Positions 1 through 64,000 of a stretch of 64,000 nt of DNA are shown here, piece after piece. Location of the stretch: assembly GCF_058153355.1 (NCBI RefSeq), contig NZ_CM177019.1. One strand, written 5' to 3'. The notes below the pieces were generated by a model, which saw only the letters and a program-made list of their open reading frames with translations, ran no database searches and was not told the origin of the DNA. Numbering within the stretch: position 1 is the stretch's first letter; every line of letters starts with the position of its first letter. The translations under genes were made by a program, and so were the position numbers.

Positions 1-114
1 AATTCAAAATTATTGAAATAAAAATAAATATCATTCAATTTGTTATTTTTGTGTTGCAATTCATTCTCCGACACGCCATTTTCTTTCTCTCGCAAATTCG
101 TTTTGGATGCACTT

Positions 115-681
115 ATGTCATTCACAAATACCCCTGAACGCTATGGTGTTATATCTGCGGCCTTCCATTGGCTAAGCGCAATTATTGTCTATGGCATGTT
201 TGCTTTAGGTCTGTGGATGGTCACGCTCAGTTATTACGATGGCTGGTACCACAAAGCACCCGAATTGCATAAAAGCATCGGCATTTTGTTAATGATGGGG
301 CTGGTTATTCGCGTTCTTTGGCGCTTCATATCTCCACCGCCGGGTCCGCTGCAAAGTTATTCGCCCATGACTCGTGTTGGCGCAAAGGCTGGACATCTTG
401 CATTGTACCTATTGCTGTTCGCCATCGGCATCAGCGGCTATCTGATCTCAACTGCCGATGGTAAACCGATCAGCGTTTTTGGCTGGTTTGACGTCCCCGC
501 GACCCTCGCCGACGCTGGCGCACAGGCTGACTTTGCCGGTGCCCTGCATTTTTGGCTCGCGTGGAGCGTCGTAGTACTGTCCGTTATGCACGGATTTATG
601 GCCCTGAAGCATCATTTCATCGATAAAGACGACACTCTGAAGCGCATGCTGGGAAAGTCGTCATCTGACTATGGAGTATAA
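115..681 (+). CDS. yceJ: cytochrome b561-family membrane protein YceJ (188 aa from internal ATG; ORF track starts at 40)
   Basis: ORF 40..681; Met at codon 26 gives recalled 188-aa length; hydrophobic His-containing helices; followed by yceI as in K-12. Confidence 0.8.
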   Translation: MSFTNTPERYGVISAAFHWLSAIIVYGMFALGLWMVTLSYYDGWYHKAPELHKSIGILLMMGLVIRVLWRFISPPPGPLQSYSPMTRVGAKAGHLALYLLLFAIGISGYLISTADGKPISVFGWFDVPATLADAGAQADFAGALHFWLAWSVVVLSVMHGFMALKHHFIDKDDTLKRMLGKSSSDYGV

Positions 682-684
682 AAA

Positions 685-1260
685 ATGAAAAAAAGCCTGC
701 TTGGTTTAACCTTCGCTTCCATGATGTTCTCTGCCGGTTCAGCGGTTGCCGCCGATTACAAAATTGACAAAGAAGGTCAGCACGCCTTTGTTAATTTCCG
801 CATCCAGCACCTTGGCTACAGCTGGTTATATGGCACCTTTAAAGATTTCGACGGTACTTTTACCTTTGATGAAAAAAATCCCGCTGCCGATAAAGTGAAT
901 GTGACAATTAACACCACCAGCGTCGATACTAATCACGCCGAACGCGATAAACATCTTCGCAGTGCGGATTTCCTCAATACCGCAAAATATCCACAGGCAA
1001 CATTCACCTCCACTAGCGTAAAGAAAGACGGTGATGAGCTGGATATTACCGGCGATCTGACGCTGAACGGGGTCACCAAACCCGTCACGCTGGAAGCGAA
1101 ATTAATTGGTCAGGGCGACGACCCGTGGGGCGGTAAACGTGCAGGCTTTGAGGCCGAAGGCAAAATTAAGCTCAAAGACTTCAATATCAAGACAGATTTA
1201 GGTTCAGCTTCTCAGGAAGTGGATCTGATTATTTCAGTGGAAGGCGTACAGCAGAAGTAA
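685..1260 (+). CDS. yceI: periplasmic polyisoprenoid-binding YceI family protein (191 aa, signal peptide)
   Basis: ORF 685..1260; N-terminal signal peptide [22 protein letters not shown]; synteny. Confidence 0.85.
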
Positions 1261-1270
1261 GCGTGAAATG

Positions 1271-1300
1271 TTGCCGGATGACACGCATCCGGCAATGATA
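1271..1300. terminator. GC-rich hairpin between convergent yceI and trhO (putative bidirectional terminator)
   Basis: inverted repeat gccggatg ... catccggc followed by T-rich run. Confidence 0.5.
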
Positions 1301-1301
1301 T

Positions 1302-2354
1302 TTATTCTGTTGGATCAGGAATGCCCAGTGTTGTATTCAGACGTCCACGAGACTTATTAAAGATCTTATTGCCATTTTCACGTCCTGCCCGACGGCGTCG
1401 CTGTTCTTCTGGCGGTAACGCGCTTTCTTCGCAGCAAATCTCACTGCAACAACCTTTGTATTTTTCTGCACATACTGGACACTGAATAAACAGCAGGTGG
1501 CAGCCATCATTTTTACAGTTGGTATGGCTGTCGCACGGCGCACCGCACTGGTGGCAATGCGCGATAATCTCATCAGAGATACGTTCGCCCATCCGCTCGT
1601 CAAACACAAAATTTTTGCCAATAAAACGCACCGGTAAGCCCTGCTCGCGCGCCTTACGGGCGTATTCAATAATTCCGCCTTCGATATGCCAGACTTTATT
1701 GAATCCGTTATGTTTCATCCAGGCACTGGCCTTTTCACAACGAATGCCGCCGGTGCAGTACATAACGATTTTTTTATCTTTATGTTCCTGCATCATCTCG
1801 ACTGCTTTTGGTAGCTGCTCACGGAAGGTATCTGCCGGAATTTCCAGCGCGTTTTCAAAGTGCCCCACTTCATACTCATAATGATTACGCATGTCGATAA
1901 ACAGTGCATCGGGATCGTCAAGCATGGCGTTCACTTCTGCCGCTTGCAGATACTCACCAACATTACTGGCATCGAAGTGAGGATCGTCAATACCGTCGGC
2001 TACGATGCGATCGCGCACCTTCATGCGCAGTACCCAGAAGGATTTCCCGTCATCATCCAACGCGATATTCAGGCGTAAGCCATCTAAAGCCGGGTCGAAG
2101 CCGTATAGCTGTGCGCGAAATGTTTCAACATTGCTCGCAGGTACACTGATTTGCGCGTTAATCCCCTCATGCGCCAGATACACTCGCCCAAAAATATTCA
2201 GCGCAGTAAACAGCTGATATAAAGCGTCACGGGTCGCTTTCGGATCGGCGATGTGGAAATACTTATAAAACGAAATGGTGGTGCGCGGTTCGCGCTCAGC
2301 CAACATTTTGGCTTTCAGCGCGTCGTTGGAAATGCGGTTGTGTAACACTGGCAT
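1302..2354 (-). CDS. trhO: rhodanese-domain tRNA uridine(34) hydroxylase TrhO/YceA (350 aa from internal ATG)
   Basis: ORF 1302..2408; start MPVLHNRIS gives 350 aa; rhodanese active-site motif CTGGIRCEK; C-terminal Cys-rich tail. Confidence 0.85.
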
Positions 2355-2578
2355 GGTGTACGGTTCCTGCGAGATGGGAAAGTAAAAATCCGCGGCATGA
2401 TATAGCAATTATCGATAATTAACATCCACGCATTTTACGCTACATTTGTGCATTAAAAATTATTTATTATTTACAAGCGCGGTAATTTCGCCCAGTCTTC
2501 AGCCACAAATTTTGGTTGCGGGCGAAAAAATGCGACAATACATACAATTGCCCGAATAGGTTGAAAAACAGGATTGAT

Positions 2579-3499
2579 ATGACGAATCTACCCAAGTTCT
2601 CCACCGCACTGCTTCATCCGCGTTATTGGTTAACCTGGTTGGGTATTGGCGTACTTTGGTTGGTCGTGCAATTGCCCTACCCGGTTATCTACCGCCTCGG
2701 TTGTGGATTAGGAAAACTGGCGTTACGTTTTATGAAACGACGCGCAAAAATTGTGCATCGCAACCTGGAACTGTGCTTCCCGAAAATGAGCGAACAAGAA
2801 CGCCGTAAAATGGTGGTGAAGAATTTCGAATCCGTTGGCATGGGACTGATGGAAACTGGCATGGCGTGGTTCTGGCCGGACCGCCGAATCGCCCGCTGGA
2901 CGGAAGTGATCGGCATGGAACACATTCGTGACGTGCAGGCGCAAAAACGCGGCATCCTGTTAGTTGGCATCCATTTTCTGACCCTGGAGCTGGGTGCGCG
3001 GCAGTTTGGTATGCAGGAGCCGGGCATTGGCGTTTACCGCCCGAACGATAATCCACTGATTGACTGGCTACAAACCTGGGGCCGTTTGCGCTCAAATAAA
3101 TCGATGCTCGACCGCAAAGATTTAAAAGGCATGATTAAAGCCCTGAAAAAAGGCGAAGTGGTCTGGTACGCACCGGATCATGATTACGGCCCGCGCTCAA
3201 GCGTTTTCGTCCCGTTGTTTGCCGTTGAGCAGGCTGCGACCACAACCGGAACCTGGATGCTGGCACGGATGTCCGGCGCATGTCTGGTGCCCTTCGTTCC
3301 ACGCCGTAAGCCAGATGGCAAAGGGTATCAGTTGATTATGCTACCGCCAGAGTGTTCTCCGCCGCTGGATGATGCCGAAACCACCGCCGCGTGGATGAAC
3401 AAAGTGGTCGAAAAATGCATCATGATGGCACCAGAGCAGTATATGTGGTTACACCGTCGCTTTAAAACACGTCCGGAAGGCGTTCCTTCACGCTATTAA
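2579..3499 (+). CDS. lpxL: lipid A biosynthesis lauroyl acyltransferase LpxL/HtrB (306 aa)
   Basis: ORF 2516..3499; internal start [17 protein letters not shown] gives 306 aa; acyltransferase family sequence. Confidence 0.85.
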
Positions 3500-3506
3500 A
3501 TCTCCC

Positions 3507-3537
3507 ATGCCGGATGCTTCAAAATGGCATCCGGCAT
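3507..3537. terminator. stem-loop downstream of lpxL (putative terminator or REP-like hairpin)
   Basis: atgccggatgc ... gcatccggcat inverted repeat. Confidence 0.4.
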
Positions 3538-3670
3538 TCCCACAGCAAATCCTCCTGATTTAGCGATAAAAGCTCTCTGGATTGCGCCCCCTGGAAGTCG
3601 GGCGCATAATTAGTGTGCTTATCTTTTCTTCTTATGTTCACCGCGCCTGGCGCACCAACAGCGGATTGCT

Positions 3671-4897
3671 ATGTCACCCTGTGAAAATGACACCCCTATA
3701 AACTGGAAACGAAACCTGATCGTCGCCTGGCTAGGCTGTTTTCTTACCGGTGCCGCCTTCAGCCTGGTAATGCCCTTCTTACCCCTCTACGTTGAGCAGC
3801 TTGGCGTTACGGGCCACTCCGCCTTGAATATGTGGTCCGGTATTGTCTTCAGCATTACATTTTTATTTTCGGCCATCGCCTCACCGTTTTGGGGTGGGCT
3901 TGCCGACCGTAAAGGCCGAAAACTCATGCTATTACGCTCTGCCCTTGGGATGGGCATCGTGATGGTGTTAATGGGGATGGCACAAAATATCTGGCAGTTT
4001 TTGATCCTGCGGGCGCTGCTTGGTTTGCTTGGCGGATTTGTTCCCAACGCTAATGCTCTTATCGCCACACAAGTACCGCGTAATAAAAGCGGCTGGGCGC
4101 TGGGTACGCTCTCCACAGGCGGCGTTAGCGGCGCGTTGCTCGGCCCAATGGCTGGTGGTTTGCTTGCCGATAGCTACGGCTTACGTCCGGTATTCTTTAT
4201 TACCGCCAGTGTGCTGATACTTTGCTTTTTCGTCACCCTGTTTTGCATCCGAGAAAAATTCCAGCCTGTCAGCAAAAAAGAGATGCTGCACATGCGAGAA
4301 GTGGTGACATCACTTAAAAACCCGAAACTGGTACTCAGCCTGTTTGTCACCACGTTAATCATCCAGGTGGCGACGGGTTCAATTGCCCCTATTCTGACGC
4401 TGTATGTACGCGAACTGGCGGGTAACGTCAGTAATGTCGCCTTTATCAGCGGCATGATCGCCTCGGTGCCAGGCGTGGCTGCTCTGCTGAGTGCACCACG
4501 ACTCGGCAAACTTGGCGATCGAATCGGACCCGAAAAGATCCTGATTACAGCGTTGATCTTTTCTGTACTGCTGTTGATCCCAATGTCTTACGTTCAGACA
4601 CCGTTACAACTTGGGATCTTACGCTTTTTGCTCGGTGCTGCCGATGGTGCACTACTCCCCGCCGTACAGACACTATTGGTTTACAACTCAAGCAACCAAA
4701 TCGCCGGGCGTATTTTCAGCTATAACCAATCGTTTCGTGATATTGGCAACGTTACCGGACCATTGATGGGAGCAGCGATTTCAGCGAACTACGGTTTCAG
4801 AGCGGTATTCCTCGTCACCGCTGGCGTAGTGTTATTCAACGCAGTCTATTCATGGAACAGTCTGCGCCGTCGTCGGATACCCCAGGTATCAAACTGA
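3671..4897 (+). CDS. mdtG: MFS multidrug efflux transporter MdtG (408 aa)
   Basis: ORF 3671..4897; 12-TM MFS-like hydrophobic profile; length and synteny. Confidence 0.85.
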
Positions 4898-4979
4898 TTT
4901 TTCGCCTTTCATACTTGCAATAGCGGAGAATCAGCTATCCTTTTCCCTGAAACCTCATCAACTCAAAGGGAGAATCGTG

Positions 4980-5354
4980 ATGACCATGTACGCAACGCTT
5001 GAAGAAGCCATTGACGCTGCACGCGAAGAATTTCTTGCAGACAACCCCGGCATCGACGCCGAAAATGCGAATGTGCAACAGTTCAATGCCCAAAAATACG
5101 TTTTGCAGGACGGCGACATCATGTGGCAAGTTGAGTTTTTTGCCGACGAAGGGGAAGAAGGTGAATGTTTACCTATGCTTAGCGGTGAAGCCGCGCAAAG
5201 TGTTTTTGATGGCGACTATGATGAGATAGAAATCCGCCAGGAGTGGCAGGAAGAGAATACATTACATGAATGGGACGAGGGGGAATTTCAGCTTGAGCCA
5301 CCGCTGGATACGGAAGAAGGACGGGCAGCTGCTGATGAGTGGGATGAACGCTAA
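4980..5354 (+). CDS. msyB: acidic protein MsyB (about 124 aa)
   Basis: ORF 4977..5354; extremely Asp/Glu-rich; synteny between mdtG and yceK. Confidence 0.8.
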   Translation: MTMYATLEEAIDAAREEFLADNPGIDAENANVQQFNAQKYVLQDGDIMWQVEFFADEGEEGECLPMLSGEAAQSVFDGDYDEIEIRQEWQEENTLHEWDEGEFQLEPPLDTEEGRAAADEWDER

Positions 5355-5582
5355 TTACTCATACGAGCCATGATGAATGTCGATCGGCAGCAGTAAAGTA
5401 TCAAAAACCAGGGAGAATGGCAGATCAAGGATCGTGACGTAACGCCAGGCGGAGTCACGCACATCCCATTGCACACCGGGATAATATTGGTTGCCATGCC
5501 CCTGCCCCGGTATAGTGCGACTAATGATGCTGCCACAGCCACACAGCAAGGTCACCATGATGCTCACCATAATTAAACGCAT
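5355..5582 (-). CDS. yceK: small lipoprotein YceK (75 aa)
   Basis: ORF 5355..5582; lipobox LLCGCGS near N-terminus; synteny. Confidence 0.75.
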   Translation of the reverse strand: MRLIMVSIMVTLLCGCGSIISRTIPGQGHGNQYYPGVQWDVRDSAWRYVTILDLPFSLVFDTLLLPIDIHHGSYE

Positions 5583-5608
5583 TTGATACCCCTTCCGTAA
5601 AAAAATAC

Positions 5609-5621
5609 CGGCATAACGCCG
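5609..5621. repeat. 13-bp target-site duplication, left copy (cggcataacgccg)
   Basis: identical 13-mer flanks both IS4 ends (second copy 7048..7060). Confidence 0.85.
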
Positions 5622-7047
5622 TAATGCCAGTCAGTTAAGCAACTGACTGGCTCTTTTTCGGGGCTGTGGGGTATTTCCAGGGCCTCTCCTTTACCACTCT
5701 CGGGAAGGCCCTTTCCCTTCTTGTCGGTAATTTCACAAGTTGTCCCATACTTGCAAGATCGCGCATCAGCTCCGGTATACGTCCCGGTGAAGCGCCCTGC
5801 AATGTCATCAGCATTCTCATCACCATTCCGCATGATTCTGAGAAACTCAGTTGATTCGGCCAGTAACCTTTCAGATGTTCCGCCATTTTAATCATCTGAT
5901 ATCTCACCAGATTATAAGCCAGTAAGACACCCCACAGCTCTTGCTCCACAAGCTCCGGCTTTTTACTTCTCAGCGTCAGCCTGCTCAGTTGCATCGTCTG
6001 TTTTATCTCCCTGTATCCCAGTTCGATTTCCCAGCGATGACTGTACAGATCCGCCATTTCTCCTCCGGGGAAGCGCATGGCGTCCGTCATCGACGTCAGC
6101 AGATGGCAGACTTTTCCTTTGCGCGTCACGGTCAGCAGGCGGGCTGTCACTTCATTTCCCAGTCCCGGCCACTTTTTTCGTGCCTGCGGGCTGGTTTTCA
6201 GCTTCACCAGATGATCGCCTTTACCCAGTTTTCTGATCTCTTCATATTGCGCTCCCTTTCTGAGAGGTATCATCCAGTGGCGGTGTTCTCCCGCCAGGCT
6301 CCAGGCATTTAACAGTCCCAGTGAGTAATAACCTTTATCCATTAACGTCAGAGTGTTATCGCCGGTTTGTTCTATAAGTTGCTCAGCAAGCTCATTTTCG
6401 CTGTTCTTCATCGTGCCGAAGGCTGCAGCCGTCAGCAGATGGCTGGTCAGTTCCATCTGGCAGACCATTTTGACCTGCGGGTAGAGCGCCGGGTTCCCGG
6501 CATGTGTCTGGCGGGGGAAGGCTGCATCGTTCTCTGGTGTATCCGGTGTGCGCCAGAACACACCATCGATGGCCAGCAGGGTCAGGCCGCACCAGTGCGG
6601 ATGCGGCGTGGCGTTATGCCAGAGCTGCGCTGTTTTCGTGAACACGCGGCGGACAGCCTCACTTCCCAGGCGCTGGCGGGCCTGAATAACGGCACTGGGG
6701 GCAACGAAGGGGCGATTGCCCGGCAGCATGATGTCCAGGCGATTCACAATCTGGTGAAGAGGTTCTTTACGCTCAAGCGCCATGCCAACAATACACCAGA
6801 CCATCATTTCGAGGGGAAGACGGCGCTTGCGTAGCGTTACAGTACCTGATTCGGCAAGGCAACGAGAGATGAGTTCGGGGTCGAGGTAATCCCCCAGAGA
6901 AGTCAGTGGGTTACGCAGAGAATCGTAACGGGATACCAGATCAAGAGCCTGTCCAATGTGCATAAAAAAATCCGGAAACAAGTGAGCGTTTCCGGATTCT
7001 TACACAGCCACTGGATCGGTCAACTGATCCTTAACTGATCGGCATTA
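5622..7047 (-). mobile_element. insertion sequence IS4, complete 1426-bp copy
   Basis: 1426 bp matches recalled IS4 length; imperfect terminal inverted repeats (taatgccag... / ...ggcatta); single 442-aa transposase; flanked by 13-bp direct repeat. Confidence 0.9.
5635..6963 (-). CDS. insG: IS4 transposase InsG (442 aa from Met [10 protein letters not shown])
   Basis: ORF 5635..6981; sequence recognised as the IS4-family DDE transposase. Confidence 0.9.
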
Positions 7048-7060
7048 CGGCATAACGCCG
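7048..7060. repeat. 13-bp target-site duplication, right copy (cggcataacgccg)
   Basis: identical to 5609..5621. Confidence 0.85.
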
Positions 7061-7085
7061 GTATTTTTATTGGCTCGTTGTTTTT

Positions 7086-7185
7086 GCCTAATGCGGCGTG
7101 AACGCCTTATCCGACCTACAAAATCTTGCAAAATCAATACATCGTAGAACGTTGTAGGCCTGGTAAGCGTAGCGCATCAGGCAAC
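7086..7185. repeat. REP/BIME element (pair of inverted REP units)
   Basis: gcctaatgcggcgtgaacgccttatccgacctac and inverted partner gtaggcctggtaagcgtagcgcatcaggc. Confidence 0.7.
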
Positions 7186-7191
7186 TACGTT

Positions 7192-11374
<4,183 letters not shown>

Positions 11375-11656
11375 TCAGCACGCTGGCTCATGGATTAAGC
11401 ACCTGATTGCAACCGTTTTCACTTTCCGTGCTTCTCCTAAAGACAGAAGCATCGACTTCGTGTAGGGTTTGCCAGCAAATTTATTTATCAACCGTCTTAC
11501 AGACGCTTCCATTCTGGTTAGTGGTAGCGATGATGCTATGCATAAAAACCTTGAAGCCTGCGTCTGGCGCGGTCAGGTCGGTGTCGCTATGGCAACAAGC
11601 CTAAAGGCATAACCCGACAGGGATAAGACGAAAAATCCGAGATTAGTTAACCATAT

Positions 11657-12814
11657 ATGAATCCAGTACCCGCGCAACGTGAATATTTCCTCGACTCCAT
11701 CCGCGCCTGGCTGATGTTGTTAGGGATCCCTTTTCATATTTCTTTAATCTATTCGAGCCATACATGGCATGTGAATAGCGCCGAACCGTCATTGTGGCTG
11801 ACCCTTTTTAATGACTTCATCCACTCGTTCCGCATGCAGGTATTTTTCGTTATATCCGGGTACTTTTCTTACATGCTTTTTTTACGCTATCCCTTGAAAA
11901 AATGGTGGAAAGTACGTGTCGAACGTGTAGGGATCCCGATGTTAACAGCCATCCCCCTACTGACATTGCCGCAATTTATTATGCTGCAATACGTCAAAGG
12001 GAAAGCGGAAAGTTGGCCTGGGCTGTCATTGTATGACAAATATAATACGTTGGCCTGGGAATTAATATCACACCTGTGGTTTTTACTGGTGTTAGTGGTC
12101 ATGACGACGCTGTGCGTATGGATATTTAAACGCATCAGAAATAATTTAGAAAATTCTGATAAAACGAATAAAAAATTCTCGATGGTAAAATTATCGGTGA
12201 TTTTTTTGTGCCTCGGCATCGGTTATGCGGTAATAAGAAGAACGATTTTTATTGTGTATCCACCCATTCTGAGTAACGGCATGTTCAATTTTATTGTCAT
12301 GCAAACGTTATTTTATTTGCCGTTCTTTATCCTCGGCGCACTGGCTTTCATTTTCCCTCATCTTAAAGCCTTGTTTACCACGCCGTCTCGTGGCTGTACC
12401 CTCGCAGCAGCATTGGCATTTGTCGCTTACTTACTCAACCAGCGCTATGGCAGTGGCGATGCCTGGATGTACGAAACCGAGTCGGTGATCACCATGGTCC
12501 TCGGTCTGTGGATGGTGAATGTGGTCTTCTCCTTCGGCCACCGTTTGCTTAACTTCCAGTCAGCGCGGGTGACTTACTTTGTTAACGCATCGCTATTTAT
12601 CTATCTGGTTCACCACCCGTTAACGCTGTTTTTCGGCGCGTACATTACACCGCACATCACCTCCAACTGGCTTGGTTTTCTCTGTGGCCTGATATTCGTA
12701 GTAGGGATTGCGATAATTCTGTATGAAATTCATTTACGCATCCCGTTACTGAAGTTTTTGTTCTCTGGTAAACCGGTTGTTAAGCGTGAGAACGATAAAG
12801 CACCAGCCCGTTAA
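11657..12814 (+). CDS. opgC: glucan succinyltransferase OpgC/MdoC (385 aa, membrane acyltransferase)
   Basis: ORF 11657..12814; polytopic acyltransferase-3-like; divergent from opgGH as in K-12. Confidence 0.85.
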
Positions 12815-12821
12815 GCCGCGT

Positions 12822-14252
12822 TTACAATAACCATTCCACAGGCAATATCGACGCCAGTCTGACCATAACCCGCTTCCAGAAACTGGTAGCGGGTTCTTTT
12901 TTGAGAACAATTTCTTTCTTAGCATGACGATCAACCCAGTTGATCCGCCCCCACCTGTCCAGACGGAGCTGCCAGGCCGCATCATACTGGCTCTGAATAA
13001 AGCGTTTATCAATTAACTGTGCCAGCGTTTCGCTCTCTATCACGAACCCCATTTCAGTATTGAGCAATGTCGAACGTGGATCGAAATTGAAAGAGCCAAT
13101 AAACACCGTTTTACCATCGATGCTAAAGGTTTTAGCATGCAGGCTGGCACCGGAATTACCGGTTATGCCGCGATCGTGTAACGTACTACTTTGTTCACGC
13201 GTCGGCTTGAGTTCATATAATTCCACGCCGTAGCGGAGCAATTTTTTGCGCCAGCGCGCGTATCCGGCATGGACGACAGCAACATCGTTAGCGGCAAGAG
13301 AATTGGTTAGGATCGCAATCTTTACCCCTTTTCTCACCATCCGTAAGAGTTGCGCCACACCTGCGCGTGTCGGTACAAAATAGGAAGAGATAATATCGAT
13401 GCGTTCACTGGGTGAGCCCATGATATCGAACAGGCGCTGCGGTAACAGTGAATGCCGTTTTGCCTTGCCTTCCCCTTTCGCCGGATCATCACTTAATAAA
13501 CGTGTTTTCGCCCAGATAAGCGGCAACGTTCCCTCAACCAGATGATTTATAAACGGGCTGGATTCCATTTTGCGTAAATAACGATGCGTCATGGCATCGT
13601 CATGCCAGGAGGCGGGTAACTCGATGCGATCCGCCATTTCACCTTCCGGGACATCCAGCACCTGCTGTAAGGGTGAAACCGATTTACAATACCAGTAGCG
13701 GGCGAAATCATCGGCAACGTCCTCTACAACTGGTCCTATTGCCATGACATCTAAATCCGAAAAAAGTGGCTCTTCCCCTGCACCAAAATAGGCATCACCA
13801 ATATTTCGCCCTCCTACCAGCGTCACCACGCCATCGACAGTGAAACTTTTATTGTGCATACGGCGATTGAGACGGGAAAAGTCGGTGATATAACCAAGCG
13901 GACGTAGCAAGCGAAACGAGAAAGGATTAAAAAGCCGGACTTCAATGCGGGGATGACTGTCAAGCAAGCGTAAAATGTCGTCAAGTCCGGGTGTATTGTT
14001 GTCGTCCAGCAACAAACGGACGCGAACGCCACGCTTTGCTGCGGCTAACAGGGCGGAAAACAGTAACCGACCCGACATATCGTCCTGCCAGATGTAATAC
14101 TGAACATCCAGCGTATGCTCTGCCATTTCGGCCAGACGATACCGGGCGGCAAACGCATCCAGACTTTTCTCCAGAGGGAAAAGGCCACACTGACCGGGAT
14201 GTTGCGAACACAGTGGCAGCACCGCGCTCGCCAGCCGGGGCAAATCATTCAT
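12822..14252 (-). CDS. clsC: cardiolipin synthase C ClsC/YmdC, phospholipase D family (start uncertain: ATG 14252 or TTG 14243)
   Basis: ORF 12822..14312; two HxK(x)4D-type PLD motifs (MHNKSF..., [10 protein letters not shown]...); synteny with ymdB. Confidence 0.8.
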
Positions 14253-14778
14253 CTCCTTGTTGGGTAAGGAGTCTTTCGTAGAGGTGGGCGTTTTCTTCAT
14301 CATAACAGACAAAGTATACCTGTTCGGGTAAAGCGTGACGGGTAATAAATTCTGAAACGGTTTTTACTGCGATTTCAGCCGCTGCCGCACGAGGGTAACC
14401 ATAAACCCCAGTACTAATTGCAGGAAAAGCCACTGACGTATAGCTGTTTGCCGCCACCAGTCGTAGGCTATTGAGATAGGCATCCTGCAAAAGCTGGTCT
14501 TCGTTTTGTTCACCACCACGCCAGACTGGCCCGACGGTGTGCACTACGGCTTTCGCGGGAAGATCGCCTGCAAGCGTAATAACGGCATGCCCCGTAGGGC
14601 AATCGCCCTGCTGCTGCCTGACTTTTAAACAGGCATCCAGCAGGGCCGGACCCGCTGCGCGATGAATGGCCCCATCGACGCCGCCGCCTCCCATTAATGA
14701 CGGATTAGCAGCATTCACAATCACATCAACGGCCAGTTTGGTAATATCACCCTGCACAACATGAATACGCGTTTTCAT
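14245..14778 (-). CDS. ymdB: macro-domain O-acetyl-ADP-ribose deacetylase YmdB (177 aa)
   Basis: ORF 14245..14778; macro domain motifs ([23 protein letters not shown]). Confidence 0.85.
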
Positions 14779-14872
14779 AACGCCTCCTTACACCTTCTTG
14801 TTTCTTAAGTGTACAGCAGGCTTTTTGGTTAAATCGCATTTTTCTGCTCAGCAAGGTGAGTTGTTCAGAAAC

Positions 14873-15252
<380 letters not shown>

Positions 15253-15253
15253 C

Positions 15254-15637
<384 letters not shown>

Positions 15638-15695
15638 ATTCTTCTCCCGAAAAAAAACAGGGCTTGCGCCCTGTTTCTTTAATACAGAGGATGTA

Positions 15696-16151
15696 TTAGT
15701 ACTGATGAGCGGTCGCGTTGTTACCAAAGCCAACCTGAGTGACGTTAACGCTGGAGTTAGATGCAGTCTGGTCAACAGCAGCACCGTTACCGCCACCGAA
15801 CTGTTTAACAGTCATAGTAGAATCTTTACCATTCCACTGATCAAGAGTGGCGCTGTTACCGAAGCCACGCTGAGTCAGATCGATTGAGCTGTCATCTGAG
15901 CCCTGACCAACATCTGCACCGTTACCACCGCCATGCTGGGTAATAGTCAAGTCAGAGTTACGGGCATCAGTTTGCAGAGCAAGTGCAGAGTTACCGCCAC
16001 CGTACTGGTAAATGTTCAGCTCTGAATTTGGGCCGCTATTATTACCGCCACCACCGTGGTTACCGCCGCCGCCGTACTGAGGAACAACACCTGCCAGAGC
16101 GCTACCAGAGAATACGATTGCTGCAATTGCTGCTACTTTTAAAAGTTTCAT
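15696..16151 (-). CDS. csgA: major curlin subunit CsgA (151 aa)
   Basis: ORF 15696..16151; five imperfect Gln/Asn/Gly-rich curlin repeats. Confidence 0.95.
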   Translation of the reverse strand: MKLLKVAAIAAIVFSGSALAGVVPQYGGGGNHGGGGNNSGPNSELNIYQYGGGNSALALQTDARNSDLTITQHGGGNGADVGQGSDDSSIDLTQRGFGNSATLDQWNGKDSTMTVKQFGGGNGAAVDQTASNSSVNVTQVGFGNNATAHQY

Positions 16152-16191
16152 GTAAAACCCCCATCGGATTGATTTAAAAGTCGAATGGAAA

Positions 16192-16647
16192 TTAACGTTG
16201 TGTCACGCGAATAGCCATTTGCGACTGTCTCTGCACTACAATTGCCGTTTTTTGAGTACCATACTGTGTAATATTTGCTTTATTACCAGAACCTTTCTGG
16301 ATAATCATCGCAGTATTACCATAAGCACCTTGCGAAATACTGGCATCGTTGGCATTGCCCGCCTGATCAATATATGCAAGGTTATAATCTCCTGTCTGGT
16401 CAATCTTTGCCCGGTTGCTACTACCTTCTTGCGCAACAACCGCCAAAAGTTTTGAGCCTCCCTGCCGTAACTGAGCACTATTATTAGTCCCAGCTTGACC
16501 AATTATGGCTGCCTGATTAAATGAAGACTTACTCAATTCATTTACCGCGAAGTTATATTCTGAATTAGCTAAATCATAACCTGCTGCGGCTGCAATCCCA
16601 GGCGCACCCAGTATTGTTAACATCATAAATAACAATTTGTTTTTCAT
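16192..16647 (-). CDS. csgB: minor curlin nucleator CsgB (151 aa)
   Basis: ORF 16192..16674; start MKNKLLFMMLTILG; curlin repeats. Confidence 0.9.
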   Translation of the reverse strand: MKNKLLFMMLTILGAPGIAAAAGYDLANSEYNFAVNELSKSSFNQAAIIGQAGTNNSAQLRQGGSKLLAVVAQEGSSNRAKIDQTGDYNLAYIDQAGNANDASISQGAYGNTAMIIQKGSGNKANITQYGTQKTAIVVQRQSQMAIRVTQR

Positions 16648-17401
16648 GTTGTCACCCTGGACCTGGTCGTACATTTAAGAAATTAAATCATTTCAACTTG
16701 GTTGTTAACGCAACCTGTATTTTGTTAACGCCGCGTTACGATGGAAAGTATGTCTGCGGAAATATTTTTAATAACTCACCCGCGCGTTGTATTTTTCTTT
16801 TTTTGTTCATACCAAAGTATTAAAACCCACGTAAATACGCTGTTATCTACGCAAAAAAAATATTTTGTTTTCTTTCAAATTTCGGTTTTCCGCAATCAAA
16901 AATCACCAGACAGTCATTCTTCTTGCCCGTCGCTGATTGCTGCGATATGTATTGCGCACAAGCCGTGACAAACCTCGTCTTTTTGCAGTAAAAAATTGTC
17001 CACGGAGGTGTGGAGAAAAAACAAGAACGTTTTACATGACGAAAGGACTACACCGAAATATTTTTATATGCATTATTAGCAAGTTAGCACCATTTGTATG
17101 ATTTTTTAAAATTGTGCAAGAAAAACCAAATGTACAACTTTTCTATCATTTCTAAACTTAATAAAACCTTCAGATTAACATTTTAATATAACGAGTTACA
17201 TTTAGTTACATGTTTAACACTTGATTTAAGATTTGTAATGGCTAGATTGAAATCAGATGTAATCCATTAGTTTTATATTTTACCCATTTAGGGCTGATTT
17301 ATTACTACACACAGCAGTGCAACATCTGTCAGTACTTCTGGTGCTTCTATTTTAGAGGCAGCTGTCAGGTGTGCGATCAATAAAAAAAGCGGGGTTTCAT
17401 C
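16648..17401. promoter_or_regulatory. csgBAC / csgDEFG divergent intergenic control region (about 750 bp, AT-rich)
   Basis: long AT-rich spacer between divergent csgB and csgD; position corresponds to the well-studied curli regulatory region; individual binding sites not mapped here. Confidence 0.75.
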
Positions 17402-18052
<651 letters not shown>

Positions 18053-18056
18053 AGCC

Positions 18057-18446
18057 ATGAAACGTTATTTACGCTGGATTGTGGCGGCAGAATTCCTGTT
18101 CGCCGCAGGGAATCTTCACGCCGTTGAGGTAGAAGTCCCGGGCTTGTTAACTGACCATACTGTTTCATCTATTGGCCATGATTTTTACCGAGCCTTTAGT
18201 GATAAATGGGAAAGTGACTATACGGGTAACTTAACGATTAATGAAAGGCCCAGTGCACGATGGGGAAGTTGGATCACAATAACGGTCAATCAGGACGTTA
18301 TTTTCCAGACTTTTTTATTCCCGTTGAAAAGAGACTTCGAAAAAACTGTCGTCTTTGCACTGATTCAAACTGAAGAAGCACTAAATCGTCGCCAGATAAA
18401 TCAGGCGTTATTGAGTACGGGCGATTTGGCGCATGATGAATTCTAA
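18057..18446 (+). CDS. csgE: curli secretion specificity factor CsgE (129 aa)
   Basis: ORF 18057..18446; synteny. Confidence 0.9.
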
Positions 18447-18470
18447 ATAAAAAATTGTTCGGAGGCTGCA

Positions 18471-18887
18471 ATGCGTGTCAAACATGCAGTAGTTCTACTC
18501 ATGCTTATTTCGCCTTTAAGTTGGGCTGGAACCATGACTTTCCAGTTCCGTAATCCAAACTTTGGTGGTAACCCAAATAACGGTGCTTTTTTATTAAATA
18601 GCGCCCAGGCACAAAACTCTTATAAAGATCCGAGCTATAACGATGACTTTGGTATTGAAACGCCATCAGCGTTAGATAACTTTACCCAGGCCATCCAGTC
18701 ACAAATTTTAGGTGGGCTACTGTCGAATATTAATACCGGTAAACCGGGCCGCATGGTGACCAACGATTATATTGTCGATATCGCTAACCGCGATGGTCAA
18801 TTGCAGTTGAATGTGACGGATCGCAAAACCGGACAAACCTCGACCATCCAGGTTTCGGGTTTACAAAATAACTCAACCGATTTTTAA
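18471..18887 (+). CDS. csgF: curli assembly protein CsgF (138 aa)
   Basis: ORF 18471..18887; signal peptide; synteny. Confidence 0.9.
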
Positions 18888-18913
18888 GCCCCAGCTTCAT
18901 AAGGAAAATAATC

Positions 18914-19747
18914 ATGCAGCGCTTATTTCTTTTGGTTGCCGTCATGTTACTGAGCGGATGCTTAACCGCCCCGCCTAAAGAAGCCGCCAGACCGACATTA
19001 ATGCCTCGTGCTCAGAGCTACAAAGATTTGACCCATCTGCCAGCGCCGACGGGTAAGATCTTTGTTTCGGTATACAACATTCAGGACGAAACCGGGCAAT
19101 TTAAACCCTACCCGGCAAGTAACTTCTCCACTGCTGTTCCGCAAAGCGCCACGGCAATGCTGGTCACGGCATTGAAAGATTCTCGCTGGTTTATACCGCT
19201 GGAGCGCCAGGGCTTACAAAACCTGCTTAACGAGCGCAAGATTATTCGTGCGGCACAAGAAAACGGTACGGTTGCCATTAATAACCGAATCCCGCTGCAG
19301 TCTTTAACGGCGGCAAATATCATGGTTGAAGGTTCAATTATCGGTTATGAAAGCAACGTCAAATCGGGCGGGGTTGGGGCAAGATATTTTGGGATCGGTG
19401 CCGACACGCAATACCAGCTTGATCAGATTGCCGTGAACCTGCGCGTCGTCAATGTGAGTACCGGCGAGATCCTCTCCTCGGTGAACACCAGTAAGACGAT
19501 ACTTTCCTATGAAGTTCAGGCCGGGGTTTTCCGCTTTATTGACTACCAGCGCTTGCTGGAAGGGGAAGTGGGTTACACCTCGAACGAACCCGTTATGCTG
19601 TGCCTGATGTCGGCTATCGAAACAGGGGTCATTTTCCTGATTAATGATGGTATTGACCGTGGTCTGTGGGATTTGCAGAACAAAGCAGAACGGCAGAACG
19701 ACATTCTGGTGAAATACCGCCATATGTCGGTTCCACCGGAATCCTGA
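18914..19747 (+). CDS. csgG: curli secretion channel lipoprotein CsgG (277 aa)
   Basis: ORF 18914..19747; lipobox LLSGC; synteny. Confidence 0.9.
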   Translation: MQRLFLLVAVMLLSGCLTAPPKEAARPTLMPRAQSYKDLTHLPAPTGKIFVSVYNIQDETGQFKPYPASNFSTAVPQSATAMLVTALKDSRWFIPLERQGLQNLLNERKIIRAAQENGTVAINNRIPLQSLTAANIMVEGSIIGYESNVKSGGVGARYFGIGADTQYQLDQIAVNLRVVNVSTGEILSSVNTSKTILSYEVQAGVFRFIDYQRLLEGEVGYTSNEPVMLCLMSAIETGVIFLINDGIDRGLWDLQNKAERQNDILVKYRHMSVPPES

Positions 19748-19753
19748 TAGATA

Positions 19754-19826
19754 AAAATGCCGGAATTAATAATCCGGCATTTTACTGTTTAAGCGAAAGC
19801 GTGAGTGCCCCTCACGCTTTATTTTT
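19754..19826 (+). terminator. two consecutive hairpins downstream of csgG (putative terminators)
   Basis: aaaatgccgga...tccggcatttt and gcgtgag...ctcacgc followed by tttattttt. Confidence 0.55.
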
Positions 19827-20303
19827 GATTTGCTGCTCACGGTGAGCCGTCTTTGCACTACGCGCCGCCAGCCACAAGCCGCTGTTTTTCATTGCGTAAC
19901 CAAATACCAGTCCAAGCGCCAGCGAAGGTAACACCAGTTTCCAGTCACCCTGCCCGGCAAACGTCGCGCATGCGCCTATAAACGTCCCCGGAACAAATGA
20001 AAGCAGCAGCTGTTTCGCCTGAATACACATCAGAAACGCGACAATACCGGTTATGACATAACCGAGAATTTCCAGATGTGGTGCCAGTGCACTACCGTAA
20101 ATAATGACCATCGCCCACACCACGCCACTAAGCAGGGTTGCAGCGGAGATCGCCAGCCCTTTCAGCCCACCTTGCGGGCAGGCAAAGTAGGCCGTACAGC
20201 CCAGGAAGCCCGCCCAGCTTAGTAAGCCCAGGGAAACAGCCACCCATCCCCAGATACCTGAGAGAATGCCTGTTGTGATTGCAATAGAGAGAAGTATGTT
20301 CAT
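19812..20303 (-). CDS. ycdZ: inner membrane protein YcdZ (DUF1097; 163 aa from Met MNILLSIAITT)
   Basis: ORF 19812..20351; polytopic hydrophobic; synteny. Confidence 0.75.
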   Translation of the reverse strand: MNILLSIAITTGILSGIWGWVAVSLGLLSWAGFLGCTAYFACPQGGLKGLAISAATLLSGVVWAMVIIYGSALAPHLEILGYVITGIVAFLMCIQAKQLLLSFVPGTFIGACATFAGQGDWKLVLPSLALGLVFGYAMKNSGLWLAARSAKTAHREQQIKNKA

Positions 20304-20404
20304 GCCGCGCATGATAGCAGAAAACGCGGCCATGAATGAGATCGAGCACACATTTTATGCAACAACAAATTATCTGTTGCAGTTATGAGTGATGGAGATC
20401 ACAT

Positions 20405-20959
20405 TTACTCTTCAGAATCTTCTTCCAGCTCGTCCCACATTGCACTAATAGCATCGCGGGTTAGCGGTGCCATGGTGCGCCAGAAAGGCGTAGTTGCATG
20501 GGCCTCCACTTTGCCAAGGAACGCACCACACCAGGGTAACAGATACTCACTGAACAGTGTTTCCAGTGCTTCGCTCTCATCTTCCGTTGACTGATCTTCC
20601 AGCCAGGAAGCCGCGAGCAGCAATGTACCGATGTGATCGGCTGGCGTATCCGCTAATGGCATCCCTCGTTCGGAAAGAAAAGCGCGCACTTCCGCTTCCG
20701 TCGCGCCCTCAACCCATGCGCTACGATATGGCGGCACAGCACATTCATCGCCGATAAACAACGCATTGTATTCGGCAGAGACTTGCGCCATATCACAGCT
20801 TTTCTGTAAACGTGTCAGTAACTCATCCTGCTCCAGTGGCCAGTTCGCAGCCAGTTTCCCCTCACGAATCAGGGTAAACAGCGGCACCAGTAAAGGATCT
20901 TGCGGTTGGCGGTAATAGAGCGAACCCAGCACACGACAGAGGATAGAAAACTCGTTCAT
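20405..20959 (-). CDS. ycdY: TorD-family redox enzyme maturation chaperone YcdY (184 aa)
   Basis: ORF 20405..20959; synteny with ycdX. Confidence 0.8.
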   Translation of the reverse strand: MNEFSILCRVLGSLYYRQPQDPLLVPLFTLIREGKLAANWPLEQDELLTRLQKSCDMAQVSAEYNALFIGDECAVPPYRSAWVEGATEAEVRAFLSERGMPLADTPADHIGTLLLAASWLEDQSTEDESEALETLFSEYLLPWCGAFLGKVEAHATTPFWRTMAPLTRDAISAMWDELEEDSEE

Positions 20960-20982
20960 TAATATATTTCCATTACTAGTAA

Positions 20983-21720
20983 TTAAAGGTCTGCAAATTC
21001 CGCAATCGGTGCCATACCGCGAGATTCAAGGAAGTTCAGTAAGCGGCGCGGAGAAACATTCAAAATGCGCTCTGGCGGAAAATCTACCGCGTCGAGGATT
21101 TTAAGACACTCTTCAAATTCACCCATGGTAAACGCGGTGTGAGAATCCGAGCCTAATGCCACCCAACCTCCAGCGTCACGTACCGCTGCGGCTACCGCAC
21201 GACAGTTGTCTTCACTGCCCTTACGTGAGTGTAAAAATGAGGAATTATTGATTTCCAGCGCCACCTGATGTTTCGCAGCTGCTTCAGCAACGGCTTTAAC
21301 ATCTATTTCATATTTCGGATTTCCGGGATGGCTTATTATATGCACATTGCCGCTGGCGATAGTGGCGATCATCGCTTGCGTATTGGTCGCTTTGTCATGC
21401 GGCGCAAACACCGGCTCATGAAAACCGGCAATAATCAGATCCAGCGAATCAAACATTTTGCCACTGCAGTCAATTTCACCGTCAACATTTTTAATGTTAG
21501 CTTCGATGCCGCGCAGGATCCCTACCCCATCAACCACTCGCGGCCAGATACGCATGTTAATGAAGTGCCAGTGATGCGGCGCATCTTCCATATCCGGGCC
21601 ATGATCGGTGATCGCAAAAAGTTTAATGCCCTTTTGTTTGGCCTGGGCAATGTAATCACTCAATGTGCTATATGCATGCGTGCTGGCAACGGTATGCATA
21701 TGAAGGTCGACGGGATACAT
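20983..21720 (-). CDS. ycdX: PHP-domain zinc phosphatase YcdX (245 aa)
   Basis: ORF 20983..21720; N-terminal His-rich metal motif [14 protein letters not shown]. Confidence 0.85.
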
Positions 21721-21774
21721 AACTCTCTCCTGTATTCAATTCCCGCCAAGGATAGCAGGAAACCTGATGCTTTA

Positions 21775-22752
<978 letters not shown>

Positions 22753-22946
22753 TTATCGTTATGATCTACAAAGGCCACCAGCATAACAAATCCGTGGTCG
22801 GTGGCAAAAAAAGCAGATTTCGCTTATTAAAACTGCATATTGATTGAAGTTTGAATAAACGCGCGATTTTTTTAAAAAGTTTGTTGACCTCAGGTCATGA
22901 TTTCCCTAAATTAGCGCCCGTTCCAGCAAGACAGGAACGACAATTT

Positions 22947-23034
22947 GGTGAGGTGTCCGAGTGGCTGAAGGAGCACGCCTGGAAAGTGTGTATACGGCAA
23001 CGTATCGGGGGTTCGAATCCCCCCCTCACCGCCA
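22947..23034 (+). tRNA. serX: tRNA-Ser (anticodon GGA), 88 nt with long variable arm
   Basis: ggtgaggtgtccgagtggctgaaggagcacgcctGGAaa...gggggttcgaatcccccctcaccgcca; cloverleaf by eye, CCA-encoded 3' end. Confidence 0.9.
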
Positions 23035-23480
23035 TCTTTAAAGAAGAGCTCGTACGAAAGTACGGGCTTTTTTTTTCGTATATTGCACACACCGGGGGGA
23101 TGAGAAGCCCCGACAGGGGTTCGACAACTGGCGACAGCCAGTTGGACAGACCGTGAACGCAGTGAGCGGGCTGCCCGCAGGGCGAGCGAAGCGAGTCAAT
23201 CCCCCCCTCACCGCCATCTTTAAAGAAGAGCTCGTACGAAGGTACGGGCTTTTTTTTCGTATATTGCACACACCGGGGGATGAAAAGCCCCGACCGGGGT
23301 TCGACAACTGGCGACAGCCAGTTGGACAGACCGTGAACGCAGTGAGCGGGCTGCCCGCAGGGCGAGCGAAGCGAGTCAATCCCCCCCTCACCGCCATCTT
23401 TAAAGAAGAGCTCGTACGAAGGTACGGGCTTTTTTTTCGTATATTGCACACACCGGGGATGAAAAGCCCTGACCGGGGTA
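23016..23480 (+). repeat. tandem direct repeat array, about 2.6 copies of a ~180-bp unit, each unit beginning with a 19-nt copy of the serX 3' end and a hairpin+T-run
   Basis: aatccccccctcaccgcca recurs at 23016, 23198, 23378; following ~160 bp nearly identical between copies, with internal 8-bp stem caactggc/gccagttg. Confidence 0.85.
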
Positions 23481-23485
23481 CTTAG

Positions 23486-24172
23486 TTAATGCAACGGTTC
23501 ACCCTTTGTCGCCGCGGCTAATGGGCGAATTTTGTCACGGGTATCCCAGACCGGAGGGATTTCATCCAATTTAGTGACAGAAGCTCGTACAAAAGGCACC
23601 CGTGCAATAGTCATAATCGTATTCAACCAACGGTCACGAATAATGCGATCTGCCCTTTCATGACTCGGATCATCCAGCTCAATAACACAGACTATTTTAT
23701 TGTTCTTCTTTGAAACCAGAACATAATCCATTGCCATTCCATTATAAATTGCAAAGAAACGCTTTCTTTCTTCTTCGCTAAACTCGGGTTGTTCTGGAAA
23801 GTTGATCAAGCGCCCCAGAGAGACCTGGCAATGGATATGGCAATAATGTCCAAACCATTTCTCCAGATTATCGAAATAGATTTTCTCACAACGCGTAATT
23901 AACCACTCTTTTCCTTCCAATAAAATGCCTTCGGCAACCATTCCCTGAAATAACTCATCTCGTTCTTGCCAACGAGAATCACGATAGGTTTTCTGCGGTG
24001 TATAGCTCCTTGTCGACGCCTTAACAGCAGGGGAAGTTGCAGATGAAGGGACTGGTTGCAATTTAGTGATGATTACCGATGAGGCAACTTTTCGGAGTGT
24101 CAATTTTCTGGCAACAGCAAAACCGGCGACAAATGCAATTGTCAAACAAGTTACAAAAACCATAAAGCTCAT
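23486..24172 (-). CDS. orphan membrane-anchored protein with putative DUF2726 / PD-(D/E)xK nuclease-like C-terminal domain (228 aa)
   Basis: ORF 23486..24172 with AGGTGA Shine-Dalgarno; N-terminal TM helix; C-terminal motif AMDYVLV...KIVCVIELDDPSHE resembles the D..(D/E)LD..H signature I associate with DUF2726; not a gene I recall at this K-12 position. Confidence 0.55.
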   Translation of the reverse strand: MSFMVFVTCLTIAFVAGFAVARKLTLRKVASSVIITKLQPVPSSATSPAVKASTRSYTPQKTYRDSRWQERDELFQGMVAEGILLEGKEWLITRCEKIYFDNLEKWFGHYCHIHCQVSLGRLINFPEQPEFSEEERKRFFAIYNGMAMDYVLVSKKNNKIVCVIELDDPSHERADRIIRDRWLNTIMTIARVPFVRASVTKLDEIPPVWDTRDKIRPLAAATKGEPLH

Positions 24173-24721
24173 AATTAATCTTCACCTATCCATGTTGATT
24201 ATATTTCATTACTAACGCTACTCGCTGTAGCGAGTTACATGCCAACAATTCAACGATCCATATATAGTTAGTATCATGTTTTGATTATTACAACCATACC
24301 TATTTTGCCATTGCGGCTTGCCGTCCACAAAAAATAACAACACAAAATATTAGCCAAAGAATTAATTAAGATTAACCTGACATTTTTAATGTTATCCCTA
24401 AAAAATATAATCAGGGGAATGTATTCGGTGTTAATCAATCAGCCAAATTATGGTCCATTATTGATGGAACCTCATACGCAAAATTGGCACCAGACCTCCT
24501 GTACAGGTTGAATGGCTGAAAAAAGATAAGCAGATGCTCGCTTTTTGGGCTTCTGGAAGAAAAACTCTCCGCACTGGCGGTATTACACTGGTCTGGTGCT
24601 ATGACGACAAATGCCCGGTAAGAGTATCTAAACCTGAATTCATTTCAGCTTATCAACACGCTCAAAGTCGCCCCCTGAACGTTAACCTGAAGTGAAAATC
24701 TTTGCTGTTAATGAAATAAAA

Positions 24722-24745
24722 CAAAGCCCGGTTCGCCCGGGCTCT
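24722..24745 (-). terminator. hairpin downstream of phoH (putative terminator)
   Basis: agcccggttcgcccgggct inverted repeat just 3' of the phoH stop. Confidence 0.5.
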
Positions 24746-24760
24746 GCGCCGATAATACAC

Positions 24761-25684
24761 TTAACTGTATGCATGTAGCGTACGTTGGCAAAGTGCTGAA
24801 CGTACGCAATCCTCTTTACCGAATCGGACGATCCCGACCATTTCATCTTCTTCGAAACGTTCCAGCGCGTCACTTAATCCGGAGCGCACGCCGCGAGGTA
24901 AATCGCATTGCGTGATATCACCGTTGACAATAACCGTCACGTTCTCCCCGAGGCGGGTTAAAAACATTTTCATTTGCGCGGCAGTCACATTCTGCGCCTC
25001 GTCAAGAATGACGACTGCATTTTCAAAGGTACGTCCACGCATATAGGCGAACGGCGCAATTTCCACCTTCCCTATTTCCGGTCGCAGGCAGTACTGCATA
25101 AAGGAAGCCCCTAAGCGACGGACCAGCACGTCGTAGACCGGGCGAAAATAGGGAGCAAACTTTTCTGCGATATCACCAGGTAAGAAACCAAGATCTTCAT
25201 CGGCTTGCAGAACTGGACGGGTGACGATAATCCTGTCGACATCCTTATGTATCAGGGCCTCTGCCGCTTTTGCGGCACTGATCCAGGTTTTTCCGCACCC
25301 GGCTTCGCCGGTGGCGAATATCAGCTGCTTACTCTCAATAGCCTTCAGATAGTGCAATTGCGCTTCATTTCGCGCGAGGATGGGCGAGGTATCGCGACTG
25401 TCGCGGGCCATACCAATGGCTTCTACGCCGCTCATCTGCACAAGCGAGGTGACCGATTCTTCTTCACGCTGCTTATGGCTGCGCGAATCCCGTCTCAGCA
25501 CACGTTTTGCCTCGCGACGAGCTTTGATCACTGCTTTTTGTCTTCCCATGGAGAGCACCTTGAGTTGTTTGTATTCATCACACGCGCCGTTGGCAGCGCG
25601 ATTATGCGCACGAACATCAGAGGGTTGGCTTCCTTGTAAGCCATAGTTTGCTTTTGGATAAAATGCCGAAAAACGGCTACGCAC
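24761..25684 (-). CDS. phoH: PhoH, phosphate-starvation-inducible ATPase (307-aa ATG ORF; true N-terminus uncertain, see findings)
   Basis: ORF 24761..25684; Walker A GEAGCGKT and PhoH-family core; synteny next to efeB. Confidence 0.8.
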   Translation of the reverse strand: MRSRFSAFYPKANYGLQGSQPSDVRAHNRAANGACDEYKQLKVLSMGRQKAVIKARREAKRVLRRDSRSHKQREEESVTSLVQMSGVEAIGMARDSRDTSPILARNEAQLHYLKAIESKQLIFATGEAGCGKTWISAAKAAEALIHKDVDRIIVTRPVLQADEDLGFLPGDIAEKFAPYFRPVYDVLVRRLGASFMQYCLRPEIGKVEIAPFAYMRGRTFENAVVILDEAQNVTAAQMKMFLTRLGENVTVIVNGDITQCDLPRGVRSGLSDALERFEEDEMVGIVRFGKEDCVRSALCQRTLHAYS

Positions 25685-26014
25685 ACCGTTTGCGGCGTCG
25701 GTAACACGAGTAAAGAGAGGAAGTGAGAAAAATACAGAGTGACGAAGTTGCTACCGGAGGAGAAATCTCCGCGAGTGGTGGAGCCTTGCTTAACAAAACA
25801 TTGTCCAGAACAGGACGTTACCATCCGCGATCTCCATAGTGACTGACTATCACTGCCGGGAACTTCCGCTGCTACTTAATAAGTACAACAGATCTCGCAT
25901 TCATTGCAACAATATATTCACTTATATTTAACCATAAAACACCATTTCAGTGACATTAGTTTCTACTGGAAAGATGACAGAGTGATGACAGTGATGAAAA
26001 AAGCTGTGTGCTTT

Positions 26015-26180
26015 CAGCAGGATTCGCATCAGGCATCAACGCACGAACGCCGGATGCGGCGTGAACGCCTTATCCTGCCTACCGAACCCGCACCGATTGT
26101 AGGCATGATAAGACGCGCAAACGTCGCATCAGGCATCAGCGCACGAACGCCGGATGCGGCGTAAATGCCTTATCCGCCTC
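26015..26180. repeat. REP/BIME cluster (three or more REP units) between phoH and efeB
   Basis: repeated gccggatgcggcgtgaacgccttatcc and inverted copies. Confidence 0.7.
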
Positions 26181-26186
26181 TAAAAA

Positions 26187-27458
26187 TTAAACTCGCAATA
26201 ATGCGCTTCCAAGATAATCGTTCGCGTCCTTCACCCCCGGCAGCGCAAAAAAATAACCGCCGCCGATGGGTTTAACGTATTCCTCCAGCGCTTCACCATT
26301 GAGCCTTTTTTGTACTGTCAGGAAGCCCTTTTCCAGATCGTGTTGGTAGCAGACAAACAGCAACCCCATATCCAGTTGCCCGGAGTTGGTAACACCCAAC
26401 GAATAACTGTAGCCACGACGCAGCATCAGACTGGACTCGCTCTCCGTCGTGCGGGGATTCGCCAGCCGGATATGGCTGTCCAGCGCGATCACCTTCCCTT
26501 CCGGATCACTGGCGTAATCGGGAACATCATGCTCATGCTGCATTCCCAGCGGCGCACCGGTTTGCTTATCGCGACCAAAAATTGTCTGCTGTTCTTTCAG
26601 CGGCGTTCTGTCCCAAAATTCCACTCGAAACTGAATCAAACGCACCGCCTGGTAGCTGCCGCCGATAGCCCACGCAGGCTCCTGCTGATCTGCCGTCACC
26701 CACACTACTTTTTGCATCACTTTCGCATTTTGGCTGTCAGGATTAGCAGTGCCGTCTTTGAAACCCAGCAAATTAATCGGCGTCTCTTTGCCTTTACTAC
26801 GCGCTGCGTGATCGGAAATAAACCCTTCCCGCTTCCAGCGCACACTGAGCAAATCCGGCGTATGTTTGATGATATCGCGCAGCGCATGGATCACCGTGTC
26901 CTGGGTGTTGGCGCAAATTTGTAGCAACACATCACCATGACATAACGCCGCATCCAGCGAGTCGTTGGGGAAACGCGTCATCTTCTGCAACTTTTTCGGC
27001 ATCTGTGGCGCAAGACCAAACCGTTCATCAAACAACGAGTGACCAACTGACAACGTGATGGTGAGATTGTCGGGCGCAATGTAGCCGCCAAGAATGCCGG
27101 AATCGCGTGGTGGCAGGCGCGGATTTGGCGTTTCTGGTGCTGCTCCGCCCTGAGTCAGAAAAGCAAAACGCTGAGTCAACAAGCGAAACAATCGCTCAAG
27201 ATCAGCTTTATCGCTGGCAAGCACATCAAACGCCACCAGCATCATTGTCGCCTGCTGCGGCGTCAGAATACCCGCCTGATGTTCGCCATAAAACGGCTGC
27301 GCTTCACTGCGCGCATCCGGTGAAAGCGTCCCCGGCGCACTTAGTGGTTTTTGCGCATGCGCTACCGGGCAACTTCCCGCCAGTGCCAGCGCGCCAATCC
27401 CTTTCAGTAAACGTCGGCGTGACGGTTCATTCACGCCGTTTTCATCTTCATACTGCAT
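26187..27458 (-). CDS. efeB: Dyp-type haem peroxidase EfeB with Tat signal (423 aa)
   Basis: ORF 26187..27458; twin-arginine motif [13 protein letters not shown]; synteny. Confidence 0.9.
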
Positions 27459-27463
27459 AACGC

Positions 27464-28591
27464 TTAATCCAGTCCCAGCACACCACGAAGTTGCGCCAGA
27501 TCTTCCGCCAGCGCAGTAATCGGCCCTTTCAGCGCATTACGATCGGCATCGGTCAATTTGTCGTAGGTTTCAAAACCGTCTTTAGTACGGTATTTCGCCA
27601 GAATGGTATCGACCTTTTTGAAGTTAGCATCGACTTTTGCCAGCAGTTCCGGGTTGGCTTTTTGTAGTTGTGGACGCAGCAGATCGACAATTTTCTGCGA
27701 GCCTTCAACGTTAGCCTGGAAGTCCCACAGATCGGTGTGGCTGTAGCGATCTTCTTCACCGCTGATTTTGCTGGCTGCTACTTCCTCAATCAGTCCGGCT
27801 GCGCCGCCGACCACTTTTGAAGGTGGGAAAGCCAGTTCACTGATGCGTTTTTGCAAATCGACCACATCGGTATAAAGCTGGTCAGCGTACTGATCCATTC
27901 CTTTGGTAGTGTTGTCGCCAAACAAGGCTTTTTCCAGACGATGGAATCCGGTGAATTTCGGATCGGCGGCTTTTTGCTCGTAATCATCTTCACGGGCGTC
28001 AATGCTGCCATCCAGATCGGAGAAAAGTTCAGCAATCGGTTCGATGCGCTCATAGTGCTGGCGCGTCGGCGCATACAGTGCTTTCGCTTTTTCGATATCG
28101 CCTGCTTTAATAGCGTCGGTAAAGGCTTTGGTGTCGGTCACCAGTTGCGTGGTTTCCGCCATGACATACGCTTTATATGCAGTAATTGCACCACCAAGAC
28201 TTAACAGCGCATCACTTTGCGCCGCATCCACCGTTGCTTCACCTTTGACGATCAACTTCCCTTTCGGGTTAGTCAGCAGACCGCAGGTCATATCGTATTC
28301 GCCAGGCTGTAAATTCGCCGTCATTTTCTGGCTAAAACCAGGGGCGATATTTTCCCGCTCTTCCACCACCATTACGCCTTTGAGGATCTCCCACTCCAGC
28401 GCCTTCTGGCTGTGGTTCTGAATAATGAACTGTGTTTTCCCGGCGTTAACCGTAATGGTCATCGGTTCGCACTGTTTATCCGTCACGGTCACTTTGACCT
28501 GCGGAACATCAGCAGCGTTAGCCATAAAAGCAGAGGAGAACAGCGCAGCCACGCTTAATTGCAGTGCACTATGGCGGAAGTTAATGGTCAT
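27464..28591 (-). CDS. efeO: periplasmic iron uptake protein EfeO (375 aa)
   Basis: ORF 27464..28591; signal peptide; synteny. Confidence 0.9.
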
Positions 28592-28648
28592 GACGAGACT
28601 ATCCCTTTAAAGTATGTTGTAACTAAGCAAAAGTTTGCGTCATTTTCG

Positions 28649-29479
28649 TTACGCGGAGCGAGACGCTGTCGCCCCTGCGCGCGGCGGCAGAGCAAATGCC
28701 ACCAGCGCCGGGATGAGATAAATAAACCAGACGGCGACTTCGCTGACGCTCGGCGCTTCCTGATAACCAAAGATACCTTCCATCAGCGTACCGAACAGCG
28801 AGTGAGTTGAGAGCACCGCGCTCATATCGAAGACGATTTCCTGAAAGTGGTTCCACAGCCCGGCTTCATGAAACGCGCGAATAGCACCTGCCGCCAGCCC
28901 TGCGGCGACGAAGAGAATAAAGAGGCTGGTCCATTTAAAAAACGCGCCAAGATTGAGGCGAATACCGCCCCAGTAGAGCAGGAAGCCGAGCACCACGGCT
29001 GTAGCAAGACCGAGCATTGCACCCAGCGGAGGCCAGATCCCGACATCTTGTTGAAACGCCGCCAGCAGGAAAAAGACCGACTCCAGCCCTTCCCTTGCAA
29101 CGGCAAAAAAGACCATCATCACCAGCGCCCAGCCATGATGATTCCCACGCTGCAATGCGCTATCGACTGCCTGTTCCAGTTGCACTTTGACGTTGCGCGA
29201 CACTTTACGCATCCAGAAAACCATCCAGGTGAGGATCACCACGGCAATCACCGCCACGATACCTTCGAACAATTCCTGCTCTTTTTGCGGAAATTCGCCG
29301 GTGGTTTCATTAATGAAGATACCCAGCCCCAGGCACAACGCAGCGGCTAGCAACACGCCAATCCACATGACACCAATCCATCGACCTCGCTGGGTACGCT
29401 TAAGATAGCTGGCAATCAGGCTGACAATCAGCGCGGCTTCAAGTCCTTCGCGCAACATAATGAGAAACGGAACAAACAT
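28649..29479 (-). CDS. efeU: ferrous iron permease EfeU, apparently intact (276 aa from Met MFVPFLIMLREG)
   Basis: single uninterrupted ORF 28649..29488; two REGLE-type motifs (MLREGLEAAL, AREGLESVFF) typical of FTR1 permeases. Confidence 0.85.
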   Translation of the reverse strand: MFVPFLIMLREGLEAALIVSLIASYLKRTQRGRWIGVMWIGVLLAAALCLGLGIFINETTGEFPQKEQELFEGIVAVIAVVILTWMVFWMRKVSRNVKVQLEQAVDSALQRGNHHGWALVMMVFFAVAREGLESVFFLLAAFQQDVGIWPPLGAMLGLATAVVLGFLLYWGGIRLNLGAFFKWTSLFILFVAAGLAAGAIRAFHEAGLWNHFQEIVFDMSAVLSTHSLFGTLMEGIFGYQEAPSVSEVAVWFIYLIPALVAFALPPRAGATASRSA

Positions 29480-29698
29480 GCCACCCACCCTTAAACGTTT
29501 TTCTGAGTCAATCTATGCAAAGAAAAGTAAATCGCAGTGATAGCGATTATCATTACGGTGAAGAAAAACACAAGCGGAATGTAGTGATAATGATGAGGAA
29601 ATGTAAATTTTTTTTGAGAGAAAATGCAGAGGGCAATCACTGATTGCCCTCTGCCTGCTTCTGATTATGACGTGGGATTTTCGGTAAAACGCCTTCCC

Positions 29699-31207
<1,509 letters not shown>

Positions 31208-31395
31208 CTAAAGTCTCCAAAAAATTATTATCGGCAATGTCGAAACTTGCCGTTATATCTGCCACCGGAACGGGGTAACAGAGTTTATGTTTTCCCAGGG
31301 CGACCGTATCCTGCCGGAAGCGCTGGTTATTCACAATCGATTTAACACACCATTTACATTAAATTTTAGTGCTCAGCGATACTATTTTTCATCAG

Positions 31396-31603
31396 GTTGC
31401 ACTCCCTCACATTTTTTGCGGTTGCACCTTTCAAAAATGTTAACTGCCGCAGAGAAAAAGTCTGAGTTATTTTTTTAATCCCTGTCATATCGATTTCTTT
31501 TATTAACATTTCATTCATTTTTAAGCTTGCTACGCAGGTCACATTTAACATGGTTGCACAAAGTTGCAACATCATGGATATTTCACGATAACGTTAAGTT
31601 GCA
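31396..31603. promoter_or_regulatory. putP-putA divergent control region with five GTTGCA motifs (candidate PutA operators)
   Basis: GTTGCA at 31396, 31431, 31553, 31563, 31598; matches the PutA operator consensus as I recall it. Confidence 0.7.
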
Positions 31604-31629
31604 CCTTTCAGAACAACAGGAGTAATGGC

Positions 31630-34600
31630 ATGGGAACCACCACCATGGGGGTTAAGCTGGACGACGCGACGCGTGAACGCATTAAGTCTGCCGCGACACG
31701 TATCGATCGCACACCGCACTGGTTAATTAAGCAGGCGATTTTTTCTTATCTTGAACAACTGGAAAACAGCGATACTCTGCCGGAGCTACCTGCGCTGCTT
31801 TCTGGCGCGGCCAATGAGAGCGATGAAGTACCGACTCCGGCAGAGGAACCACACCAGCCATTCCTCGACTTTGCCGAGCAAATTTTGCCACAGTCGGTTT
31901 CCCGTGCGGCTATCACCGCTGCCTATCGCCGCCCGGAAACCGAAGCGGTTTCGATGCTGCTGGAACAAGCTCGCCTGCCGCAGCCAGTTGCTGAACAGGC
32001 GCACAAACTGGCGTATCAACTGGCCGATAAACTGCGTAATCAAAAAAACGCCAGTGGTCGCGCAGGTATGGTTCAGGGGTTATTGCAGGAGTTTTCGCTG
32101 TCATCGCAGGAAGGCGTGGCGCTGATGTGTCTGGCGGAAGCACTATTGCGTATTCCCGACAAAGCCACCCGTGATGCACTAATACGCGACAAAATCAGCA
32201 ACGGTAACTGGCAGTCACACATTGGTCGTAGCCCGTCGCTGTTTGTTAATGCTGCCACCTGGGGGCTTCTCTTTACCGGCAAACTGGTTTCCACCCATAA
32301 CGAAGCCAGCCTCTCCCGCTCGCTGAACCGCATTATCGGTAAGAGTGGCGAACCGCTGATCCGCAAAGGTGTGGATATGGCGATGCGTCTGATGGGCGAG
32401 CAGTTCGTCACTGGTGAAACCATCGCGGAAGCGTTAGCCAATGCCCGCAAGCTGGAAGAGAAAGGTTTCCGTTACTCCTACGATATGCTGGGCGAAGCCG
32501 CACTGACCGCAGCGGACGCGCAGGCATATATGGTTTCCTATCAGCAGGCGATTCACGCTATTGGTAAAGCCTCCAGTGGTCGTGGCATCTATGAAGGTCC
32601 AGGCATTTCAATCAAGCTGTCGGCGCTGCATCCGCGCTACAGCCGCGCCCAGTACGATCGGGTAATGGAAGAGCTTTACCCGCGTCTGAAATCATTAACC
32701 TTGCTGGCGCGTCAGTACGATATTGGTATTAACATTGATGCCGAAGAGGCCGATCGTCTGGAGATCTCCCTCGATCTGTTGGAAAAGCTTTGTTTCGAGC
32801 CTGAACTGGCAGGTTGGAACGGCATCGGTTTTGTTATTCAGGCTTATCAAAAACGCTGCCCGCTGGTGATCGATTACCTGATTGATCTCGCCACCCGCAG
32901 CCGTCGTCGTCTGATGATTCGCCTGGTGAAAGGCGCGTACTGGGATAGTGAAATCAAACGTGCGCAAATGGACGGCCTTGAAGGTTATCCGGTTTATACC
33001 CGCAAGGTGTATACCGATGTTTCTTATCTCGCTTGTGCGAAAAAGCTGCTGGCGGTGCCAAATCTCATTTACCCGCAGTTTGCAACGCACAACGCCCACA
33101 CGCTGGCGGCGATTTATCAACTGGCAGGTCAAAACTACTATCCGGGTCAGTACGAGTTCCAGTGCCTGCATGGTATGGGCGAGCCACTGTATGAGCAGGT
33201 CACCGGGAAAGTTGCCGACGGCAAACTTAACCGTCCGTGTCGTATTTATGCTCCGGTCGGTACCCATGAAACACTGCTGGCATATCTGGTGCGTCGCCTG
33301 CTGGAAAACGGTGCTAACACCTCGTTTGTTAACCGTATTGCTGATACCTCTTTGCCACTGGATGAACTGGTTGCCGATCCAGTCACTGCAGTAGAAAAAC
33401 TGGCGCAACAGGAAGGGCAAACTGGATTACCCCATCCGAAAATTCCCCTGCCGCGCGATCTTTACGGTCACGGGCGCGACAACTCGGCAGGGCTGGATCT
33501 CGCCAATGAACACCGACTGGCCTCGCTCTCCTCAGCCCTGCTCAACAGTGCACTGCAAAAATGGCAGGCCTTGCCAATGCTGGAACAACCGGTCGCGGCT
33601 GGTGAAATGTCACCCGTTATCAACCCGGCGGAACCGAAAGATATTGTGGGCTATGTGCGTGAAGCCACGCCACGTGAAGTAGAACAGGCGCTGGAAAGTG
33701 CAGTTAATAACGCGCCAATCTGGTTTGCCACGCCTCCGGCCGAACGCGCGGCGATTTTGCATCGCGCTGCCGTACTGATGGAAAGCCAGATGCAGCAACT
33801 GATTGGTATTCTGGTGCGTGAGGCCGGAAAAACCTTCAGTAACGCCATTGCCGAAGTGCGTGAAGCCGTCGATTTTCTCCACTACTACGCGGGACAGGTG
33901 CGGGATGATTTCGCTAACGAAACCCACCGTCCATTAGGGCCAGTGGTATGTATCAGCCCGTGGAACTTCCCGCTGGCGATTTTCACCGGGCAAATCGCTG
34001 CCGCACTGGCGGCAGGTAACAGCGTACTGGCAAAACCGGCAGAACAAACGCCGCTGATTGCCGCACAAGGGATTGCCATTTTGCTGGAAGCGGGTGTACC
34101 GCCAGGCGTGGTGCAGTTGTTGCCCGGTCAGGGTGAAACCGTAGGCGCGCAACTGACGGGTGATGATCGCGTGCGCGGGGTGATGTTTACCGGTTCAACC
34201 GAAGTCGCTACGTTACTGCAACGCAATATCGCCAGCCGCCTGGACGCTCAGGGCCGCCCAATTCCACTCATTGCGGAAACCGGCGGCATGAACGCGATGA
34301 TTGTCGATTCCTCCGCCCTAACCGAACAGGTCGTCGTGGATGTACTGGCCTCGGCCTTCGACAGTGCAGGTCAGCGTTGTTCGGCGCTGCGCGTGCTGTG
34401 CCTGCAAGATGAGATTGCCGACCACACGTTGAAAATGCTGCGCGGCGCAATGGCCGAATGCCGGATGGGTAATCCGGGTCGCCTGACCACCGATATCGGT
34501 CCGGTGATTGATAGCGAAGCGAAAGCCAATATCGAGCGTCATATTCAGACCATGCGTAGCAAAGGCCGTCCGGTGTTCCAGGCGGTGCGGGAAAACAGCG

Positions 34601-35592
34601 AAGATGCCCGTGAATGGCAAAGCGGCACCTTTGTCGCCCCGACGCTGATCGAACTGGATGACTTTGCCGAATTGCAAAAAGAGGTCTTTGGTCCGGTGCT
34701 GCATGTGGTGCGTTACAACCGTAACCAGCTCCCAGAGCTGATCGAGCATATTAACGCTTCCGGTTATGGTCTGACGCTTGGCGTTCATACACGTATTGAT
34801 GAAACCATTGCCCAGGTCACTGGCTCGGCCCATGTTGGTAACCTGTATGTTAACCGTAATATGGTGGGCGCAGTGGTGGGTGTGCAGCCGTTCGGCGGCG
34901 AAGGGTTGTCCGGTACCGGGCCGAAAGCAGGCGGTCCGCTCTATCTCTACCGTCTGCTGGCGAATCGCCCGGAAAGTGCGCTGGCAGTGACGCTCGCGCG
35001 TCAGGATGCAGAGTATCCGGTCGATGCGCAGTTGAAAGCCGCATTGACTCAGCCGCTAAATGCACTGCGGGAATGGGCAGCAAATCGTCCAGAATTGCAG
35101 GCGTTATGTACGCAATATGGCGAGCTGGCGCAGGCAGGAACACAACGATTGCTGCCAGGGCCGACGGGTGAACGCAACACCTGGACGCTGCTGCCGCGTG
35201 AGCGCGTATTGTGTATCGCGGATGATGAACAGGATGCGCTGACTCAGCTCGCCGCCGTGCTGGCGGTGGGCAGCCAGGTACTGTGGCCGGATGACACGCT
35301 GCATCGTCAGTTAGTGAAGGCATTGCCATCGGCAGTCAGCGAACGTATTCAACTGGCGAAAGCGGAAAATATAACCGCTCAACCATTTGATGCGGTGATC
35401 TTCCACGGTGATTCGGATCAGCTTCGCGCATTGTGTGAAGCCGTTGCCGCGCGGGATGGCGCAATTGTTTCGGTGCAGGGTTTTGCCCGTGGCGAAAGCA
35501 ATATCCTTCTGGAACGGCTGTATATCGAGCGTTCGCTGAGTGTGAATACCGCTGCCGCTGGCGGTAACGCCAGTTTAATGACGATCGGTTAA
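31630..35592 (+). CDS. putA: bifunctional proline dehydrogenase / P5C dehydrogenase and repressor PutA (about 1320 aa)
   Basis: ORF 31564..35592; start MGTTTMGVKLDD with N-terminal ribbon-helix-helix region; ALDH motifs later. Confidence 0.9.
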   Translation: MGTTTMGVKLDDATRERIKSAATRIDRTPHWLIKQAIFSYLEQLENSDTLPELPALLSGAANESDEVPTPAEEPHQPFLDFAEQILPQSVSRAAITAAYRRPETEAVSMLLEQARLPQPVAEQAHKLAYQLADKLRNQKNASGRAGMVQGLLQEFSLSSQEGVALMCLAEALLRIPDKATRDALIRDKISNGNWQSHIGRSPSLFVNAATWGLLFTGKLVSTHNEASLSRSLNRIIGKSGEPLIRKGVDMAMRLMGEQFVTGETIAEALANARKLEEKGFRYSYDMLGEAALTAADAQAYMVSYQQAIHAIGKASSGRGIYEGPGISIKLSALHPRYSRAQYDRVMEELYPRLKSLTLLARQYDIGINIDAEEADRLEISLDLLEKLCFEPELAGWNGIGFVIQAYQKRCPLVIDYLIDLATRSRRRLMIRLVKGAYWDSEIKRAQMDGLEGYPVYTRKVYTDVSYLACAKKLLAVPNLIYPQFATHNAHTLAAIYQLAGQNYYPGQYEFQCLHGMGEPLYEQVTGKVADGKLNRPCRIYAPVGTHETLLAYLVRRLLENGANTSFVNRIADTSLPLDELVADPVTAVEKLAQQEGQTGLPHPKIPLPRDLYGHGRDNSAGLDLANEHRLASLSSALLNSALQKWQALPMLEQPVAAGEMSPVINPAEPKDIVGYVREATPREVEQALESAVNNAPIWFATPPAERAAILHRAAVLMESQMQQLIGILVREAGKTFSNAIAEVREAVDFLHYYAGQVRDDFANETHRPLGPVVCISPWNFPLAIFTGQIAAALAAGNSVLAKPAEQTPLIAAQGIAILLEAGVPPGVVQLLPGQGETVGAQLTGDDRVRGVMFTGSTEVATLLQRNIASRLDAQGRPIPLIAETGGMNAMIVDSSALTEQVVVDVLASAFDSAGQRCSALRVLCLQDEIADHTLKMLRGAMAECRMGNPGRLTTDIGPVIDSEAKANIERHIQTMRSKGRPVFQAVRENSEDAREWQSGTFVAPTLIELDDFAELQKEVFGPVLHVVRYNRNQLPELIEHINASGYGLTLGVHTRIDETIAQVTGSAHVGNLYVNRNMVGAVVGVQPFGGEGLSGTGPKAGGPLYLYRLLANRPESALAVTLARQDAEYPVDAQLKAALTQPLNALREWAANRPELQALCTQYGELAQAGTQRLLPGPTGERNTWTLLPRERVLCIADDEQDALTQLAAVLAVGSQVLWPDDTLHRQLVKALPSAVSERIQLAKAENITAQPFDAVIFHGDSDQLRALCEAVAARDGAIVSVQGFARGESNILLERLYIERSLSVNTAAAGGNASLMTIG

Positions 35593-35598
35593 GCAGGT

Positions 35599-35627
35599 TG
35601 CCGGAGGATGCTATAACCTCCTCCGGC
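35599..35627. terminator. hairpin between convergent putA and rutR (putative bidirectional terminator)
   Basis: ccggagg...cctccgg inverted repeat. Confidence 0.5.
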
Positions 35628-35631
35628 ATCA

Positions 35632-36270
35632 TTAACGTGGTCGAATCCCCTCAAGAATAATCCGCTGCACGTTTTCAACCGTTTGATTGAAAAACACTTC
35701 ATCGCGCAACGTGGCACCTGTCACCGCCTCCACCTGAGGGGCGAAATCGGCGTAATGTTGAGTGGAAGCCCAAATCATAAAAATCAAATGCTGCGGATCA
35801 ATCGGCGCGAGTTTGCCGCTTTTAACCCAACCAGCAATCAGCGCCGATTTCTCATCAATTAATGCCTTCAAATCGCCCGTCAGTTCATCCATTAACAGCG
35901 GCGCGCCTGCCAGCATCTCCATACAGAACAGGCGCGAAGCCTGCGGATAATCGCGGGAAACTTCCAGCTTCAGACGGATGTACTCTTTGATCGCTGCCAG
36001 TGGGGCGAAATCTTCACGAAACGCCTTCAATGGTGCCAACCAGATATCCAGAATTTGCCGCAGCACGGCAATATACAGCGCCTCTTTAGACGGGAAGTAA
36101 TACAGCAGATTAGTTTTTGAAACGCCCGCCAACTCTGCGATCTGCTCCAGCCTTGTGCCGTGAAAACCGAATTGTGAAAAAGTGTCCAGTGCCGCGCTAA
36201 GAATCGCTTTTTTCTTCGCGCTTACTGCGCGCGAACGTTTACCCGTTGTTTTCACTGCGCCTTGCGTCAT
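35632..36270 (-). CDS. rutR: TetR-family repressor RutR (212 aa)
   Basis: ORF 35632..36297; start MTQGAVKTTGKRSR; TetR-type HTH. Confidence 0.85.
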   Translation of the reverse strand: MTQGAVKTTGKRSRAVSAKKKAILSAALDTFSQFGFHGTRLEQIAELAGVSKTNLLYYFPSKEALYIAVLRQILDIWLAPLKAFREDFAPLAAIKEYIRLKLEVSRDYPQASRLFCMEMLAGAPLLMDELTGDLKALIDEKSALIAGWVKSGKLAPIDPQHLIFMIWASTQHYADFAPQVEAVTGATLRDEVFFNQTVENVQRIILEGIRPR

Positions 36271-36500
36271 GCGCTCTCCCCTCTTGTTGATTGGCAACAG
36301 GATAGCAAAACCCCCGCCCGGCCTCGACCTTCTGCACTCTCATCGCGCACGAATGCATGTTTTATGTGCAACTGTTTTGACCGTTTAGTCCACTTTTTTC
36401 CAGGCATTTTAGACAACTTAATATTAACACATTAATAACATTCACTTTTTAAAAACTGGCATCCGCTTTGCTAACTAGACATTACGCGGCTGAAAAGGAT

Positions 36501-38341
<1,841 letters not shown>

Positions 38342-38352
38342 GGAGTTTAATG

Positions 38353-38739
38353 ATGCCGAAATCCGTAATTATTCCTGCTGGCAGCAGCGCACCGCTGGCC
38401 CCCTTCGTTCCCGGCACGCTGGCTGATGGCGTGGTGTATGTCTCCGGCACGCTGGCTTTTGATCAACATAATAACGTGCTGTTTGCCGATGACCCAAAGG
38501 CGCAAACCCGCCACGTTCTGGAGACCATCCGCAAGGTTATCGAGACGGCGGGTGGCACGATGGCGGACGTGACCTTCAACAGCATCTTTATTACCGACTG
38601 GAAAAATTACGCCGCGATTAACGAAATCTACGCCGAGTTTTTCCCTGATGATAAACCGGCGCGATTCTGCATTCAGTGCGGACTGGTAAAGCCTGACGCG
38701 CTGGTGGAAATCGCCACGATTGCGCATATCGCTAAGTGA
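38353..38739 (+). CDS. rutC: RidA/YjgF-family aminoacrylate deaminase RutC (128 aa)
   Basis: ORF 38350..38739; RidA-like. Confidence 0.85.
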
Positions 38740-38746
38740 GGTGGCG

Positions 38747-39559
38747 ATGAAACTTTCACTCTCACCTCCCCCTTATGCTGATGCGCCCGTAGTGGTATTG
38801 ATTTCGGGTCTTGGCGGCAGCGGCAATTACTGGTTGCCGCAACTGGCGGTGCTGGAGCAGGAGTATCAGGTAGTCTGTTACGACCAGCGCGGTACCGGAA
38901 ATAATCCAGATACGCTGGCGGAAGACTACAGTTTGGCGCAGATGGCAGAGGAACTGCATCAGGCGCTGATGAGTGTGGGGATTGAGCGTTATGCGGTGAT
39001 CGGCCATGCGCTCGGGGCGCTGGTGGGAATGCAGCTGGCGCTGGATTATCCCGCATCGGTCACTGCACTGGTCAGCGTTAACGGCTGGCTACGAATAAAC
39101 GCCCATACCCGCCGCTGTTTTCAGGTTCGCGAACGATTACTGCATAGCGGCGGCGCGCAGGCATGGGTGGAAGCGCAGCCGTTGTTCCTCTACCCCGCCG
39201 ACTGGATGGCGGCCCGCGCCCCTCGCCTTGAAGCGGAGGACGCGCTGGCACTGGCGCATTTTCAGGGCAAAAACAATTTACTGCGTCGACTTAACGCCCT
39301 CAAACGTGCTGACTTTAGTCGCCATACGGATCGCATCCGCTGCCCGGTGCAAATCATCTGCGCCAGTGATGATCTGCTGGTGCCCTCAGCCTGTTCCAGT
39401 GAACTTCATGCCGCCCTGCCCGATAGCCAGAAAATGGTGATGCGCTATGGCGGACACGCCTGCAACGTGACCGATCCCGAAACGTTTAATGCTCTGTTGC
39501 TCAACGGGCTTGCCAGCCTGTTACATCATCGTGAAGCCGCCTGTAAGGAATTGCTATGA
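38747..39559 (+). CDS. rutD: alpha/beta hydrolase RutD (start approximate)
   Basis: ORF 38720..39559; alpha/beta hydrolase motif GHALGA. Confidence 0.8.
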
Positions 39560-40146
39560 ACGAAGCCGTTAGCCCTGGTGCGCTTAGCACCCTGTTCACC
39601 GATGCCCGCACTCACAACGGCTGGCGAGAGACACCCGTCAGCGATGAGACATTACGGGAGATTTATGCCCTGATGAAATGGGGGCCGACATCAGCTAACT
39701 GTTCTCCGGCACGGATCGTGTTTATCCGCACTGCAGAAGGAAAAGAACGTCTGCGCCCGGCGCTTTCCAGCGGCAATCTGCAAAAAACCCTGACCGCGCC
39801 CGTCACCGCGATCGTCGCCTGGGACAGTGAATTTTATGAACGGTTACCACAGCTGTTTCCTCACGGCGATGCCCGCAGTTGGTTTACCTCCAGCCCACAA
39901 CTTGCCGAAGAAACAGCGTTTCGCAACAGTTCCATGCAGGCGGCCTATCTGATCGTCGCCTGCCGGGCGCTGGGGCTGGATACCGGCCCGATGTCCGGCT
40001 TTGACCGTCAACACGTGGACGACGCCTTTTTTGCGGGTAGCTCGCTGAAAAGCAACCTGCTGATTAATATCGGCTATGGCGATAGCAGCAAACTATATGC
40101 GCGTCTTCCGCGTCTGTCCTTTGAAGAGGCCTGCGGGCTGTTGTAA
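39556..40146 (+). CDS. rutE: nitroreductase-family malonic semialdehyde reductase RutE (196 aa)
   Basis: ORF 39556..40146; 4-bp overlap with rutD. Confidence 0.85.
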
Positions 40147-40156
40147 GGAGCAAACC

Positions 40157-40651
40157 ATGAACATTGTCGATCAACAAACCTTTCGCGATGCGATGTCCTG
40201 TATGGGTGCAGCAGTCAATATCATCACCACGGACGGTCCAGCCGGGCGCGCCGGGTTCACCGCCAGCGCCGTCTGCAGCGTGACCGATACGCCGCCCACA
40301 TTACTGGTGTGCCTGAATCGTGGGGCGTCCGTCTGGCCGGTATTCAATGAAAATCGGACGCTGTGTGTAAATACACTTAGCGCCGGGCAGGAGCCGCTTT
40401 CAAACCTTTTTGGCGGTAAAACGCCCATGGAACACCGCTTTGCCGCCGCCCGCTGGCAGACTGGTGTGACCGGATGCCCGCAACTGGAAGAAGCGCTGGT
40501 TTCGTTTGACTGCCGTATCAGCCAGGTGGTGAGCGTCGGCACCCACGACATTCTGTTTTGCGCCATCGAAGCGATTCATCGTCACGCCACCCCCTACGGG
40601 CTGGTGTGGTTTGATCGCAGTTATCACGCGCTGATGCGCCCTGCTTGTTAA
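40157..40651 (+). CDS. rutF: flavin reductase RutF (164 aa from Met MNIVDQQTF)
   Basis: ORF 40076..40651; flavin reductase-like. Confidence 0.85.
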
Positions 40652-40671
40652 CCTCCTTAAGGAGACAGCTG

Positions 40672-42000
40672 ATGGCAATGTTCGGTTTTCCTCACTGGCA
40701 GTTAAAATCGACCTCTACAGAGAGCGGCGTGGTCGCGCCGGATGAACGATTGCCGTTTGCTCAGACGGCAATAATGGGCGTTCAACACGCGGTGGCGATG
40801 TTTGGCGCGACGGTGTTAATGCCGATTCTGATGGGGCTGGATCCCAACCTTTCCATTTTAATGTCGGGGATCGGCACGTTACTGTTTTTCTTTATTACCG
40901 GCGGGCGCGTCCCCAGTTATCTCGGTTCCAGCGCGGCTTTTGTCGGCGTGGTGATCGCCGCGACGGGCTTTAATGGTCAGGGAATTAATCCGAATATCAG
41001 CATCGCGCTGGGCGGGATTATCGCCTGTGGGCTGGTTTATACCGTCATTGGCCTGGTGGTGATGAAAATCGGTACGCGCTGGATTGAACGACTAATGCCG
41101 CCGGTTGTGACGGGTGCGGTGGTGATGGCGATTGGCCTGAACTTAGCGCCTATCGCAGTGAAAAGTGTATCGGCTTCGGCCTTTGATAGTTGGATGGCGG
41201 TAATGACGGTGCTGTGTATTGGGCTGGTGGCGGTGTTTACCCGTGGCATGATCCAGCGATTATTGATTCTCGTAGGATTAATTGTCGCCTGTCTGCTGTA
41301 TGGCGTGATGACCAACGTTTTAGGGCTGGGAAAAGCCGTCGATTTTACTCTCGTCAGCCATGCTACCTGGTTCGGTCTGCCACATTTTTCCACTCCTGCT
41401 TTTAATGGTCAGGCAATGATGCTGATTGCGCCCGTGGCGGTGATTCTGGTGGCGGAAAACTTAGGTCATCTCAAGGCGGTCGCCGGGATGACCGGACGCA
41501 ATATGGATCCATATATGGGGCGGGCATTCGTGGGCGATGGGCTGGCAACGATGCTTTCCGGCTCTGTCGGCGGTAGCGGCGTAACCACCTATGCTGAAAA
41601 TATCGGTGTGATGGCTGTGACAAAAGTCTACTCGACGCTGGTGTTTGTTGCTGCTGCCGTCATCGCCTTGCTGTTGGGCTTTTCGCCGAAATTTGGCGCG
41701 CTGATCCATACCATTCCTGCACCGGTGATTGGTGGTGCTTCAATTGTTGTGTTCGGGCTGATTGCCGTCGCAGGCGCACGGATCTGGGTACAAAACCGTG
41801 TCGATTTAAGCCAGAACGGTAATTTGATTATGGTCGCAGTAACCTTAGTGCTGGGCGCGGGTGATTTTGCTCTCACGCTGGGCGGTTTTACGTTGGGAGG
41901 GATCGGTACAGCAACCTTTGGCGCGATTTTACTCAATGCGTTGTTGAGCAGAAGGTTGGTTGACGTTCCTCCGCCAGAAGTTGTTCATCAGGAACCATAA
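40672..42000 (+). CDS. rutG: pyrimidine permease RutG (NCS2 family, 442 aa)
   Basis: ORF 40645..42000; polytopic NCS2-like transporter. Confidence 0.85.
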   Translation: MAMFGFPHWQLKSTSTESGVVAPDERLPFAQTAIMGVQHAVAMFGATVLMPILMGLDPNLSILMSGIGTLLFFFITGGRVPSYLGSSAAFVGVVIAATGFNGQGINPNISIALGGIIACGLVYTVIGLVVMKIGTRWIERLMPPVVTGAVVMAIGLNLAPIAVKSVSASAFDSWMAVMTVLCIGLVAVFTRGMIQRLLILVGLIVACLLYGVMTNVLGLGKAVDFTLVSHATWFGLPHFSTPAFNGQAMMLIAPVAVILVAENLGHLKAVAGMTGRNMDPYMGRAFVGDGLATMLSGSVGGSGVTTYAENIGVMAVTKVYSTLVFVAAAVIALLLGFSPKFGALIHTIPAPVIGGASIVVFGLIAVAGARIWVQNRVDLSQNGNLIMVAVTLVLGAGDFALTLGGFTLGGIGTATFGAILLNALLSRRLVDVPPPEVVHQEP

Positions 42001-42054
42001 ACAGAAAACCGCCGGGATTACCGGCGGTGCAGATTGTTGACAACGTGCGCATTG

Positions 42055-42165
42055 TTCATGCCGGATGCGGCGTGAACGCCTTATCCGGCCTATAAAACAG
42101 TGCAAATTCAATATATTGCAATCTTCTGGTAGGCCTGATAAGCATCGCGCATCAGGCAAGCTTAC
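42055..42165. repeat. REP/BIME element between rutG and ymdF
   Basis: gccggatgcggcgtgaacgccttatccggcctac plus inverted gtaggcctgataagc... Confidence 0.7.
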
Positions 42166-42257
42166 ATTTGTCATCAGTATCAACCGCCGGGGTAACCGGC
42201 GGTGATGGTTTTTTGACGAGCTACAGACAAAAATGCATGCGTCATTGATTAGCCCGG

Positions 42258-42431
42258 CTAGTTGTCGCTTTTACCGTGACTGCTCTTGCCACCTTTTTTA
42301 CCTGCTTCAGATGCGCGCTGCGGGTCATTTTTGAAATTACCCCCGCTGTGCTGTCCACCTTTTTTACCTGCTTCTGATGCTCTTTCGCGGTCTTCTGCAA
42401 AATTGCCGGAACCGCCTCGATGGTTTGCCAT
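42258..42431 (-). CDS. ymdF: KGG-repeat stress-induced small protein YmdF (57 aa)
   Basis: ORF 42258..42461; start MANHRGGSGNF; repeated SEAGKKGG motifs. Confidence 0.75.
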   Translation of the reverse strand: MANHRGGSGNFAEDRERASEAGKKGGQHSGGNFKNDPQRASEAGKKGGKSSHGKSDN

Positions 42432-42785
42432 TACTGACCTCCGTCTGGGTATAGACATCATATTGCATAGAATTAACGCGGCGTATGGCGGCTGCCATAT
42501 TTTCGCTACGTGGGACTAAGCTTAGTGAACTGACGCGGGCAGACCCGCGTTTGGTAATATCCTGCAACAGCTTCTTAGCGAGAATAGATATCATCTCCAA
42601 TAATTATCTATAAGCCGCTCTTATGATTAAAAAAACGCGATGAGATAAAAATGTGTCATTTTGCGACAAAATTGCGTGCTTGTGAAAGTTGTTATAAATC
42701 AAATAAGTGGTTGTGAAATTTGCACTCTGAAAAGGACGTCTTATCTTTAAATAAGTGGTAGCGAATCGCTACGGAATAGAGATAA

Positions 42786-43400
<615 letters not shown>

Positions 43401-43420
43401 TCTTCAACAGGAGGATACGC

Positions 43421-43648
43421 ATGCCAACTCAAGAAGCGAAAGCTCATCACGTCGGTGAATGGGCATCTCTGCGCAATACGTCGCCGGAAATAGCCGAGGC
43501 CATTTTCGAAGTCGCCGGGTACGACGAAAAAATGGCGGAAAAGATTTGGGAAGAAGGTAGCGATGAAGTGTTAGTCAAAGCCTTTGCGAAGACCGATAAA
43601 GATTCGCTTTTTTGGGGCGAACAGACCATCGAACGTAAAAACGTTTAA
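43421..43648 (+). CDS. yccJ: small protein YccJ (75 aa)
   Basis: ORF 43421..43648 immediately after wrbA. Confidence 0.8.
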
Positions 43649-43649
43649 C

Positions 43650-43690
43650 CAGCGACTCCCCCGCTTCACGCGGGGGAGTTTTCTGTTATT
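43650..43690. terminator. hairpin between convergent yccJ and agp (putative bidirectional terminator)
   Basis: ctcccccgc ttca cgcgggggag followed by ttttctgtt. Confidence 0.6.
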
Positions 43691-44927
43691 TCACCGCTTC
43701 ATTCAACACGCTATCAAACTTATCCATTGGGCAGAAACCATCAGCGTCTATCGGGCAGCCGGTTAATTCCAGCGTCACGCGCTGAGCCGGAGCCTGCAAC
43801 GTTAACGCGTCGGCATTACGCAACTGTTCCGAACTCTGATACACATATTCAATTTTCATCAAATCGCGATTAGCTTTGCTGTCATGCCAACGCTGGAAAA
43901 CGATTTTGCCGCCAATCGGCGTGCGTTCGTTCTGGTCATGCAACTGATACGGTTTGAAATCAAGTGCCGTTAACAGAGAGGCAATGTTTGAGTCGTGCCC
44001 AACCAGTACCGTGATTTTCGGTGCACTGGCGCGATCTGTCACCAGCGCTCTGTCGATATAACTGACCAGTGGTTTCGCAACATTGCGCGCCACTTCCGGT
44101 GAGGTAAACAGGCTATCCTGGTAACCGTTTTTCAGCTTCGACAACACTTTCCACTGTTGGTCAGATTTGATTTCTCCCCACGCCACCTGATCCATCGGGA
44201 AACCTTCGTAGTATTGCAAAGTAAACGCATCTACCAGCGAGTTGCCGACTTTCAGCGGCCCGGAAACGCCCGGTTCTTGTTGATACTTCGCGCTAAAGGT
44301 GTTTTTGCCATCTACAAGCGAACACTGTTGCTTCTCTTTACAGGCAGGAGAATCTTTATAGTTAACGATTTTTTCCAGTAGCTTGTAGCTGTCGGTAAGC
44401 TGGAGTTTGCCGAGCTCTTTCTCCATTGCCGCCACCGCCTGTTCACTGAATGCGGCGGAATCATCGGTGATCACCGGGTTAAAGGTTGGGTCCATGGTGC
44501 CCATTTTTTCCTGGTGGTGGACTGGAATGTCACACCCAGGGAATGCGCCAGTAATAAAGAACTGCGCGGTTGCGACGGTACGTTGCAGGCTGTTGGCATA
44601 GGCATAAACGGTGTCCGGCGGCGGGCATTCCCCCGAATTCACCATCCCCTGCTCTGCCAGCCACTCACGCATATAGTGGCCCATATACACTTCCAGCACA
44701 CCGCCTTTGGTGGTGAGCTGCCCACCGGGGACGTCCCATTCTGGCCATTTATTCGGTGTGGATTGTTCCAGCACACTGCCATTGTTCGCCAGCGGCGCAC
44801 GTAAGTTATGGCGGCTCATCATGAGCACTTGCTGCAACTGATAGCCTTCCGGTACGGTTTGTGCCTGAGCATTTGAAGCGAGTAAAACTATCCCTGCCAC
44901 AGCTGCGGCGATTAGCGTTTTGTTCAT
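43686..44927 (-). CDS. agp: periplasmic glucose-1-phosphatase Agp (413 aa from Met [10 protein letters not shown])
   Basis: ORF 43686..44951; histidine acid phosphatase motif RHNLRAP. Confidence 0.9.
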
Positions 44928-45221
44928 TCCTGGCACCTCTTTTGTTATCAATCACCAAAGAGTGTGACAGAAATATGACATTTTTCCGGGAACAGGTTCG
45001 CAAAATGGCTTGTTGAGTGCCTGTTTTTCTATATTTGTCATTAAAAAAAGGCAAGATTTGACGCAACCTATGCATGATTAGCCCCTGCCTCGTGTACGCC
45101 GTTGATGATTTCACCATGGGCTAGACAGAATATCACCGACGTTATCGATACAGGGGCAATATTTACTAGTAAAAAGAGAATGTGAGACTAATAAAAACTA
45201 TTTTAGCACATGTCTTTATCA

Positions 45222-46475
45222 TTAGATGGCATAACGATTTAAATAGTCCAGTTGCGCTTTCATTTCCTTATGGTTTAACTGGTATGACTGAGCAAAAAGT
45301 TCAGTAGGGAGGTAAACGTCATAATGATTGCCAGTATTCATTAAATAACCATACTCAAGATCTTCATCCGTTGAAAAGGATTCACTTCCCAAGGAGATTG
45401 ATCCCACATTACAGGCAACAATAAACAATGAACAAATGCTATCTGAAAGCACAGCAAGGAAATTCTTCACTGCTTTAACCTTTTCCGGAGAGTCGGTATT
45501 TAAAACAAGCGAACCCTTGTTATCATTAAATATAAACTCGGGTAAATGCAATATGCATCTTTCGTCATTCAAGCAACTACCAATGAATTCTTTTTTAAAC
45601 TTAATAAAATTCGACGCTAAAGAATTACCCATATCCTGAATTTGGTTGTCAGAATGCAGATCAACGCCAAATAATGTCTTAATATCTTCCCTGAGATTAA
45701 AGAATGCTGCATCAACAAAAGACTCAATCACTTGTTTATCAACAATTTTAATAAATTCGTCGTATACTTCTTTTTGCGTCTTTTGACTACCAAGCGCCCA
45801 TGAATAATCAACGTGTTTTATAACCAGTATGGCTCTTAACAGACAATATCCATCGCCATCTACAGGCGCGTATTTTAATTTATGTGCTTGATTAATTTCA
45901 CTCTGAATAAAAGATATACCAGACAAATCAATACCAGTAACTGAATCATATATTCCCGGCGTATTTATCCATTTTGGCTGGACACTCGTAATTTCATCAT
46001 CATCAAAGCAATACTCAGAAAAAACATCATTACACTCATTTAAGATATCAACATATGCTATAAATTTATACCAACAGCTACTTTTAAAGCCTGCAATAGC
46101 CTGTGAAAACATACCCGGCAAGGATATATTAACAAGCTCTCTTTCTTGAAAATATTGTATAGTATAGGTAATGCCTCCTGAATCCCCTGAATAAGTGTTT
46201 GTATCATGAGTACGTAATGTTTTCATAAATGAAGATAAATCATTATCATTTTGCATTTCCTCTAATTCTGTTTCTAGTGATTCACACACCAGGCATGAAA
46301 TATTTTCTTCTTTCCGCATGATTTCATTGTACAACCGCATAAAACACTCTAGTTTTTGTTCAAAAAGCGTGATTGAACATTTTTGATTTTCTTCGCGCCT
46401 GGTTTTTATATCGGCCCAGGCTGTTTTCAAATAATTATTAGCACTGCAACTTACTCCATGTATATTACTACCCAT
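45222..46475 (-). CDS. yccE: uncharacterised protein YccE (417 aa)
   Basis: ORF 45222..46475; position between agp and cbpA as in K-12; function unknown. Confidence 0.7.
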   Translation of the reverse strand: MGSNIHGVSCSANNYLKTAWADIKTRREENQKCSITLFEQKLECFMRLYNEIMRKEENISCLVCESLETELEEMQNDNDLSSFMKTLRTHDTNTYSGDSGGITYTIQYFQERELVNISLPGMFSQAIAGFKSSCWYKFIAYVDILNECNDVFSEYCFDDDEITSVQPKWINTPGIYDSVTGIDLSGISFIQSEINQAHKLKYAPVDGDGYCLLRAILVIKHVDYSWALGSQKTQKEVYDEFIKIVDKQVIESFVDAAFFNLREDIKTLFGVDLHSDNQIQDMGNSLASNFIKFKKEFIGSCLNDERCILHLPEFIFNDNKGSLVLNTDSPEKVKAVKNFLAVLSDSICSLFIVACNVGSISLGSESFSTDEDLEYGYLMNTGNHYDVYLPTELFAQSYQLNHKEMKAQLDYLNRYAI

Positions 46476-46732
46476 ATATAGCGCCTATAAAATTTAATAA
46501 ATAATGACGTCCTAGTTAAGCTTAAAGTGCCTGATTTAACTATCAAAAATCGCTCACCCTTTTACCTGTTTAAACTATGCTCAGCAATCCATCTTGACGC
46601 CACCTCCTCTCCACGATGATTTCAATAACATATTCTGTGTTGGCATATGAAATTTTGAGGATTACCCTACACTTATAGGAGTTACCTTACAGGGGTTCCT
46701 TCAATTTGTGTTGATTTACGCGAGATAACGCT

Positions 46733-47653
46733 ATGGAACTAAAGGATTATTACGCCATCATGGGCGTGAAACCGACGGACGATCTCAAGACAATCAAGAC
46801 CGCCTATCGTCGACTGGCCCGCAAATACCATCCTGATGTCAGCAAAGAACCGGATGCCGAAGCCCGCTTCAAAGAGGTCGCTGAAGCCTGGGAAGTGTTA
46901 AGTGATGAACAACGTCGCGCTGAGTATGATCAGATGTGGCAACATCGCAACGATCCGCAATTTAACCGTCAATTCCATCATGACGACGGTCAGAGTTTTA
47001 ACGCCGAAGATTTTGACGATATCTTCTCGTCAATTTTCGGTCAGCATGCCCGCCAGAGCCGTCAACGCCCCGCCACCCGCGGCCACGATATTGAAATCGA
47101 AGTGGCGGTATTCCTGGAAGAAACGCTTACTGAGCACAAGCGTACCATCAGCTATAACCTGCCGGTTTATAACGCCTTTGGCATGATCGAACAGGAAATC
47201 CCGAAAACGCTGAATGTGAAGATCCCGGCGGGCGTCGGCAATGGTCAACGCATCCGCCTGAAAGGCCAGGGAACGCCGGGCGAAAATGGCGGCCCAAATG
47301 GCGATTTGTGGCTGGTGATTCATATTGCGCCGCATCCATTGTTTGATATTGTCGGCCAGGATCTGGAAATTGTGGTGCCGGTTAGCCCGTGGGAAGCGGC
47401 GCTGGGTGCTAAAGTCACCGTTCCAACACTGAAAGAAAGCATTTTGCTAACTATCCCGCCGGGCAGTCAGGCCGGGCAACGATTACGCGTTAAAGGCAAA
47501 GGCCTGGTGAGCAAAAAACAGACCGGCGATCTGTATGCGGTACTGAAAATCGTGATGCCGCCGAAACCGGATGAAAATACGGCCGCGCTGTGGCAGCAAC
47601 TGGCAGACGCCCAGTCGTCTTTTGATCCACGTAAAGATTGGGGGAAAGCATGA
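46733..47653 (+). CDS. cbpA: curved-DNA-binding DnaJ homologue CbpA (306 aa)
   Basis: ORF 46733..47653; J-domain with HPD motif (KYHPDVSKE). Confidence 0.9.
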
Positions 47654-47958
47654 TGGCTAATGTTACGGTGACTTTTACTATTACCGAATTTTGCCTACAT
47701 ACCGGCATCTCTGAAGAGGAATTGAATGAAATTGTCGGTTTGGGGGTGGTTGAACCGCGAGAGCGCCTGGAAACAACCTGGGTATTTGACGACCATGCCG
47801 CCATTGTGGTGCAACGTGCGGTACGCCTGCGTCATGAACTGGCTCTGGACTGGCCGGGGATCGCGGTGGCGCTGACGTTAATGGATGATATTGCGCACCT
47901 GAAGCAGGAAAACCGCTTGCTGCGCCAGCGGCTTTCCCGGTTTGTGGCTCATCCGTGA
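47653..47958 (+). CDS. cbpM: CbpA modulator CbpM (101 aa)
   Basis: ORF 47638..47958; ATG overlaps cbpA stop. Confidence 0.85.
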
Positions 47959-47962
47959 GTTT

Positions 47963-48105
47963 GTTGCCTGATGCGACGCTTAACGCGTCTTATCAGGCCT
48001 ACAAAGCGCACTGTCCCCGTAGGCCGGATAAGGTTCATGCCGCATCCGGCGGATCTGCCTTAATGTCTAATGCGACGCTCAACGCGTCTTATCTGGCCTA
48101 CAAAC
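47963..48105. repeat. REP/BIME cluster between cbpM and torD
   Basis: three REP-like units in alternating orientation. Confidence 0.7.
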
Positions 48106-48109
48106 GGCA

Positions 48110-48709
48110 TTATCTGTTTTGGTTGTCGCACTCCACTAACGCCAGCAATAACTGGCTTAGTGCCGCGTAAAAACCAAAGCTATCATACTGATGGCAACAC
48201 GCCGCAAACTCCGGTAACCATTGTCGCAGCGCCGTCAGTGTTTTTTGCCGCAGATTGTCGATTCTTCGCGCAGGAACGGTCCCCTCTCCCAGCGAAAAAT
48301 GCAGATGACTCAACAACTCGAGATAGATCGCCAGATGATCTGCCGGTTCGTTGAAATTGCCGCTGGTTTCCATCCCTGCCTCAACTAACAAGCGTTTAAT
48401 CTCTTGCTCGTCCTGTTTGTAGGCCGATGCATAAGGCAGCGCCGCTTGTTTGTCGGTCATCAGAAACAGGCCGCAAAAGTCAGCGGCCAGTTCCAGACGG
48501 GCGTCGTCACGCACTGTCAGAGCGGCAATTTTAGTTTCCAGCTCGTTTACCGCCGCAGTGAGCGGCGGTTCGCTTTTTAGCAACGAAAACCATTCAGCCA
48601 TCTGCGCACTGGCGATTTGCGTTAGTTGTTCATCGTCCAGCTCACGGGAGAACAACTGCGCCAGCCAGGCGTAGACACAGGCAATCTGTTGTGCTGTCAG
48701 CGTGGTCAT
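48110..48709 (-). CDS. torD: TMAO reductase chaperone TorD (199 aa)
   Basis: ORF 48110..48742; start [10 protein letters not shown] overlaps torA stop. Confidence 0.9.
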
Positions 48710-51252
48710 GATTTCACCTGCGACGCGGGAACATATTCGCACTGCGCCACCATCTCAACGGGGCCGTTAAACGCCGTCACTTGTTCCACTGTTCCGTTGT
48801 ACTTCTCAATTTCCACCAGCGTGGTATGTGCACTGGTCGCCTGCGCCAGCTGCGAAGTACCGATGTCGATGGTCAACACGTTGGGGTTACCGTATTTACA
48901 CAGTGCACCAGGCTCGCCGCCTTTATCTGGATCGTACCATGCCCCTTCGTGAATTCGTGCCACGCCGGGTGCATAGCAGTCAGAAACCACTGCTCCAGCC
49001 AACACCTGACCACGAGCGTTAAAGACGCGCACCACATCACCGTTACGAATACCGCGCGCACTGGCATCCTGCGGGCTAATAAATACTGGCTCTTTACCCG
49101 CAACCGTATATTGCTGACGCAAAGTTTCCGACTCACATAACTGCGAGTGAAGTCGGAAATCCGGATGCACAGATTGCAGATGCAACGGATACTTCTGCGA
49201 GCCGGGCCCACCGTGGGAGCGTTCGATTTTCTCAAACCACATCGGATGCCCCTGACAATCGTCGTAGTTCATATCAGCGATGGTTTTCGAGTAGATCTCA
49301 ATCAGGCCACTCGGCGTGCCCAGCGGTTCGAGATCCGGATCTTCGCGGAATGCCTGGTGGCGAACAAACATCTGCGGATGGTCAAACTCGACGTACTCTT
49401 TCTTATTCCAGAAGTCATCAAACGCTGGCAGATGAACACCGCGTCCTTTGCCCTGTTGTACACCTTCCTGCCAGATGCGTTTCAGCCAGCCCATTTCGTC
49501 CAGCCCTTCGGTAAAGGCTTCTTCACGATTAAAGCGACGGCACAGCTCGCGGAAAATATCAAAGTCGTTGCGCGCCTCAAACTGCGGCGGCACCACCTGT
49601 TTCATGGCGATGATCCCACGGTTGGAGTGGTTACCGTACTGGTCGAGATCGTTACGCTCAAACTGCGTGGTCGCAGGCAGTACGATATCGGCAAAGCGGC
49701 AGGTTGAGGTCCACTGATTATCTATGGCGATAACCGTTTCCAGCTTGCGCCAGCCTTCGATAATGCGGTTGATCTGCTGATGGCGATGGAACGGGTTAGT
49801 TCCGGCAAAAATACACATTTTCAGCGGCGGCAGTTTTACCGATTTACCATTCCAGTTGATCACTTTTCCCGGTTCGAGGATCGCATCGACAAAACGGGCA
49901 ATCGGAATAGTGCTGCTATAGCCTTGGTAGTCGCTGTTGTCGTGAACAGGTGGAATCGACGTAGAGCCGGAGAAACCACTCAAAATAACGCCTTTACGCC
50001 CCGGCGTGCCTGCGCCGTTATAGTGCCAGCCAAAACCAAAGCCACCACCTGGCAGGCCAATTTGCCCCAGCATCGCCGCCAGTACCACAATCATCCACGC
50101 CCACTGTTCACCGTGCTGCATACGCTGTACGCACCAACCAGCAATAATCTGCGTTCTGTTCGCCGCCATCTGCCGCGCCAGTCCACGAATGGTTTCGGCA
50201 TCAATGCCGGTCAGTTTTTCAGCCCATGCGGCATCTTTCGGCTGACCGTCTTTCTCGCCCAGCAGATAGGGCAGGAACTGCTCAAAACCCACACAGTAGT
50301 TAGCGAGGAAGTTTTTGTCGTACAGGTTTTCGCTGTACAACGTATGCGCCAGCGCCAGTTGCAGCGGCACGTCAGTTTGCGGGTTAACCGCAATGTGCTT
50401 CACATGCTCGCGTCCCAGATACTCATGAGTGGATGTAACAACCGGATCGATGCTGATGACCTGAATTTCACCGGCGGCGACTTTCGCTTTCAACTGCGCG
50501 TAATATTCATAAACATCGTGATCCGGGCACCACCAGTTCGCTTGCTGGTTTTTCAGCAAATCGGAGCCCCACAGCACAATGGTTTTGCTGTTCTGCAATA
50601 CCAGCGGCCAGGAGGTTTGCTGTTCATACACTTCCATTGAGCCAACTACACGCGGCAGGATCACCTGCGCAGCACCGGTGGAGTAATCCCCACCCGTACC
50701 AACGCTATTACCATGTAAGGCAATCGCTTTCGCCAACATCCCCGACGCGTTATGGAACATCCCCGTCGACTGCCAACCACTGGCGGTCAACAAGGCACTC
50801 GGCCCGTGAGTTTTCTGTACGCGTTCCAGTTCTTCATAGAACATGTCGAGGGCTTCATCCCAGCTCACGCGCACAAAACGGTTATCACCTCGCTGGGAGG
50901 TGTCGCTCAGATGGCGCTTACGTAGCCAGTCCACGCGTACCATCGGATAACGAATACGCGCCGCGTTGTGTACGTGGTCCGGCAATCCGGCGATCATTTT
51001 CGACGGATATTTATCCAGTTCGAACGGTTTTGCCGCCACAAAGCGACCATCCTTCACCGTCGCGCGGATAGCCCCCCAGTGCGACCCGGTAAGAATGCCC
51101 TCTTTCGAGGTGACAGCCTCAGTCGCCGCTTGCGCCGCAGTCGCACGGCGCGGCGTTAACAATGACGACCCCAGCATCCCGGCGACAGTTAAGCCGCCGA
51201 GTTGTGCCAGAAAACGTCGACGTGATGCCTGAAAGAGATCGTTATTGTTCAT
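48706..51252 (-). CDS. torA: trimethylamine-N-oxide reductase TorA (molybdoenzyme, Tat signal, 848 aa)
   Basis: ORF 48706..51252; twin-arginine signal [12 protein letters not shown]. Confidence 0.95.
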
Positions 51253-52424
51253 TATTTTTCTTCCTTCTTATCGCCGTGAGCCTTACCTGCGGTATCAGAC
51301 GCATTCATTTGCAGATATTTCAGCAAGGTGCGTTCTTCACGTTTATCGAGGCTGGTAAAGCCAATCATGCCGTTGAGCGTGCCAATCCAACCATTAGCGT
51401 CGAAGTGGGCGATTTCCGGTGCGCCGTGGCATTGATTACAAGTGCCGTTGTACAGCGAATCCGCATAAGCCCAGATCGGTTTGATATCGTTCACCATGTC
51501 GCCTTTCTTCATCCACGCGGTGGCCTGCAATTTGCTCCACTCGGTATTGGTATCGGCAACGGTGGTTTTCTCCAGCGTTTTCACCTGCTGCTGAACATCG
51601 CCACGAATCGAGGCAACAAAGATGCGTTTGCCAGGGAACTGGGTGAGTACACGCTGACGTCCTGCGCTTTCCGTCCAGCCAGTGATTTCAATTTGCAGCC
51701 AGTCGCCGTCACGTTTAAGGACTTTCACTTCCGAAGCAGGCAGCAGAGAACCAGACGCTTCTTTATCGCCTTTCGCCGCATAAATTGGCTTAATATCAAT
51801 GGAGTACAGCGTATCACCACTATCATTTGCACTGGCGCGCAGCTCATCGAATTGCTTACGGAAGCCACTACTCATATCAGGTAACTGGTGGGCAATACCT
51901 TTATGACAGTCGATGCAGGATTGATTATCTTTCGCTGCCACCTTCATCTGACGTGCCGCTTCAGGATGTTGCTTCGCATGATCCATCGCGTCGTAGTTAT
52001 GGCAGGAGCGGCAGGTTGCCGAGTTGTTTTCTTTCATTCGCGCCCATTCACGCTCGGCAAGTTCCGCGCGTTTGGCTTCGAATTTCTCAGGTGTATCAAT
52101 GGAGTGGGCAATAAAGGTCTGGTAGATGTCGTTGCTCGCTTCCAGTTTACGCTTCACCATGCCTGGAATATCCGGCGGGATATGGCAGTCATGGCATTCA
52201 GCTCGCACGCCGGAGGCGTTCTGGAAATGCACCGACTGTTTATATTCTTCATACACCGGTTGCATACTGTGGCAACTGACACAAAATTCGGTTGTGCTGG
52301 TGACTTTGATCCCCACGTGAGGTAACACAATCAGCGCAATGCCAATCACAATCCCAATAGCGACCAGCGCCAGTACCGACCAACGAGCACTGGGTCGGCG
52401 TAACGCGTTCCAGAGTTTCCGCAT
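51252..52424 (-). CDS. torC: pentahaem c-type cytochrome TorC (390 aa from Met MRKLWNAL)
   Basis: ORF 51252..52472; multiple CxxCH haem motifs. Confidence 0.9.
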   Translation of the reverse strand: MRKLWNALRRPSARWSVLALVAIGIVIGIALIVLPHVGIKVTSTTEFCVSCHSMQPVYEEYKQSVHFQNASGVRAECHDCHIPPDIPGMVKRKLEASNDIYQTFIAHSIDTPEKFEAKRAELAEREWARMKENNSATCRSCHNYDAMDHAKQHPEAARQMKVAAKDNQSCIDCHKGIAHQLPDMSSGFRKQFDELRASANDSGDTLYSIDIKPIYAAKGDKEASGSLLPASEVKVLKRDGDWLQIEITGWTESAGRQRVLTQFPGKRIFVASIRGDVQQQVKTLEKTTVADTNTEWSKLQATAWMKKGDMVNDIKPIWAYADSLYNGTCNQCHGAPEIAHFDANGWIGTLNGMIGFTSLDKREERTLLKYLQMNASDTAGKAHGDKKEEK

Positions 52425-52459
52425 AATAGCCCCTGTAAAATTATGGTTTAGTGAAGCGA

Positions 52460-52530
52460 TCTTAATGAGCAAATATGAACAGCGGCACTGGTCAGGATGA
52501 ACGGCTTACGGCAGAATATGAACAGAATGA
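52460..52530. promoter_or_regulatory. torR-torCAD intergenic region with repeated decamers (candidate TorR boxes)
   Basis: atatgaacag at 52473 and 52516, ggatgaacgg at 52495 (reverse complement of CTGTTCATAT-type box). Confidence 0.7.
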
Positions 52531-52543
52531 GTAAAACTCTCTG

Positions 52544-53236
52544 ATGCCACATCACATTGTTATTGTTGAAGATGAGCCGGTTACCCAGGCGCGATTACAA
52601 ACCTACTTCACTCAGGAGGGGTATACGGTTTCCGTTACGGCGAGCGGTGCCGGGCTGCGTGAAATTATGCAAAACCAGCCAGTGGATTTAATTCTGCTGG
52701 ATATCAATTTGCCCGATGAAAATGGCCTGATGTTAACCCGCGCCCTGCGGGAACGTTCGACGGTGGGTATTATTCTGGTTACCGGACGCAGCGATCGGAT
52801 TGACCGTATTGTTGGGCTGGAAATGGGCGCAGACGATTACGTCACCAAACCGCTGGAACTGCGCGAACTGGTGGTACGGGTGAAAAATCTGCTCTGGCGA
52901 ATCGACCTCGCGCGACAAGCTCAACCGCTCACTCAGGACAACTGCTATCGCTTTGCCGGTTATTGCCTGAATGTGTCGCGCCATACGCTGGAGCTTGATG
53001 GCGAACCGATTAAACTAACCCGCGCAGAGTATGAAATGTTGGTGGCATTTGTGACCAATCCGGGCGAAATTCTCAGCCGTGAACGTCTGCTGCGTATGCT
53101 TTCTGCGCGCCGGGTGGAAAATCCCGACCTGCGCACCGTCGATGTGTTAATTCGTCGTTTACGTCATAAACTCAGCGCGGATTTACTGGTGACACAACAT
53201 GGCGAAGGTTATTTCTTAGCCGCTGATGTGTGCTGA
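52544..53236 (+). CDS. torR: response regulator TorR (OmpR family, 230 aa)
   Basis: ORF 52544..53236; receiver domain plus winged-helix. Confidence 0.9.
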   Translation: MPHHIVIVEDEPVTQARLQTYFTQEGYTVSVTASGAGLREIMQNQPVDLILLDINLPDENGLMLTRALRERSTVGIILVTGRSDRIDRIVGLEMGADDYVTKPLELRELVVRVKNLLWRIDLARQAQPLTQDNCYRFAGYCLNVSRHTLELDGEPIKLTRAEYEMLVAFVTNPGEILSRERLLRMLSARRVENPDLRTVDVLIRRLRHKLSADLLVTQHGEGYFLAADVC

Positions 53237-54237
53237 TAAAAATAGACCGGACGAAATCCCCCTGGTGACAGCGAGCGGCGGATATGTTCGCGATCGGCAT
53301 TTTTCGGCGTCAGGACTAAAATCGGTGGGCTGACATTATCAGACACCGATTGTCCCTGTAATTGCCTGATCGCTTGCTCAACCGCCAGTTCCCCCTGCCA
53401 GACCATTTGATCGCTGGCAGCCATGATCACTCTTCCCCGCTTTAGTCCGCGATACACCTGATGTGAAAGATAAAATGACACCACGGTCAGCGGCGTTTTC
53501 AGGTTGCGCCCTTCACCCATTGCCGCCTCTGCCGCAATCGCCGTTCCGGCCACAACGTCGATTTCTGGATGGCGCTCCAACATCTCCTGCAACAGGTTAC
53601 GCTGGATTTCAATATCGTTGTCGCCGAGCGCAATATCGACAATACGCACCGGGCTTCCGGCAATGGCGGCGCGGAAACCCTCTACCATCTCCTTACTGCC
53701 CCCGGCGTTATCGGGGCCGGGCATCAACAGCACGTTCAGTGGTTTTCCGTGACTCCATTGCACCAGATATCGCCCTGGTTGATAGCCCATCTGAAACCAC
53801 GGCACACCAACGCGGCTTTTCACCTGGGGAGCATCAATAGCATTTACCAGTTCGATCACCGGCAGACTTGCTACCTGCTTTTGCAGGTCGGGAAATGACG
53901 TCGTGCTACTACCGAGCAAAATGGCCTCTGCACCCCACTGTTTGCACTGGTCGATTTGTGCTTGCTGGGTAGCCAACTGGCTGTAGCCGCCTGCCTCCAG
54001 CACTTTTAAATCCACACCGTAGCGGCGAGCAGCCTCCTGCATACCATAGTTCAACGATAACCAGTATGAATCTTTCAGGCTGGGATAAAGCGCGCACAGT
54101 TTCCATGCGCGTTTGGCTTTAAGCGGCATAGAGGCTTGCACCGTGAAATGCTGCGCATCATGCCAGCGCAACAAGTTATCAGCCGAAAAACCAGGCCACA
54201 TGAAAAGGGAAAGAAGTAACAATAGCAGTACGCGCAT
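53209..54237 (-). CDS. torT: periplasmic TMAO-binding protein TorT (342 aa)
   Basis: ORF 53209..54237; signal peptide; 3' end overlaps torR 3' end by 28 bp. Confidence 0.85.
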
Positions 54238-54319
54238 GATAGCCTCATCAATGATAAGGCTTTATGCTAGATGCATTCCGCTTTGCGACTCAACCTTTTT
54301 CACCTTAAGTACACTGACC

Positions 54320-57064
54320 GTGAATTTAACCCTGACCCGAAGACTCTGGATGGGCTTTGCCCTGATGGCGCTGTTAACCCTGACCAGTACCCTGGTGGGA
54401 TGGTACAACCTGCGCTTTATCAGCCAGGTGGAAAAAGACAATACTCAGGCATTGATTCCTACCATGAATATGGCGCGCCAGTTGAGCGAAGCCAGCGCCT
54501 GGGAACTTTTCGCCGCCCAGAACCTGACCAGTGCCGATAACGAAAAGATGTGGCAGGCGCAGGGGCGAATGCTCACCGCACAAAGCCTGAAGATTAACGC
54601 GTTGCTGCAAGCGTTACGGGAACAAGGTTTTGATACCACCGCTATTGAACAACAGGAGCAGGAGATCTCCCGTTCGTTACGTCAACAAGGGGAACTGGTG
54701 GGGCAGCGTTTGCAACTGCGCCAGCAACAACAGCAACTCAGCCAGCAGATAGTCGCTGCTGCCGATGAGATCGCACGCCTGGCGCAAGGTCAGGCGAATA
54801 ATGCGGCGACCTCTGCCGGAGCGACCCAGGCCGGGATTTACGATTTGATCGAACAACATCAGCGTCAGGCCGCAGAAAACGCACTTGATCGGCTGATTGA
54901 TATCGATCTTGAGTACGTTAACCAGATGAATGAACTGCGCCTTAGCGCCCTGCGGGTGCAGCAAATGGTGATGAATCTGGGGCTGGAACAGATCCAGAAA
55001 AATGCGCCAACGCTGGAAAAGCAACTCAATAATGCGGTTAAAATTCTGCAACGTCGGCAAATACGCATTGAAGATCCCGGTGTTCGTGCACAGGTCGCGA
55101 CAACGTTAACTACCGTTAGCCAATATAGCGATTTGCTGGCGCTGTATCAGCAGGACAGTGAAATCAGCAATCACCTGCAAACTCTCGCCCAAAATAACAT
55201 CGCCCAGTTCGCACAGTTTAGTAGCGAAGTCAGTCAACTGGTCGACACCATTGAGCTGCGCAATCAGCACGGGCTGGCACATCTGGAAAAAGCCAGTGCA
55301 CGCGGGCAATACAGCCTGTTATTGCTGGGAATAGTTTCTCTTTGCGCATTGATTCTGATCCTCTGGCGCGTGGTTTATCGTTCAGTCACGCGTCCACTTG
55401 CCGAACAAACGCAGGCGCTGCAACGACTGCTGGACGGTGATATCGACTCCCCTTTTCCGGAAACCGCTGGCGTGCGGGAGCTGGACACCATCGGGCGGCT
55501 GATGGATGCGTTTCGCAGCAGTGTTCATGCGCTTAATCGCCACCGCGAACAGCTGGCGGCGCAGGTAAAAGCGCGCACAGCCGAATTGCAGGAATTGGTG
55601 GTCGAACATCGACAGGCACGGGCGGAAGCAGAAAAAGCCAGCCAGGCAAAATCGGCGTTTCTGGCGGCAATGAGCCATGAGATCCGCACACCGCTGTACG
55701 GTATTCTCGGCACCGCGCAACTGCTGGCAGATAACCCCGCACTTAATGCCCAGCGTGATGATTTGCGGGCAATTACTGACTCTGGTGAATCGTTGCTGAC
55801 CATCCTCAACGATATTCTCGATTATTCGGCTATCGAAGCAGGCGGCAAGAATGTTTCGGTCAGCGATGAACCCTTTGAACCGCGCCCGTTGCTGGAAAGT
55901 ACCCTGCAATTAATGAGCGGACGGGTGAAAGGTCGCCCGATTCGCCTGGCAACTGAAATTGCCGACGATGTACCGACTGCGTTAATGGGCGATCCGCGGC
56001 GTATTCGTCAGGTCATTACCAACCTGTTGAGCAACGCCCTGCGTTTCACCGACGAAGGGCACATTATCCTGCGTAGTCGCACTGATGGCGAGCTGTGGCT
56101 GGTCGAAGTGGAAGACAGCGGCTGCGGTATTGATCCCGAGAAACTGGCTGAAATCTTCCAGCCATTTGTTCAGGTTAGCGGCAAACGCGGCGGCACCGGG
56201 CTGGGGCTGACTATCAGTAGCCGTCTGGCCCAGGCGATGAGCGGCGAACTGAGCGCCACCAGCACGCCGGAGGTTGGAAGCTGTTTTTGTTTACGCTTGC
56301 CGTTACGTGTTGCCACTGCACCCGTGCCAAAAACAGTCAATCAGGCGGTGCATCTGGACGGTTTACGTTTGCTGTTAATTGAAGATAACCCGCTAACCCA
56401 GCGAATTACCGTTGAGATGCTGAACAACAGTGGTGCGCAGGTCGTTGCTGTTGGCAATGCCGCGCACGCGATAGAGACGTTGCAAAATAGCGAACCGTTT
56501 GCTGCCGCACTGGTGGATTTTGATCTGCCGGATATCGACGGTATTACCCTTGCCCGACAACTGGTACAGCAATATCCGTCGCTGGTTTTGATTGGCTTTA
56601 GCGCTCATGTCATCGACGAAACGTTGCGCCAGCGTACCAGTTCATTATTTCGCGGGATTATCCCTAAACCGGTGCCGCGTGAAGTGCTCGGTCAGTTACT
56701 GGCGCACTATCTCCAACTGCAAGTCAATAACGATCAACCGTTGGATGTATCGCAACTCAATGAAGATGCGCAGTTGATGGGGACGGAGAAGATCCACGAA
56801 TGGCTGACATTATTTAAACAACATGCCCTGCCGCTTCTCGATGACATCGACATTGCCCGCGCCAGTCAGGAAAGCGAGAAAATAAAGCGTGCCGCACATC
56901 AGCTAAAAAGCAGTTGCTCGAGTCTGGGAATGCGTAGCGCCAGCCAGCTATGCGCACAACTGGAGCAGCAGCCATTATCTGCCCCCCTTCCACACGAAGA
57001 AATTACACGCAGTGTTGCCGCTCTGGAAGCATGGTTGAATAAGAAAGACCTGAACGCGATTTGA
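54320..57064 (+). CDS. torS: hybrid sensor kinase TorS (about 914 aa, probable GTG start)
   Basis: ORF 54113..57064; sequence from [13 protein letters not shown]; HisKA/HATPase, receiver and HPt segments. Confidence 0.85.
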
Positions 57065-57135
57065 ATCAATATCAGCCAGTTAAGAACAACTAGAATAGTG
57101 GCGTTTGGTATGCAACTTAACGGACTGGCAAAATC

Positions 57136-58209
57136 ATGGCAGAGAAAAGAAGAACCCGCTGGCAGCGGCGGCCAGGCACGACGGGCGGCAAATTACCGTG
57201 GAATGACTGGCGCAATGCCACGACCTGGCGTAAAGCGACGCAATTATTACTGTTGGCAATTAATATTTATATTGCCATCACGTTCTGGTATTGGGTGCGC
57301 TATTACGAAACGGCAGGTAGTACGACATTTGTCGCCAGGCCAGGAGGCATCGAAGGCTGGCTACCGATTGCCGGTCTGATGAATCTGAAATATAGCCTTG
57401 CAACAGGCCAGTTACCGTCCGTCCACGCCGCCGCGATGCTGTTATTGGTCGCTTTTATCGTCATCAGTCTATTACTAAAAAAGGCCTTTTGTTCATGGTT
57501 ATGCCCGGTTGGTACGCTTTCTGAATTAATCGGCGATCTCGGTAACAAACTGTTTGGTCGGCAATTTGTCCTTCCCCGCTGTCTGGATATTCCTCTGCGC
57601 GGCGTGAAGTATTTGCTGTTGAGTTTTTTTCTCTATATCGCGTTATTGATGCCCGCTCAGGCTATTCACTATTTTATGTTGTCGCCCTACAGCGTGGTGA
57701 TGGACGTTAAAATGCTCGATTTCTTTCGTCATATGGGGACCGCGACATTAATCAGCGTGACCGTTTTGCTGATTGTCAGTCTGTTTATTCGCCATGCCTG
57801 GTGTCGTTATCTTTGCCCATATGGCGCGCTGATGGGCGTGGTTTCGCTATTGTCGCCGTTTAAGATTCGTCGCAATGCCGAAAGTTGTATCGACTGTGGC
57901 AAATGCGCAAAAAATTGCCCATCGCGGATCCCGGTCGATAAATTAATTCAGGTACGAACCGTGGAATGTACCGGTTGTATGACTTGCGTAGAGTCATGTC
58001 CGGTAGCCTCAACATTGACCTTTTCACTGCAAAAACCTGCGGCAAATAAAAAAGCCTTTGCGTTGTCTGGCTGGTTAATGACGGTACTGGTTCTGGGGAT
58101 TATGTTTGCGGTGATTGGTTACGCAATGTATGCGGGAGTATGGCAAAGCCCGGTGCCGGAGGAATTGTACCGACGCTTAATTCCGCAAGCGCCAATGATT
58201 GGTCACTAA
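57136..58209 (+). CDS. yccM: membrane 4Fe-4S ferredoxin-type protein YccM (357 aa)
   Basis: ORF 57136..58209; CxxCxxC motifs (CIDCGKCAKNCP, CTGCMTCVESCP). Confidence 0.85.
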   Translation: MAEKRRTRWQRRPGTTGGKLPWNDWRNATTWRKATQLLLLAINIYIAITFWYWVRYYETAGSTTFVARPGGIEGWLPIAGLMNLKYSLATGQLPSVHAAAMLLLVAFIVISLLLKKAFCSWLCPVGTLSELIGDLGNKLFGRQFVLPRCLDIPLRGVKYLLLSFFLYIALLMPAQAIHYFMLSPYSVVMDVKMLDFFRHMGTATLISVTVLLIVSLFIRHAWCRYLCPYGALMGVVSLLSPFKIRRNAESCIDCGKCAKNCPSRIPVDKLIQVRTVECTGCMTCVESCPVASTLTFSLQKPAANKKAFALSGWLMTVLVLGIMFAVIGYAMYAGVWQSPVPEELYRRLIPQAPMIGH

Positions 58210-58257
58210 ATTAGCAACAAGCGGAACATCACCTCGCACGGGGTGATGTTCACAAAA

Positions 58258-58431
58258 TCACATTATTTTGATTTTGACATCATAGCTTTCAAGCCCGGTC
58301 ATTTTTTCTCGTGCGGTGAAGCGAATTTCAGAGACTTCTTTCCCTGTATTCTTGTTCAGCTCGGCGATTTTTTGCGCGATAAAGTCAGCGATTTCCGTTT
58401 CGGCTTGTTTTTTTAACTCTTCAATATTCAC
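58258..58431 (-). CDS. gnsA: GnsA-family small protein (57 aa, GTG start), not in ORF track
   Basis: manual translation of the minus strand: (M)NIEELKKQAETEIADFIAQKIAELNKNTGKEVSEIRFTAREKMTGLESYDVKIKIM. Confidence 0.7.
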   Translation of the reverse strand: MNIEELKKQAETEIADFIAQKIAELNKNTGKEVSEIRFTAREKMTGLESYDVKIKIM

Positions 58432-58651
58432 TGTTAACCTCTTCTGGTCTTAAAAGACAGCAACACGCCAGTAAGGTGTTGGTTCCCGGTACCCTGGTCA
58501 GGTAAGAAATGTTATAAGCCATCTCCCCTAAAGATTCAATAATCAACAGGTTATCGCTTACTATACATACAGCGTTGAAGAAAAATAAGGCAGATATAAA
58601 AAAGGCTCCACGAGGGAGCCTGATCTTATTTTGTGAAATCCAGCGGCGCAT
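58421..58651 (-). CDS. ymcE: small membrane protein YmcE (76 aa from Met MRRWISQNK)
   Basis: ORF 58421..58684; position between cspG and gnsA. Confidence 0.5.
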   Translation of the reverse strand: MRRWISQNKIRLPRGAFFISALFFFNAVCIVSDNLLIIESLGEMAYNISYLTRVPGTNTLLACCCLLRPEEVNSEY

Positions 58652-58824
58652 GGTCAGTGCGTATTTGCAGCGCGACGTTATCAAAGGTGATCATCGTCGA
58701 TTTACAAAAAATACACTTTGCCCCTAAAGGATTTCGCTCCGTCACATCGAATGCCGATGTGCGGTACTGTGAACCATGACAACATGGACAGCGGAAATGG
58801 AGATGTTGAGTAATAACGGCAACC

Positions 58825-59037
58825 TTAGAGCGTAACAACGTTCGCTGCCGCGGGACCACGTTGCCCCTGCTCAATAGAAAATTCAACTTTCTGATTTTCG
58901 TTCAGCGTGCGGAATTCATTGCTCTGGATGGCGGTGAAATGGACGAAAACGTCTTTGCTGCCATCATCAGGAGTGATAAAGCCAAAACCTTTATCTGCGT
59001 TAAACCATTTTACTAAACCAGTCATTTTATTAGACAT
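58825..59037 (-). CDS. cspG: cold-shock protein CspG (70 aa)
   Basis: ORF 58825..59037; CSD with [15 protein letters not shown] motif. Confidence 0.9.
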
Positions 59038-59322
59038 ATTTTACTTCCTTCATTTTGGGCCTTTCGGCAAACAGGGCTTTAATACAGAAACTACTTAGTG
59101 TTCAGGAGAGAGACTCAAAAGAAGGGGATAATGCCTGATAATGAGAACTGCTTTAGTAAACTACTTTGTATGCTGTCTGTCTTTCAAACCGACGCAGCTA
59201 TTAACGCATGATAATTGAGATTAAGCAATTTTTATTTTAGCCGTCCGGCGGTCTTAAATATCGCTGGCTTTATTTTATTAACCCCGTATAGTGCAGCGCA
59301 GTATTTTCAGTAAGGAATTTGT

Positions 59323-59535
59323 TTGTCCCGTAAAATGACAGGAATTGTCAAAACCTTTGATCGCAAAAGCGGCAAAGGATTCATTATCCCCTCCGACGGT
59401 CGTAAAGAAGTCCAGGTCCATATTTCCGCATTCACTCCCCGCGACGCAGAAGTGCTTATACCAGGATTACGCGTGGAATTTTGCCGCGTAAATGGCCTGC
59501 GAGGACCAACAGCGGCAAATGTTTATCTCTCTTAA
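59323..59535 (+). CDS. cspH: cold-shock-like protein CspH (70 aa)
   Basis: ORF 59323..59535; divergent CSD. Confidence 0.85.
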
Positions 59536-59544
59536 GATGACGCA

Positions 59545-59575
59545 GCTTGTTTAAAGCTGGCTGTTTTTATTAAAA
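59545..59575 (+). terminator. hairpin + T-run downstream of cspH
   Basis: cagcttgtttaaagctg followed by tttttatt. Confidence 0.55.
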
Positions 59576-59976
59576 AAGCTCAATAGTCAACATCGCACAT
59601 TATAACAAAAGTTACTTTCACCCCAGAAAACAAATCCATTTGGCCGAATATCTCTGCACCTAATAGTTATAAATGCTACTTAACAGTCAATCATAGTACC
59701 GTTTGAAACTATATCACCAACAATAGTTAATAGCTTTCTTAACAATTTTCTTATCTTTAATTTGTATTTTGCTAAGATTTATCTTATGCTCACAAGTCGT
59801 ATTTCCAGAGGGAAATCGTTAACAATCTTATATTTCTCTCTGCGCACCTTTCCCACTCGCGGTATATAGTACCGACAGTATGCGGAAAGGGAGATTTCAC
59901 AAGGATGTTATACTCAAAGTAGACAATCCTGATCTCAAGCGTACGTATTGTCCATGCGATGAATAAAGGAAAAGTT

Positions 59977-60303
59977 ATGAAACACAAGCTTTCTGCAATC
60001 CTTATGGCCTTCATGTTGACGACGCCAGCTGCGTTTGCTGCACCAGAATCAGCAAACGGGACCGAGGCAACGACGGGTACTACTGGCACCACAACGACCA
60101 CTACTGGCACCACAACGACCACTACTGGTGCCACTACGACTGCTGCTACCACCGGTGGCGTAGCTGCTGGCGCTGTCGGCACAGCGACGGTTGTCGGTGT
60201 GGCAACGGCTGTTGGTGTGGCGACTTTGGCAGTAGTTGCAGCAAATGACAGTGGCGATGGCGGTTCTCATAACACCTCAACCACCACGTCCACTACGCGC
60301 TAA
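59977..60303 (+). CDS. gfcA: threonine-rich small membrane protein GfcA/YmcD (start approximate)
   Basis: ORF 59959..60303; signal/TM segment then Thr/Gly-rich low-complexity tract. Confidence 0.8.
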   Translation: MKHKLSAILMAFMLTTPAAFAAPESANGTEATTGTTGTTTTTTGTTTTTTGATTTAATTGGVAAGAVGTATVVGVATAVGVATLAVVAANDSGDGGSHNTSTTTSTTR

Positions 60304-60409
60304 TACTGCTTTAACGCGTCAAAATTAAAGTTAAATGATACCCGGTTGCGATATTCGTACCGGGCTTTAGAGATTTGCATTTTTTTAATTAACCTTTCAA
60401 GGATTAAAG

Positions 60410-61054
60410 GTGCGCCCTCTTATTTTATCGATTTTCGCACTATTTCTTGCGGGATGTACGCACAGCCAGCAAAGTATGGTCGATACATTTCGCTCCAGCC
60501 TTTTCGATAATCAGGATATCACCGTAGCGGATCAGCAGATCCAGGCGTTGCCTTATTCCACGATGTATTTACGCCTTAATGAAGGGCAACGAATCTTTGT
60601 GGTACTGGGATATATAGAACAAGAACAAAGCAAATGGTTATCCCAGGATAACGCCATGCTGGTTACCCACAATGGACGTCTTTTAAAAACCGTCAAACTT
60701 AATAATAATCTGCTGGAAGTGACAAATTCCGGGCAGGACCCTCTGCGTAACGCGCTGGCAATAAAAGACGGCAGCCGCTGGACGCGCGATATTCTCTGGA
60801 GTGAAGACAATCATTTTCGCTCTGCGACCCTGAGTTCCACTTTTTCCTTTGCTGGATTAGAGACGCTGAATATTGCGGGTCGCGATGTGCTGTGTAATGT
60901 CTGGCAGGAAGAGGTGACTTCCACGCTGCCAGAAAAACAGTGGCAAAACACATTCTGGGTCGATTCGGCTACTGGCCAGGTTCGTCAAAGTCGGCAAATG
61001 TTAGGCGCAGGGGTTATTCCCGTAGAAATGACGTTTCTTAAACCCGCACCATGA
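60410..61054 (+). CDS. gfcB: group 4 capsule lipoprotein GfcB/YmcC (214 aa)
   Basis: ORF 60410..61054; lipobox LAGC. Confidence 0.85.
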   Translation: MRPLILSIFALFLAGCTHSQQSMVDTFRSSLFDNQDITVADQQIQALPYSTMYLRLNEGQRIFVVLGYIEQEQSKWLSQDNAMLVTHNGRLLKTVKLNNNLLEVTNSGQDPLRNALAIKDGSRWTRDILWSEDNHFRSATLSSTFSFAGLETLNIAGRDVLCNVWQEEVTSTLPEKQWQNTFWVDSATGQVRQSRQMLGAGVIPVEMTFLKPAP

Positions 61055-61797
61055 ATAAATTACAGTCGTATTTCATTGCCAGCGTACTTTACGTAATGAC
61101 ACCCCATGCCTTTGCGCAAGGAACGGTGACTATTTATCTGCCTGGCGAACAACAGCCCCTTTCCGTTGGCCCCGTGGAGAATGTTGTCCAGTTGGTGACA
61201 CAACCGCAACTGCGCGATCGCCTCTGGTGGCCTGGAGTCTTGCTGACCGACTCCGCGGCGAAAGCTAAAGCGCTTAAAGACTACCAACATGTCATGGCAC
61301 AGCTTGCTTCCTGGGAAGCAGAAGCTGACGACGATGTGGCGGCAACGATTAAATCCGTGCGCCAGCAGTTACTCAATCTCAATATCACTGGTCGCTTACC
61401 GGTCAAACTGGACCCTGATTTTGTACGAATGGATGAGAACAGCAATCCCCCGCTGGTCGGGGACTATACGCTCTATACCGTACAGCGCCCAGTGACTATT
61501 ACTCTGCTGGGTGCGGTTTCTGGGGCTGGGCAATTGCCCTGGCAGGCAGGCCGTAGCGTTACCGATTATCTGCAAGATACCCCCCGTCTTGCAGGCGCGG
61601 ACAAGAATAACGTTATGGTGATTACGCCTGAGGGTGAGACTGTCGTCGCCCCTGTTGCCCTGTGGAATAAAAGACATGTGGAACCACCGCCTGGCAGCCA
61701 GCTTTGGTTGGGCTTTTCTGCGCATGTACTGCCCGAAAAATATGCTGATTTAAATGACCAGATTGTGTCTGTTTTAACGCAACGTGTTCCTGACTGA
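61051..61797 (+). CDS. gfcC: group 4 capsule protein GfcC/YmcB (248 aa)
   Basis: ORF 61051..61797; 4-bp overlap with gfcB. Confidence 0.85.
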
Positions 61798-63893
61798 TGA
61801 AGAAGAACTCTTATCTTTTAAGCTGCCTGGCCATTGCCGTCTCCAGTGCCTGTCATGCTGAAGTATTAACCTACCCGGATCCGCTGGGTTCGTCGCAATC
61901 AGACTTTGGCGGCACAGGATTGTTGCAGATGCCAAATGCGCGCATCGCACCGGAAGGTGAATTCAGCGTCAACTACCGGGATAACGATCAATACCGTTTC
62001 TACTCCACGTCCGTGGCGCTGTTCCCATGGCTGGAAGGCACCATTCGTTATACGGATGTGCGCACACGCAAATATAGCCAGTGGGAAGATTTCAGCGGCG
62101 ATCAGTCATACAAAGACAAATCTTTCGATTTTAAACTTCGCCTGTGGGAAGAAGGTTACTGGCTACCGCAAGTGGCGTTTGGTAAACGTGATATTGCTGG
62201 TACGGGTCTGTTTGACGGTGAATATCTGGTGGCCAGCAAGCAAGCGGGGCCATTTGATTTCACCCTCGGGATGGCGTGGGGCTACGCCGGTAATGCGGGC
62301 AATATTACCAACCCGTTTTGCCGGGTGAGCGATAAATATTGTCATCGTGCAGAGTCTCACGATGCGGGAGATATCAGCTTTAGCGATATCTTTCGTGGTC
62401 CGGCGTCCATCTTTGGCGGCATTGAGTATCAAACGCCGTGGAATCCTCTGCGTCTGAAACTCGAATACGACGGCAACAATTACCAGAATGATTTTGCGGG
62501 CAAATTGCCGCAGGCAAGTCATTTCAATTTCGGTGCTGTGTATCGTGCTGCCAGCTGGGCAGATCTTAACCTTAGCTACGAGCGCGGTAACACATTGATG
62601 TTTGGCTTCACATTACGGACCAATTTCAACGATCTGCGCCCTGCCCTGCGCGATACGCCAAAACCGGCATATCAACCTGCGCCGGAATCTGAAGGATTGC
62701 AGTACACCACAGTAGCGAACCAACTTACCGCGCTGAAGTACAACGCAGGTTTTGAAGCACCGGAAATTCAGCTGCGCGATAAGACGCTGTATATGTCTGG
62801 TCAACAATACAAATACCGTGATTCTCGCGAAGCGGTCGATCGTGCCAACCGGATTCTGGTGAATAACCTGCCGCAAGGCGTTGAGAAGATTAGCGTGACG
62901 CAAAAGCGCGAGCATATGACGATGGTGACTACCGAAACCGACGTAGCCAGCCTGCGCAAACAGCTGGCCGGTACAGCGCCAGGTCAATCAGAGCCACTGC
63001 AACAACAACGTGTTGAAGCTGAAGATCTTTCTGCCTTTGGTCGGGGCTACCGTATTCGTGAAGATCGCTTTAGCTACTCTTTCAACCCAACACTTTCACA
63101 GTCGCTGGGCGGCCCGGAAGATTTCTATATGTTCCAGTTGGGGCTGATGTCCAGCGCCCGCTACTGGTTTACCGATCACCTGCTGCTTGATGGCGGTATT
63201 TTCACCAATATTTACAACAACTACGACAAGTTTAAGTCTTCGCTGTTACCCGCGGACTCTACCCTCCCCCGCGTGCGCACGCATATCCGTGACTACGTTC
63301 GCAATGACGTTTATCTCAACAACTTGCAGGCGAACTATTTTGCCGACTTAGGCAATGGTTTCTATGGCCAGGTGTATGGCGGTTATCTGGAAACGATGTA
63401 TGCCGGTGTCGGTTCCGAGCTGCTTTATCGCCCGCTAGATGCCAGCTGGGCGCTAGGTGTGGACGTTAACTACGTGAAGCAGCGTGACTGGGACAACATG
63501 ATGCGTTTCACCGATTATTCCACGCCAACAGGTTTCGTGACGGCTTACTGGAATCCGCCGACGCTCAATGGCGTACTGATGAAACTTAGCGTTGGGCAAT
63601 ATCTGGCAAAAGATAAAGGCGCAACGATCGACGTCGCCAAACGCTTTGACAGCGGCGTGGCGGTAGGGGTATGGGCGGCAATCAGTAACGTATCTAAAGA
63701 TGACTACGGCGAAGGCGGCTTTAGTAAAGGTTTTTATATCTCGATTCCGTTCGACTTGATGACCATTGGACCTAACCGCAACCGCGCGGTGGTTTCGTGG
63801 ACACCATTGACGCGTGATGGTGGACAAATGCTGTCACGCAAATACCAGCTCTATCCAATGACGGCAGAGCGAGAAGTACCGGTTGGACAATAA
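61797..63893 (+). CDS. gfcD: outer-membrane protein GfcD/YmcA (698 aa)
   Basis: ORF 61797..63893; signal peptide and lipobox; synteny. Confidence 0.85.
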
Positions 63894-63938
63894 CCTGAAG
63901 TAATTCATAACATTACAATGACTGATAAATATAAACCA

Positions 63939-64000
63939 ATGAAAAAGAACATTTTTAAGTTTTCGGTACTGACATTGGCTGTTCTGTCTTTGACAGCATG
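63939..64000 (+). CDS. gfcE: start of Wza-like polysaccharide export lipoprotein GfcE (partial, runs off window)
   Basis: ATG at 63939; MKKNIFKFSVLTLAVLSLTA signal peptide. Confidence 0.6.
   Translation, partial: MKKNIFKFSVLTLAVLSLTA

Follow-up and report, generated by a model that had tools for sequence, protein, structure and literature searches.

A conserved 28-bp coding overlap between the convergent genes torR and torT, probably an old 3' extension of torT held in place by TorR

Within the window, a stretch of 64,000 nucleotides from contig NZ_CM177019.1 (NCBI RefSeq assembly GCF_058153355.1), torR and torT are a genuine convergent overlapping pair: two real genes on opposite strands whose 3' ends have 28 bp in common (Table 1). 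The explanation we favour, with a probability of roughly three in four, is that this is an old tail-to-tail overlap of TMAO-sensing genes, in which torT was extended into torR and was then frozen there by the conservation of TorR, with little or no regulation arising from it. The overlap as such is already known, from the standard annotation and from a published catalogue of excludons (PMC12288877). What is previously unreported is the retention of exactly 28 bp across genera, the origin of the torT stop codon in a conserved Gly-Tyr pair of TorR, and the explanation of the TorT tail as a passenger; these are small additions.

Table 1. Features of the torR-torT locus, in positions of the window
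Feature	Position	Strand	Description
torR	52544..53236	+	OmpR-family response regulator TorR, 230 aa; stop TGA
torT	53209..54237	-	periplasmic TMAO-binding protein TorT, 342 aa; stop TAA, read as TTA on the + strand
Tail-to-tail coding overlap	53209..53236	both	28 bp; on +, TorR Y223-C230 and stop; on -, TorT Q335-K342 and stop, plus the third base of the Y334 codon
torT stop TAA	53209..53211	-	complement of the third base of TorR Gly222 (GGT) and the first two bases of Tyr223 (TAT)
torR stop TGA	53234..53236	+	lies within TorT codons Tyr334-Gln335 (TAT CAG on the - strand)
Second stop TAA	53237..53239	+	directly after the torR TGA
Candidate Rho-utilisation region	53340..53445	+	C-rich, G-poor, C/G up to 2.1; 100-200 nt past the torR stop, in antisense torT
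torC-torR divergent intergenic region	52425..52543	both	torR and torCAD promoter, TorR-binding region; torC start from RefSeq
Two perfect tor boxes (CTGTTCATAT)	52473..52482 and 52516..52525	-	the nearer one 18 nt upstream of the torR start codon
torT-torS divergent intergenic region	54238..54319	both	torT promoter side; torS start from RefSeq

The initial annotation placed the end of torR at 53236 and that of torT at 53209, with a 28-bp overlap on opposite strands, and the ORF list, the raw sequence and RefSeq bear it out. TorR scores 423.8 bits against the NCBIfam equivalog NF008034 (cutoff 275), with residues 1-230 aligned to positions 1-231 of the 231 in the profile, and its receiver domain matches the solved structure of E. 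coli TorR (PDB 1zgz) with an E value of 9.5e-73. TorT scores 492.1 bits against NF008185 (cutoff 200), residues 1-339 corresponding to profile positions 1-345 of 346, and 437.4 bits against TIGR02955 (cutoff 310); its AlphaFold model, with a mean pLDDT of 92.3, predicts a confident alternation of strands and helices. The description of torT reportedly dates to 1996 and to the work of Jourlin and colleagues.

That the overlap is an artefact, with one protein ending earlier than its ORF or one ORF being no gene at all, has virtually negligible weight. The ORF list does over-extend the 5' ends of the neighbouring genes torC and torS. The two stop codons, however, are unambiguous in the raw sequence, both proteins match their equivalog profiles up to the last residues, and orthologues in seven genera share the same end positions. 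An earlier end to either protein, named beforehand as what would overturn the overlap, is not seen, because TorR and TorT are both full length against the curated profiles NF008034 and NF008185. C-terminal proteolytic trimming alone could shorten mature TorT, but this would leave the coding overlap unaffected.

The same geometry is found in the RefSeq/PGAP annotation of a laboratory E. coli strain and of the window's closest relative (torR 1655..2347 on the plus strand, torT 2320..3348 on the minus strand), and the K-12 coordinates tabulated in PMC7373196 (torT 1055484..1056512, torR 1056485..1057177) again give 28 bp. A 151-bp probe spanning the junction detected it in 5415 of 5426 complete E. 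coli genomes, where the annotation shows both genes. Beyond E. coli, a plain homologue search returned E. coli proteins only, and a diverse TorT alignment was built instead from a search of representative genomes. This gave 80 loci from species-representative genomes, in which the stop-to-stop distance was taken wherever a TorR orthologue is convergent to torT. Exactly 28 bp of overlap is seen at 15 of these loci, distributed over seven genera: Escherichia (3 loci), Citrobacter (4), Salmonella (arizonae and diarizonae), Providencia (2), Pragia, Budvicia (2), and Parendozoicomonas. TorT identity to the query falls to 42-54% among the 28-bp loci, the overlap being retained at 42% in Parendozoicomonas (L064:4948-4975). 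The E. coli counts and the seven genera together establish that the convergent overlap is evolutionarily conserved and is no strain-specific accident.

Other arrangements occur as well. In Serratia sp. H1w (L053:3930-3950) the overlap is 21 bp and lies in a different antisense frame, Cognaticolwellia has an overlap of 8 bp, and Edwardsiella hoshinae one of 4 bp. The two genes are separated by a 7-bp gap in Edwardsiella piscicida and E. ictaluri and by gaps of 18-60 bp in Colwellia, Amphritea and Psychromonas; in Vibrio and Photobacterium, torR is not adjacent to torT. The altered frame in Serratia sp. H1w and the gap or 4-bp overlap in Edwardsiella (loci L014-L016) show that some lineages have a labile geometry. 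Identity between the TorR of Providencia (L009, L011) and that of Escherichia is 85-90%, an unusually high value for that family. This identity and the Parendozoicomonas locus suggest that the torT-torR cassette may have spread laterally.

How 28 bp can be kept so exactly becomes apparent from the way the two reading frames are set against each other. Their third codon positions coincide (53212, 53215 and so on to 53236), such that each TorT codon is complementary to the first two bases of one TorR codon together with the wobble base of the codon that precedes it. The TorT tail QHTSAAKK is the antisense reading of TorR YFLAADVC, and the torT stop codon is drawn from the pair Gly222-Tyr223 at its start. 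This pair belongs to a GEGY sequence that is kept in all TorR orthologues examined but one, and in the exception, Budvicia aquatica, the sequence is SEGY and the Gly-Tyr pair is intact. The GxGY strand is presumably part of the C-terminal winged helix that TorR shares with the OmpR family. All of the 28-bp loci have TAY after GGT or GGC, so that the opposite strand reads TAA or TAG. Only a Tyr, His or Gln codon in TorR could supply an earlier antisense stop in this frame, and the TorR tail has no further codon of these kinds; the end point of torT is therefore fixed by the TorR sequence.

The distribution of sequence variation across the overlap was measured as mean entropy, in bits, over 16 sequences with the 28-bp overlap, with the preceding 52 codons of each gene for comparison. 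At codon positions 1-2 the overlap is the more conserved segment in both genes, with 0.31 compared to 0.60 for torR and 0.35 compared to 1.06 for torT. At the wobble positions the overlap has an entropy of 1.35, against 1.40 in the preceding torR codons and 1.52 in the preceding torT codons. Thus, among these 16 sequences there is no extra wobble conservation, the shared sites being as free as their flanks, and the overlap nucleotides are under no constraint beyond that of the two coding frames.

The low entropy of the TorT tail, far below that of the rest of its C-terminal region, might be taken to mean that the eight residues, with their basic KK end, are themselves selected and serve TorT folding, export or binding to TorS. 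The AlphaFold model lends this some support in that it assigns moderate confidence to the tail (mean pLDDT of 84 for the block of residues 331-340, and 42 for residues 341-342); a description of the tail as disordered was set aside, since the confidence in block 331-340 makes it not clearly disordered. A related proposal is that the overlap welds the two genes together against recombination or for transfer, and the presence of a cassette with the same overlap in the distant Providencia and Parendozoicomonas suggests transfer as a unit. We nevertheless regard selection for the tail or for linkage as very unlikely. The conservation of the TorT tail is fully explained by its being tied to TorR, whose own tail, AA[DE]Vx, shows the same degree of conservation where the genes do not overlap. 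The TorT family is conserved in its core up to FRPVY, and the tails beyond this motif differ greatly in length; in non-overlapping taxa TorT ends about five residues past the FRPVY Tyr, and Vibrio, Photobacterium and most members of the family are without such a tail. In Serratia sp. H1w the tail is wholly different (PSADVGG, with a stop derived from a TorR CTA Leu codon), and the tails of Edwardsiella are unrelated. To judge by the replacement in Serratia sp. H1w and the re-separation of the genes in Edwardsiella, the tail appears to be dispensable in evolution. In addition, a bulky C-terminal fusion of TorT to mCherry still binds TorS in vivo and co-localises with it (PMC3795677).

Under the favoured explanation, an ancestral torT would have stopped about five codons past FRPVY and would have been followed by a short spacer to torR, as is now the case in Colwellia, Amphritea and Psychromonas. 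With the loss of this stop and spacer, torT would have been read through the antisense of the last codons of torR and would have halted at the first antisense stop available, the complement of the GGY TAY that encodes the Gly-Tyr of TorR GEGY. QHTSAAKK would then be a passenger, set by codon positions 1-2 of TorR YFLAADVC. The sharing of wobble positions is the least constraining of the possible frame arrangements, and the overlap would be held because TorR itself is conserved and any indel would carry a cost for both genes. Given the shared wobble positions and the lack of an earlier antisense stop in the TorR tail, an overlap of exactly 28 bp would follow wherever the tail and the frame of TorR are undisturbed. 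The direction of change, extension of torT rather than secondary loss of an overlap, is a tentative reading, made without a tree, of a few loci that may have been transferred laterally. It is in keeping with the attribution of convergent overlaps to 3'-end extension following the loss of a stop codon (PMC2716372). On the other side, the exact retention of 28 bp down to Parendozoicomonas could reflect selection on the arrangement itself, and the survey in PMC12288877 gives excludon pairs as a class that is more syntenic than other neighbours, which speaks against a frozen accident.

The length of the overlap is unremarkable as a chance outcome. [quoted passage not shown] What is above chance is that exactly 28 bp has been kept across several genera. 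The whole window contains roughly eight convergent ORF pairs, torR-torT among them; another tight pair lies at 11657..12814 (plus strand) and 12822..14312 (minus strand), the stops being only 7 bp apart.

It had also been stated that the overlap leaves no room for terminators, and this is upheld: there is no intergenic space, and a consensus scan of both strands found no intrinsic terminator site up to 250 bp from the junction. A search for inverted repeats and a scan for hairpins followed by a U-tract gave nothing convincing at the junction, nor was there a bidirectional intrinsic terminator there, that is, a G+C-rich hairpin flanked by an A-tract and a U-tract. Two structures were considered and rejected. 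An imperfect palindrome at 53192-53231 (ACACAACATGGC...GCCGCTGATGTGTG), which sits astride the torT stop, is followed on the plus strand by an A-run and not by a U-run, is not conserved in other genera, and folds no better than shuffled sequences. At 53249-53298 there is a long, irregular hairpin that carries a U5 tail; it is weak as a terminator and likewise folds no better than shuffles (z-scores in the window of -1.5 and -0.3). Conserved folding was absent from the orthologous junctions, 15 of 16 loci having z-scores near 0. No Rfam family matches at the junction, and taken together the Rfam search, the wobble entropy and the folding give no conserved cis-acting RNA element in the overlap.

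Spacers in related genomes put the missing terminator in perspective. Of three spaced relatives scanned, a Colwellia metagenome-assembled genome has a hairpin with a 9-bp stem and a T-run in its 51-bp torT-torR spacer, and the spacers of Psychromonas and Amphritea have no terminator-like site. With a terminator-like hairpin in only one of three, loss of the spacer was discarded as a general cause of the missing terminator; a terminator can thus be missing from genes that do not overlap as well.

In the absence of both a spacer and an intrinsic terminator, each mRNA must carry sequence antisense to the other and reach its end within the opposite gene; termination there is probably diffuse or dependent on Rho. 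Rho loads on C-rich untranslated RNA, and the C-rich stretch in antisense torT (Table 1) could plausibly act as such a loading region when transcription reads through from torR. A composition scan downstream of the torT stop found no comparable stretch.

Transcription of this kind has been recorded in MG1655. Table 1 of a 2025 survey (PMC12288877) includes torT-torR among 165 convergent excludons, with transcript overlap in at least 50% of 58 RNA-seq samples. In Table S1c of PMC7373196, wild-type reads per million (RPM) are 9.07 sense and 3.28 antisense for torT, and 17.8 sense and 1.76 antisense for torR. Short dsRNA captured by p19 amounts to 5-12 RPM for torT and 8-29 RPM for torR in the same study. 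These observations, together with the lack of a terminator at the junction, the retention of the 28-bp geometry across genera, and the effect on Tor output ascribed in PMC6814406 to small changes in TorS or TorT levels, are what would be expected if the pair were a functional excludon, in which mutual repression of torR and torT, by polymerase collision or by RNase III cleavage of the duplex, tunes the ratio of TorT to TorR and, indirectly, that of TorT to TorS, and hence the induction and noise of torCAD.

We consider a functional excludon unlikely, since several lines of evidence run the other way. In the values tabulated in PMC7373196 (Table S1c), sense RNA is no higher in the RNase III mutants rnc-14 and rnc-38 than in the wild type (5.25 and 5.95 RPM for torT; 12.75 and 9.18 RPM for torR), and antisense RNA is 1.72 and 1.98 RPM for torT and 1.39 and 1.61 RPM for torR. 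These values argue only weakly against a coupling of torT and torR through RNase III, because they are single values from aerobic bulk cultures, and the Tor system matters under anaerobic or TMAO conditions. The dsRNA signal is ordinary by the figures in PMC7373196, where 87% of genes reach 1 RPM or more and about 23 RPM within 200 bp is required for a cluster, and in the 2025 survey the p19 data did not validate the convergent class of excludons (PMC12288877). The torR and torT promoters are both described as weak, and transcription of torT and torS under aerobic conditions as extremely low (PMC6814406); head-on encounters between polymerases should therefore be rare. Furthermore, TorT and TorR cooperate in one pathway, whereas excludons usually pair antagonists; neither extra wobble conservation nor a conserved RNA structure accompanies the overlap; and the overlap has been lost, or was never present, in Edwardsiella and several other taxa. 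A stronger form of the idea, in which the 28-bp geometry is conserved as an antisense device that sets TorT:TorR stoichiometry, and through it the kinase/phosphatase balance of TorS, and that adds to the known stochastic bet-hedging in torCAD expression, we hold to be quite unlikely.

The initial annotation had gone on to say that the overlap implies antisense transcriptional interference or coupled decay. Antisense transcript overlap is indeed on record for MG1655 (PMC12288877, PMC7373196), but the step to "implies" is unsupported: termination is possible inside the opposite gene, perhaps at the C-rich stretch, neither mRNA is raised in the rnc mutants, and the two products share one pathway. 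Under the frozen-extension reading, the complementary 3' ends of the two mRNAs, present at low expression, would most likely have little or no regulatory effect, which is the least certain step of that reading.

Comparison with known systems places the pair among the prokaryotic convergent overlaps, in that two real genes on opposite strands share their 3' ends. Overlaps of 4 bp are the typical class, and the 28 bp of torR-torT is longer. It differs further from this group in that its length is exact across several families of Enterobacterales and beyond, a constancy measured for this pair only. Like the excludons, of which Listeria provides the prototype and ExcludonFinder a catalogue, torT-torR has convergent transcripts that overlap in MG1655. 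Classic excludons, however, pair opposing functions, overlap by means of long UTRs and have a demonstrated reciprocal effect, whereas TorT and TorR cooperate, their genes overlap in coding sequence, and expression is low; the data available in PMC7373196 show neither a reciprocal effect nor dependence on RNase III. Bidirectional intrinsic terminators occupy the same position between convergent genes, but the window is without such a hairpin. With regard to the torS-torT-torR-torCAD cluster of E. coli, the window has the same genes, order, orientations and tor boxes, all of the proteins match curated equivalogs, and no functional difference is seen.

The significance of the overlap is modest, as it is part of the standard E. 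coli annotation and its consequence at the transcript level has already been catalogued (PMC12288877). It does serve as an example in which the origin of a convergent overlap and its subsequent freezing can be followed, with a tail that is a passenger, a stop taken from a conserved Gly-Tyr pair, and shared wobble positions. Were the overlap to tune TorT:TorR, a model of noisy two-component signalling that is already well studied would gain a further layer. In practical terms, neither torT nor torR can be tagged at the 3' end, deleted, or fitted with a reporter there without a change to the other gene. The torT-lacZ reporter strains in the strain table of PMC6814406 have torR deleted, as would be expected if insertion of the reporter after torT disrupts the 3' end of torR.

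Several observations concern the surroundings of the pair. Autoregulation by TorR is known, and the tor box near the torR start is consistent with it. The ORF list begins torC at a TTG at 52472, compared to a RefSeq start at 52424, and begins torS at a TTG at 54113, compared to a RefSeq start at 54320; the latter over-extension therefore produces a spurious 125-bp overlap of the torS and torT 5' ends that might be taken as real. The torT-torS intergenic region is listed in PMC6814406 as containing an IscR site and the HK022 attachment site. At this locus the window DNA is about 96% identical to typical E. coli and about 92% identical to E. albertii. Positions 49001-58500 are 98.4-99.1% identical to a Canadian clinical isolate (NZ_CM148325), and identity of at least 99% is reached in only 2 of 5419 E. 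coli records; these values therefore indicate a divergent Escherichia lineage. Elsewhere in the window, Rfam matches above the gathering score are, on the plus strand, ES056 (17255-17346), an 85-nt tRNA (22947-23031), Ysr251 (24766-24959) and ES036 (42094-42136) and, on the minus strand, naRNA4 (26102-26179) and the cspA thermoregulator (58771-59193).

Follow-up and report, generated by a model that had tools for sequence, protein, structure and literature searches.

The locus raises the question of whether the operon for export of the group 4 (O-antigen) capsule, gfcABCDE-etp-etk, has an intact upstream region in this strain or carries the lesion of Escherichia coli K-12. In K-12 an IS1 element lies in the promoter region of the gfc (ymc) genes and has been linked to the lack of expression there (PMC2516531; PMC12428005). 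The operon works in EPEC and EHEC strains (PMC8592465; bioRxiv 10.64898/2026.07.23.740414). The DNA analysed here, a stretch of 64 kb referred to below as the window, runs through cspH and gfcABCD and ends within gfcE. A first-pass annotation had proposed that no insertion sequence lies between cspH and gfcA, and that the operon may be expressible. The evidence set out below favours, with a probability of about 0.9, the reading that the DNA upstream of the operon is in its ordinary IS-free form, ancestral in Escherichia. The IS-free state is the rule in the species and nothing special to this strain, and this was already known.

The spacer between cspH and gfcA

The cspH-gfcA intergenic spacer occupies positions 59536-59976 on the plus strand, between the end of cspH at 59535 and the start of gfcA at 59977, which makes it 441 bp long rather than the 420 bp first estimated. 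As had been claimed, it is rich in A and T, with a G+C content of 35.4% (30-36% in its centre) against 50.4% for the whole window. The order of cspH, spacer and gfcA-B-C-D-E on one strand matches that of K-12, of the relative EC42405 and of EPEC E2348/69, and the upstream region of about 440 bp is uninterrupted and free of any mobile element.

In K-12 MG1655 the inserted element is IS1D, which is 768 bp long and carries insA4/insB4 (b4516/b0988). Its annotation places it 33 bp ahead of the gfcA start codon if the duplicated target is counted, and 24 bp ahead without it; K-12 thus carries an IS1 in the gfc promoter region, as had been stated. The two loci share their flanking genes, and the 33 bp adjoining gfcA are identical in both; the difference is that K-12 has an IS1 and a 9-bp duplication after the equivalent of 59952, whereas the window has neither. 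The window spacer aligned with MG1655 collinearly from end to end, and the sole gap, 777 bp in the window sequence at the place of IS1D, consists of the 768-bp element and the 9-bp target duplication. In a three-way alignment the window and EC42405 were both collinear with K-12 on either side of the element. The target itself, CGTATTGTC, flanks IS1D on both sides in K-12 and is present in the window spacer as a single, empty copy at 59944-59952 on the plus strand; a second copy in the 64 kb lies at 53638 on the opposite strand. A search for IS1 terminal inverted repeats, with up to three mismatches allowed, found none in the 64-kb window. Alignment with the gfc upstream regions of K-12 and of EPEC/EHEC revealed no IS fragment and no deletion in the window. 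The empty target, the gap-free alignments and the absence of IS1 ends bear out the claim that no insertion sequence lies between the two genes.

The genes on either side, all on the plus strand, are readily identified. The upstream gene, cspH (59323-59535, 70 aa), scored 176 bits with the NCBIfam equivalog model for CspH, against a cut-off of 141, and is 99.1% identical to K-12 cspH. Downstream, gfcA (59977-60303) is present and in frame and encodes a threonine-rich protein of 108 aa, 98 of whose 108 residues match K-12 GfcA; the nucleotide identity of the two genes is 88.7%. Neither Pfam nor NCBIfam offers a model that matches GfcA. As GfcA-D are not modelled in NCBIfam, families were called with Pfam. 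The product of gfcB (60410-61054, 214 aa) matches PF11102 YjbF with 232 bits and is the same as EPEC GfcB at 213 of 214 residues. That of gfcC (61051-61797, 248 aa) matches PF20616 and PF06251, the N- and C-terminal domains of GfcC, and agrees with K-12 at 244 of 248 residues, while that of gfcD (61797-63893, 698 aa) matches PF06082 YjbH with 899 bits and agrees with K-12 at 694 of 698. GfcB, GfcC and GfcD are full length, with the K-12 and EPEC lengths and no stops, and are 97-99.5% identical to the proteins of EPEC E2348/69. Of gfcE, the first 62 nt (63939-64000) are visible before the window ends, and they are 100% identical to nucleotides 1-62 of K-12 gfcE. The description of gfcABCD and the gfcE start as intact thus holds. 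The window does not extend to the remainder of gfcE, to etp and etk or to the O-antigen genes; in EC42405, the closest relative (98.6% identical over 24 kb), the annotation shows gfcE, etp and etk as intact, with the K-12 lengths.

The gfcA gene contains an array of 21-nt in-frame repeats at 60070-60153, with three to four copies against one fewer elsewhere, and the one extra in-frame unit gives a GfcA of 108 aa rather than the 101 aa of K-12. The extra unit is absent from K-12, from EPEC and even from the closest relatives.

Over the whole window, the nearest 15 or so complete genomes (EC42405 and E400634, for example) are 98.1-99.2% identical, and K-12 about 95-98%. With no near-identical complete E. 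coli genome, the window appears to come from a rarely sampled E. coli lineage. Away from gfc, a mobile element is present in the window: an IS4-family element at 5621-7048, between opgH and yceK relative to K-12, encodes a transposase of 447 aa on the minus strand (5635-6981; Pfam Nterm_IS4, DDE_Tnp_1). Between phoH and the tRNA-Ser gene serX (22947-23034), the K-12 segment 1,086,099-1,097,119 (pgaABCD, dgcT, IS3D, ymdE, ycdU) is absent and is replaced by 1.2 kb at 23478-24718 that includes a DUF2726 ORF (23486-24172); in the BLAST comparison, a stretch of about 440 bp following serX shows up twice. The stretches most divergent from K-12 lie at 44850-46650 (the yccE region) and about 47750-48350, with up to 20% divergence per 400 bp. 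Upstream of cspH, the Rfam model for the cspA thermoregulator (RF01766) matched at full length on the minus strand (58771-59193, 157 bits), as expected for a cold-shock gene; the match covers cspG, whose coding sequence is 58825-59037, and its 5' leader.

Conserved and variable segments of the spacer

When alleles are compared, the spacer appears as a mosaic of conserved and variable segments, given here on the plus strand. Close to cspH is a terminator-like hairpin with a T-run (59543-59569), made up of a stem at 59543-59559 followed by GCTGTTTTTA; it was recognised by consensus pattern only, and its function as a terminator is putative. Next comes a fast-evolving distal segment (59570-59749), which is 83-87% identical to the K-12, O157, O103 and EPEC alleles, and then a near-invariant central block (59750-59812), which is 98-100% identical in E. 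coli alleles except that of E. coli B and 95% identical in E. albertii. A second fast-evolving segment (59813-59883), 80-85% identical to mainstream E. coli alleles, separates this block from a near-invariant proximal block (59884-59976), which is presumed to be the 5' leader and to contain the ribosome-binding site, and which is 98.9-100% identical in 12 E. coli alleles. The proximal block has a single substitution among the E. coli alleles, that of EPEC E2348/69, and is 95.7% identical in E. albertii and in the cryptic species Escherichia sp. MOD1-EC7003. Positions 59922-59990 are invariant in 13 genome alleles; EPEC E2348/69, a further allele, differs at 59924, and single substitutions are found in a few metagenome contigs. 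In the E. coli B lineage, 23 bp of the central block are deleted.

Taken as a whole, the spacer is 88.5% identical to that of K-12, with 48 mismatches and no gaps, and 89-90% identical to those of O157, O103 and EPEC, against 97-99.6% for the flanking genes. It is about 11% removed from every experimentally studied allele, and all of this divergence falls within the two variable segments. Ranked among 400-bp intervals of the 64 kb, it stands above the 95th percentile for divergence, and is exceeded by the yccE region (44,850-46,650) and by another stretch around 48,000. K-12 is itself only about 94% identical to O157, O103 and EPEC in the spacer, compared with 98.6-99.5% in the flanks (cspH and the 5' part of gfcB), so the divergence is not particular to the window strain. 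The second variable segment of the window resembles that of E. albertii and of the cryptic Escherichia species; as a type common to these two, it is probably an older form and not a degraded one. Two strains, N96 and Z0117EC0005, join window-type and mainstream-type segments in opposite combinations, an indication of recombination. The allele in its entirety is rare among the 5,426 complete genomes: none is at least 99% identical, five are at about 98.6-98.9%, and 16 reach at least 95%. The carriers of this rare allele and the nearest relatives of the whole window are the same 15 or so genomes.

EPEC O127:H6 E2348/69 is the strain in which the gfc operon was defined. There and in EHEC O157:H7, the operon (formerly ymcDCBA-yccZ-etp-etk) follows the same cspH-gfcA-B-C-D-E order and is preceded by the same 441-bp IS-free spacer (440-441 bp in O157:H7), with an identical central block. 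The EPEC proximal block is one base away from that of the window (59924), and its GfcB, GfcC and GfcD show the 97-99.5% identity given above. The differences lie in the two variable spacer segments, which are 15-20% removed from the window, and in GfcA, which has one extra 7-residue Thr/Gly unit in the window (108 versus 101 aa).

A consensus scan of 59200-60500 yielded no sigma-70-like promoter on the strand of gfcA. Candidates picked manually there reached at best 7-8 of 12 consensus positions, and none was named as a promoter; in the accessible literature, no mapped gfc promoter or transcription start was found. The lack of a match to the sigma-70 consensus suggests that the promoter is probably activator-dependent. 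Going by conservation only, the transcription start would lie within the spacer, probably inside the central block (59750-59812) or shortly after it, and the transcript would run through the conserved leader (59884-59976) into gfcA and then along the operon as one mRNA. The gfc operon has been reported to be transcribed as one mRNA in EPEC (PMC8592465). In K-12, IS1D sits inside the near-invariant proximal block, and an IS1 in the leader would separate the operon from these upstream signals.

The central block contains a candidate RcsB box, TAAGATTTATCTTA (59773-59786, plus strand), which fits the RcsB-box consensus TN(G/A)GAN4TC(T/C)NA (PMC7913699) perfectly and agrees with the RcsAB box TaAGaatatTCcta (PMC4325325) at its conserved positions. 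Matches to the RcsB-box consensus number three in the 64 kb, against 2.5 expected, and the chance of one falling within the central block or the spacer is estimated at roughly 0.2-2%. The E. coli B deletion removes the candidate box. The yjbEFGH operon of K-12 is a paralogue of gfcABCD, and the Pfam YjbF and YjbH models match GfcB and GfcD. In work attributed to Ferrieres et al. in 2007, yjbEFGH was reportedly found to be under the control of the Rcs phosphorelay. The perfect RcsB-box match upstream of gfcA may give gfc a comparable input. In an O157:H7 isolate with a disrupted rcsB gene, ymcD (gfcA) changed by only +1.48-fold (PMC5343319), a value that does not support strong Rcs activation. 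The sequence TAAGATTTATCTTA is best treated as a candidate RcsB site, a lead rather than a finding. As for other regulatory elements, no match to the RfaH/ops (JUMPStart) element GGCGGTAG was found in 59536-59976 with at most one mismatch. A scan of 58000-61000 against Rfam 15, at E values up to 1, gave no hit in the spacer; it returned only the cspA thermoregulator described above and two sub-threshold hits outside the spacer. CsrA-like GGA motifs were noted by eye, in ACAAGGATGT at 59899-59908 and in the ribosome-binding site, and are not conserved in MOD1-EC7003.

The leader may form some structure as RNA. Its single-sequence fold had a z-score of -2.1, and an alignment fold of 59800-59990 gave 57 pairs, of which one covaries convincingly (59861/59873: GC, AU, UA); the remaining changes include several wobble-preserving transitions. 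Metagenome variants (64 usable copies of 67 loci) both keep and break the predicted leader pairs. The same region contains a 28-codon ORF, MRKGRFHKDVILKVDNPDLKRTYCPCDE, at 59880-59966, which stops 10 nt short of gfcA. E. coli and E. albertii both preserve this ORF, with five synonymous changes among six substitutions. It was rejected as a coding gene on the grounds that it is without a start codon and has an in-frame stop in MOD1-EC7003, where the downstream 63 nt are invariant, and that it has no Shine-Dalgarno sequence. With the ORF broken in that species but the rest of the block invariant, and with no ribosome-binding site for it, the constraint looks to be on the nucleotide level. The K-12 IS1 would interrupt this ORF.

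Insertions and losses at the locus in Escherichia

The occurrence of the spacer was counted over the 5,426 complete E. coli genomes. It is present in 3,717 of these and at least 80% covered in one piece in 3,481, the K-12 type included. The K-12 junction between IS1 and gfcA, represented by a 100-nt probe across it, was found at full length in 466 of the 5,426, which are K-12 derivatives and apparently some natural isolates. Subtraction of the 466 from the 3,481 leaves about 3,000 genomes with an uninterrupted spacer, a figure to be read with the proviso that the 3,481 still include some spacers interrupted by other insertions, that of strain 64 for example. About 1,680 genomes, or about a third, have cspH and no spacer. 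In these, cspH abuts or overlaps appA, which indicates deletion of the whole gfcABCDE-etp-etk operon. The spacer is IS-free and of nearly constant length in EPEC E2348/69 (441 bp), O157:H7 and O103:H2 (440-441 bp), E. albertii (439 bp) and MOD1-EC7003 (440 bp), and the IS-free arrangement thus appears to be ancestral for the genus. A scan of species-representative genomes with a degenerate gfcA pattern returned only two loci.

Insertions independent of that in K-12 have occurred in the spacers of other strains. An IS1 is found at the equivalent of about 59929 in strain 64, of about 59783 in strain E1433 and of about 59778 in strain 361, in which gfcA is also missing and gfcD frameshifted. In strain 58-3, an IS3-family element lies at the equivalent of about 59812. 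Two metagenome contigs add an IS1 end at about 59921 and another element at about 59911. These recurrent insertions, together with loss of the operon in about a third of the genomes, show that the capsule export operon is often lost or switched off. Phages that need the capsule as their receptor have been described (bioRxiv 10.64898/2026.07.23.740414), and selection by phages of this kind is one possible, and speculative, driver of such loss or switching off.

It may be ventured, as a doubtful proposal, that the spacer is a modular regulatory region, in which two elements are strongly constrained at the nucleotide level across Escherichia while the intervening segments diversify and recombine, in which the leader is a recurrent IS target that acts as an off-switch for the capsule, and of which the window holds a rare, probably older allele that is capable of being on. 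The constrained elements would then be the central block with its RcsB-box match and an almost invariant leader, about 70-90 nt long, that might be a structured 5' UTR, and phages with the capsule as receptor could be the selective pressure.

Prospects for expression and capsule

As far as can be judged from its sequence, the locus appears competent for expression in cis, as it is in EPEC and EHEC. Its cis arrangement is that of strains with a working operon, and the guarded statement that the operon may be expressible can stand. Actual expression is not readable from sequence, and a capsule depends in addition on gfcE, etp, etk, the O-antigen cluster and regulators.

Improbable, yet the most likely of the alternatives, is that the region is intact in cis and nevertheless silent or differently regulated in this lineage, owing to the divergent variable segments or to silencing of the AT-rich DNA by nucleoid proteins. 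The spacer does stand apart from those of K-12 (88.5%) and of O157, O103 and EPEC (89-90%) between flanks of 97-99.6%, an allele at least 95% identical occurs in only 16 of 5,426 genomes, the centre has just 30-36% G+C, and the want of a good sigma-70 consensus suggests dependence on an activator. Both conserved blocks, however, the RcsB-box match and the entire leader included, agree with those of known functional alleles at every position but 59924 in EPEC, and the second variable segment is probably an older form rather than a degraded one.

It is less probable again that, in spite of an intact promoter region, the strain makes no capsule, through breakage of gfcE, etp, etk or the O-antigen cluster outside the window. 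No more than 62 nt of gfcE can be seen, losses at this locus are frequent in the species (the 1,680 or so complete genomes without the whole operon), and in one strain an IS1 in the spacer is accompanied by a frameshift in gfcD and the absence of gfcA. Against this, annotation shows gfcE, etp and etk as intact in the closest complete genomes, and the four visible genes are under evident purifying selection, with protein identities to EPEC of 97-99.5%.

That the spacer conceals an old IS remnant or a deletion scar, and so is not truly wild type, was prompted by the 420-bp estimate and by the frequency of insertions in the spacers of other strains, has no positive evidence in its favour, and is refuted by the full-length, essentially gap-free alignment to 13 other alleles, two other Escherichia species included, together with the single-copy target and the lack of IS1 inverted repeats.

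Under the favoured reading of an ordinary, ancestral, IS-free upstream region, the absence of IS1 is the default of the species, and means only that this strain escaped the K-12 lesion. Work to map the gfc promoter could draw on the conserved blocks, on the candidate RcsB box and on the recurrent IS insertions. Provided that the remaining genes of the operon and an O-antigen cluster are present, the strain would be able to produce a group 4 (O-antigen) capsule, and such a capsule affects resistance to serum and defensins, the shielding of surface structures and the adsorption of phages.

Follow-up and report, generated by a model that had tools for sequence, protein, structure and literature searches.

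Probable recent duplication of a 21-bp unit in the threonine/glycine-rich tract of the capsule gene gfcA

The gfc locus and its surroundings

We analyzed a 64,000-nucleotide stretch of contig NZ_CM177019.1 (RefSeq assembly GCF_058153355.1), referred to below as the window. The open reading frame (ORF) at 59977-60303 on the plus strand, encoding 108 amino acids (aa) followed by a stop codon, is gfcA, with which the group 4 capsule operon begins; it was delineated from the ORF list and by alignment to the annotated gfcA genes of K-12, O169:H41, and 2013C-4282. An in-frame alternative ATG is present upstream, at 59959, and would yield a protein of 114 aa. The ATG at 59977 corresponds to the annotated gfcA start of the RefSeq relatives, and an AAGGA sequence (59966-59970) lies 6 nt 5' of it; on these two grounds, we take the 108-aa protein to be the GfcA product. 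By the figures of the alignment tool, this protein is 97% identical to K-12 GfcA and 99% identical to the product of the 2013C-4282 allele, and the sole difference in length from the reference 101-aa GfcA is a 7-aa insertion.

Directly downstream of gfcA, on the same strand, lie gfcB (60410-61054), encoding a lipoprotein of the YjbF family (Pfam PF11102, E = 7e-69), gfcC (61051-61797; PF20616 and PF06251), and gfcD (61797-63893), encoding an outer-membrane protein of the YjbH family (PF06082, E = 4e-270); the window stops inside the operon, after gfcD. The gene order, torS-yccM-gnsA-ymcE-cspG-cspH-gfcABCD, is that of annotated E. coli genomes. A search of GfcA against Pfam profiles, including that of the YjbE family, produced no match at E <= 0.01, and a search against NCBIfam produced only sub-threshold chance matches. 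The naming of GfcA by PGAP does not rest on a match to either collection: in RefSeq/PGAP annotation, the 101-aa K-12-type protein is called GfcA, and the length variants, together with some of the 101-aa alleles, are labeled 'hypothetical protein'.

The spacer between cspH and gfcA in the window (59536-59976; 441 bp) is intact and contains no insertion sequence (IS). Elsewhere, IS1 lies upstream of gfcA in K-12 and other strains, IS5 is found at this side of the gene in CAVP773 and GPT21-003, IS903B interrupts gfcB in strain 102651, and the cspH-gfcA spacer of C41(DE3) is 23 bp shorter. The gfcA-gfcB spacer contains a hairpin at 60337-60372 (CCCGGU...ACCGGG, with an inner UGCG/UUCG stem) that does not fold significantly better than shuffled sequences (z = -1.65). 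A terminator and promoter scan of this spacer detected nothing significant and did not call the hairpin a terminator. Very high levels of gfcA mRNA have been reported for EPEC (PMC3853201), and the hairpin might be related to this abundance. In other parts of the window, five regions match Rfam families above the gathering score, namely, the cspA-type thermoregulator leader on cspG (58771-59193, minus strand), Ysr251 (24766-24959, plus), ES056 (17255-17346, plus), naRNA4 (26102-26179, minus), and ES036 (42094-42136, plus), all of which are ordinary for this chromosomal region. A longer tandem repeat, with a 180-bp unit present in 2.6 copies at 97% identity, occupies 22947-23479, starting inside the 3' end of the tRNA-Ser(GGA) gene (22947-23034). 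Each copy reiterates the last ~20 nt of this tRNA along with a hairpin and a T-run; the units look like reiterated tRNA-3'-end or attachment-site-like copies.

An exact tandem duplication within gfcA

Tandem Repeats Finder (TRF) detected, in the middle of gfcA, a repeat with the 21-bp unit ACTACTGGCACCACAACGACC at 60079-60140 (3.0 copies, 92% matches, score 103). TRF and script-based comparison, along with direct reading of the sequence, resolve this region into two exact copies of the unit on the plus strand, at 60079-60099 (aa 35-41) and 60100-60120 (aa 42-48), each encoding TTGTTTT, and a diverged, older unit, ACTACTGGTGCCACTACGACT, at 60121-60141 (aa 49-55), encoding TTGATTT. The diverged unit matches the canonical one in 17 of the 21 positions (81%; 4 mismatches), with the first 8 nt in common. 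The first-pass annotation had proposed a direct repeat at about 60068-60125 that encodes a TTGTTTT-TTGTTTT tract. The unit and its translation were given correctly, and the repeat itself is genuine, but the proposed span has its left boundary 11 nt before the first copy and its right boundary within the third one.

The ACTACTGGCACCACAACGACC pair is the only exact tandem duplication with a period of 12-39 nt in the entire 64-kb window. With the codon usage of gfcA, a repeat of the peptide would be accompanied by identical DNA in the two TTGTTTT units with a probability of only about 3e-4, and the pair is therefore a duplication at the DNA level and not a convergence at the protein level. One of the two exact copies is missing from the 306-bp alleles of gfcA. 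Further downstream in the gene, a second tandem repeat, with an 18-bp unit (60187-60240, plus strand; TRF period 18, 1.9 copies at 60187-60221), encodes the peptides TVVGVA, TAVGVA, and TLAVVA and makes up much of the hydrophobic segment of GfcA.

Predicted layout of GfcA

Threonine accounts for 31.5% of the residues of GfcA encoded in the window, in agreement with the published description of the protein as 101 aa long with 30% Thr (PMC8592465). By composition, hydropathy, and structural modeling, the protein comprises an N-terminal signal-like sequence and a single hydrophobic segment. Residues 1-21, MKHKLSAILMAFMLTTPAAFA (59977-60039), followed by AP, are predicted to form a signal peptide, with a basic N-terminus and a hydrophobic core evident in the hydropathy scan; cleavage would occur after the A-F-A motif. 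Next comes a low-complexity Thr/Gly-rich tract (aa 29-59; 60061-60153) in which 22 of the 31 residues are threonines, and which is modeled with a pLDDT below 50 and no secondary structure. It is followed by a Gly/Ala/Val-rich hydrophobic segment (aa 60-89; 60154-60243), a predicted membrane helix with a hydropathy peak of 2.27, and by the polar C-terminal tail NDSGDGGSHNTSTTTSTTR (aa 90-108; 60244-60300), in which the N-D-x-G-D-G motif and the Thr-rich end are conserved across genera. The AlphaFold model, which was built on a 7-sequence alignment and has a mean pLDDT of 43, such that it is informative only with respect to the coarse pattern of helices and disorder, contains helices at residues 5-14 and 66-91 and an unstructured Thr/Gly tract. 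Thus, the tract is predicted to be a disordered linker, rich in Thr and Gly, that connects the signal peptide to the hydrophobic helix, and the extra heptad probably lengthens this flexible linker with little effect, so that the change would be near neutral.

A GfcB-anchored scan covering one genome per species identified GfcA-like layouts upstream of gfcB homologs in representatives of five other species: an Escherichia cryptic-clade genome (101 aa), E. albertii (96 aa), Cedecea (86 aa), Citrobacter (97 aa), and a gammaproteobacterial MAG; these five loci reveal the architecture and are too few to assess variation. The GfcA-like proteins of other species, in the range of 86-112 aa, share this architecture and differ in the length and sequence of the tract, indicating that the composition of the tract is conserved but its sequence is not. 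The 21-bp repeat is absent in all five of these species.

Length alleles of gfcA across strains

The gfcA gene is present in 3,607 of the 5,426 complete E. coli genomes. In about 1,800 of these genomes, for example, UTI89 and Nissle (EcN), the whole gfc-etp-etk operon is missing, and cspH adjoins appA. Among the complete genomes searched with the K-12 allele as the query, 2,512 carry a gene with at least 99% identity, 1,069 show 95-99% identity, 26 show 90-95%, and none is less similar. The gene is 306 bp long (101 aa) in K-12, 306 bp in 2013C-4282, and 324 bp (107 aa) in the O169:H41 ETEC, and alignment with these three genes shows that the window carries exactly one extra 21-bp unit. This bears out the contrast drawn in the first-pass annotation between a 108-114-aa ORF in the window and a GfcA of about 101 aa in K-12: the K-12 protein has 101 aa and lacks precisely one unit. 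Apart from the extra unit, only 2 substitutions separate the window allele from the 2013C-4282-type 306-bp allele, which is also carried by contigs encoding an identical GfcB; one of the two results in the A25S replacement.

Differences in length of 15 bp or more are rare, being found in 7 of the ~3,590 complete genomes of E. coli that carry the gene (~0.2%). Five of these genomes, all from one O169:H41 clone, carry the +18 bp allele, and the other two, CAVP773 and GPT21-003, carry a -15 bp allele (96 aa). None of the ~3,590 genomes has a 327-, 348-, or 285-bp gfcA; the 327-bp and 285-bp alleles were themselves used as queries in these searches, so that length variants would rank first. In metagenomes, all 51 contigs matched by a flank-anchored DNA pattern have the standard tract length; the pattern, which includes a middle anchor, covers -3 to +27 nt in one gap and -15 to +15 nt in the other, provided that the anchors match exactly. 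One of these contigs (L052) lacks an 18-bp unit (-18 bp; 95 aa) while retaining the standard tract length. Look-up of exact proteins in a very large gene index, where the records are blocks, which are not equivalent to genomes, returned 79,809 and 46,911 blocks for the two common 101-aa GfcA proteins (~127,000), compared with 97 blocks, representing several haplotypes, for the 94-aa form and a single assembly for the 115-aa form. Part of this index was built from k = 31 assemblies, in which an array of at least three exact 21-bp units cannot appear, and therefore the lack of a 122-aa allele and the scarcity of the 115-aa allele are only weak evidence. A clustered protein collection that does not include even the K-12 GfcA was unusable for deriving a length distribution; the GfcA search there retrieved mostly frameshifted or truncated forms, plus the -5-aa allele.

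Not all the changes follow the 21-bp unit, as exemplified by the +18, -15, and -18 bp indels. In the +18-bp allele, TACTACTGGCACCACAAC has simply been duplicated in tandem, in a register different from that of the 21-bp unit, and the -15-bp allele stems from a deletion between ACC...ACC. All the repeat-tract length variants, of 285, 288, 291, 306, 324, 327, and 348 bp, remain in frame through the repeat, and the whole tract is thus mildly prone to small in-frame indels. The suggestion of the first-pass annotation that the repeats are prone to slippage and that the length of GfcA might vary between strains holds with respect to whole-unit variation, with proteins of 94, 101, 108, and 115 aa on record. 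However, such variants are rare, and more than 99.7% of the complete genomes keep the standard length, although the length is not identical everywhere. The length of gfcA is a low-frequency in-frame coding polymorphism rather than a hypervariable trait.

Copy number change in the lineage of the window and recurrence in other backgrounds

Eight contigs on record encode a GfcD identical to that of the window, and their gfcA genes encode proteins of 101, 108, or 115 aa, with 1, 2, and 3 exact units, respectively. By exact-protein look-up, among the alleles that carry the A25S replacement (hereafter, the S25 background), the 101-aa form is found in 3 contigs, the 108-aa form, which is the allele of the window, in 3 contigs, and the 115-aa form in 1 contig, and a 122-aa form is not on record. 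The contigs with 2 and 3 units differ from each other by 0-3 SNPs over 6.3 kb, indicating that the copy number changed within a near-clonal group; the 1-unit contigs differ from these at 13-15 positions over the same length. The occurrence of 1, 2, or 3 exact units in contigs that are almost identical to the window implies that slippage in this tract is real. Slippage is probably easier once two units are identical, but the 1/2/3-unit series could also reflect two inherited events instead of continuing instability.

The same kind of change was predicted for the most common allele, and this prediction was borne out: the K-12-type protein with one additional heptad is encoded in 4 contigs. At the DNA level, there are two distinct junctions among these, with the second copy starting with either ACTACT (L082 and L084) or ACTACC (L081 and L083), and the four contigs represent two haplotypes separated by 6 SNPs in 2.4 kb. 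Gain of 21 bp thus recurs, having occurred once in the S25 background and twice, with different junctions, in the K-12-type background. Judging by the differing junctions and haplotypes, the 108-aa GfcA has at least three independent origins. Loss of a unit is represented by the K-12-type allele of 285 bp (94 aa; the 97 blocks mentioned above), for which six loci were fetched and several haplotypes were found. In the AA type, the 2013C-4282-like allele in which residues 26 and 57 are alanines and not, as in K-12, threonines, no variant with a gain or loss of 7 aa is on record unless S25 is carried as well. Thus, loss of a unit is on record in the K-12 type but not in the AA type, although the latter has the longer microhomology, so the length of microhomology alone does not predict the frequency of these events.

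Origin of the extra unit and alternative explanations

The tandem duplication, the copy-number series, the recurrence of such events, and their rarity are direct observations. Taken together, they make it highly probable that one 21-bp unit in the Thr/Gly tract of gfcA was duplicated recently and in frame, via slippage, giving rise to the window allele, and that this change is near neutral. The starting point would be the near-universal ancestral 306-bp allele, in which the two old units are only 76-81% identical. During replication, the nascent strand would misalign at the short homology shared by the beginnings of the units, which is ACTACTGG in the allelic background of the window, so that the first unit would be copied twice. 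The outcome would be two identical units, a 42-bp perfect repeat that itself could slip further, with each gain or loss of a unit adding TTGTTTT to the protein or removing it. Slippage at short direct repeats that does not depend on RecA is an established phenomenon. All the unit-wise junctions fit breakpoints located within 3-8 nt of sequence shared by the starts of neighboring units, namely, ACTACTGG in the background of the window and ACTAC or GGC in the K-12 type, and from this placement of the junctions, we infer replication misalignment. The old pair, with 76-81% identity, is stable, and two perfect units are expected to be far less so, in agreement with the 1/2/3-unit series. The function of GfcA probably depends on the composition of the tract rather than on its exact length, such that the variants would be tolerated as near neutral.

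An assembly or sequencing artefact, in which the extra unit would be absent from the real genome, is a conceivable source of any apparent duplication given that tandem repeats can be mis-assembled, but the chance of this having happened here is negligible. The identical 327-bp allele is present in at least one other independent assembly, GCA_015332025.1, which differs from the window by 2 SNPs, on which ground this explanation was rejected, and also in the Logan assembly SRR31441161; moreover, the periodic stretch of ~50 nt is shorter than the reads and generates no repeated 31-mer. Import of the entire allele by recombination from another lineage or species, as opposed to its formation in place, would account for the fact that the surrounding 20-kb region reaches no more than 98.8% identity with any complete E. 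coli genome, in contrast to the gfc genes, which are close to the 2013C-4282 type, a combination suggestive of a mosaic history. We nevertheless consider such import very unlikely: the window allele minus one unit is identical to the 1-unit S25 allele of the same lineage, no 2-unit donor in the same background is on record outside this lineage, and the other Escherichia species lack the 21-bp repeat.

The location of a tandem repeat with a variable copy number at the start of a surface-polysaccharide operon is reminiscent of phase-variable contingency loci, where a changing number of repeats would turn gfcA, or its operon, on or off. The 21-bp unit is incompatible with this type of regulation inasmuch as all the repeat-tract length variants (285-348 bp) stay in frame through the repeat, and phase variation was accordingly rejected; like the artefact, it has next to no probability. 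The repeat also lies outside the promoter, frameshifted or read-through forms involve other parts of gfcA and only some metagenomic and database sequences, and the variation is far too rare, with 7 of ~3,590 complete genomes and none of the 51 metagenomic contigs affected.

Somewhat more credible, albeit still improbable, is adaptive tuning, whereby the number of TTGTTTT heptads would be under selection, the tract serving as a spacer or a carrier of glycan sites, and the expansions in the lineage of the window would have changed the capsule. GfcA is required for the capsule (PMC3853201), modification of its Ser/Thr-rich region by the O-antigen has been speculated upon (PMC8592465), and expansions are present in 4 of the 7 contigs of the S25 sub-lineage on record. 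However, length variants amount to only ~0.2% of the strains, the 101-aa form is retained in highly diverse backgrounds, the attachment of glycans to GfcA is speculation only, and seven contigs from a near-clonal group are no evidence of selection.

Relationship to known systems and biological implications

The protein encoded in the window is the counterpart of GfcA (YmcD, b0987; 'threonine-rich inner membrane protein GfcA') of K-12, EPEC, and EHEC, the product of the first gene of gfcABCDE-etp-etk, with which it shares the cspH-gfcA-gfcB-gfcC-gfcD locus, the signal peptide, the hydrophobic segment, and the tail; it is 97-99% identical to the GfcA of E. coli relatives. Unlike K-12 GfcA, it consists of 108 rather than 101 aa, carries the A25S replacement, and has no IS1 upstream of its gene. 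More broadly, it resembles the proteins encoded at the start of gfc-like operons in Cedecea, Citrobacter, and other Gammaproteobacteria. These small predicted secreted proteins combine a Thr/Ser/Gly/Ala-rich tract with a hydrophobic Gly/Ala/Val segment and a tail rich in Thr, and the gene for a YjbF/GfcB lipoprotein follows directly downstream; in these proteins (86-112 aa), however, the tract sequences cannot be aligned, and the 21-bp repeat is missing in the five species. The gfcABCD and yjbEFGH (exopolysaccharide) operons are treated as homologous (PMC11494523), and YjbE is likened to GfcA through this literature.

With respect to the mode of variation, gfcA is similar to in-frame coding VNTRs of surface and envelope proteins in that the head-to-tail units have a length that is a multiple of three, are gained and lost one at a time, and do so recurrently. 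In contrast to the VNTR loci used for typing, the array in gfcA is very short, with 1-3 exact units, and its polymorphism (~0.2%) is far lower. Strand slippage at repeats is shared with the contingency loci of Neisseria, Haemophilus, and Campylobacter; unlike these, gfcA shows neither a frame shift nor an effect on promoter spacing and displays length polymorphism instead of on/off switching. We found no paper linking gfcA or ymcD with VNTR or MLVA, although the literature searches were poorly targeted and are not proof of absence. The window carries a new gfcA allele, and the repeat is a small, apparently unreported VNTR, a minor polymorphism in a known gene.

In EPEC E2348/69, a gfcA deletion mutant fails to form the O-antigen (group 4) capsule, and complementation from a plasmid reverses this defect (PMC3853201). 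According to a speculation of Larson et al., the Ser/Thr-rich region of GfcA might be modified by the O-antigen and exported through GfcD (PMC8592465; cf. PMC11494523). Extending this idea, the Thr/Gly heptads could be imagined as modules that attach or space the O-antigen capsule, such as glycan-bearing sites passed on to GfcD, with gain and loss of units slowly and heritably tuning the anchoring or thickness of the capsule and the copy-number series in the lineage of the window reflecting selection instead of drift; we regard this as a long shot, slightly less probable even than adaptive tuning in the general form discussed above.

At the practical level, PGAP assigns 'hypothetical protein' labels to the length variants, and k = 31 assemblies miss arrays of three or more exact units. 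The significance of the duplication in gfcA is modest, GfcA being a protein for which the requirement in group 4 capsule formation was shown in EPEC. The case of gfcA is a small example of a rule: old, diverged units are stable over more than 10^5 records, and once a perfect duplicate is present, further change is seen among near-clonal relatives. The natural alleles encoding proteins of 94, 95, 96, 101, 107, 108, and 115 aa constitute a ready set for assessing the effects of tract length and threonine content on the capsule or on the modification of GfcA.
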